From a virus (taxonomy: Duplodnaviria > Caudoviricetes): a stretch of 38,957 nucleotides of DNA. Shown here piece by piece: positions 1 to 38,957 of this stretch. Made by a program: the position numbers and the translations under genes. The stretch is from IMG/VR virus record IMGVR_UViG_3300022863_000001, positions 1 through 38,957 of that record, one strand, 5' to 3'. Below the pieces are notes generated by a model that saw only the letters and a list, made by a program, of their open reading frames with translations, was not told the origin of the DNA and ran no database searches. Each line of letters opens with the position of its first letter. Within the stretch, counting starts at the first letter, position 1.

Positions 1-127
1 ACCACCAGCGTGTGAGTGACTGGTTTGTTGGCGTTCCCTTCAATGGATTGAAGACGAGGATGGAGGTAAGGCGCGGTGTCAGTCGCGCATGATTGTGACT
101 TGGATGCGAGGCGCTCGGCTTCGTAGA
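1..127. repeat. Terminal direct repeat, copy 1 (127 bp, identical to 38831-38957); most likely an assembly overlap of a circular or circularly permuted genome
   Basis: Exact identity of the two ends; the terS reading frame continues through the join. Confidence 0.95.
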
Positions 128-359
128 TTAGTTTGGAGCGCTGCTCATTGGCCTTTTCATTATCGCCTTTGATGGCAACAGCAGCGGCTCGAGCATTCAA
201 AGCACGTGTGACATACCACATCATGTTGTCTTGCATCACTTGAAGCGGCGTAAGGTCGTTCTCTTTGATGACTGAGGCTTTGGCAGTGGAGACAACAGAA
301 CCAAGCGGCGCACGTTTGCGTCCTGACCCAGCTCTTGCTCCTCCGTTCTTCCCTGCCAT
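1..359 (-). CDS. terS: Terminase small subunit, 5' part (124 aa in total; continues across the join and ends at 38815)
   Basis: Hand translation MAGKNGGARAGSGRKR...LTPLQVM...APYLHPRLQSIE...; GGARxGxGR start and APYxHPRL motif typical of TerS; GAGGA RBS; directly upstream of terL; missing from ORF track because it is split. Confidence 0.8.
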   Translation of the reverse strand, partial: MAGKNGGARAGSGRKRAPLGSVVSTAKASVIKENDLTPLQVMQDNMMWYVTRALNARAAAVAIKGDNEKANEQRSKLIYEAERLASKSQSCATDTAPYLHPRLQSIEGNANKPVTHTLV

Positions 360-466
360 TTTTGTGATCCTCACAGTTTTCAGTTGGAAATGATGTTTTC
401 AGTTTTCACGGGGCCTTGCTGTAGGCTCGTGGCTGTGATAATGGACAGTCGCGCGCGCAGGTGCAA

Positions 467-497
467 TCGCTACATCGCTTTATGCTGTCTTGTAAAC
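467..497 (-). promoter_or_regulatory. Possible leftward promoter for the packaging/structural arm
   Basis: Minus-strand GTTTACAAG (497-489), same core as the early promoters; -10 element is weak (TAGCGA). Confidence 0.35.
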
Positions 498-534
498 AAA
501 AAAGTGCACTGCATGCTGATTTTTATGGGTAATA

Positions 535-850
535 ATATTCTGTTACGGACTAAGTAGGCACCACTCTTAGATAAAATGGCAGTTCGTAACACAATAATCT
601 GTGGGAAATATTCTGTTACGATATTCTGTTACGGACTAAGTGGGCACCTTATAAGGGAAATTTGACTTTCGTAACAGAATAAACAGAATTTTGCGCTATT
701 GTCGATATATTTTGAAAAGAGAAAAGATAAATTATATATAACAATAGGGAAAACGGGGCATATTCTGTTACGAAATTGTAAATTGCCTATGCAAATCAAT
801 AAGTTGCAGCCGTACACAATATCGTACAGAATAAAAAATATTCTGTTACG
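535..850. repeat. Iteron-like array of ATATTCTGTTACG in an AT-rich intergenic region; candidate replication origin
   Basis: Direct copies at 535, 608, 621, 760, 838; inverted copies at 670-681 (perfect 12-mer), 585-596 (1 mismatch), 811-822 and 823-833 (degenerate); 28-bp near-duplicate at 535-562 and 621-648. Confidence 0.85.
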
Positions 851-912
851 GAGCCCTAAAAGGTTAAAATTTAGCCTCCATCACATACCAAAACTATTTT
901 ATGTGGTCACGC

Positions 913-985
913 AAATAACCATTTACAACGCCAACGGACTGTGCTTATATGGTTCTTATCAAGTATCCTTGCTGAGGAAACTATC
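913..985 (+). promoter_or_regulatory. Early promoter P1 plus leader box CCTTGCTGAGG (967-977)
   Basis: AAATA-N4-TTTACA (922-927), TTATAT at 945-950, same architecture as the promoters at 3412, 6231 and 14622. Confidence 0.7.
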
Positions 986-1351
986 ATGACGAACAAACCA
1001 AAACCTAAAGTCGGAGACACATACCAGTGTGACGACTACGCTACTTTCCGCCTTAATCTCATAAAACATTGGTCCACAAAGTTCAAAACCAAGACTGAAC
1101 TTTTGCCTGGCCACTGGGTTTATTTGTGGCGTGATGTCAAAAGCCTTTCCTATCGTTACTCATTATCCACAGGGACAAAAGAGATTGATGTAGGCGCAAG
1201 CCCGTCTGCCGCCAATCTTATGAAGCTGATATGGATGCTTACTCCTCCTTATGGAGAGTGCGTAGGCTATTACCATAATGGCGACCCGCATTGGAAATCA
1301 CGTCACACCTGCCAATGGCCCGTGACCTGGGATAATGGAGACTTCAAATGA
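986..1351 (+). CDS. Hypothetical early protein
   Basis: ATG 986 after GAGGA RBS (track start 941 lies in the promoter); ATGA overlap with next gene. Confidence 0.7.
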   Translation: MTNKPKPKVGDTYQCDDYATFRLNLIKHWSTKFKTKTELLPGHWVYLWRDVKSLSYRYSLSTGTKEIDVGASPSAANLMKLIWMLTPPYGECVGYYHNGDPHWKSRHTCQWPVTWDNGDFK

Positions 1352-1725
1352 CTCGTGTCAATGTTGTTCCTGTTGAAGAATTGTGCGACAAACATTTGCT
1401 TGCTGAGTACCGTGAATTGCCTAGAGTGTTTAAACTTGCGCGCCAACGGCTACCAGGAGAAAAGTTTCCTACTGCTTATACCTTAGGTGCTGGGCACATT
1501 AAGTTCTTTTATGATAAGCTGTTGTTTCTCACAGCGCGGTTTACTGACATTGTAAATGAGTGTGAAAAGCGTGGTTTTAACATAAAGTATTTTTCTGTGT
1601 TAGAGTTTTTGACTTGGGCACCACCCATACTTTATAAAACTTGGACGCCAACACCCGAAGCCTTAGCGCTTAACCGCGCAAGACTTGCAGAACGTATTTC
1701 ACAATTTAAGAGGCCAAGCAAATGA
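1348..1725 (+). CDS. denV: Pyrimidine dimer DNA glycosylase / endonuclease V
   Basis: MTRVN...ELCDKHLLAEYRELPRVF and YTLGAGHIKFFYDKL closely match T4 endonuclease V motifs, including Thr2 and the catalytic Glu. Confidence 0.93.
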   Translation: MTRVNVVPVEELCDKHLLAEYRELPRVFKLARQRLPGEKFPTAYTLGAGHIKFFYDKLLFLTARFTDIVNECEKRGFNIKYFSVLEFLTWAPPILYKTWTPTPEALALNRARLAERISQFKRPSK

Positions 1726-1958
1726 GTGGACCTTATATTTTATGCCCTGGCGGTTGCGGCAAGAAGTTCATAAGTCAGGCGCACGCAGAAGCGCATGCTG
1801 ACCTTGAGCACAAAGACTGGAAGTTGCCTAAGGTGCCAAAACGAAAGGGCTGGGTAACTCCGTTCGGCTTTGTAGACTTTAAAGAACCTGTTACATATGA
1901 AGAGGCGGTTGAGACCTCGAGACTTATGCACGAGTTTATGAAAGCGAGCACCAAATGA
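1722..1958 (+). CDS. Small protein with C2H2-type zinc finger
   Basis: CPGGCGKKF...H...H = C-x3-C-x12-H-x4-H; coupled by ATGA overlaps on both sides. Confidence 0.7.
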   Translation: MSGPYILCPGGCGKKFISQAHAEAHADLEHKDWKLPKVPKRKGWVTPFGFVDFKEPVTYEEAVETSRLMHEFMKASTK

Positions 1959-2161
1959 GCAGAACCTATGACCTGCTGGCTGGCAGAAACCAGGTGCTCT
2001 TAAAGCGTGCCGAAGTTGATGCTTTGCCTGATAATGACCCAAGCAAAGAGTGCCAACAAGCGGTGTGTGATTTATTCATGGCCATAACCGAGCGCGATGT
2101 AAGACGACACAGGGCAATAGCACAACGGAGAAATGAGTATGGTAGCCAAAGCGAAAACTAA
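1955..2161 (+). CDS. Hypothetical protein
   Basis: ATGA-coupled to upstream gene, fills operon. Confidence 0.6.
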   Translation: MSRTYDLLAGRNQVLLKRAEVDALPDNDPSKECQQAVCDLFMAITERDVRRHRAIAQRRNEYGSQSEN

Positions 2162-2441
2162 ACCTGCCCCATCTAAGACCAAATCAAAACCGATACCAAT
2201 AGAAAATCCACGACGTCTGACAGAAGCAGGGGCCTTAGAGCTGGCCATTGCAGTTGCGCAGTGGTTTTATTATGAGAAGGACGAACCGATAATGTCAGAC
2301 GCCAACTATGATGCGCTTGAGGCGCGTTATAAAAAGTATCTCAAGAAGTCAAAAAGTCCTGGTGGAATTATGCCAGGCATTCTTGATAAGCCAGGTTCGC
2401 CTGATACAATAAAGACATTGCTTCTGATGTGGAGGCAGTGA
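2133..2441 (+). CDS. Standalone NAD+-dependent DNA ligase domain Ia-like protein
   Basis: YYEKDEPIMSDANYDALE matches the LigA domain Ia YY..d.P.isD.eYD.L motif; no adenylation domain follows; GGAG RBS. Confidence 0.75.
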   Translation: MSMVAKAKTKPAPSKTKSKPIPIENPRRLTEAGALELAIAVAQWFYYEKDEPIMSDANYDALEARYKKYLKKSKSPGGIMPGILDKPGSPDTIKTLLLMWRQ

Positions 2442-2716
2442 TGCGCATACCGGAAGCTATACAAAGGGAGTTGGATAAATGCGAAACGACGTGGGAAATA
2501 CGAGACGGCAAGAAACACAGGCAAGTGTGGGTAGCCGGGAAGTTTGTGGGGATATTCGCAACAAATGCCAAGAAGTCAACAACCGCAGGGCGTGGTGCAA
2601 AAGGTCTGTGCTCAGCTATTCAGAAGGCCGCGAGGGAAGCTTTAGATGGGTCCGTGCTGCCTAACCACCGGGTTTGTCCGGGTCATGCTTTAACAGAAGA
2701 AAGGAATACGCTATGA
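2441..2716 (+). CDS. Hypothetical protein (possible HicA/dsRBD-like fold)
   Basis: GGAGG RBS, TGATG coupling; WEIRDGKKHRQVWV resembles the HicA-type G..H motif, weak similarity only. Confidence 0.6.
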   Translation: MRIPEAIQRELDKCETTWEIRDGKKHRQVWVAGKFVGIFATNAKKSTTAGRGAKGLCSAIQKAAREALDGSVLPNHRVCPGHALTEERNTL

Positions 2717-2997
2717 TAGTTGCCTATTGCTATGCCGATGGAACATTGAAGTTCAATGGTAAGGTACCTGAGGGTGCCATTCAGGTATCCATTGCACCTG
2801 AGCGCCAACCTGACAAGAAGATGCGTGAGAACGACCAGGCAGTCAAGACCTGGCGTGAAAAGATTATCGCTCGCTGCCGCTTGGCATATGACAACAAGAC
2901 TTTATTGGTGCCAGGTATTCCTGAGGCAGACACAATGGACCAGAAACTTGATGCGTTGATGCGCTTTAGGCAAATTATTGGAGACTGTCATGCTTGA
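2713..2997 (+). CDS. Phage protein of the family often annotated as host nuclease inhibitor
   Basis: AYCYADG...VPEGA...RLAYDNKTLLVPGIPEA...DAL..F pattern recalled from this family; AAGGA RBS. Confidence 0.6.
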   Translation: MIVAYCYADGTLKFNGKVPEGAIQVSIAPERQPDKKMRENDQAVKTWREKIIARCRLAYDNKTLLVPGIPEADTMDQKLDALMRFRQIIGDCHA

Positions 2998-3316
2998 CCC
3001 TTTACCTTGGACTGAAGAAGAGAAAGACAGTATCATTGCCTGGTGGTCTGAGCAGAACAACAACAAGCCAATCAGTATGTCGACGAAAATGTTTCATAGG
3101 CTACTAGAAGGCGCGGCTGAGCGTGTTGTTGCTGACCGGGCCAATGAAATAAGGGTTCTTTATCCTTTTGTTAGGTCTGGCGACACTATCATTCCCATTG
3201 TGTCTGTTCGTGGAGATGAAACCATCATGCCTGCGCTGACAGGCGCCGCCAGAACCCTGGTCGGTAAGTTGCCTAAGCTCAAAGTCTCAACCTTCAAAGG
3301 AACCTCAAATGCGTAA
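2990..3316 (+). CDS. Hypothetical protein
   Basis: GGAG RBS, ATG 2990, operon position. Confidence 0.6.
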   Translation: MLDPLPWTEEEKDSIIAWWSEQNNNKPISMSTKMFHRLLEGAAERVVADRANEIRVLYPFVRSGDTIIPIVSVRGDETIMPALTGAARTLVGKLPKLKVSTFKGTSNA

Positions 3317-3413
3317 CATCATTCTCTACATCATCTTGGCTGCTTTTATGGCTGCATTACCAATTGCTTGTGTCTGGGTGGAAGGTGGACGACAAATTGA
3401 GCAGGACCAGTAA
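3309..3413 (+). CDS. 34-aa single-pass membrane peptide
   Basis: Hand translation MRNIILYIILAAFMAALPIACVWVEGGRQIEQDQ; AAGGA RBS; overlaps upstream stop. Confidence 0.55.
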   Translation: MRNIILYIILAAFMAALPIACVWVEGGRQIEQDQ

Positions 3414-3458
3414 AATAGACGTTTACTAAACCGCATCGCTTGCGGCAATCTTATACCC
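3412..3458 (+). promoter_or_regulatory. Early promoter P4, driving the structured RNA and primase-helicase
   Basis: AAAATAGACGTTTACT (-35 at 3422-3427), CAATCT at 3446-3451; inverted repeat CCGCA-N5-TGCGG (3431-3445) in the spacer. Confidence 0.65.
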
Positions 3459-3540
3459 GACAGCGGGCCAGTGCTGACTCTCCTCTATTACGCAGGAAGA
3501 TTGTCGCACCAACCCCTCAGCAAGGCGAAGGCCCGCTGTC
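3459..3540 (+). ncRNA. Candidate antisense regulatory RNA (conceptually like P1 C4 / P4 CI RNAs)
   Basis: Perfect 11-bp closing stem GACAGCGGGCC/GGCCCGCTGTC, internal hairpin 3471-3509, segment CCCCTCAGCAAGG (3513-3525) complementary to four RBS regions; begins at the predicted start site of P4. Confidence 0.7.
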
Positions 3541-3581
3541 ACCTAGTTCGCCGTGCTGGGGTCAAGTCTGAGGGGCTCAAG

Positions 3582-5684
3582 TTGACAAACAGTAATGCTA
3601 CACGTGAGAAGAAACTCGCGGAGGACAAACTCATATCTTCTGGTCTGACTGGTGCGGACGCGGGACTATTGAACCTGTCAGCTCATACAGGACCGAATGT
3701 GGCCACTATGAGTTCGTCCTTCCGCCAGTTGCCTGCGCTCAAAATCCCGTATTTCAATATCGACGGAACGCCGATGCGGCCTTGGCCTAAGCATCCTCAG
3801 TTCTACCGTATCAGGTATCTTGAAGAGCCGAAGGATTATAAGGCGCTTAAAGGTGAAAAGCCACAACGTTATGGTCAACCTGCCGAGACTGGTGTTGCTG
3901 CCTACTTCCCGCTCAACGCAGACTGGCAGTCCATTGCCAAGGATAAAGAGCGACCCATCATTATAACCGAGGGAGAATTGAAGGCAGCCAAGGCTTGTAA
4001 AGAGGGCTTTGCCTGCATCGGTCTCGGCGGCGTGTACAGCTTCAAGTCCTCAAGATATGGCGTCACATTCCTGCCTTGTCTTGATAAAGAAGTGGACTGG
4101 GTTGGTCGTCATGTGTTTGTCTGCTATGACAGCGACTTCCGCTCCAATCAAATGGTCTGCGCTGCTTTGGTTGAGCTGTGTGAAGAGCTTATGGAACGCG
4201 GGGCTTTCCCTCATGTTGTATGCTTACCTGACGTCATTGCCGGCGGCAAGACCGGGCTTGATGACTTCCTTGTTGCACAAGGTTCCAAAGAATTTACGAT
4301 GCTGCTTGAAGGAGCTTCGCCTTTAACACTGGCCAAGCCACTCTTTGAAATGAATAAGGGATTGGTTTATGTCAGAGACCCAGGTCTTGTGCTTGTTAAA
4401 AACCTTGGTCAGAAACTGGCACCTGCTGCATTTAAGGACCATGTGTACGCCAACCAAAATGTCGGCGAATATGTTTTTGGCCGTGATGGTGCAATCTCTT
4501 TAAGGAAAACATCTGCAGCAGGCTCTTGGCTTAAGTGGCCACTACGGTCCGAGGCTGCAAGGCTGACATACAAACCAGGCGCTGAGCGGCTTATCACAAC
4601 AGGGCAGGATTTGCCTGACTACAACCTTTGGTCTGGCTGGGGCTGCCAGCCTGAGAAGGGCGACGCTTCGCAATTCGTCAAGTTGGTAGACCATATCTTT
4701 ACCGGCGCTGAGAAGGGCGCCAAGGAGTGGTTCCTCAGTTGGTTGGCATATCCAATCAAATACCCAGGCGTCAAGCTTTACAGCTCTGTCGTCATTCATG
4801 GCATCAAGCACGGCACCGGTAAGTCATTGCTGGCCTATACAATGCAGGGGATTTATGGAAAGAACTTCACAGAGCTTAACCAGCGAGACTTGCACTCAGG
4901 GTTCAACGAGTGGGCAGAGTGCAAGCAGTTCGTCCTCGCCGACGATGTCACTGGTTCTAACAAACGTGAAGACGCGGACATTCTTAAAAAACTTATTACT
5001 CAAAAAACCATGCGCATCAATCAGAAATACGTACCTTCATACGAGGTGCCCGATGTGCTCAACTATTATTTCACTTCCAACCAACCTGACGCTGTGTTCC
5101 TTGAAGACGACGACAGACGATACTTCATCCATGAAGTTCGAGTGCCACCGTTGCTTGACGACTTTTACACTGAGTATGATTTGTGGCTTGAGTCAGGAGA
5201 AGGATACAGAACTGTCTTCCAATACCTGCTCGACTATGACACAGGAGACTTCAACCCGGCAGCCAGAGCCTTCCACACCTCAGCCAAAGACAGGATGGTA
5301 AGCGATGTCAAGTCTGACCTCGGTGCATTTGTTGCTAAACTTATCTCTGACCCGGACACGGTACTCCGAGTGGGCGAAAGCGCTGTTCTTGGAGATTTGT
5401 TCACGAACAAACAACTCCTTTCTATTTATGACCCAACGGGGCGGACTGGAACAACTGCAAATGGACTGGGACGAGAACTGCGAAGAGCCGGAGTGCCGCA
5501 AGTTCTGGATGGAAAAGTTGTCAGAGCTGGGCTTAGCGCCGACCGTTATTATATCCTTCGAGGCCAAACCAAGTGGCTTACCTCAGACCTCGCAGCAGTG
5601 ACGCGCTATGTCAACCAGCTTCAGTCTGGTATGACACAAGACGAGACACAACCTCAACCCAAAGCCAGAAGAAAGAAATACTGA
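3582..5684 (+). CDS. DNA primase-helicase (DUF3854-like TOPRIM domain plus SF3/D5-like helicase)
   Basis: ITEGELKAA, GLGGV, YDSD, KTGLDDFL primase motifs; Walker A HGTGKS, Walker B VLADD, FTSN; TTG start chosen for GAGGGG RBS. Confidence 0.88.
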   Translation: MTNSNATREKKLAEDKLISSGLTGADAGLLNLSAHTGPNVATMSSSFRQLPALKIPYFNIDGTPMRPWPKHPQFYRIRYLEEPKDYKALKGEKPQRYGQPAETGVAAYFPLNADWQSIAKDKERPIIITEGELKAAKACKEGFACIGLGGVYSFKSSRYGVTFLPCLDKEVDWVGRHVFVCYDSDFRSNQMVCAALVELCEELMERGAFPHVVCLPDVIAGGKTGLDDFLVAQGSKEFTMLLEGASPLTLAKPLFEMNKGLVYVRDPGLVLVKNLGQKLAPAAFKDHVYANQNVGEYVFGRDGAISLRKTSAAGSWLKWPLRSEAARLTYKPGAERLITTGQDLPDYNLWSGWGCQPEKGDASQFVKLVDHIFTGAEKGAKEWFLSWLAYPIKYPGVKLYSSVVIHGIKHGTGKSLLAYTMQGIYGKNFTELNQRDLHSGFNEWAECKQFVLADDVTGSNKREDADILKKLITQKTMRINQKYVPSYEVPDVLNYYFTSNQPDAVFLEDDDRRYFIHEVRVPPLLDDFYTEYDLWLESGEGYRTVFQYLLDYDTGDFNPAARAFHTSAKDRMVSDVKSDLGAFVAKLISDPDTVLRVGESAVLGDLFTNKQLLSIYDPTGRTGTTANGLGRELRRAGVPQVLDGKVVRAGLSADRYYILRGQTKWLTSDLAAVTRYVNQLQSGMTQDETQPQPKARRKKY

Positions 5685-5911
5685 TGCGTAAAACAGTTGA
5701 CATGCGCGAAGACGACCGGCTTTGGATTACCGTCTATCATCTTTACACCGACGGGTCTATGTACATTGAAGGCTGGATGCGTCCATTTCCGCAGGCTGGC
5801 GACATTATCATTGACCGGTCTGGAAACAGGTTCGAGGTTGTTTCATCTATGACCTCACGTGACCCTAACAAAAACTTTGAAGCGACTGTGAAACCGATGG
5901 TGAAGAAATGA
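5684..5911 (+). CDS. Hypothetical protein
   Basis: TGATG coupling with primase, ATGA coupling with next gene. Confidence 0.6.
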   Translation: MRKTVDMREDDRLWITVYHLYTDGSMYIEGWMRPFPQAGDIIIDRSGNRFEVVSSMTSRDPNKNFEATVKPMVKK

Positions 5912-6231
5912 GTAAGGAAAAAGACCTCTTATTGCTGGGTATTGTCAAAGCAAATCCGACCAAGCAAGACCTCAAGACTGCATATCTCCACAAAGCCAAG
6001 GTGCTTCATCCTGACATGCAAGGTGGAAGCCATGAGAAATTCCTTGCAGTTCAAACGGCATACCAACGCCTCATTACAGGCGTTTCACCTGGTAAGAAGA
6101 CTGCATTGAAACAGGTATGTCCTAACTGCAATGGCTCTGGAAAGCGCCCCGCCGGGTCTGCCGGTTTTGCCCCTATTTACCTACCATGCAGAAAGTGCTG
6201 CGGTCGCGGAAAAATAAGCATTTATAGCTGA
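5908..6231 (+). CDS. Small J-domain protein with DnaJ-type zinc finger
   Basis: LKTAY...LHPD..GGSHEKF..VQTAY J-domain; two CxxCxGxG motifs (CPNCNGSG, CRKCCGRG). Confidence 0.85.
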   Translation: MSKEKDLLLLGIVKANPTKQDLKTAYLHKAKVLHPDMQGGSHEKFLAVQTAYQRLITGVSPGKKTALKQVCPNCNGSGKRPAGSAGFAPIYLPCRKCCGRGKISIYS

Positions 6232-6302
6232 AAATAATCGTTTACAAGTGCACATTTGTGAGTTACAACTTAAATCACGACAACTTGCTGAGGGAAAAAA
6301 TC
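6231..6302 (+). promoter_or_regulatory. Early promoter P2 plus leader box CTTGCTGAGGG (6284-6294)
   Basis: AAAATAATCGTTTACAAGTG (-35 at 6241-6246), TACAAC at 6264-6269. Confidence 0.7.
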
Positions 6303-6701
6303 ATGTCTAAGGAAACCAAGCCGGAAGTATTTCCGAAGGAAATGGGCACGTGTGCCGACCTTCTTTGGAAGCTAGACCAAGAGCGTAAAGCCATTATCAA
6401 AAAGGCTGAGGCCATTGAGACCAGACAGGTTGCTTTACGTAAACACATCATTGACAACTTGCCTAAGTCCAAAGCCACTGGTGTTGCCGGTCGGTTAGCT
6501 CGCGTCAAGATTGACGTGAAGGAAATTCTCCAAGCCAAGGACTGGGACAAGGTCTATAAGTACATTCTTAAAGTCAAGCGCCCTGACTTGCTTCAGCGTC
6601 GTTTGTCTGAAGGTGCCATCAACGAAATTATCGAAGCAGGGCATGATGTGCCAGGTGTTGAGGTGTTTCGCTGCAAGGTTGTGTCGCTCGGTAAAATTTA
6701 A
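6303..6701 (+). CDS. Conserved phage replication-module protein (coiled coil plus C-terminal VPGV motif)
   Basis: GAGGG RBS; DWDKVYKYI...DLLQRRLS...VPGV pattern common in phage replication clusters. Confidence 0.75.
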   Translation: MSKETKPEVFPKEMGTCADLLWKLDQERKAIIKKAEAIETRQVALRKHIIDNLPKSKATGVAGRLARVKIDVKEILQAKDWDKVYKYILKVKRPDLLQRRLSEGAINEIIEAGHDVPGVEVFRCKVVSLGKI

Positions 6702-6722
6702 CATTTAACAAAGGAGACTACG

Positions 6723-7154
6723 ATGAACTACTCTACAGCTGTGATACTTATCAATCCAAACATTCGTGCTGTCTTAGGTCAGTATGAAAACAACACAACT
6801 CCAACCACTTTCAAAACAACTGATGCTGACTTGGTTGTTGGCGACATAGCAGTTGTTGAAAGCACCACTCGTTGGGGTTTAACCACAGTTAAAATAACGG
6901 CAGTTGATGCGGATGTTGACTTTGACTCTACCACGCAGGTTGGTTGGGTTGTATCTAAGGTTCCAGTAACGACGCATGAAACATTGAAGACAATGGAAGC
7001 CGCTGCGATTGACCTTATTAAGAAAGGTGAACTGCGTAAACGCCGCGAAGACATTAAGAAAAATACCTTGGATGCTTACTCTGCCGGTGAAATTGATAAT
7101 CTTGCCATTGCAAAGCTAGGCATCAGCCACAACACTGACCAAACCAAGGAATAA
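6723..7154 (+). CDS. Hypothetical protein
   Basis: AAGGAG RBS, 143 aa ORF. Confidence 0.8.
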   Translation: MNYSTAVILINPNIRAVLGQYENNTTPTTFKTTDADLVVGDIAVVESTTRWGLTTVKITAVDADVDFDSTTQVGWVVSKVPVTTHETLKTMEAAAIDLIKKGELRKRREDIKKNTLDAYSAGEIDNLAIAKLGISHNTDQTKE

Positions 7155-7164
7155 AGTTCAACAA

Positions 7165-7312
7165 GTTTTGCTCTAACCTGGTGACCAAACTCCACAGGAG
7201 GAGCAGGGCCTAGACTCACATGCGTTCGTCTAGGCGCGCTAAAGCGCAAAGCGCGACAAACAGTAAAAGCCGTGGGGTTGTGAGGTCGAAGGCAATTGCT
7301 GGGCGTCGCTTT
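7165..7312 (+). ncRNA. Candidate structured RNA (multiple hairpins with loop-loop complementarity)
   Basis: Stems 7165-7173/7201-7209, 7208-7215/7228-7235 (perfect 8 bp), 7253-7271/7291-7309; loops AACTCCAC and CTCACA complementary to GTGGGGTTGTGAG (7272-7284). Confidence 0.55.
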
Positions 7313-7324
7313 AGGAGGCTGGCC

Positions 7325-7699
7325 ATGGGAACATGTCCTAGGTGTGGAGCACGAATAAAGCATAAGAAGAAGAGTGAGGGAGTTCGCTGGTGTCGCCGAC
7401 ACGGGCCAATTGAGAAACAAAGGAGCAACAAAATGGAAGTTTTAATCAAACGAGGCGAGGTGCTTCTCGTCTCAGTTGAGGGTCTGGAAAGTTTCCCTCA
7501 AACAATTTCTTACGATGAGGCCTTTGGCTTTACAGTAGAGAAACTGGCAGCACAAGCCCGTCAGGCAGCACAGCAGCGTGAAGCTGACCGTGTTGCGGCG
7601 CTTAACAACGCCATCGCTGTAACCAATACAAACACGCTTGGTGTTGCTGGTCAAGCTGCTGTTGAAGAACCTCAAACCGAAGGAGAGACCAATGCGTGA
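7325..7699 (+). CDS. Hypothetical protein; N-terminal CxxC...CxxH segment; second in-frame start at 7433
   Basis: AGGAGG before ATG 7325 and AAGGAG before ATG 7433. Confidence 0.65.
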   Translation: MGTCPRCGARIKHKKKSEGVRWCRRHGPIEKQRSNKMEVLIKRGEVLLVSVEGLESFPQTISYDEAFGFTVEKLAAQARQAAQQREADRVAALNNAIAVTNTNTLGVAGQAAVEEPQTEGETNA

Positions 7700-8060
7700 A
7701 TTAAACCTAGGTGAACTGCTGGAAGCCATTGCTACAAGCTGCCAAGCGGAACCAAAGAATGCGGAAAAAGCAGAACCAACCCAAGACACTGCGCCTTCAG
7801 TTGAAGTTCAACTTGCTTCACTCGGCAATCTGCTTCGTAATCGCACCGACTTTGAAGTTGGCACACAGCTTACTTTGAATAACTTCGGTGAAAAGAAATA
7901 CAATATCCGGTGCCGCGGCCCGGTTGTTGTTAGCCATCGGTTTTCGTCTCCTGTTCTTGACAGAGACGGCGAACTGGTGCACGGCGAAATTGCCTACATT
8001 GGCAAGAGCGACGCAGTTGTAACACAGGTAGTAGACTTCCGTCTATTCCGTAAAATCTAG
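7692..8060 (+). CDS. Hypothetical protein
   Basis: AAGGAG RBS, ATG 7692. Confidence 0.75.
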   Translation: MRELNLGELLEAIATSCQAEPKNAEKAEPTQDTAPSVEVQLASLGNLLRNRTDFEVGTQLTLNNFGEKKYNIRCRGPVVVSHRFSSPVLDRDGELVHGEIAYIGKSDAVVTQVVDFRLFRKI

Positions 8061-8069
8061 GAGAGAAAA

Positions 8070-8240
8070 ATGGCTATCGACCAAAAAGAACTGAAGGCTC
8101 AAATCAAGGCGCTCAACACTGAACGCACTGGCTTGACAAAGGAAGTTGCTAAACTCGCCAAGACAAACGACAAGCTTGCAAAGTCAATCGAAAAAGTTGA
8201 CGCCAAGATTGAAAAGTTGTCGGCTAAACTGGAGGGCTAA
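8070..8240 (+). CDS. 56-aa Lys-rich coiled-coil protein
   Basis: Hand translation MAIDQKELKAQIKALNTERTGLTKEVAKLAKTNDKLAKSIEKVDAKIEKLSAKLEG; AGGAG RBS; fills the gap exactly. Confidence 0.75.
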   Translation: MAIDQKELKAQIKALNTERTGLTKEVAKLAKTNDKLAKSIEKVDAKIEKLSAKLEG

Positions 8241-8243
8241 ACA

Positions 8244-9074
8244 ATGGCTAAGAAACCTGGTACAGCGGTTGCCACCTGGGACGAAGAGCTTTCCAATCGC
8301 GCGAAGATTGCCGATGCACAGGCTCGCACGCTCCAGACCGGCAACAAGTTCTTTAGCTTGAAGTCTGGCGTCTTCTCATTCGACGGGAAGCCGCTGCCTG
8401 GGAATGAGATTTATGTCGTCATTCTAGACGGGGTATTTGCCAACACTCATTATGCAGGCAAGTTCGACCCTGGCAATCCTGCCAGCCCGGATTGCTATGC
8501 CTTCGGCCGTGATGCTCAGTCTATGACACCACATGATAATGTGGCACCAGAAGAAAAGCATAGCGACCGTTGCGCAACTTGCCCTATGAACGTCTTCGGT
8601 TCTGCCGATGAAGGTCAAGGCAAGGCTTGCAAGAACACTTACCGCCTGGCGCTTATTCCTGCTGGCAATGTTGATGCTAAAGGTAAGTTCAAACAGTTCA
8701 CAAGTGAAGAAGAACTGTTGACCCAGGAAGTGGGTTACCTGATGATACCTGTGACCTCCGTCAACAAACAGTTCCTTGTCTATGTCAAGCAGCTCAAGGA
8801 TGGCGTGTGGACGGCAGGTAAGTCTCGTCCTACCGAAGGCGTTGTCACTCGCATCAAGCTTGTGCCTGACGCCAACAACCAGTTCGTTTTGAATTTCTCC
8901 TTTGCCGGGTTCCTAGGTGATGTTATTCAAAGCGCTGCCATTCGTCGCTCGGACGAAGCGAAGGAAACGATTGCCTTCCCTTATCCGAAAAACGAACCTA
9001 AGATTGCATCCAAGGCCAAAGCACCTGTTAAAGGCAAGAAGCCAAGCGCTGCATCCAAGGCTCGTAAGTACTGA
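8244..9074 (+). CDS. Putative ssDNA-binding / replication accessory protein with Cys cluster
   Basis: PDCYA...CATCPMN.FGS...GKACKN motif; sits upstream of polA; GGAGG RBS; function inferred from context. Confidence 0.6.
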   Translation: MAKKPGTAVATWDEELSNRAKIADAQARTLQTGNKFFSLKSGVFSFDGKPLPGNEIYVVILDGVFANTHYAGKFDPGNPASPDCYAFGRDAQSMTPHDNVAPEEKHSDRCATCPMNVFGSADEGQGKACKNTYRLALIPAGNVDAKGKFKQFTSEEELLTQEVGYLMIPVTSVNKQFLVYVKQLKDGVWTAGKSRPTEGVVTRIKLVPDANNQFVLNFSFAGFLGDVIQSAAIRRSDEAKETIAFPYPKNEPKIASKAKAPVKGKKPSAASKARKY

Positions 9075-9337
9075 TGGTGGACGTCTCTAAGCAACTTCGC
9101 ACATGGGAAGGACTCAACCGGGCTTTAATGCTCGCAGAGTTAGACCTGTGTGAGAAGTTGCTGGAGGCTGAACAGCGAGGCGCAGCACGCATTCAGTTCC
9201 TCACCCGCATCCAAAGCCGAATTAACCGGCTTACCTCCAAAAAAGCTCTAGACAATATAAGGAAATCACATGTTAAGCGTGGACCAAAGAAACGAAAAAG
9301 CGGCAAAGTTGGTAGTGATACACACACAGACGTCTAA
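9074..9337 (+). CDS. Hypothetical protein
   Basis: TGATG coupling to upstream gene. Confidence 0.65.
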   Translation: MVDVSKQLRTWEGLNRALMLAELDLCEKLLEAEQRGAARIQFLTRIQSRINRLTSKKALDNIRKSHVKRGPKKRKSGKVGSDTHTDV

Positions 9338-9449
9338 ACTGCTCAAGGAAATTGACAGTACATCACTGAAGCCAGAAGACCGCGAAATGAAATCCGCAGC
9401 AGTTGTGGCAGCTGCTCTTGTTGACGCATACGAAGTATTGGCAGGTTGA
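9270..9449 (+). CDS. 59-aa hypothetical protein
   Basis: Hand translation MLSVDQRNEK...VDAYEVLAG; AAGGA RBS; stop is 1 nt before the polA ATG. Confidence 0.55.
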   Translation: MLSVDQRNEKAAKLVVIHTQTSKLLKEIDSTSLKPEDREMKSAAVVAAALVDAYEVLAG

Positions 9450-9450
9450 T

Positions 9451-11382
9451 ATGAAAGCGCCAGAGGTTGAAACCATCGATTTTGAAACTGAAGCCATTGA
9501 TGGCCACCCTCGGCACCCGCCAGTTCCTGTTGGCGTGTCTATCATTCGTCCAGGTGACCGCAACTCAAAGTATTGGGCTTGGGGACATCCGTCAGGTAAT
9601 AACTGCACCAAAGCACAGGCAAGGAAAGCTTTGCAGGAATGCTGGTCGTCTGGGCGCCCTATCCTTTGCCATAATGCCAAGTTTGACCTAGATGTTGCTC
9701 AGGTACACATGGACCTACCTATGCCGCGGTGGGAACTGCTGCATGATACCATGTTCCTCATTTTTATGAATGACCCATACGGCGACTTAGGTTTGAAACC
9801 GGTAGCTGAGCAGCTACTTAATATGAAGCCAGAGGAACGTGATGCTATCCGTGATTGGCTCATTGAAAACAAGTTCATTCCAAAAAATGCCAAGAAAGTA
9901 GGCCACCTGATATGCAAGGTGCCCGGCGATATTGTAGGAGCGTATGCCAATGGCGACACTATACGAACTCTCAAACTATTCAAAAAGCTCTATACGTCCA
10001 TCATCGCCAGAGGAATGGGAACGGCTTATGACCGCGAACGACGCTTGCTCCCTATTCTGCTTCGAAACGAGGGCCCAGGTATCCGAGCAGACGTTGGCTT
10101 CCTTGAGACCGCTTGGAAATCTTCGGCAACTGCTTTTCAGACTTGCGACAAATGGTTGCAAAGGGTTCTCAAAACCAAAGACCTAAATGTTGACAGCGAT
10201 GCAGAGTTGGTCCAGGCTCTTATTAAGTCAGGTAAGGCAGACGAGGACAAGTTCCTGTTGACGCCTAAGGGCCAAATCAGCGCAGACAAAGAAAGCTTGC
10301 TGGGCGCTGTCTCAGACCCTCGTGTCTTGCAGGTTTTGCAATACCGCTCAAAACTTGGCACCTCAGCCTCAACCTTTATCGGACCATGGCTCGAGGAAGC
10401 AACCAGGACAGGCGGCACAGTGCATCCAAGTTGGAACCAGGTACGCCAACCAGGGTCCAAGAAGTTCTCTGATGGCGCTCGCACAGGACGCTTGTCAGCC
10501 TCACGGTTTATGAACGCCCCTAAGGAAGTGGAAGAGGGCAGCGGGTATGAGCTTCCAACGTTTATTGGCTTGCCTCAACTACCTAATGTGCGCATGTGTT
10601 TGCTACCAGACAAAGGCCACCGGTGGGGTAAGCGAGATTATTCCCAGCAAGAGCTTCGTGTTCTTGGCCATTTCGAGGATGGTCTACTATTGGACAAATA
10701 CAATGAGACGCCGGACCTAGACATTCATCTTTTTGCTGCTAAACTGGTTACCGAACTGCTTGGCATTATGGTTCCTGATGAAAAAGAACTGAAGCGCTGG
10801 CGTACCAAGATGAAGACAATCGGCTTTGGCATTCTTTATGGCATGGGTCTTGGTGCCTTGGCTGAGAGAATGGATGTCGACGTCAAGACAGCGCAACGTC
10901 TCAAGAATGCCTATCTCGCCGTCTTCCCTGGCCTTAAGGAATTGCAAGACGACTTGAAAGCCAGAGGCCAGGCAAACCTACCTATGACAACCTGGGGCGG
11001 CAGACAGTACCTTGTTGAACCTCCTAAATTTATTGAGTCTCGTGGTCGTGTGTGCACCTTTGAATATAAGCTATTTAACTATCTCATTCAAGGTTCCTCT
11101 GCCGACTGCACCAAGGAAGCAATCATCCGTTATGACGACGTTAAAAAGAACGGACGTTTTCTTGTTACAGTCCACGATGAAATCAGCATCAGTGCTGAAC
11201 CAGGCGCCATGGAAGAGGAAATGGAAATCCTTAAAGATGTAATGGCTTCAGTTGAGTTTGATGTGCCTATGTTATCTGATGGAGCTACTGGCAAAAGCTG
11301 GGGCGCTTTGAAATCATTTAAGGATGCTGAGCAAAGAGAGTGGCTTGATAAACAACGAACTGCAACCAAGCGACCTAAATAA
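9451..11382 (+). CDS. polA: Family A DNA polymerase with 3'-5' exonuclease
   Basis: DFET, HNAKFD exo motifs; TGRLS; motif A DYSQQELR; motif B RTKMKTIGFGILYG; motif C VHDE. Confidence 0.96.
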   Translation: MKAPEVETIDFETEAIDGHPRHPPVPVGVSIIRPGDRNSKYWAWGHPSGNNCTKAQARKALQECWSSGRPILCHNAKFDLDVAQVHMDLPMPRWELLHDTMFLIFMNDPYGDLGLKPVAEQLLNMKPEERDAIRDWLIENKFIPKNAKKVGHLICKVPGDIVGAYANGDTIRTLKLFKKLYTSIIARGMGTAYDRERRLLPILLRNEGPGIRADVGFLETAWKSSATAFQTCDKWLQRVLKTKDLNVDSDAELVQALIKSGKADEDKFLLTPKGQISADKESLLGAVSDPRVLQVLQYRSKLGTSASTFIGPWLEEATRTGGTVHPSWNQVRQPGSKKFSDGARTGRLSASRFMNAPKEVEEGSGYELPTFIGLPQLPNVRMCLLPDKGHRWGKRDYSQQELRVLGHFEDGLLLDKYNETPDLDIHLFAAKLVTELLGIMVPDEKELKRWRTKMKTIGFGILYGMGLGALAERMDVDVKTAQRLKNAYLAVFPGLKELQDDLKARGQANLPMTTWGGRQYLVEPPKFIESRGRVCTFEYKLFNYLIQGSSADCTKEAIIRYDDVKKNGRFLVTVHDEISISAEPGAMEEEMEILKDVMASVEFDVPMLSDGATGKSWGALKSFKDAEQREWLDKQRTATKRPK

Positions 11383-11612
11383 TGGACGAATTTGACTACA
11401 CGCATTGGCATGCTATGTACACTTACTGGCACTTACATATTCAATGTGGCCAAGTTGGTGACTCGTCATACCAGTGGAATTGGTTTATCAGCACTGCAGC
11501 GCATAAAAGACTTTTGCAATGGCGTGTTTGGCAAATTAAGTTACACAGTTTCTTACTAACTACCTGGAAGACAATCAAACGCTTAGCACAAAGGAAACCT
11601 AAATGCCTATAA
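11382..11612 (+). CDS. Trp/His-rich hypothetical protein
   Basis: TAATG coupling with polA; fills gap before exonuclease. Confidence 0.5.
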   Translation: MDEFDYTHWHAMYTYWHLHIQCGQVGDSSYQWNWFISTAAHKRLLQWRVWQIKLHSFLLTTWKTIKRLAQRKPKCL

Positions 11613-12295
11613 AGAAAAAACAAGTCTATCAGTTCACAGCTTGGTCTTATTCACGCTTGAGCGACTATCTTCTTTGCCCTCTTAAAGCAAAGTTGAAACA
11701 CCTGCTTAAGATGAAAGAACCTGAAAGTCCTGTGTTGGCTCGTGGGTCTGCGGTCCATAAAGAGGCTGCGGATTACGTCCTAGGCAACAGTCCTGCTAAG
11801 CTGCCTGAGTCGCTTAAACTGTTCCCTGATGAGTTCAAGCTTTTCAGGAAACTGAAGGCGCTTGTAGAAACACAATGGGCTTTTGACAGCAAGTGGAACC
11901 CGCTTCCTATGCCTGATGGTTGGTTCTCGCCTGAGGCTTGGCTGCGTATTGTTGTTGACACGCATGTCTACATACCCAAAGAAAAGCTCATTGACATTGT
12001 CGACCATAAGACAGGTAAGATACGACCTGAGCAAATGGAGCAGCTTGAGCTTTATATCATTGGCGGGTTCCTGAAATATCCTGAGGCTCAAAAAGCCCGT
12101 GCGCGCTTTTGGTACCTAGACCAAGGTGAAGAGCGCAAGGTGGAATATACCAGAGACCAGTTGCCTGCTCTGCAAAAGAAGTGGGAAGGTAAGGTCAAGG
12201 GTATGATGGTCGATAAGAACTTTGCACCGAGACCTAATGACAAATGTCGTTGGTGCCACTGGCGCGCAGAGCTTGGCGGTCCCTGTAAGTTTTAA
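11603..12295 (+). CDS. PD-(D/E)XK exonuclease, Cas4/RecB-like with probable Fe-S cluster
   Basis: WSYSRL...CP, RGSAVH, VD...IVDHKTGK, QLELY, C-terminal CRWC...C. Confidence 0.88.
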   Translation: MPIKKKQVYQFTAWSYSRLSDYLLCPLKAKLKHLLKMKEPESPVLARGSAVHKEAADYVLGNSPAKLPESLKLFPDEFKLFRKLKALVETQWAFDSKWNPLPMPDGWFSPEAWLRIVVDTHVYIPKEKLIDIVDHKTGKIRPEQMEQLELYIIGGFLKYPEAQKARARFWYLDQGEERKVEYTRDQLPALQKKWEGKVKGMMVDKNFAPRPNDKCRWCHWRAELGGPCKF

Positions 12296-12306
12296 CAAAG
12301 GAGAAT

Positions 12307-12882
12307 ATGATGTGTGATGTAATGGTAGACCTTGAGACGACTGGCATGCGCCCTGGTTGCGCTATCCTGTCCATTGGCGCGGTTGCTTTTTGCCCTAAGA
12401 CCAACCGTCTGGGCGCCGAGATGTATGACGTTGTGAACCTGAAGTCATGCCAGGCCGTCGGTCTGACAACCCAGGAGTCCACTATGAAGTGGTGGAACAG
12501 CCAGTCAAAGGAAGCGCGCAAGGTGCTTCAGGAAGCAGAAAGCGATGATGCAATCTCTATTGCAGCGGCTCTTGAAAGGTTCAACCTGTTTCTGTGCAGG
12601 TTTGGTAAAGGTACTGTGCGGGTTTGGGGTAATGGTTCTGACTTTGACAACGCTCTGCTTGCTGCCTGTTATGGCGCTACTGGAGCTGAGCCTGGTTGGT
12701 CTTTTTGGAACAACCGCTGCTATCGCACGCTTAAGAACCTGGCTCCGCACATCAAGATAGATAAAAAGGGCACGATTGCCCACAATGCACTTGATGATGC
12801 AAAGACACAGGCACAACATGCTATGGACATCTTTGCAACCATGAACAACAAAGAGAACTTGCATGCAGGCTTGCGTGCATGA
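12307..12882 (+). CDS. DEDDh 3'-5' exonuclease
   Basis: VMVDLET, ILSIGAV, VWGNGSDFD, RCYRT, HNALDDA. Confidence 0.9.
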   Translation: MMCDVMVDLETTGMRPGCAILSIGAVAFCPKTNRLGAEMYDVVNLKSCQAVGLTTQESTMKWWNSQSKEARKVLQEAESDDAISIAAALERFNLFLCRFGKGTVRVWGNGSDFDNALLAACYGATGAEPGWSFWNNRCYRTLKNLAPHIKIDKKGTIAHNALDDAKTQAQHAMDIFATMNNKENLHAGLRA

Positions 12883-13268
12883 AGTACCTTGAGACCGCAC
12901 ATGAGACGGATACCAACAAATGGGCCGACGAGCGTGGTATTGAGCGCATAAAGAATAAGAAACGAGGTTGGCCTGACCAGTTGTACCTGGTTTGGCCGCC
13001 TCTTTTTATTGAGTTCAAGAAAGAAGGAGAGGAACCAGATGAGTACCAGAAAGAAATCCACAAACGCATCAGAGCATGGGGTTTTGATGTCGAAGTCCAC
13101 GAAAGCGCCAAGACAGCAATCGCCTCTCTCCTTCCACGTGCCAGACTTGCCCGCAGTCGTGCCACAATCATGGCCACCAAGACCTTACAACAAAAAAGCC
13201 GTCAAGTGGCTGTTGGAACACAGAAGCGCCGGGTTGCTGCAAGACCCAGGACTCGGAAAAACGTCTGA
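12879..13268 (+). CDS. VRR-NUC domain nuclease
   Basis: E...GWPD...FIEFK....P...Q motif, upstream of SNF2 helicase. Confidence 0.85.
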   Translation: MKYLETAHETDTNKWADERGIERIKNKKRGWPDQLYLVWPPLFIEFKKEGEEPDEYQKEIHKRIRAWGFDVEVHESAKTAIASLLPRARLARSRATIMATKTLQQKSRQVAVGTQKRRVAARPRTRKNV

Positions 13269-14622
13269 GACGTTGGCAGCGCTTAAAATCCTGTTTGATA
13301 AAAAACTTATAAGCAAAGCACTGGTCCTTGCGCCTACGCCACTGTCCTGCACAGACGTCTGGGTTGCTGAGAAAGATAAGTGGCTTGACTTCAACCATTT
13401 TGACATGACAGTGCTTTGGGGTCCAAAGAAGGAACAGCGGCTTTGGGAAGACCATCAAATATACATCATGAACCCGGAAGGTCTTGAGTGGTTGCTCAAT
13501 TACACCAAGACTAAAACAGCCAAAGGCAAAGTCCGCATTGATATTGATTTGGCTCGTCTGAAAAAGATGGACTTTGATGTCATTGTGTATGACGAGCTCA
13601 GCTTGTACAAACACATCAATACCAACCGCTACAAAGCGCTTAAGCACGCTATTCCACACTTTGGTTGGAAGTGGGGTCTGACCGGTTCACCTTCTGCTAA
13701 CGGACTGCTTGACCTCTTCGGTCAATGCTACGTGTTGGACCAAGGTACTTGCCTTGGACCTTACATTACGCATTACCGCACCAAGTATTTCCATCAACCC
13801 AACCCTAATGACATGTTCAGTTGGGTAATCCAACCAGGCAAAGAGGCAGAGATATACAAAGCCATTTCGCCTATGATGATGGCAATGAAAGCTGAAGACT
13901 ATCTGACCCTTCCTGAGTTTGTACCTGTCAACCGTGTTCTGACATTGCCAGATGAGGCCTATGAAAAGTACTGGGCCATGGAAGAAAATCTCATTGTCGA
14001 GATTAAAAAGAAAATGATTACCGCGACAACATCCGCTGTGGCCTCAGGCAAGTGTTCTCAGATTGCGAATGGTGGATTGTATCTGCCAGCGCCGCCTAAG
14101 GACCTTGATGGAGACCAACCGAAATACAAACGGCAATGGGTAGACATCCATCAAGCAAAGGTGGATGACCTTGAGAACCTGGTCAATGAGTTGCAAGGCC
14201 AGCCGCTTTTAGTGGCTTATGACTACGAGCATGACCTTGCGCGTTTGCAGAAACGTTTCGGCAAGGACTTACCTTACATTGGCTCAGGTGTGCCGCTCAA
14301 ACGGCGCCAAGACCTATGCAAACTTTGGAACGCCGGTCGATTGCCTTATCTGTTTGGCCAACCGCAGTCCATGGCCAGGTCATTGAACCTGCAGCAAGCT
14401 GGGCACCATGTCTGCTGGCACAGTCTGACTTGGAACTTTGAAATCTATGACCAGTTCAATCGTCGCGTTTTAAGGTCTGGCAACACACACAAACGTGTCT
14501 TTGTCTACCATCAAATAGCTAAGGGAACTGTCGACCATATCAAGATGCAGTCGCTTAAGGCTAAGGATACCACCCAAAGGTCGCTTTTTGCTGGTCTTAA
14601 GGCTTTGGCTCAAAAAAGATGA
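13087..14622 (+). CDS. SNF2-family (SF2) helicase; start uncertain
   Basis: DPGLGKT, YDELS, GLTGSP, SLNLQ, QFNRRVLRSG motifs; overlaps the VRR-NUC 3' end. Confidence 0.9.
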   Translation: MSKSTKAPRQQSPLSFHVPDLPAVVPQSWPPRPYNKKAVKWLLEHRSAGLLQDPGLGKTSETLAALKILFDKKLISKALVLAPTPLSCTDVWVAEKDKWLDFNHFDMTVLWGPKKEQRLWEDHQIYIMNPEGLEWLLNYTKTKTAKGKVRIDIDLARLKKMDFDVIVYDELSLYKHINTNRYKALKHAIPHFGWKWGLTGSPSANGLLDLFGQCYVLDQGTCLGPYITHYRTKYFHQPNPNDMFSWVIQPGKEAEIYKAISPMMMAMKAEDYLTLPEFVPVNRVLTLPDEAYEKYWAMEENLIVEIKKKMITATTSAVASGKCSQIANGGLYLPAPPKDLDGDQPKYKRQWVDIHQAKVDDLENLVNELQGQPLLVAYDYEHDLARLQKRFGKDLPYIGSGVPLKRRQDLCKLWNAGRLPYLFGQPQSMARSLNLQQAGHHVCWHSLTWNFEIYDQFNRRVLRSGNTHKRVFVYHQIAKGTVDHIKMQSLKAKDTTQRSLFAGLKALAQKR

Positions 14623-14696
14623 AAATAGCCGTTTACAAGTGGTCTGTGATGTGTATATAATCATCACATCAAGTCAACCTTGCTGAGGTTCATCAA
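14622..14696 (+). promoter_or_regulatory. Early promoter P3 plus leader box CCTTGCTGAGG (14678-14688)
   Basis: AAAATAGCCGTTTACAAGTG (-35 at 14632-14637), TATAAT at 14656-14661. Confidence 0.8.
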
Positions 14697-15698
14697 ATGT
14701 CTACCGACCTGTTCTTAGGGCAACCTTTTCGCCTTAACTTTAGCGAAAAAGAAACGCCAAACCGCTCCAAAGGTTTTCCTGCCGTTGTCTTTGCGATGAA
14801 TGGCAGTTATGTTTCCGTTGTTTACCAGTCTGCCAAAGGTATTAAGACAATGGAAATCCTGCGGCGCGACTGGATGAGCATGGCCTTTCCTGACTGCACC
14901 ATGTATCACACCAAGGCCATATATGATGAGTTCCGCTCCGGGTTCCCTCTTGATGAGGACTGGAGCAAGGACGCTTTAAGACAAGAAGCAATTTCCAAAG
15001 CACCAAAGAAAGAACAGACTGCGCAGCCTATCATCCTGCCAGTTGGTCGGACGATGCGGTTTAAAGTGCATGCTGACTTTCACCACAACATTGCCATTGA
15101 GACAAACCATGTCCCTGGCTTTATATTTTTCATTCCAATTCTCGTCGGCGATAAGCTGGAAGTCCAGTCTCTGCCGTCGCGCGAGTTTGAGGGTGACTGG
15201 AAACAGTTGCCATGGTGCCCAGTGCCGAAAGCAGCGGCCTTGGTTCTTGAGTACCTATCTGCTGGAGTACTGAAAGCAACGCCAGAAGCCAAAGATTTTC
15301 TGAGGCAGGCGCTAAACAAGGAGAGTGAAATGGCCGAAGAAATCGATACGACCGCAAAGCCTGTTGAAAAGAAGTCTGCGCCAAAGGCAAAGACCGAAAA
15401 AAAGACAGCGCCGAAAGCCAAAGCAGAAAAGAAACCTGCTGCCAAGGCAAAGACCGAAAAAAAGACAGCGCCTAAGACTGCCAAAGAAACCAAGGCGCCA
15501 AAGGAACGCAAAGAAACTGCTTCAAGCATGTTGCGTGACTTGATTGCCGCTGGAACCCTTACCGACGACCAAATTTTTGCAAAGGTCAAGGCTAAGTACG
15601 ACCTAGGCGACGACAAGCGTTGGTATGTTTCTTGGTATCGCAATGATATGAAAAAGAAGGGTCTGAACCCACCTGCCGCCAAAGAAGCCAAGAAGTAA
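14697..15698 (+). CDS. Protein with histone H1-like Lys/Ala/Pro repeats and small C-terminal helical (possible DNA-binding) domain; internal start at 15330
   Basis: EKKxAPKAKT decapeptide repeats; AAGGAG RBS before in-frame ATG 15330. Confidence 0.75.
   Translation: MSTDLFLGQPFRLNFSEKETPNRSKGFPAVVFAMNGSYVSVVYQSAKGIKTMEILRRDWMSMAFPDCTMYHTKAIYDEFRSGFPLDEDWSKDALRQEAISKAPKKEQTAQPIILPVGRTMRFKVHADFHHNIAIETNHVPGFIFFIPILVGDKLEVQSLPSREFEGDWKQLPWCPVPKAAALVLEYLSAGVLKATPEAKDFLRQALNKESEMAEEIDTTAKPVEKKSAPKAKTEKKTAPKAKAEKKPAAKAKTEKKTAPKTAKETKAPKERKETASSMLRDLIAAGTLTDDQIFAKVKAKYDLGDDKRWYVSWYRNDMKKKGLNPPAAKEAKK
15384..15472 (+). repeat. 29-nt exact direct repeat (15384-15412, 15444-15472) within a 30-nt periodic coding repeat
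   Basis: AAGGCAAAGACCGAAAAAAAGACAGCGCC twice, 60 nt apart. Confidence 0.9.
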
Positions 15699-15711
15699 GA
15701 GGACCCTTGTC

Positions 15712-16131
15712 ATGGAAACTCAACCTAAAAGTTTGATTGAAGACGTCACAGCATTCCATGAGAAGTTCAAGTTGGAACCCCTGGCTAAGCCAGGGTTTCT
15801 ACCTCCTTCTCTTATGGAGTTCCGCCTTAAGTTTCTCAAGGAGGAGCTGGACGAGATTGTTGAAGGTACGATAAGCCAAGACTTGCCTGAGGTTCTTGAC
15901 GGCTTGGTTGACATTGTTTATGTTGCCATTGGTACAGCCTATTTGATGGGCCTGCCATTCCAGGCGGCATGGGACGAAGTCCAGCGAGCCAATATGTCCA
16001 AGGTCCGTGCCAAGCGACCAGAGGAAAGCAAGCGAGGTTCGTCTTATGACGTTGTCAAACCTAAGGATTGGGTTTCTCCTGATATTGGCAGCATTATTGA
16101 GCAGTATGAACTTGACTTGGGAGGTCTGTAA
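15712..16131 (+). CDS. MazG-like nucleotide pyrophosphohydrolase
   Basis: FHEKF, LKEELDE, EVLDGLVDIVYVAIG, WDEVQRANMSK, KP..W. Confidence 0.9.
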   Translation: METQPKSLIEDVTAFHEKFKLEPLAKPGFLPPSLMEFRLKFLKEELDEIVEGTISQDLPEVLDGLVDIVYVAIGTAYLMGLPFQAAWDEVQRANMSKVRAKRPEESKRGSSYDVVKPKDWVSPDIGSIIEQYELDLGGL

Positions 16132-16400
16132 TGTCAGTTGAAAAGACTTTGGCCGAACGAGGTAAGCGTTACGGTGCCTTTGTTGACCATTCCGAAATCT
16201 CGCAAGAGCTTAAAATGGTTATGATGATAACACCAGGCTGGAAGCGGCTTACTTTTGCGCAAAAAGAAAGTCTTGAGATGATACAGCACAAAGTTGCTCG
16301 CATCCTTAACGGCGACCCAAACTATGCAGACAACTGGCATGACATTGGCGGGTATGCCAAACTTGCTGAGGACCTGTGCACGTCGGAGAAAAAGAAATGA
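16131..16400 (+). CDS. DUF6378-like protein
   Basis: TLAERGKRYG.F...KVARILNGDPNYADNWHDIGGYA. Confidence 0.8.
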   Translation: MSVEKTLAERGKRYGAFVDHSEISQELKMVMMITPGWKRLTFAQKESLEMIQHKVARILNGDPNYADNWHDIGGYAKLAEDLCTSEKKK

Positions 16401-17218
16401 GCAAATTGTCCCAGTACGAACATGACTATGCGGCTTTGGTTGATGACATCCTGATGAATGGCACTATGCGCCAGACTAGGAATGCAGTGACCAAGTCGGT
16501 CTTTGGACGTCAGTTGCGGGTCACGACCCCTACTGGCGACTTGCCTATTCTTTGCGGTCGTCGCATGTATCCTAAGGGAGTAATTGGCGAGTTGGCTGCA
16601 ATGCTTAAAGGCCCAAAGACTGTCCAGGATTTTAAGGACATGGGTTGCAACTATTGGGATAAGTGGGCTAAACCGGATGGCACCATTGAGGTTGACTATG
16701 GCAATGCCTGGCTCGACTTTAATGGTGTCAACCAACTTGACGAAGTTATTGAGAGCATCCGCCAAGACCCTTACGGTCGACGGCACATTATCTCAGGCTG
16801 GCGTCCTGACAGACTGAAGCAATTGAGTTTGCCATGCTGTCATATTCTTTACCAGTGGTATGTACGTGAAGGCAAACTTGACATGATTTGGTACCAGAGG
16901 TCGGTCGACACAATGGTTGGTCTTCCTTCTGATGTCTTGGTGGCCCATGTTTGGAACATGCTTATGGCCAAGGAAACAGAGTTGGAACCTGGCGAGATAA
17001 TTATGATGCTGGGCGACACTCACATTTATGAGCCTCATTTTACGATTGCCGCAGAGTATACAACGCGTGTGCACAGAATGGGAGCTGGTCTTGAGCAGTT
17101 CATTTACCCGTGTACAACTATGCGAGCTTTTGCAACTGTAAGGCATTTTCACCCATCAGATGTAAACATTTTTGGATACCAACCGCTCGAAAAAATGAAC
17201 CTTGAACTTTTGGTGTAG
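16397..17218 (+). CDS. Thymidylate synthase-family enzyme with Asp at the Asn177 position (probable dCMP-specific methyl or hydroxymethyl transferase)
   Basis: GRRH, LPCCH, QRSVDTMVGLPSD versus E. coli QRSCDVFLGLPFN, GDTHIY. Confidence 0.92.
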   Translation: MSKLSQYEHDYAALVDDILMNGTMRQTRNAVTKSVFGRQLRVTTPTGDLPILCGRRMYPKGVIGELAAMLKGPKTVQDFKDMGCNYWDKWAKPDGTIEVDYGNAWLDFNGVNQLDEVIESIRQDPYGRRHIISGWRPDRLKQLSLPCCHILYQWYVREGKLDMIWYQRSVDTMVGLPSDVLVAHVWNMLMAKETELEPGEIIMMLGDTHIYEPHFTIAAEYTTRVHRMGAGLEQFIYPCTTMRAFATVRHFHPSDVNIFGYQPLEKMNLELLV

Positions 17219-17220
17219 AC

Positions 17221-17676
17221 ATGAATAAGTGGGATATGCGCTTTATGGAAATGGCCGCTATGGTGGCCAACTGGTCTAAGGACCCAGACAAGCAAGTTGG
17301 CGCCGTCGTAGTCAACCAGGAAAATCGGGTTATGGCTGTTGGGTTCAATGGTTTTGCGCGAGGTGTTGAGGATACACCTGAGAGACTGTTTGACAAGCCA
17401 ACCAAGTTGGCACTAATGCTGCATGCCGAGGATAATGCCATTGAGCAGGCAACCAAGCTTTGGACTGGTGCCGATGCAATGTGCACGCTTTATGTTTACC
17501 CATGTCCACCTTGTGCTGCGTGTGCCAACAGGATTGTTCGGGCAGGCTTTGTCGGCCGAGTCGTTTGTCCTACCGTCAACTTGCAAGAAGAGAACTCTTC
17601 ATGGACGGCTCAGCAACTTATGGCGCAAAGCATCTTGACTGAAGTTGGCATTGCTTGTGAAGGACTTGACATATGA
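17221..17676 (+). CDS. dCMP deaminase family protein
   Basis: WSKDP..QVGAV, GFNG, HAE.NA, PCxxC zinc motif. Confidence 0.92.
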   Translation: MNKWDMRFMEMAAMVANWSKDPDKQVGAVVVNQENRVMAVGFNGFARGVEDTPERLFDKPTKLALMLHAEDNAIEQATKLWTGADAMCTLYVYPCPPCAACANRIVRAGFVGRVVCPTVNLQEENSSWTAQQLMAQSILTEVGIACEGLDI

Positions 17677-18125
17677 AAATGGTATTGGTGCAAAGTGCAG
17701 ATGGTTTCTTGGCGCGAGATGAAGAAGATGATATGGCATGGAGCGGCAGAGAAGACAAAGCAGTTTTCAGGTTGCTTACATTGTTTGATGGCGAACTACT
17801 ATTTGCCGGTCGTAAGACTTATGACCTTTTGCCTGCTTTGAAAGGCCGCACAGTTATGTGCATCAGCCGGGATGATTTGACAATGGACTTGGCAGCGCGT
17901 AAGTTTCCAAATGGCGTTATTATAGGCGGGCCATCAGTGGCCACTTATGCCTTGGCAAAGAAGTTGGTTACTCAATTTGCCTTTATCAAGGTTCCTGTCA
18001 AACTTGGGTCTGGTATCTCAGCCAGAGGTCTGGTTGCTTTAGCAGACACGACCTTTAAGGAGCATGCGGACCTGATGCTTGGAACCTTGGACATTCGGCT
18101 CTATTACGGAGGCCAATTTGGCTGA
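17673..18125 (+). CDS. Dihydrofolate reductase-like protein
   Basis: SADG..A, MAW...ED...F, GRKTY..LP.L.GR, IIGG motifs; adjacent to TS homolog. Confidence 0.8.
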   Translation: MKMVLVQSADGFLARDEEDDMAWSGREDKAVFRLLTLFDGELLFAGRKTYDLLPALKGRTVMCISRDDLTMDLAARKFPNGVIIGGPSVATYALAKKLVTQFAFIKVPVKLGSGISARGLVALADTTFKEHADLMLGTLDIRLYYGGQFG

Positions 18126-18271
18126 AAATGACCTGTAAAAGCCTCAATAAACGACCCGTACGCAGCTTTAAGACCCTGGGCCCTAGGGTTATAAGGGTAA
18201 GGAGACGAAAGTAAACCAGCGGATTAGTTTCACAGTGTTTTGGAGGCTTTTATGGGGCAGTTTCGGTCAGA
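18117..18271 (+). other. Long imperfect RNA stem-loop (26-bp core stem 18120-18145/18243-18268)
   Basis: 20 Watson-Crick pairs, 4 G-U wobbles and 2 mismatches on the + strand; 3' arm covers GAGG and ATG 18252. Confidence 0.6.
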
Positions 18272-18379
18272 GTTTGACCCAGAAATAGACTGGGAGCTTG
18301 TGGTACTTGGCGGCACAATAACCAGTGGTTGTGAAGTAACCTGGTTTGAACGCACAACAATGAAGCCCAGAGGACTAAA

Positions 18380-18637
18380 ATGTCAAACACCAAAATCATT
18401 GATGAACTCATTGACAATATCACAGCCAGCGTCCAGCACGACATCTTGGCCCGTGAACGGCGTTATGATTATGGGAGAATTATCCTCCACCATTTGTCGA
18501 GACTTGCTTGTTTCGACCATGCTCTTAAAGAATGGGCTGAGGCAAATCCACTGGAAGCCGCCGCACTGGTCGAAGGTACTGGCAAAGTTGTGTTGGGAAG
18601 CCATAGGAGAGAAAGCACGGCTTCCCAACCTCTTTAA
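18380..18637 (+). CDS. Hypothetical protein, last gene of the rightward arm
   Basis: GAGGA RBS; stop overlaps the endolysin stop in TTAA 18634-18637. Confidence 0.65.
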   Translation: MSNTKIIDELIDNITASVQHDILARERRYDYGRIILHHLSRLACFDHALKEWAEANPLEAAALVEGTGKVVLGSHRRESTASQPL

Positions 18638-19098
18638 GCGGCAGCCAAAGTCCCACCAGCAGCAAGGTACCAGGACCTCAGGTCGCTAAACGAGTTCTGA
18701 TGCTGGCCTGAGTTACCACCAGGTAGACTGGCCCACTCATTGCTGCACTTCAGGATTGCTTCATTCAAATTACCGGCGTCGACGTCAGCCTGTGCCTTTC
18801 GTTGGCACACCAACTTATCGCACATATCATCCTGGTCCTCTGGATAGAAATCATAAGACCCGAGCATCTTGCACAAGGACAGGTAAGTGCCATGGACTAT
18901 TTGGTACCTACCTGCTGCTGTTGAGTCGAGAGGACGGTTCAGAATGTCTGGGTGCTTTGAGTAATCCGAAAACAAGATGGGATGTTTAGGCGTTGAGCCA
19001 ACAAGCACATTGTAACCATTGTCTGATGCGGCAATAAGCGCGGCACCAAGTTCACTCATAGCAATCATATCACGGAAAGCTTTACGGTTATCGCCCAT
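18634..19098 (-). CDS. Endolysin, lambda R-like lytic transglycosylase/lysozyme
   Basis: AF.DMIA.SE, GYNVLVG, FSDYSKHP, STAAGRYQ, F.P..QD, EWASLPG. Confidence 0.93.
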   Translation of the reverse strand: MGDNRKAFRDMIAMSELGAALIAASDNGYNVLVGSTPKHPILFSDYSKHPDILNRPLDSTAAGRYQIVHGTYLSLCKMLGSYDFYPEDQDDMCDKLVCQRKAQADVDAGNLNEAILKCSNEWASLPGGNSGQHQNSFSDLRSWYLAAGGTLAAA

Positions 19099-19405
19099 GG
19101 CTGTCTCCTAGTTTGGTGAGGATTGTTTTGATGTCTTTACCAATATCATCCATGCGGTCGTGTACACGTCCCAAGCTGTTATTGACAGCTTCTTCTTTGG
19201 CAAACCGGCGCTCAGCGTCAAGCTGAAAAGCTGAAAGGTCTGCTCGGTGGCGCATGTCTTCGGCATTCAAGTTGGCTGTTGTCGTTGCCGCATCCGTTTC
19301 AATTTTAGTGATGCGAGCGTTATGCCCTTTAACAAACCAACCAGTGACGCCCATGACTACCGCTCCACCGACCTCAATGAGGGGTCGCAATACACCGTCT
19401 TCCAT
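19088..19405 (-). CDS. Single-TM coiled-coil protein of the lysis module (holin/antiholin-like)
   Basis: N-terminal hydrophobic helix then coiled coil; GAGG RBS; adjacent to endolysin. Confidence 0.6.
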   Translation of the reverse strand: MEDGVLRPLIEVGGAVVMGVTGWFVKGHNARITKIETDAATTTANLNAEDMRHRADLSAFQLDAERRFAKEEAVNNSLGRVHDRMDDIGKDIKTILTKLGDSHGR

Positions 19406-19417
19406 ACCGCCCTCACG

Positions 19418-20068
19418 TTACACTAGAGAAACAAACAAAGCCAAAGCCCAGGCAATAGGAACATAGAACTCACCCCACTGGGAGGAGTAAGCCGCATTTG
19501 TCCATATCGTCCATGGTGTGTACTTGCCAACAAAGTAGCTGATGGGTTGACCTAGCATCGTTACCAAGACGCCTAGTGCAGCACCATGCCACGACAGTCC
19601 AAACAAAACTGCAGGAACAAAGCCCAAGATACCGCGGTAAAGGCCGACTAAACCCATGCCGCCGAAATCCAAGGCTGTACGCTTCCACATAGGTAAAGCA
19701 TCCCAACCTGCCTGGTCGAACTGAGGCAAGAAGATTGCAGGCCAGCACTTAGGCACCATGATGTCTTTACCCTTCCAGGTAAGAACCTTAATGGCAGGCA
19801 TCAATGACCAAGGTTGTGCCCAGCGCCCCATGTTCATTGCAAACCCATGAGGGATAAGCAACTCAAGGAATCCGGCAACGCATAACCAGATATAAAGACC
19901 AAGGTGAAAACTATGGAAGGATAAAACACCGTAACCTGCACCAAAAGTCAAGCCCCAGAGAATGCGCGCAATGAAGTCGCCTGAGTTCCATGGATTACCG
20001 TTCCGCTCGTAATGGTACATGAAAACAAACAAGGCAATAATGCCTAGCAGTAAAAAAGCTTGTGTCAT
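19418..20068 (-). CDS. Multi-pass Trp/Gly-rich membrane protein of unknown function
   Basis: Several hydrophobic segments; AGGAG RBS before ATG 20068; ATGA overlap with spanin. Confidence 0.75.
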   Translation of the reverse strand: MTQAFLLLGIIALFVFMYHYERNGNPWNSGDFIARILWGLTFGAGYGVLSFHSFHLGLYIWLCVAGFLELLIPHGFAMNMGRWAQPWSLMPAIKVLTWKGKDIMVPKCWPAIFLPQFDQAGWDALPMWKRTALDFGGMGLVGLYRGILGFVPAVLFGLSWHGAALGVLVTMLGQPISYFVGKYTPWTIWTNAAYSSQWGEFYVPIAWALALFVSLV

Positions 20069-20526
20069 TGGTTCTCTCCTTGGTTGTTGAGGTTCCAGGT
20101 CTTCGTGATAAAGTCCTGGCAAGCGCTTAGTTGGAGCCTGTAGCCTTCGCCTTCTGCGGCAAGGTTGAGGAGGGCGGTAGCAGTGACTCCATCTTGGCTA
20201 GTAGGCTTTCCTGTTTGGGCGGTGCCATTATTTCGGCAGGAAGAGCCGGTAGTTGACACGATGACACACTGGGACTTGCGCAAGCTGACAGCATCAGCAA
20301 GCTGAGTAGCGAGAGTTTCACTTTTTTGGCGATAATCATTGGATACATCCTCCGTGATTTTCTTGGCTTCGTTGCAGGACTTTGTGTCAGTGGCGACTTG
20401 GTCTGTAATGGCCGCGCGTTGCTTAGCCTCCAGACGGGCAACATCAACAGCATGGAGAAGGTAACCAAGGACTGCTGTGCAAACAACAGCCAGTATCACC
20501 TTCCAGTTACTTATCACCCACAGCAT
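20065..20526 (-). CDS. Inner-membrane spanin (Rz-like)
   Basis: N-terminal TM, coiled coil, C-terminal L.ACQ.FI; contains embedded lipoprotein ORF. Confidence 0.8.
   Translation of the reverse strand: MLWVISNWKVILAVVCTAVLGYLLHAVDVARLEAKQRAAITDQVATDTKSCNEAKKITEDVSNDYRQKSETLATQLADAVSLRKSQCVIVSTTGSSCRNNGTAQTGKPTSQDGVTATALLNLAAEGEGYRLQLSACQDFITKTWNLNNQGENQ
20127..20339 (-). CDS. Outer-membrane spanin lipoprotein (Rz1-like), embedded in Rz
   Basis: Signal peptide with lipobox LSAC, Pro-rich mature part, GGAGG RBS at 20353-20349, alternate frame inside Rz. Confidence 0.8.
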   Translation of the reverse strand: MIIAKKVKLSLLSLLMLSACASPSVSSCQLPALPAEIMAPPKQESLLAKMESLLPPSSTLPQKAKATGSN

Positions 20527-20716
20527 TGTCTCTCCTCTCTCCAAACTTACCGCCAACATACCCGGCGACATAGGCTCCGACGTACCAACCAAGCGCCTCA
20601 GCCGAGTTGATGCGAACTAAGGCCACAGAAGCCGGAATGAATGACAGGAAGCAAAGCAACCTGGACATTGACATTCGACCATCTGTGTCTGCAAAGAACT
20701 CCAGTACCTTGCCCAT
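20507..20716 (-). CDS. Putative holin (2 TM)
   Basis: 69 aa, DGRMSMSRL followed by two hydrophobic helices and charged C-terminus; first gene of lysis module. Confidence 0.65.
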   Translation of the reverse strand: MGKVLEFFADTDGRMSMSRLLCFLSFIPASVALVRINSAEALGWYVGAYVAGYVGGKFGERRDNAVGDK

Positions 20717-20719
20717 CAG

Positions 20720-21025
20720 TCATACCTTTTGCATAGTTGCCCTAAGTGTCGCAATCTGGTCGTCAAGAGCTTTCACCTTTGCATACCCAGGTGCTGTGGT
20801 ATCTTTGAGTAGTAGCTCGCGCAGTGGCCGTGACAATAATGATTTGACTTCGAGCTGTACAATCTCCTCTAAAACAACCACATTACGCTCCTCTAAAGTA
20901 GGGGCAGGCGGCCACTGGCCTGTGACATCTACCCACCCAGCAGAAATAGCAGCATCAACAAGTTCTTGCTGTGTTTCATCATAGCCAAAAACTTCATTTG
21001 TAGTTGTGTTTCTAAAGTGTTTCAT
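20720..21025 (-). CDS. Putative tail fibre assembly/chaperone protein
   Basis: Directly after tail fibre; ends I..LE....RPLRE......D.QIA.LR. Confidence 0.6.
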   Translation of the reverse strand: MKHFRNTTTNEVFGYDETQQELVDAAISAGWVDVTGQWPPAPTLEERNVVVLEEIVQLEVKSLLSRPLRELLLKDTTAPGYAKVKALDDQIATLRATMQKV

Positions 21026-22215
21026 TAGCGTATCTCCACCCAACGAGTTAAGGTTGAACTTCCAGCATTGCGGAAAAACTGATATGTAGCTCCTAAAGGC
21101 ACAATAAATGTAAACCCAGTTCTGCCAAGAGAAGTTTCTGCGCCATCAAGCACAGTTGTTCCACCAATGATACAAGAAAAGTCAGGGTTGGTTGTTGCAC
21201 TGACTGAACAGTAAACAACAATTGCCCTGCCTGTCGAGTTTGTGTAGGTTGTATTTAAGGCACGACTTGCAGTTACATCTTGGACAGTTTGGTTACCCCC
21301 ACCAATACTTTGCGCTGAAACATAACTGTCCTGTGTGTCAGCGTATGCAGTAGTGGCAACTTTAGTAGAAGCATTCCATGCGGCTTGTGTTACAGCAGTT
21401 GTGTTATTCGCAAGGGTTAAAGCAGTACCATTAACAAAAGCCGTTGTTGCAATATTTGTCGAACTGTCACCCGCAGTTTGTGTTACAGACTTCAAATGAA
21501 GTGCCGGATTAAGAAGTTCCCACCGCGTATTGGCCAGGTTATAAACGACCATACATTCGTGACCAGACCCTGCAATATCACCAGCAGCAAGTGCTGTGCC
21601 GCCTAACTTGGTAATGGTACGAGCAGTTAAACCATTAGGTGCAAAAGTTGGCGTTGTCGTTGCATTGGCGCTTGCTGCACGGAATGAAAGCATCATGCCG
21701 TCAAACAAAGCTGTGAAAGCAGGTGCATAGGTCGCAGTCAAAGCGTCTGCAGTACCGCTCACGCCAACCCAAGGGTCAGTCGTCGAAGCAGGATTGATAA
21801 GCTCCCACCGTGTATTGGCAGTATTGTATTCCGCAAAACAAACAGCCAAAGCGCCTGGAATATCACCAGGAACAAGTGGAACACCACCTTTCTTTGTGAT
21901 AGTGTGAGCAGCCAAACCATTAGGCGCAAAGGTCGGAGTTGCCGTCGCATTAGCAGCAGTCGCAATAAATGCACAAACAGTTTGGTCAGTCAAAGCCCCC
22001 ATAGCAGGGGCAAACGTTGCTGTGATGGCGTCTGCTGTACCTGCTGCAGCAACAATCAGGATGGAAGATGTCGTCACCATTGTTGCAATGTCCGCCATGA
22101 TTTGACGGATGGCATCATTAATACCAGAAGGCGCGCAGCCTTCAGCAACACTAATACCGTTGACCAGGGTGTTGCTTGAAGGGCTTAAGCTGTAATTGGC
22201 AATGCTCCAGGTCAT
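21025..22215 (-). CDS. Tail fibre protein
   Basis: N-terminal AEG.APS.INDA.RQ.MADIA anchor typical of podoviral fibres; Thr/Ala-rich; R.LNTTYTNSTGR.I.V and F.VP.GATY C-terminal fibre motif. Confidence 0.85.
   Translation of the reverse strand: MTWSIANYSLSPSSNTLVNGISVAEGCAPSGINDAIRQIMADIATMVTTSSILIVAAAGTADAITATFAPAMGALTDQTVCAFIATAANATATPTFAPNGLAAHTITKKGGVPLVPGDIPGALAVCFAEYNTANTRWELINPASTTDPWVGVSGTADALTATYAPAFTALFDGMMLSFRAASANATTTPTFAPNGLTARTITKLGGTALAAGDIAGSGHECMVVYNLANTRWELLNPALHLKSVTQTAGDSSTNIATTAFVNGTALTLANNTTAVTQAAWNASTKVATTAYADTQDSYVSAQSIGGGNQTVQDVTASRALNTTYTNSTGRAIVVYCSVSATTNPDFSCIIGGTTVLDGAETSLGRTGFTFIVPLGATYQFFRNAGSSTLTRWVEIR
21502..22041 (-). repeat. Internal duplication of an 85-aa domain in the tail fibre (22041-21787 and 21756-21502)
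   Basis: GTADAITATFAPA...TPTFAPNGL...ANTRWELINPA versus GTADALTATYAPA...TPTFAPNGL...ANTRWELLNPA. Confidence 0.9.
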
Positions 22216-22218
22216 GTT

Positions 22219-24258
22219 CTATTCTCCTTGGTTGGTATTGCTTGTACGTGCACCCATGTAAAAGGGAGCAAGGAAGCGTTGGAAGTTCATTGGCTCACCA
22301 GGTCCTGGTGCAGGGTTGTTGACAAAGTTTGTCGGAGGCTTAGGTGCAAACTGTGCCGCACGGTGCAACATAGGAACTGAGGTCTGAGGGTTCTGGTCAA
22401 GTATCATCTGCGCCGCACGGTCACGAACCGTATCAGAGTTGAGGATTTTGCCCTGGATAGTTTTCAAGATACCTGAGAAGTCAGTCGGCTTATCCCCAAA
22501 CTGGCCACGTAAGGCAGTCTTGGATTGACTGAGCCATTGTTGATTGCGCTGGAAAGCCTGAGCTTGTTGGCTTAGGTTTTCAACAAGGTTATCCAGGGAC
22601 CCATCCTCAGGAACTAGAGGACGAAGCAGGTCACGGTAGTAAGGTTTGCGCAATTGGGTCAAAGCAATGTTTGCGTTGTCAGGTTTGCGTTCCATTTGCT
22701 CGACAAGACCACGAACAGCGCCATTAAGTGCCATTGTTTTTTCTGGGTCAGACAAACCACTTAGACGTGTAACCATTTCCTCTTTATTGGTGCTGTTCCA
22801 AAGGCTACGACCAAGCTTTGCGGCGTCTTGAAGTGAGAACTGGTCAGCTGCAGTCTTTAGATAATTGGCATAGTCAGGACTTGCCGCTTTCATCTTGGAG
22901 ACTAAAGCAGTTTTGAGGCCTTGAGCAATACGCGCATCAGGGCTTAAGGCACCAGTAATAGCATCAGTGCCTGCTGTAATTTGAGCATCAAGCCCGCGCT
23001 TGGCCATGTCAAGCATTTGCATCGAGGGTGTGTCAAGCTTAGGTGGCGTAAAAGGTACACCAGACATGTCTGCTTCACTGCGGGCATATTCAAGGCCAGT
23101 CTGCAGGCCAGATTGGACACGAGGGTTCTGAAGAAGTTGTTGGATGTGAGGGTCTTCTGCAAGACCAGGCACATCAGCAAAAGCTTTTTCAGCAAGAGGT
23201 TGAACAATTGCCTTGCGCTGTGCAGCCAGGTCAATAGCATTTGTGCCTTCACCAGTTGAACCAAGTTGGTCTTTGACCATTTGGGGAATGGCTTCAGCTT
23301 GGTTGGCAACCTTTTGCTCAAGCATATTGGCCATGTACGGGCGGGCAGGACCTGGTTGCTGGGCCAAGTTGTCAGCATAAGCTTCAAGATTGGAACCACC
23401 AACCTCAGCAGGAGACATGCCCGTCGCTTTGACTGCGTCAATGACATCCTGGACAGGCATACCGCCTGCCGCATCATTACCCAACACCTGACCAACTTGG
23501 CGAAGGGCTGCATGTTCTGGAAACAAATGGTCTTCTGCAATACCGGCTAAAAGTTTAGGAACATAAGAAACCCCGTTCCACACCAAGCCTCCTACTTTGC
23601 CTGCAACAGTTACAGCAGGAGGACTGGCAGCAGCCATGCTGCCATAAGCCACAGCATCTTCAGCACCAAGTTTCAAACGATTGCCTATGCCATCCTCGCC
23701 TGACATAAAGCCAGTCACACCGCCGATTGGAGCAGCGACGCGGGCACCAGCAAGTGACTGTGCATACCAAGGCGCACCTTTGGCAGCAACACCATAAGCC
23801 GCAAGAGGCGCAGTGGCAATCAGCCCAACAGACGCAGGTCCCCATTGAGTTGGATTATACCAGGAGTCACCAGCGCGTGCAGTCTCAAAGTCTTTGGAGA
23901 CCTGACGGATATTCTTAAGGCTGCTGTCATACTCGTTCGAGTAAGCTTGACCTACCGGTTGGCCAGTTACTGCAGCATTGAGTGCAGCGGCGCCACTACG
24001 CACGCCTGCACCAATCTCATCACTAGCGCCGAAAAGCCCATTCCCAGCATGAACAAGAAACCGTAAAGCATCCATCCCGCCAGCTTTATAATCACCCGCC
24101 GTAGCGTTTTGAAGAACATCTTTTGCCTTGTCTAAAAAGGACGGTTCCTGAACTACAGGTGCCGCCGGTTGCGTTGGAGCCGGTGCCTGAGCGTCGAACT
24201 GGTCAAACGGATTAGGCTGAGGGCTCGGTTGAGCGTCGAACTGGTCGAATGGGTTCAT
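22219..24258 (-). CDS. Internal virion / DNA ejection protein (679 aa)
   Basis: NPFDQFD repeats at N-terminus, Ala/Gly/Gln-rich, position before tail fibre. Confidence 0.7.
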   Translation of the reverse strand: MNPFDQFDAQPSPQPNPFDQFDAQAPAPTQPAAPVVQEPSFLDKAKDVLQNATAGDYKAGGMDALRFLVHAGNGLFGASDEIGAGVRSGAAALNAAVTGQPVGQAYSNEYDSSLKNIRQVSKDFETARAGDSWYNPTQWGPASVGLIATAPLAAYGVAAKGAPWYAQSLAGARVAAPIGGVTGFMSGEDGIGNRLKLGAEDAVAYGSMAAASPPAVTVAGKVGGLVWNGVSYVPKLLAGIAEDHLFPEHAALRQVGQVLGNDAAGGMPVQDVIDAVKATGMSPAEVGGSNLEAYADNLAQQPGPARPYMANMLEQKVANQAEAIPQMVKDQLGSTGEGTNAIDLAAQRKAIVQPLAEKAFADVPGLAEDPHIQQLLQNPRVQSGLQTGLEYARSEADMSGVPFTPPKLDTPSMQMLDMAKRGLDAQITAGTDAITGALSPDARIAQGLKTALVSKMKAASPDYANYLKTAADQFSLQDAAKLGRSLWNSTNKEEMVTRLSGLSDPEKTMALNGAVRGLVEQMERKPDNANIALTQLRKPYYRDLLRPLVPEDGSLDNLVENLSQQAQAFQRNQQWLSQSKTALRGQFGDKPTDFSGILKTIQGKILNSDTVRDRAAQMILDQNPQTSVPMLHRAAQFAPKPPTNFVNNPAPGPGEPMNFQRFLAPFYMGARTSNTNQGE

Positions 24259-25850
24259 TGTGCCAAGTATCCTTGTGCAGGTACACCATATTTTTGCTCA
24301 AACTGAGGCGCTAGTGCAGGATTAGCCTTAAGCGTCGCAATCGCAGCCGGTGGTATAGTAGGTTGAATGGTAGCAGTGGATGCAGCAGCCAACTTACGAC
24401 CAGCGCCTTGTTCCATGCGGTCGATTTGTGGTAAAGCTTGTTGAAGTTTTTCAATGTTTGACGACAAAGGGACATTCGGGTCAAAACTGAACATTTTATC
24501 AAGGTTCTGACCTTCAAACACACGCACCTGACCAGTACCTTGCAGGTATTCCTTAATGGACGGAAGCAAGGTACCAGAACCAAGAGCCTCAAGTTTTGCA
24601 TAAGCATCATTGACCTTGTTTCCTGGGACCAGGTCATTGCGTTCACCCCAGGCCCGCAAGTTGGCAGACAAAGGAGCGCCCGTGCCTGTAACACTTCCAT
24701 CCGTTGTGGCTTTGCCGGTCTTAGGGTCAGTACCTTGCATGTTGTGCATGATGTCCAACATCTTTTGGATGTTGATGCGCATATCGTTTGCTTTGTTGGC
24801 CACATCTTGGGTCGTCATAACATTTTCAGCGGCAGACTTAGCAAGCGCCGTGGCCTTGTCAGTGGCGCCAACAGGCACTGCAGCAGAGACACTAGGTGTC
24901 GTTCCAGCTGGAGCAGACTTGTAGGCATCAACAAGAATCGAATTAGGTACTGTGCCGGTCGCTGCTGCCATGTTATTCGTGTTCACGACGGTTGGAAGGC
25001 CGTTGACCAGCACAGTTTGGGTTGTCGGCGTAATAGAGGCTTTATAACCTTCAGTCTGCCGCGCTTGAGCTCCAGTCGCTCCAATCTTGGCAAGCTCACC
25101 AGGCAATTGACCTTGGCTTGTCGCATAAGCATTGCTGCGCAGCACAGTTGGGTCCATGTCAATGGCTTGTTTAATCAGAGCATCGCCGCCAGGTTGACCA
25201 GCAAAGGTCATATCCAAACCTTGGCTGTAAAGTGTGCGTGCCATAGTTGGCACATCAACCCCAAAAGAAGTTGCATCGCCTGCTGCTTGGTTCTTAATGG
25301 TTGACGGTGTAACCATCTGAGTGCCACCAGCGGGAGTTGTCGGAGCATTAGGTGAACCACCGTAAAAACTGGCAAGCGTAGGAGGTTGCAAGTCAGAAGC
25401 ATTGACCTGAGGAATGACTGGCACAGCTTGCGGACCTACACCAACAGGTGCAGCACTAGGCGCGCCTGCTCCGACTGGTAAACCAGTTGGCTGAGGCGCC
25501 AAAGCCGCAGTCATTGCGTCGCCTTTGGCTGACGGGTAGAAATGCTGCAATGCGCGTTGCGTGTTCAGATTGGACATTGTCACAGCGTTTGCGTTCTTGG
25601 CGGTTTCTGCAGCCAAGTTCTGTGTGTTGTACATGTTCTGAACGGCGCTGTTTGCACCGCCTGCATACCCGCCAAGTCCACCAGTCAGAAGTTGTAGGAT
25701 AGTTGGCGCAGGTCCTTGTGACAAAGGATGCGGCGCTGACATATTGGCCAGGTTTGACGCTGCGCCAAGCCAGCCTTGCGTGCGTGCCCGTTGTTGTTGG
25801 TCAGCCGTTAGTTGGTCGGCGTTCGGAATGAAGAGGTTGCTATAATCCAT
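24255..25850 (-). CDS. Internal virion / DNA ejection protein
   Basis: Ala/Thr/Gln-rich; C-terminal AAI..LKANP.LA.QF..KYG; ATG 25850 after AGGA. Confidence 0.7.
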   Translation of the reverse strand: MDYSNLFIPNADQLTADQQQRARTQGWLGAASNLANMSAPHPLSQGPAPTILQLLTGGLGGYAGGANSAVQNMYNTQNLAAETAKNANAVTMSNLNTQRALQHFYPSAKGDAMTAALAPQPTGLPVGAGAPSAAPVGVGPQAVPVIPQVNASDLQPPTLASFYGGSPNAPTTPAGGTQMVTPSTIKNQAAGDATSFGVDVPTMARTLYSQGLDMTFAGQPGGDALIKQAIDMDPTVLRSNAYATSQGQLPGELAKIGATGAQARQTEGYKASITPTTQTVLVNGLPTVVNTNNMAAATGTVPNSILVDAYKSAPAGTTPSVSAAVPVGATDKATALAKSAAENVMTTQDVANKANDMRINIQKMLDIMHNMQGTDPKTGKATTDGSVTGTGAPLSANLRAWGERNDLVPGNKVNDAYAKLEALGSGTLLPSIKEYLQGTGQVRVFEGQNLDKMFSFDPNVPLSSNIEKLQQALPQIDRMEQGAGRKLAAASTATIQPTIPPAAIATLKANPALAPQFEQKYGVPAQGYLAQ

Positions 25851-25860
25851 GACCCATCCT

Positions 25861-26691
25861 TTACTTCGTTGCGCCGTAAGCGCCAAGACCAAGAGCACCG
25901 GCTCCTAACAAGTTACCCAACAACGATTGACCACTGAGAGGCGTTGTCGTCGAAGCAGAACCACCATAATTGCCTTGAATGAGGCCCATGTATTGAGCCA
26001 GATTGTTGTTCGGTAAGTTCTGGTTGTAATTCCACTTGTTGACGCTTGCGTCTGTGAGGCTTTGGTTGTAAGCATCCTGTGCAGAACCGACAGTGCCCAA
26101 GGCGTTTGCGTTTGCAAGACCTTGAGTTTGAACTCCGGTAGCTTGACCAACAGCATTGACTTGGTTTTGACGCTCTGCTGTGTAGTTGGCGCCGTAAGTG
26201 TTGGCGTACAGGTTGTTGAGGTTGTCGCCCAACGTCTGGTCAGCCTGATTTTTCTGGAAGGCTTGCATGCCTGAACCGTAACGCCCACCTGCTTCTGCGC
26301 CAGAGGTTTGGCCTCCGACAAGAGCATTGTAAGTATTCCCAATCTGACGTGTGCCAGCTTGGAACTGTGCATCAAGGTATGGGTTACCATTAAGGTAGTT
26401 GCCATTAAGCGTATTAGCTACCTGGGTTGAGGCATCACCTTGCAAGGGGCTGTTGGCTGCAGTTGTCGTGGCAGCATAAGCGTCTTTGGTTGCCTGTGAC
26501 TGGTCCGCGACCGTGCTTCCGTTGTAATACTGTGGGCCCCCTGAGTTATAGTTGGCTTGCGCAGCCTGAAAGATGCCGCCAGTTAATTGGCCATTACCCT
26601 GGTCCCACCCTGCCAGGTATGGCTGTTGGCCAGACCATGGGTCAGACTTTGTCGTGGTCGTTGTGTTTCCGCCGCCCGATGAACCGCCCAT
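25861..26691 (-). CDS. Internal virion / pilot protein
   Basis: MGGSSGGG.TTTT..DPW start, NPYL, GRYGSG, C-terminal GA-rich hydrophobic tail; GGAGGAG RBS. Confidence 0.75.
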   Translation of the reverse strand: MGGSSGGGNTTTTTKSDPWSGQQPYLAGWDQGNGQLTGGIFQAAQANYNSGGPQYYNGSTVADQSQATKDAYAATTTAANSPLQGDASTQVANTLNGNYLNGNPYLDAQFQAGTRQIGNTYNALVGGQTSGAEAGGRYGSGMQAFQKNQADQTLGDNLNNLYANTYGANYTAERQNQVNAVGQATGVQTQGLANANALGTVGSAQDAYNQSLTDASVNKWNYNQNLPNNNLAQYMGLIQGNYGGSASTTTPLSGQSLLGNLLGAGALGLGAYGATK

Positions 26692-27089
26692 TAGATGCTC
26701 CTCCGCATGGTATTCCAAACTATGCCCCAGTGGGGTAGAACCTTCTTCCAACCTGGTCGGCAATAGCCTTCAAGTTGGGTGCAACCTTGTGCCTTTGCCC
26801 ATGCGATTATCAAAGGCTCGGCTTTTATCCACTCCCGCATCTTGGTGCCACCGACGAAAGGCATAGCACAAATTTTGCGGTTAGGGTACGAGGTAATGGT
26901 AGTTACTCCGCAAGCCACTATTTCGTCTCCTTTATTCCAAACCCATAACTGCATATCCTTTTTTATCAAGCAGTCATAGACATCTTCAAGTTTATAATCA
27001 TGTTGACTTTTCTCAAGGGCACTTGCAATGAAAGGTGAAACCATACCCCATAGAAGTGGAACCCTTTCTGCTGGAACGCCTGTCAACAT
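26691..27089 (-). CDS. GNAT-fold-like virion morphogenesis protein
   Basis: QLWV...VT.I..YP...GG......WAK..GC..LEG..R.GW pattern typical of this position in podoviruses. Confidence 0.7.
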   Translation of the reverse strand: MLTGVPAERVPLLWGMVSPFIASALEKSQHDYKLEDVYDCLIKKDMQLWVWNKGDEIVACGVTTITSYPNRKICAMPFVGGTKMREWIKAEPLIIAWAKAQGCTQLEGYCRPGWKKVLPHWGIVWNTMRRSI

Positions 27090-27090
27090 G

Positions 27091-28038
27091 TTACCACCAA
27101 TTCGCAAGCTTACCAATGCCGTAAATGGCACCTGCACCCACACCGACTGGGCCAAGCATTGAGCTAAGACCTAGAGCAGCAGCAGTTCCACCCGCAGCTG
27201 CCTCACCGCCCGCAGCAGCGGCAGCAGAACCAAGACCCGCAGCAGCAGCACCAGTTCCGGCAACTGTTCCAGCGCCTGCACCTAAGCCTGCAGCAGCAGC
27301 GGCTTCACCACCTAACGTAGCGCCCTCAGCGGCAGCAGTTCCTGCGGCAGCGCCGCCAACTGAGCCGCCTACACCAGCAGCTCCAGCGGCGCCCGTTCCT
27401 GCAGCAGTGGCACCTGCGCCAGCCGCTCCAGTTCCGGCAGCATCCGCAGCAGCGGCGCCGGTTGAGGCAGCAGTTCCAGAAGCAGCACCAGGCGCTGCCA
27501 TAAGATTGGCACCAGTTCCTGCTGAGCTTGCAGCATTGCCGCCGCCAGCCAACAGGTTTCCTGAATTAGAAGCAGTGTCCAAAGCGGGACTTGCTCCGGC
27601 GCTTGGGCTGAACAGGTTTGAGCTTTGCGCGCCAGGACTAAGAAATTGTGAGGTTCCTGTGCCGCCTGCTGAACCTTGAGGAAAAGCACCAGGTCCTGGG
27701 TTCATAAAGTTGGAAGCAGCAGCACCTTGGTCCGTCATAGGTCCGCTACCGGCCATAACCGAGTTTGGATTGACACCAGACGCCATTGTGTAGCGGTCAT
27801 ACAAGTTGGAAGCATCACCAGCCAACTTACCTGCGCCATTACCCATGTCATACATGCTCTTCAAGTTCTGAACGCCGGTAACCGGGTTCATGCCTTGGCC
27901 AGGCGTCTGAGTTTGGGCAGTTGACGAAGGCGAAGCAAGTCTGTTGCCCTGCATTGTGTTCATGGGGTTTTGCGGATTGCCAAAGTTTGTACGCTGTGGC
28001 AACATTGTCATGGCATTGGGGCGAGGACTAATAAACAT
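27091..28038 (-). CDS. Gly/Ala-rich low-complexity putative virion protein
   Basis: 315 aa, fills the gap exactly, long GAAAAG tract, hydrophobic C-terminus. Confidence 0.7.
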   Translation of the reverse strand: MFISPRPNAMTMLPQRTNFGNPQNPMNTMQGNRLASPSSTAQTQTPGQGMNPVTGVQNLKSMYDMGNGAGKLAGDASNLYDRYTMASGVNPNSVMAGSGPMTDQGAAASNFMNPGPGAFPQGSAGGTGTSQFLSPGAQSSNLFSPSAGASPALDTASNSGNLLAGGGNAASSAGTGANLMAAPGAASGTAASTGAAAADAAGTGAAGAGATAAGTGAAGAAGVGGSVGGAAAGTAAAEGATLGGEAAAAAGLGAGAGTVAGTGAAAAGLGSAAAAAGGEAAAGGTAAALGLSSMLGPVGVGAGAIYGIGKLANWW

Positions 28039-28041
28039 GAT

Positions 28042-28398
28042 TTACCCTATGATAAGAAGTCGAAAGGTCCGGTCGGCTTGAGAGTTATTAGCGTGCTGCA
28101 CAGTTGCATTTCCTTGAACTGCCGCATTCGACGCCATTTGTTGGGACACATACAAAGTTTGTTTGGCCGCAGCAGCATTGGCAGTTATAGGCATGAAGTC
28201 AATGAAACTGTTATTCGTTATCCTGTTGTCCGTTATCGTGGAACTTGAAGCGTTTGGCGTAAGCGTAAAGTTGGCAATGACAGCATTCATTTTGCCTTGG
28301 TTGAGCAAATTGACTGCACGAGCCAATTTGCGGCGATGTTCTTTGTCGTCTGGTCCGACTTCTGGTACACCAGAATAACCTGGATTGTTTCCGCTCAT
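28042..28398 (-). CDS. Putative virion structural protein
   Basis: ATGA overlap with upstream gene; beta-rich. Confidence 0.7.
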   Translation of the reverse strand: MSGNNPGYSGVPEVGPDDKEHRRKLARAVNLLNQGKMNAVIANFTLTPNASSSTITDNRITNNSFIDFMPITANAAAAKQTLYVSQQMASNAAVQGNATVQHANNSQADRTFRLLIIG

Positions 28399-29924
28399 CT
28401 GCTGCCCTCCAGGTCAAACTCCTCAAGGTCAATCCCACTTATATGCGACCACACATCACCAAGTTGTGTCTGGATGCGCCCGCGGTGGTAGCGTCCACGG
28501 TTGTACGGGCGCGGAACTGAGCAGGAACCATTCGGTTCTTGTGCTTGTGCCGTACCAAAGACAACTGACTGTGAGATTTTATCGCGAGCCGCGACTGCAA
28601 GGGTTGCCGTGCTGAGGTCAACCAGCGGGCGCGCGCGGTGCACGGTAACCTGGTTGCCAGGAGCAAGCTCGAAGTCGGTGGAGTCCACCGTCGCAGGAAG
28701 GTTTGCACCATCAAAATACCCATACTTGTGATTAACATCAAAGGCAGCAAGTACACTACGACCGCCAGCCCAAACTTGGGAGTCAAGCGGAAATGGAAGC
28801 GCGTCTAAGGTTCCAAAGGTGTCCAACTGCTCAAGCGTTTTACCAAAGGTCGCACCGCGCATCAAAAACTCAATCTGGACTGAGTTGGCAGCTGTCACAG
28901 CCCACTTGTTGAATACTGGACTGTAAATAAGTAGGCGGTTTGGGTTACCGTTTGAAGAACCGGCGCCAGGATAAGCCCAGAAAATAAGACCGCGAGCCGG
29001 GTCAGCAACACTGCTGATGCGGTCAAGGTAACTGGACTGCAAATCTTTGTAGAAGAAGGTGTCAACGCGACCTTTGCCAATAGGTGCCGAGTTGGAACCA
29101 TCAAAAGCATAGAAACCATCTTCTGAAGGGTAGTAAGCAGTGTCTCCATACTGAGCCATGGCGCCAGTCGCAAGCAAACCACGCGCACCTTCAGCAGGTA
29201 AGAAGTCAAAGATGTCCGGCAAACCAACATAAATGGCTCGGTACACGGCGCGCTCAAAGAAAATGCCTGCGTTTGCAGTACCAAGGTTGCCTGCAATGGC
29301 CTGAAGTTTGCCGTGAGGTCCTGGCATGTCTTGAAAATCGGATAAAGCATTGGCTGCAGCTTGTGTGCCAGGCGTCGGAGCATTGGTTGGGTCATTAATG
29401 GCAAGAAAGTGCACCCGTTGTGGCCTGTCACCATACGTTGCATCAGTGGTATTGCCTAAAAACACCCAATCTTTGACAACAGCAACCTCATGAGCGCGCA
29501 AGGAGGTCAGTCCGGTCGCAATCATGTCAGCAAAGTTGGAAGAAACACTTTCCACATAACTTTGGATAGGGTCAGAGAAGTTGGTGGCAATCGTACGGGT
29601 ACCAAAAAGTGCCATGCGCCATTGCGAGCTGGACCCAGTTGTGTAGGAACCAGCCTTTGAGACGTCTGCAGGCGTCGTGCCAGGAGGCGCAAGACGATAA
29701 AGCTTGGTTGCATCGCCAGCAAACACACGGACGTTGCCAGCCGAGTCTGTAATGGACAACCCACCTTGACAACGTCCGACTAAGGCCGAGGAGAAGGGTT
29801 GATGTGAAGGCATAGGACCATAGGAAGCGGCAGTTGCAGGCACCACATTGAAAATAGTGTCAGAGGCATCGCTCGGCAAATCCGGCATGTCTGGTGCAAA
29901 TTCTGAGATACCTGCGACGCTCAT
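28395..29924 (-). CDS. Tail nozzle / packaged-DNA stabilisation protein (P22 gp10- or T7 gp12-like)
   Basis: 509 aa, beta-propeller-like composition, EF.PD.P start, RGRYHR end; follows adaptor. Confidence 0.75.
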   Translation of the reverse strand: MSVAGISEFAPDMPDLPSDASDTIFNVVPATAASYGPMPSHQPFSSALVGRCQGGLSITDSAGNVRVFAGDATKLYRLAPPGTTPADVSKAGSYTTGSSSQWRMALFGTRTIATNFSDPIQSYVESVSSNFADMIATGLTSLRAHEVAVVKDWVFLGNTTDATYGDRPQRVHFLAINDPTNAPTPGTQAAANALSDFQDMPGPHGKLQAIAGNLGTANAGIFFERAVYRAIYVGLPDIFDFLPAEGARGLLATGAMAQYGDTAYYPSEDGFYAFDGSNSAPIGKGRVDTFFYKDLQSSYLDRISSVADPARGLIFWAYPGAGSSNGNPNRLLIYSPVFNKWAVTAANSVQIEFLMRGATFGKTLEQLDTFGTLDALPFPLDSQVWAGGRSVLAAFDVNHKYGYFDGANLPATVDSTDFELAPGNQVTVHRARPLVDLSTATLAVAARDKISQSVVFGTAQAQEPNGSCSVPRPYNRGRYHRGRIQTQLGDVWSHISGIDLEEFDLEGSR

Positions 29925-30556
29925 GGACAGCCTCCGTCAGACTGCATGCGCTGATTAGAACCCATTTGGTCAGACCCATCAGACTCATAAGCAGCAAAAA
30001 GCAACCGTTCACGGTCAGACTCAGCCTTTGCTTGCTTGGTGTCGTTGCCGTAGTAAGCATAAGCCTCGGCAAGTGTCGCTGCTACATAGATTTTAGGATG
30101 GGCAGTAAGCAGCCAGTTGGTTGTGTTGCTGTTTGACAGGCTTGGCAAGCCAAAGTAGGTGAAAATGCCCGCATAAGATGTGTCAGGTGGTGGTGTGACA
30201 CGGATTTGATTGCCTTGAACCGTATAAGCAACTGGTTTATCAGCATTGGCATTCAGACCCCACCGGTCAGAAACGTTTGGCGGTACAAAGTCAAGTTCCA
30301 CATTAGGTGCACCGGTCAGTAGCAAACTGCGTTGGCGGTAAAACCCAGAGGGAAGCGCTGTGTACTCCGCGCTGATAGTGAATGCAGCATTGACTGTTTC
30401 ACCTTGGCGTAATTGAAGACGACGCGCCGCAAGGCGAAGCTCGTCCTCAGCCAAAGCAATCCAGTCAATGACAGCCGTAGCAGCATCAGTGTCCAAAGAC
30501 CGGTTGATGCGGCCAAGGATGTAGGTCTGGAGATGGGCGTATGTGTCTAAAGCCAT
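29921..30556 (-). CDS. Head-tail adaptor protein
   Basis: TY..LQ..I...INR, I.LAE..L, LP..F, P.PD..Y, TNWLL..HP..Y motifs. Confidence 0.8.
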   Translation of the reverse strand: MALDTYAHLQTYILGRINRSLDTDAATAVIDWIALAEDELRLAARRLQLRQGETVNAAFTISAEYTALPSGFYRQRSLLLTGAPNVELDFVPPNVSDRWGLNANADKPVAYTVQGNQIRVTPPPDTSYAGIFTYFGLPSLSNSNTTNWLLTAHPKIYVAATLAEAYAYYGNDTKQAKAESDRERLLFAAYESDGSDQMGSNQRMQSDGGCP

Positions 30557-30987
30557 CAGACCCTCCCAGGCCAAACGCGAAATGCCGCGTGTTCAGAGTC
30601 ATTTAAGAAGTCGCGCACAACCTGACCTTTGAAGTCACGCTGCGTCAGACCTCTCAATTTCAACCACGCATAGACAATAATTTGTGGGAAACTACCAGCA
30701 AGGTAAAAATCACCTGCCTTATTTTTCCCTGCGTCATTGCCGCCATTGTTGCGTAGCTCTTTAACATTATCAAGCACTGGTTCGACGTCCTGCACCATTT
30801 CGAGGCTGAAGGTCTTCTCAGCTTCATCATAATGCAGATACTCAACGACATCACCGTCTTCAGAGTTACCACTGACACGCTCGGCATCAGCAGACCTAGA
30901 CCTGACGGCAAAGTCTTGCGACCTGTCATCAACGGGTTTGACGATTGGCTCATTAGCGAGCCTTGAGAGTACGTCTTGGACTTCCAT
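30556..30987 (-). CDS. Conserved hypothetical protein of podoviral head module
   Basis: QDVEPVLD..K.LRN...FLND.....FR pattern; GGAG RBS. Confidence 0.7.
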   Translation of the reverse strand: MEVQDVLSRLANEPIVKPVDDRSQDFAVRSRSADAERVSGNSEDGDVVEYLHYDEAEKTFSLEMVQDVEPVLDNVKELRNNGGNDAGKNKAGDFYLAGSFPQIIVYAWLKLRGLTQRDFKGQVVRDFLNDSEHAAFRVWPGRV

Positions 30988-31299
30988 TTAGGACTCCAGT
31001 GGCGTAATGTTAAGTTTGGCTGAAGTCGTTTCCTGGATGTATGCAATGGTGCTGAACTGTTTGCAGTTCACCAACACGTCAAAGTTTGGAGAAAGCATCA
31101 TGTCATTGGTTGTAGCCGTGACACTTGCTAACCCAAACTTGACGTACACGTTACCAGTAACCTGCAGCCGAACAACCTTTGCTCGTGTACCATCATTCAT
31201 ATTAGGAATGGCGGTACTTGCCGTGGAGGCACCAGAGACAACAGTTATGCCGGTGGCACCTACGGAATAAGCATCATCATATCCGTAGTTCTGTCCCAT
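30988..31299 (-). CDS. Putative virion protein
   Basis: AGGAG RBS, beta-rich, tightly packed. Confidence 0.7.
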   Translation of the reverse strand: MGQNYGYDDAYSVGATGITVVSGASTASTAIPNMNDGTRAKVVRLQVTGNVYVKFGLASVTATTNDMMLSPNFDVLVNCKQFSTIAYIQETTSAKLNITPLES

Positions 31300-31300
31300 G

Positions 31301-31684
31301 CTACGCTCCTACAACAACAGTTGCGACCAAAGGTGCACCACCTGCGCCGCCGCCTGCTGGCGTGATGCGGAAGGTGCCGCCGTCTTGGACGTAAGCGGTT
31401 GCAGTTGGCGCCATCTGCTGACGTACATTGACGCCTGCAGCGGAACCCGCTGTCAACTGAGTGACCAAGCACCCGGAAACGTCCGTGAAAGTTGTCGAGC
31501 CAGGAGGCGCATAGGCCAACTGGAAAGCTTCATTCGCGGTCGTAACAGCAGCACCCACAGTCACGTGGAAATCCTTGACACGACCTGGTTTCAAGACAGG
31601 CATGTAAAGTACGGTGGCAATCGCAGCAGCCGAGGCGACTGAGTGCGGCATATCACCGATTTGGGTTGGGGAAGGTAACGTCAT
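31301..31684 (-). CDS. Putative capsid decoration/structural protein
   Basis: AGGAG RBS, Ala/Thr/Gly/Val-rich, downstream of MCP. Confidence 0.65.
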   Translation of the reverse strand: MTLPSPTQIGDMPHSVASAAAIATVLYMPVLKPGRVKDFHVTVGAAVTTANEAFQLAYAPPGSTTFTDVSGCLVTQLTAGSAAGVNVRQQMAPTATAYVQDGGTFRITPAGGGAGGAPLVATVVVGA

Positions 31685-31687
31685 TTA

Positions 31688-32074
31688 CTATCTCCTTTTA
31701 GCTTGAGTGCGAGCAGCAGGAACATCCTGTGACTCGTCAGCCGAGTTAGCTGCGGCCTTGGCTTCTTCTGCTTCCAGTTTGGCCAACTCTGCTTTTTCAG
31801 AACTCAGCACAACAACCTGGCGCCGAGCTTCAAGAATAAGCAGGTCAGAAACTGGAATTTCATAATCCCGCCAATACAACATCTCGCGGTTACCAGACCA
31901 AGGCTTGCGGTCAGTAACGCACTTTACCCACGCAGTGTCTGCGCCAGCGAAGTCTTCCTTTTTGTACGTGGACCTGGTGACGCGCTCAACAGGTTTCACC
32001 TTTGGTGAATTGTCATGCTCATTAATCTTGTCCATTTCCGCTTGGAGCTCTTCGCTCACTTGTTGCTCTGCCAT
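31688..32074 (-). CDS. Hypothetical protein
   Basis: GGAGAG RBS before ATG 32074. Confidence 0.7.
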   Translation of the reverse strand: MAEQQVSEELQAEMDKINEHDNSPKVKPVERVTRSTYKKEDFAGADTAWVKCVTDRKPWSGNREMLYWRDYEIPVSDLLILEARRQVVVLSSEKAELAKLEAEEAKAAANSADESQDVPAARTQAKRR

Positions 32075-32093
32075 GTTTCTCTCCATGTGTGTT

Positions 32094-32125
32094 AGAAGGA
32101 AAGGATGGGGCTTTCGCCCCACCCC
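32094..32125 (-). terminator. Probable intrinsic terminator after the major capsid gene
   Basis: GGGGTGGGGC-GAAA-GCCCCATCCT stem followed by an imperfect U-rich tail, so probably leaky. Confidence 0.7.
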
Positions 32126-32135
32126 CTAGTCAGTC

Positions 32136-33077
32136 TTACGACGTGGTCAAGTCAGCGACGATAGCTGAACCAGCTTCGTTGCGTGCTTCAAGCGTATATT
32201 CCACAACAATCGCACCCTTGGTCGCATCGCCGGTCGCTGCAACGTCTTGCGTTGCCATTGGACGGAGATAAGCAAAGGCCCACAACTCAGTCGTGAGAAC
32301 GTGCAAGTCACGGTCACGAGAGAAGCGGTTTGCGATAATGCTGTGTTGGCCAAAGTCCGACACGTAAATGTCGATGGCAGTGTTCAGCGTCTTGTCGCCG
32401 GAGTTGTTGTCAATGCGCGAGACGTTACCGCCGAACGAAGAAACAACCTGCTTGTTGAACGGACCCGCCATAATCAGGTCAGGGTCACCGCCCGCCGTCC
32501 AAGACTGCTGGATAGCAGTCTTGAGCAACGACTCAGTCAACGGACGCTGCGTACCATCGGTTGCAGCCGTCGCAGCGCCACCAGAAGAACCGGTCGCACC
32601 ACGTTGTGTGTTGGTCGTGTACCAGGCATCAAGCGAACGAAGTTGGCGAGCAGTCGTGGAGTTACCCGTGACTTTCGCCTGGTTGCCCGTGGTGCCGGCT
32701 TCCATATCACGACGCAGTTCTTTACCGCGCTTCATGATTTGGTAAACCATTTCATTGGTACGACCTGCTTTATTCACCGCATCCTGGGTCTTAGACACAA
32801 CGACAGTCTTGTAAGCAATCTGGCATTGGTTGTCGACACGGGACGTGAAGGCTGGCGTCGAGTAGGTGTAATCATCACCTTCAAGCTGAGCATTCGAAGA
32901 GCTTGCAGCAGCCAACGTGTCAGTCTGCCATTCGTGCTTCGTTGCATTCGCTTTCGAGGTAGGAATACGACCTAAGAAGGGCGTATCTACAGGCGAGATG
33001 TTGTAGATGGTGTCCATAAGGTCTTCGCGATTACCAATCGCGGAGAAGGTCAGGACGGTGCCGGTTACGATAGTCAT
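32136..33077 (-). CDS. Major capsid protein (DUF5309/SU10-like, HK97 fold)
   Basis: GNREDL.D.IYNISP.DTPF, HEWQTD.L, N.CQI, KELRRDME, Y.SDFG, EYTLE..NE. Confidence 0.93.
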   Translation of the reverse strand: MTIVTGTVLTFSAIGNREDLMDTIYNISPVDTPFLGRIPTSKANATKHEWQTDTLAAASSSNAQLEGDDYTYSTPAFTSRVDNQCQIAYKTVVVSKTQDAVNKAGRTNEMVYQIMKRGKELRRDMEAGTTGNQAKVTGNSTTARQLRSLDAWYTTNTQRGATGSSGGAATAATDGTQRPLTESLLKTAIQQSWTAGGDPDLIMAGPFNKQVVSSFGGNVSRIDNNSGDKTLNTAIDIYVSDFGQHSIIANRFSRDRDLHVLTTELWAFAYLRPMATQDVAATGDATKGAIVVEYTLEARNEAGSAIVADLTTS

Positions 33078-33089
33078 GTACTGCTCCCT

Positions 33090-34070
33090 TTAGATTAGGC
33101 TCGCAATCAGGTCTGCCTTTTGTCGGTCAGAACTCACTGTGCGAACACGGTTGAGGACTCCCTTTCTTTGGTCGTTCGAAGGAGACGCGCCGGTGGCTGC
33201 ACCAGAACGAAGCGTCGCGGTCGGCTGAGGCGCAGTTTTCTTTGCGGCTGCCGCTTTGAGGTTCGCTTGGTATACACGCCAGGCCACTGCTTCACGGATA
33301 ATCTGGACGTGGCGATGGTCAGCCACAATCTCGACTTCCTCTGGGCGGTAACCATAGAAGTCAACGGCCGCTTTGCGGACGCCGTCCATGATTGCCTTAG
33401 CCTTCGCCGGGTCTTTGAACTCAGGGAACTTGTCTTGCAACTGGTTCCATTCGTTATCAAGATACTGGGCCCTTTGCATCTGCAACGCTTGCTGTTGGGC
33501 AACTGCTGCATTACGAAGGACTTGGGCGAATGCTTCATACTCAGACGCACGAGCTGGGTCTTTGACCTTGAGCGCCAAGTAATCCGCTTCAGATTTGATG
33601 TCCGCAAAACGAGCAGGCATCAGTTGTGAGGCAACGGCATTAAGTCTCCCAAGTTCAGCCAAATAGTGGGACTGGGCTTGGTTTGCGGCCTGTTGCAAAT
33701 CCGCGAGCTGACGCTCACGTTCTGCTAGGACGCGCGAACGCTGAGAGAAGGCAACTTCACGTTCCTGCTCCCGAGCTACAACACGTTGTTGTAGAGGGGT
33801 GGGGAGTTGCGTAAAGGTTTCCTTGTCATCATTCGGCCAGCTTGCAGGAGGAGCGATGGCACCAGGTGTCTGGGGTTCGCTCGTTAGGGCAGTACCGGAC
33901 TTGTCTTCATCCTCACCGATGGCACCAGTTGTCTGGGGTTCGGCTTCGCCTGTGGTTGTAACCACGGCATTGGTTGCGGAAGTATCCGAGCCAGCGGCTT
34001 CGGCTTCCAAAAGGTTTGTGATGCTGTCAACGCTAGCATCAAGACCCATGTTTTCTGTTTCGGCGGCCAT
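33090..34070 (-). CDS. Capsid scaffolding protein
   Basis: Acidic N-terminus, PP.SW....KE.F..LP, long helical coil; directly upstream of MCP. Confidence 0.8.
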   Translation of the reverse strand: MAAETENMGLDASVDSITNLLEAEAAGSDTSATNAVVTTTGEAEPQTTGAIGEDEDKSGTALTSEPQTPGAIAPPASWPNDDKETFTQLPTPLQQRVVAREQEREVAFSQRSRVLAERERQLADLQQAANQAQSHYLAELGRLNAVASQLMPARFADIKSEADYLALKVKDPARASEYEAFAQVLRNAAVAQQQALQMQRAQYLDNEWNQLQDKFPEFKDPAKAKAIMDGVRKAAVDFYGYRPEEVEIVADHRHVQIIREAVAWRVYQANLKAAAAKKTAPQPTATLRSGAATGASPSNDQRKGVLNRVRTVSSDRQKADLIASLI

Positions 34071-34071
34071 G

Positions 34072-34461
34072 TTACGCCACCACAATACGGGTTGTGCAAC
34101 GTATCTTGTCGCCATCAACAGCGAAGTCACGGGTCTTACCATCCTTGTTCAAAGGATGGATGTAAAACTTGATGGTCTTGTCAGGGTTGCGATTGGCAAC
34201 CAGACGGAACTCACCATAACCGCTTGGCAGTGACTCGTCAAGGTAAGTTTCAAGTGTGTCATCTGCCAGGACAACTTCAGGAGCAGGCTTGATGGTTGGG
34301 TCCTGAGGACGTTCGTTTAAACCTGCTTCATCAGGTGCATCTTCTTTTGCACGAGCAGCAGCAGCAGTTGCTTCAGCAGCGGCTTGTATTTGTTCTGGCG
34401 TCAAAGCTGCTGTATCTGCAGCAGAGGCGGTCCCAGTATCTTGGGTGGCGGCGTCTGTCAT
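34072..34461 (-). CDS. Hypothetical protein
   Basis: GGAGAG RBS before ATG 34461; C-terminal FYIHP...DG.T.DF.V.G. Confidence 0.7.
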   Translation of the reverse strand: MTDAATQDTGTASAADTAALTPEQIQAAAEATAAAARAKEDAPDEAGLNERPQDPTIKPAPEVVLADDTLETYLDESLPSGYGEFRLVANRNPDKTIKFYIHPLNKDGKTRDFAVDGDKIRCTTRIVVA

Positions 34462-34462
34462 G

Positions 34463-34747
34463 TTACTCTCCGTCTTGTTGTTGTTGCGCAGCTTCTTGTT
34501 CGTCTCGTTCGAGTTTGCGCTGCTCGAGAAGACCACTCTGCTCCAGACCTTGGAGCGTTTGAGTTACTTTGCCAATGGCCAGCAGAAGATAATAGAACTC
34601 CTCGCGTTCCTTGGTTTGTTCCGGGTTCGTTGCTGCCCAGCCTTGGAAGGCATTGGCGCGCACAGCCTCAGTTACAGAAACAAAAGTCTCTGACTTAAGA
34701 AGTTCACGTGCCGAGTTGCCGAGGCGGATAATATCTTCTTTAGACAT
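34463..34747 (-). CDS. Conserved small protein downstream of portal
   Basis: G..A..LL....F...W..T...RE..Y pattern; overlaps portal end. Confidence 0.75.
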   Translation of the reverse strand: MSKEDIIRLGNSARELLKSETFVSVTEAVRANAFQGWAATNPEQTKEREEFYYLLLAIGKVTQTLQGLEQSGLLEQRKLERDEQEAAQQQQDGE

Positions 34748-37190
34748 GAGGCAGCATCCCTTGTTGTGGTGGCATCATCGGACCAGGTCCTGGGCCAGGC
34801 GGCATTCCAGGAGGTGGACCACCAGGCCCCATCATCGGGTTAGGCGGAAGAGGCACCCCAGGTCCTGGACCTTGAGGTCCTTGTGGCATAGGCGGCATCG
34901 GGCTGTCCATGCCAGGCATGAATGGTGGTTCACCTGAAGCATCACCGGCATCCTGCTCAGCAGCTTTGTCTGCGGCTTCAGCAACCTTTTCACCCAACAG
35001 GATAGCAGCCTCAAGGCGCTTCAGTTCAACATCCATCAACTTCATTTCACGGTCGATTTGTTTCATCTGCAAGTCAACACCAAGAACTTGCATTTTGGCC
35101 ATGTGTTGCTTCTCTTCAGGCGATGGGCCAGGAGGCGGAGGTGGCGGAACAGAGTCAGGGTCAGTAAAGTATGGGTCAGGTGTTTTCCAACCCGAAGCTT
35201 CAACCAGTTTAACCAGTGTGTTGTACACGTTCTTGTCAGTGACCAACTTGCCATGCCCGCCACCAGCAATAACTTGCTTTTGGACATTGAGAATGCCTTG
35301 AGCAATTGCAGCCTGCTGAACCTTGTTTGCAGAGCCGGCGCCTACGGCAACCGTAACGTCCATCCGGTCTTTCCAATCGCGCGGGTCGATGTTGACCCAT
35401 TTGTTGCGAAGGCGAACAACACGAGCCTCGTCTTGGTATTGGCAGGTAAGTTGGAACACTCGGCGATAGAGGCGCTTGAACCCGCGCTCAGCAAACACGC
35501 GAGCAATAAGTTCAAGACGTTGTTGGCCTGCATCCGTGGCAAGCGCGGCACTGACTGCGTTGGCGTCAAGGATGTCTTTGCTCAAGGCTCCGGTCTGAGG
35601 TCCACTACCAACTCGGTCCTGACGAACCTTATCGAAGTACTCAATGATTTGCTGCGCTTGCGGTGCAACCATGACAGTCGGCAACGGCACAATCGCACTG
35701 GCATTCGTCAGACGAACCACACCACCTGGGCGTACGTCAAGCATATCATCCATGTTGGCACCTGCACCAACAACACCATAGCGTGGCGCATTGGCAAGGT
35801 AGATGCTGTCAAGCATGCCGCGAACAACCGCAGTCTTAATATCCTGGATGTCATGGGTCTTGTCGTAGATGCTTTCCCCGTAGAACTTATGACACTCAGG
35901 GTTCGGCGTCAAATCAGCAAAAGCATGGTCGTCTGTTTCTTCATTGCCTAGCAACACAGTTGAGGACTCGCCTGCCTGCGCAGCAACAGTGACCTTGCGC
36001 CATTCAGCAATGCCGTCGCCATCATAGTCAACAAGCAAGTAGGCTTCGGTAATCCACACACGCTGCATCGACTTGTCAAGCAGGTCGGACTCAGTGGTGA
36101 ATGGCATCTGGTCTTCATCAGCGAAGCGCTCAGTGCGTTCTTGCGTATAATCCTGGTCGTCGCCAGGAGGAATAGATGCAACCTTGTCCGGGTCGAACCC
36201 GCATTCGAGCAGGTCACTGATGGTGCGCTTGCCGCGATGTGCAAGGAACCCGGCTTTGTCGATGCTTGGTGTGCGGCGTTCAACAATGAACTCGTCAGGT
36301 GGCACGTTCTCAACAACAAACTTCTTGACTGGCTTGGTTGTAACAACAACGCAGTCAACCACAATGTTTGGAACCATGGTTGGTTGACCAGTGTACTGGT
36401 CAGGTGGACCAGGCGATTGAGGGTTCTGCGGGTCTGGGTACTGCTTGACATCGGACACGGTAAGCGTTGGGTCAGTGGCCAGTGTTTGGAACTCAGGCAG
36501 TGTCAACCCGGTGTAGACGTCCTTGGTACGCTTGTTGCGCACGTCACGATAGATTTTGACAATGCCGTTCTTCTTAAGCAGTGAGTCCTTAATCCACGTA
36601 TAGAAAATCTCGAAGCCGTTGTTGTCTTGTGTGATGATGTGGTTGATGTAGTCAGTCGCTTGGTCCGCAGCATCCTGGTCCTTCTCAGTCGCAGGCTCGA
36701 AGACGCAGATGCGGTCACCTGAGGCAAACACGCGCATAAAACTTGGCATCATTGAGTCAATGGCCTCAGCGACGTCGCGGCTCACAACCTGTGAACGACC
36801 ATCAATCTCATTGCCCATAGGTTCGCCGCGGTAATACTTATCAGCATTGATGCGCTTGGATGCAAGTTTGCCTGAACCGTACCATTGGTGGCTGTTATTG
36901 ATTTTGGAATTGATGATGGCCAACAACTCAGTGTCAGTCATGGATTTGTTTGGTGCTTGAGCTCCAGGCATCGCGGAGTTGTCGGTCGGTGCAGTATCGC
37001 CAGCGCCAATGACAGTCTGGTTGGAGGTTGCACCGGCAGTTGAGTTGGGATGTATCAATGAGTTGACGATGTCCGCAATCTGAACGTCGTTGTGGTCTGT
37101 GTCAGGATGTTCAGTCGACCCGGCATGTGTGATGTCCAGGGTTTGACCTGGAGCAGTGACTGGGGTTGTTGGTGCATTCGGTGAAGTCAT
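34740..37190 (-). CDS. Portal protein
   Basis: YY.GEP.GNE.DGRSQVVSRDV, A.QATDY.N, KDSLL.KNGIVK, ENVPP.EF, ELIAR.FAE.G; Pro/Gly/Met-rich tail. Confidence 0.93.
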   Translation of the reverse strand: MTSPNAPTTPVTAPGQTLDITHAGSTEHPDTDHNDVQIADIVNSLIHPNSTAGATSNQTVIGAGDTAPTDNSAMPGAQAPNKSMTDTELLAIINSKINNSHQWYGSGKLASKRINADKYYRGEPMGNEIDGRSQVVSRDVAEAIDSMMPSFMRVFASGDRICVFEPATEKDQDAADQATDYINHIITQDNNGFEIFYTWIKDSLLKKNGIVKIYRDVRNKRTKDVYTGLTLPEFQTLATDPTLTVSDVKQYPDPQNPQSPGPPDQYTGQPTMVPNIVVDCVVVTTKPVKKFVVENVPPDEFIVERRTPSIDKAGFLAHRGKRTISDLLECGFDPDKVASIPPGDDQDYTQERTERFADEDQMPFTTESDLLDKSMQRVWITEAYLLVDYDGDGIAEWRKVTVAAQAGESSTVLLGNEETDDHAFADLTPNPECHKFYGESIYDKTHDIQDIKTAVVRGMLDSIYLANAPRYGVVGAGANMDDMLDVRPGGVVRLTNASAIVPLPTVMVAPQAQQIIEYFDKVRQDRVGSGPQTGALSKDILDANAVSAALATDAGQQRLELIARVFAERGFKRLYRRVFQLTCQYQDEARVVRLRNKWVNIDPRDWKDRMDVTVAVGAGSANKVQQAAIAQGILNVQKQVIAGGGHGKLVTDKNVYNTLVKLVEASGWKTPDPYFTDPDSVPPPPPPGPSPEEKQHMAKMQVLGVDLQMKQIDREMKLMDVELKRLEAAILLGEKVAEAADKAAEQDAGDASGEPPFMPGMDSPMPPMPQGPQGPGPGVPLPPNPMMGPGGPPPGMPPGPGPGPMMPPQQGMLPHV

Positions 37191-37191
37191 G

Positions 37192-37359
37192 TTACTTACC
37201 CAACCTCTTATTCATTTTCAATGCAAAGCGGCGCAGCCGTGAGTCCTTGCCTTTGGCACCAATGCCGATAGCAGCAGTTGCTCCGAGCTGTCCACCAGCC
37301 TTGCGGTCGTCAGTTGCCATATTGGCAACAGTAAAACCTTTGGTCTTTGGTTTCTTCAT
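37192..37359 (-). CDS. 55-aa basic hypothetical protein
   Basis: Hand translation MKKPKTKGFT...ALKMNKRLGK; GGAG RBS; stop 1 nt before portal ATG. Confidence 0.6.
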   Translation of the reverse strand: MKKPKTKGFTVANMATDDRKAGGQLGATAAIGIGAKGKDSRLRRFALKMNKRLGK

Positions 37360-37496
37360 GCCATGTCTCCATTAATCCAGGAGCGACCAAGCAAGCAATC
37401 CAACTTGTAGCGCAACCACTTCATTGGTGAACGCTTGATGTAAGGCAGGATGTTGTGCTGCATGTAGTCTTCATTGTGCTGAGCGATTGTTTTCAT
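37356..37496 (-). CDS. 46-aa hypothetical protein
   Basis: Hand translation MKTIAQHNED...SWINGDMA; TAATG and ATGA coupling on both sides. Confidence 0.55.
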   Translation of the reverse strand: MKTIAQHNEDYMQHNILPYIKRSPMKWLRYKLDCLLGRSWINGDMA

Positions 37497-38827
37497 TACA
37501 CCACCCAATTTGTTTTGTACTTGATGGGTTTATCCCAGTTGCTTTGGCCACCAACCTGTCCGATACCTAGAGCCAAGTGACGGAAGGCGTCAGCAGGATG
37601 TGAAGCCCAGTCATGTCGTGGATATTCACGAAACACTTTGCGCTTATCATCCCAGTCTCTGCGGTAGTTGCGCAGGCCAGACACACCGTCTCTTGTGCCA
37701 CGTTCATCAAAGCGGCAGGTTGGCATAGTAAACTTGGCATTCTCAATACCATCATTCACCGAGGTCTGCGATGGCAGGACGATGAAGTCCTGTTCATTGA
37801 GACCAAGGCCGACGAGTGTTTCCTTCCAACCGATTGCCGTAATCTCTTTCTCACGGTCTGCATCAGCTGGTACAATGTGCTTGCCAAGCGTCCAGTTGTT
37901 TTCTTTGAGCATACGGACATAAGCATCAGCACGCAGGTTCTGGCCTTCGAGATACTTAATCACCCGAGGAGTCTGTCCATCCATCTGGAAGCACCAGATA
38001 CCTGTCGTGCCACCCGTGTCCCAGGCTGTATGGACAGCGAGACGTGGGTTGTGACCGAAGTCACCGATGTAGCCTGAAGCTTCCATCTCATCGAGGATGG
38101 AGCCATAGTAGGAACCCATGACGGAACCGTAGAAGCTGCATTCATATTCAGCAGCGTACTGTTCAGCGGTCATGTGCTTACGAGCGTCAACCAGCTCCTC
38201 TTCATCAAGGATACCGGTTTGAGACGCCTTGAGCATCAGCTTGAACCAATCATCGTCGTCTTGTGCTTTATCCCACAAGTCTTTGAAGTGGTTCTTACCG
38301 CGTGGTGTCCCAATGAATGTTGCCCAACCTTTGCGGTCAGACAAGGCAGGGCGAATAACTTCAGGCCAAGCACGTGGGTCTTGGTCACCATACTCATCAG
38401 GGATTACGCCGTCGAGATAGATACCACGCATGCGGTCATAGTTGTCAGCGCCGTAAAGACGTACACGACCACCATTCGGGAAGTCGACACGCAACTCGGT
38501 TTCATTGGGCACAGCACCTGGCACACCAAGCGCATAGAACTTCAGGTATCCCCAAGCAACGTCCTTGGCTTGGCCATAGGTGGGAGCGATGTATGCGAAG
38601 CGAGGTTCAGGTAAAGGACAGGTCAATGCACCTTTGACTAAATCATTGATGCAACCAACAGTCTTACCAAAACGTCGATGGCAGACCAGTACAGACCAGC
38701 GTTGTGTCCGGTTATGATAAGGAATAAACTGTGAGCGAGGCTTGTATGGGATGTCAACTTCCCGCACTCCAGGGTCAATGGCCGGTGCGACCGACCGCTT
38801 CATCGCTACTTTTTTCAGGACTGCCAT
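37496..38827 (-). CDS. terL: Terminase large subunit
   Basis: HRRFGKT Walker A, YIAPTYGQAK, RG...DG...DE Walker B, IGTPRG, QEY-like AEYECSF, HDWASHPADAFR nuclease motif. Confidence 0.96.
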   Translation of the reverse strand: MAVLKKVAMKRSVAPAIDPGVREVDIPYKPRSQFIPYHNRTQRWSVLVCHRRFGKTVGCINDLVKGALTCPLPEPRFAYIAPTYGQAKDVAWGYLKFYALGVPGAVPNETELRVDFPNGGRVRLYGADNYDRMRGIYLDGVIPDEYGDQDPRAWPEVIRPALSDRKGWATFIGTPRGKNHFKDLWDKAQDDDDWFKLMLKASQTGILDEEELVDARKHMTAEQYAAEYECSFYGSVMGSYYGSILDEMEASGYIGDFGHNPRLAVHTAWDTGGTTGIWCFQMDGQTPRVIKYLEGQNLRADAYVRMLKENNWTLGKHIVPADADREKEITAIGWKETLVGLGLNEQDFIVLPSQTSVNDGIENAKFTMPTCRFDERGTRDGVSGLRNYRRDWDDKRKVFREYPRHDWASHPADAFRHLALGIGQVGGQSNWDKPIKYKTNWVV

Positions 38828-38957
38828 TTTACCACCAGCGTGTGAGTGACTGGTTTGTTGGCGTTCCCTTCAATGGATTGAAGACGAGGATGGAGGTAAG
38901 GCGCGGTGTCAGTCGCGCATGATTGTGACTTGGATGCGAGGCGCTCGGCTTCGTAGA
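38815..38957 (-). CDS. terS: Terminase small subunit, 3' part (continuation of 1-359)
   Basis: Frame ends ...HTLVVKWQS-TGA at 38817-38815, overlapping the terL start. Confidence 0.75.
   Translation of the reverse strand, partial: YEAERLASKSQSCATDTAPYLHPRLQSIEGNANKPVTHTLVVKWQS
38831..38957. repeat. Terminal direct repeat, copy 2
   Basis: Identical to 1-127. Confidence 0.95.

Follow-up and report, generated by a model that had tools for sequence, protein, structure and literature searches.

A predicted antisense RNA directly upstream of a phage primase gene, with complementary boxes at the ribosome-binding sites of dispersed early operons

The present analysis suggests that a stable antisense RNA of about 80 to 85 nt is likely encoded directly upstream of the primase-helicase gene in the window, i.e., the whole stretch of 38,957 nt that was analysed. 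A small RNA is likely because the loop of the element is complementary to the ribosome-binding site (RBS) of the first gene behind each early promoter. In our preferred reading, to which we give a probability of roughly 0.7, the three-helix element is an RNA of ~80 nt whose loop would pair with GCTGAGG on the early-operon RBSs and, as the RNA builds up, silence those operons.

The window is a complete 39-kb phage genome with direct terminal repeats, and identical DNA is present in peat metagenomes and in one peat metatranscriptome. Its plus strand carries the early, replication, and nucleotide genes (DenV-like glycosylase, primase, PolA, exonucleases, helicase, thymidylate synthase, dCMP deaminase, and DHFR), and its minus strand carries the terminase, portal, capsid, tail, and lysis genes. 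A PHROGs scan of 57 window ORFs gave no integrase, repressor, or RNA polymerase. Four plus-strand gene blocks are each headed by a TTTAC promoter-like site (922, 3422, 6241, and 14632). The features of the window are as follows.

922..951, plus strand: predicted promoter P1 of the first early operon, a promoter-like TTTACA site
967..977, plus strand: putative trans box, 11-nt perfect complement on the Shine-Dalgarno (SD) of ORF 986-1351 (no PHROG or Pfam family)
3422..3451, plus strand: predicted promoter P4; -35 TTTACT, 18-nt spacer, weak -10 CAATCT, predicted +1 at 3459
3459..3543, plus strand: predicted antisense RNA; closing helix 3459-3469/3530-3540, variable inner hairpin 3471-3509, seed hairpin, 3' ACC
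3501..3505, plus strand: predicted second pairing segment, complementary to 3584-3588 at the primase start; weak in the window, covarying in relatives
3515..3523, plus strand: seed loop CCUCAGCAA, nearly unchanged across the family; in relatives a covarying 4-bp hairpin closes it, in the window only 2-3 bp
3555..3561, plus strand: putative cis leader box 1, GCTGGGG, missed in the earlier note; in relatives often a hairpin loop
3568..3575, plus strand: putative cis leader box 2, primase SD, 8-nt perfect complement
3582..5684, plus strand: primase-helicase (DUF3854 + DUF5906), 700 aa, TTG start, the proposed cis target
6241..6269, plus strand: predicted promoter P2 of the DNA polymerase/exonuclease/helicase operon, a TTTACA site
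6284..6294, plus strand: putative trans box, 11-nt perfect complement on the SD of ORF 6303-6701 (weak Gp157-like match, below cut-off)
14632..14661, plus strand: predicted promoter P3 of the nucleotide-metabolism operon, a TTTACA site
14678..14688, plus strand: putative trans box, 11-nt perfect complement on the SD of ORF 14697-15698
16362..16371, plus strand: 10-nt complement before the thymidylate synthase gene, a doubtful target

The minimum free energy (MFE) structure of the element consists of the 11-bp stem and the inner hairpin, both as the earlier note had drawn them, and at −37.1 kcal/mol (z −4.05) it was equalled in stability by 0 of 200 shuffles. The ACC described there directly after the stem was located at 3541-3543. 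The proposed RNA start at P4 fared less evenly. The spacing in the family backs this start site, as 48 of 59 copies have 35-37 nt between the -35 motif and the stem, but the window's own -10 is weak, its CAATCT fitting the consensus as poorly as the -10 boxes of P1 and P2 do. A metatranscriptome contig covering 3215-3818 places the region in an RNA library and is silent on ends, strand, and level. Depth of this contig over the element was 14.6 versus 2.6-3 in the next contigs, which is no measure of expression level (contigs of one metatranscriptome, small-share runs left out). The YUNR U-turn motif, known from antisense recognition loops, is matched by the loop (CUCA, window 3516-3519) as well as by the box (CUGA), and the CCUC of the loop is similar to the 16S anti-SD.

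All perfect complements reported in the earlier note were recovered (11 nt at each of the three trans boxes, 10 nt before the thymidylate synthase gene, and 8 nt at the primase). The three 11-mers sit on GAGG, 8-9 nt before the ATG codons at 986, 6303, and 14697, and each lies behind a TTTACA promoter-like site. The 10-nt complement is real as a match, but it makes a doubtful target, being promoter-less and within the upstream ORF. Since the primase starts at the TTG at 3582, the 8-nt box corresponds to the primase SD; a further pairing absent from the earlier account, 3501-3505 with 3584-3588, spans this TTG. Complements of at least 10 nt number four on the plus strand and zero on the minus strand, compared with a mean of 0.3 and a maximum of 3 in 200 third-order Markov simulations. 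A search of the window allowing 3 mismatches showed no excess (16 versus 12.6 expected); thus, the signal is confined to near-perfect sites. When 158 ATG starts were ranked by duplex energy, the three targets took ranks 3, 4, and 8, with two late-region plus-strand small-ORF sites ahead of them. Therefore, duplex energy alone is insufficient to pick out the targets. In predicted folds, the P1 box forms a hairpin hiding its own SD, the cis boxes and the P3 box are paired and unexposed, and the leader MFE hides the primase RBS and start.

The element belongs to a family that sits before DUF3854/DUF5906 primase-helicase genes. We collected 59 distinct copies (including five GTDB contigs and locus L074), among them copies in the cultured lytic phages AXL3 and PW916. 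The closest annotated primases are those of PW916, AXL3, and MW202621 (50-52% identity), and the upstream arrangement is equal in all three; between AXL3 and PW916, the stem shows one compensatory pair difference. The seed lies within a long stem in 64 of 82 primase loci, these comprising 78 of 80 IMG/VR loci (two without upstream DNA were dropped), the window, and three records. A further set of metagenome loci, in part shared with the first, had the RNA in 14 of 53 loci with upstream DNA, and hence it is dispensable in the wider primase family. Sorted by primase identity, it was found in 11 of 21 of these loci at ≥50% and in 3 of 32 below 50%. Among these RNA-carrying loci, nine had at least 8 kb of downstream DNA, and trans RBS boxes were present in seven of the nine. 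The standard loop is scattered over the primase tree with many interspersed losses.

The order of parts is conserved in the family: a TTTAC promoter, a closing stem from +1, a hairpin with loop CCUCAGCAA, and ACC, the last directly after the stem in 44 of 59 copies. In an alignment that was itself fitted to the model, 96.8% of the closing helix is paired, against 28-43% in slid controls, and each of the eight modelled pairs shows two-sided changes. Of 136 possible pairs in 34 representatives, the seed hairpin, a covarying 4-bp stem that closes CCUCAGCAA, forms 112, a value reached in 0 of 20,000 shuffles and compared with 30-43% in slid controls. The middle hairpin changes freely between copies. 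Only 8 of 59 copies leave the primase frame open across the element, so the element is not coding. Our model of the family, R1, has only eight pairs and misses divergent members (e.g., L022, L029, L052, L056, L059, L074, and L087); its lack of matches in 26 genomes, in a search without a positive control, is therefore no proof of absence. A loose pattern scan was rejected as a family finder, as noise dominated its output, with stem and primase both missing from 86 of 120 loci.

Several loci depart from the common arrangement. At L012 (2901-3471), L023, and L040, 500-600 nt separate the RNA leader from the primase, and the insert resembles a small ORF. At L064 (9882-9968), L258, and L260, the loop is standard, the cis leader boxes are missing, the primase starts ~30 nt after the RNA, and the trans boxes are kept. 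Tandem imperfect repeats of ~25 nt replace the RNA directly 5' of the primase at L075 (about 9670-10000). Among more distant primase relatives, promoter-proximal hairpins with other seeds and matching downstream boxes occur at L083 (9791-9876), L098 (6334-6431), L076 (9890-9951), L077 (3073-3140), and L256 (about 6320-6420), and these are possibly further specificity groups. Back-to-back TTTACA promoters form an inverted repeat at L061 and L094 (~1.7 and ~2.4 kb 5' of the primase, respectively) and at L069 (9677); at L069, the divergent promoter beside the RNA likewise leads to a boxed RBS.

The trans boxes of the window recur in relatives. Across 32 representative loci, 42 of 50 promoter-proximal RBSs have GCT directly in front of GAGG, as do 42 of 457 other RBSs, one of these 84 trans sites being the RNA's own seed on the other strand (L017), which is included in the count. 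In 23 control loci, the corresponding values were 0 of 12 and 4 of 222. Box-flanking bases fit the cognate RNA more closely than other RNAs (2.36 versus 1.94; 181 of 100,000 permutations, which, as in all our permutation tests, leave relatedness among loci in place). The arrangement TGCTGAGG-N5-11-ATG is found in 35 of 38 genomes with the RNA, some counts taking in the cis box, and the three genomes that lack it are exactly the three with an altered loop. Relatives without the standard RNA have it in only 2 of 21 cases, at one site each. For the two CCUCAGCC genomes, GGCTGAGG was predicted, and it was found highest there (4 rows each; 0-3 in the others), the two forming one clade; in G037, the clearest promoter-proximal box is CGCTGAGG, against the expected GGCTGAGG. 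In L074, L083, and L076, promoter-proximal or RBS boxes match the own variant sequence (one, one, and two per complete genome, respectively), and the variants of L074 and L062 leave the SD usable. Thus, the seed and its unlinked targets co-occur and covary, with few independent loop changes; L062, L059, and L282 form one clade. Behind 162 promoter-like sites, the box lies in sense orientation 63 times and in antisense orientation twice, 7-39 nt after the -10 and never over the promoter core, which argues for a site read at the RNA level and makes a DNA operator unlikely.

A second class of putative targets was seen in ~20 loci beyond L019 (12912), L036 (12149), L006 (12849), and L005 (8140), and none was found in the window. 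Its promoter usually lies right 3' of the primase. The box occupies +1 to +8 within a 5' hairpin, and ~45 nt separate it from the downstream RBS, which belongs to a small, conserved ORF rich in Lys and Ala. Because of this distance, the class goes beyond simple occlusion, and it may act through termination or decay. The leaders of this class in L005 and L006 are predicted to pair with both RNA segments (about −47 kcal/mol) and carry their own anti-box. We also considered these post-primase promoter-plus-box elements as decoy RNAs and rejected the idea, as they are the leaders of the small Lys/Ala-rich ORF.

In cis, 56 of 59 primase leaders carry a box, and 46 carry two. Box 1 forms an unpaired hairpin loop in the MFE folds of 18 of 34 leaders (background 8%) and box 2 in 9 of 28; neither box does so in the window. 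The second segment, 5' of the loop, pairs with its own leader at −15.8 kcal/mol and with non-cognate leaders at −11.5 kcal/mol (0 of 100,000 permutations). The cognate leader is the best-ranked partner for only 3 of 34 RNAs, and the second segment beats shuffles of its own leader at p≤0.05 in only 17 of 34. It often falls on the primase SD or start. At L029, the loop and both cis boxes are altered together. Judged from sequence comparison, the second RNA segment covaries with the primase leader in a lineage-specific manner. The earlier note had proposed that a single small RNA acts on several dispersed operons in trans, and had looked to related phages for seed and target boxes changing together. 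Both are supported in the family, where the helices covary and seed and boxes change in concert; covariation, joint presence and absence, and sense-only boxes support predicted RNA-RNA pairing in cis and in trans.

We envision the following course. Host RNA polymerase would initiate at +1 (3459) from P4, and the RNA would be freed just past the stem, at the ACC, by termination or trimming. As covariation suggests, the CCUCAGCAA loop would kiss leader box 1 first and box 2 next, and the second segment would then zip across the primase start. The same loop would meet the P1, P2, and P3 boxes in trans, covering GAGG and blocking initiation of the first gene, and polarity could extend the block to the rest of each operon. 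If the pairing takes place, repression would be its probable effect, and we hold this with good confidence. The outcome, the least certain step, may be delayed negative feedback, in which the RNA serves as a timer and turns off early and replication genes with no protein repressor involved; immunity against later-arriving relatives is a possible side effect. The timer role is favoured, since the loop is nearly invariant across hosts, unlike immunity seeds.

The same RNA and pairing could instead serve mainly immunity or a carrier state, keeping a non-integrated genome quiet and excluding relatives as CI does for P4. C4 and CI are reported to serve immunity (PMC5320573, PMC4825925), no protein repressor was detected here, and AXL3, described as virulent, has a latent period of about 2.5 h and gave resistant colonies that were transiently PCR-positive, and its authors consider that pseudolysogeny may be possible (PMC7504290). 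However, PW916, which has this RNA too, is described as lytic with a latency of 5 min (PMC9414467), so slow growth is no family trait. Furthermore, a search for three protein types, Tyr integrase, S24 repressor peptidase, and ParA, found none of them in 38 genomes, no isolate prophage occurs among 13 GTDB matches, which are all MAG contigs of 3-59 kb, and the loop is almost invariant over the primase tree, whereas the immunity seeds of P1 and P7 are reported to diverge (PMC5320573). We therefore consider a main role in immunity unlikely. It is also conceivable that the pairing activates or processes its targets, the RNA opening weak leader hairpins, guiding a nuclease, or protecting 5' ends. 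The predicted hiding of the P1 SD and of the primase RBS and start would fit such a role, as would the +1 box class in its 5' hairpin far from the RBS, and SviR is reported to alter the processing of PLE transcripts (10.1101/2022.04.08.487710). The geometry of the RBS class is that of repression, though, with a duplex spanning GAGG and a second segment over the primase SD or start, and activation appears quite improbable.

An alternative already raised in the earlier note takes the box as a protein site. It could be a DNA operator, CCT-N5-AGG being palindromic in the window, or an RNA site of a phage translational repressor, with the hairpin as a cis leader or decoy, and a protein site would likewise be conserved and at RBSs. 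The palindrome, however, is not kept in the boxes of relatives; the 63-to-2 orientation at variable distance and the empty promoter core speak poorly for an operator. A decoy would be expected in the same sense as the sites, but the element carries their complement, and the second segment covaries with the leader by lineage. We regard a protein site as very improbable. Hardly credible is the view that GCTGAGG is a mere preferred SD or that the element is coding or due to chance. GAGG is an ordinary SD core, and in the window an open frame from GTG 3471 crosses the element; but GCT-GAGG is rare in the control loci and near-absent in relatives without the RNA, and the primase frame seldom stays open through the element in other copies.

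Our preferred RNA repressor resembles known antisense RNAs without matching them. Rfam yielded no relevant match, and membership in the C4 family, which the earlier note had considered, was not upheld: the Rfam C4 model (RF01695, clan CL00128) had no match in the window or eight relatives (E≤1), nor in five more (gathering score), and found the positive controls P1 C4 and P4 CI at 69 and 75 bits. The c4-a1b1 and isrK models likewise had no match in the window or eight relatives (E≤1), and R1 had none in the P1 and P4 stretches. With C4 of P1/P7 (targets RF03163), the family shares ~80 nt, a long closing helix followed by ACC, a hairpin-loop seed, a three-stem junction, and two pairing segments whose bipartite target follows closely downstream and overlaps the RBS, the last weak in the window. 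In contrast to C4, the inner hairpin is variable rather than conserved, the seed is other, and a fixed tetraloop hairpin is missing. The second segment lies 5' of the loop seed, and the predicted targets include dispersed operons. The upstream a1/b1 (seqA) leader target of C4 is absent, as the stem lies 35-37 nt after the -35 motif in most copies and leaves no upstream leader. Because the stem starts at the predicted +1, the anatomy does not demand RNase P processing; the ACC is compatible with RNase P acting on read-through transcripts, the 5' end coinciding with the predicted +1. Moreover, C4 controls the icd/kil-antirepressor immunity operon of a temperate phage or satellite, whereas the next gene here is a primase, in carriers without a detected repressor or integrase.

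P4 CI (seqA/seqB/seqC), which is reported to repress replication genes by antisense pairing without a protein repressor (PMC4825925), is alike as an antisense RNA heading an operon with the primase-helicase. It is processed from within the leader and pairs with upstream and downstream sites of its own operon, leading to termination. In contrast, the RNA of the present family lies directly 5' of the primase, both cis boxes are downstream, boxes occur at other promoters, and the carriers are autonomous tailed phages. SviR of the Vibrio cholerae PLE satellites is a small RNA reported to pair with the 5' UTRs of several own operons (10.1101/2022.04.08.487710), and multi-operon control by one small RNA is thus not unprecedented. 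Compared by description only, SviR is satellite-borne and also targets the helper phage, whereas our family has an invariant loop and a dedicated SD box per operon. An ONT-cappable-seq study of six Pseudomonas phages describes 5' UTR RNA candidates, one of them, likened here by description only, upstream of the PAK_P3 primase/helicase with its mechanism unassigned (10.1101/2023.10.13.562163).

Our literature searches, one of them swamped by unrelated matches, found no description of the present RNA. Text passages and supplement files 3-6 of Fremin 2023 (PMC10690425) gave no match, and the motif may be among its 10,006 unannotated candidates. The available portions of the AXL3 and PW916 papers (PMC7504290, PMC9414467) hold no mention of promoters or non-coding elements. 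From these comparisons, the element would represent a real, conserved, apparently undescribed antisense RNA family that is C4/CI-like and yet a member of neither. What appears new relative to C4 and CI is a putative dispersed regulon in phages without a detected integrase or CI-type repressor (0 of 38).

A wider and more tentative reading, to which we give slightly less than even odds, is that a single RNA master repressor runs the early programme of a widespread autonomous phage group, possibly with a repressor-free carrier state. If true, one invariant loop would read a box in the SD of every early operon, i.e., an RNA repressor-operator regulon; since the loop is shared, unrelated carriers that infect the same cell would be silenced by the RNA of one phage as well. 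The family bears on how lytic phages that encode neither an RNA polymerase nor a repressor shut off early genes and on how some phages enter pseudolysogeny, and it offers a concrete candidate mechanism, an RNA-only regulon with natural compensatory variants, testable in cultured AXL3 and PW916. Should it confer immunity or carrier states, it would be relevant to the therapeutic use of such phages, and the 80-nt loop-and-box pair is a potential compact regulatory part.

Two observations concern the genome at large. Between the head of the late strand and P1 (window 531-852), a TATTCTGTTACG-type repeat occurs in five direct and two inverted copies, and these repeats are likely replication-origin iterons for the primase-helicase. 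The capsid protein of the window (32136-33077) resembles those of tf- and Bjorn-like Pseudomonas phages, whereas tape-measure tails are present in AXL3 and PW916. The RNA-primase module, together with replication genes, passes between virion types (siphovirus and podovirus-like).
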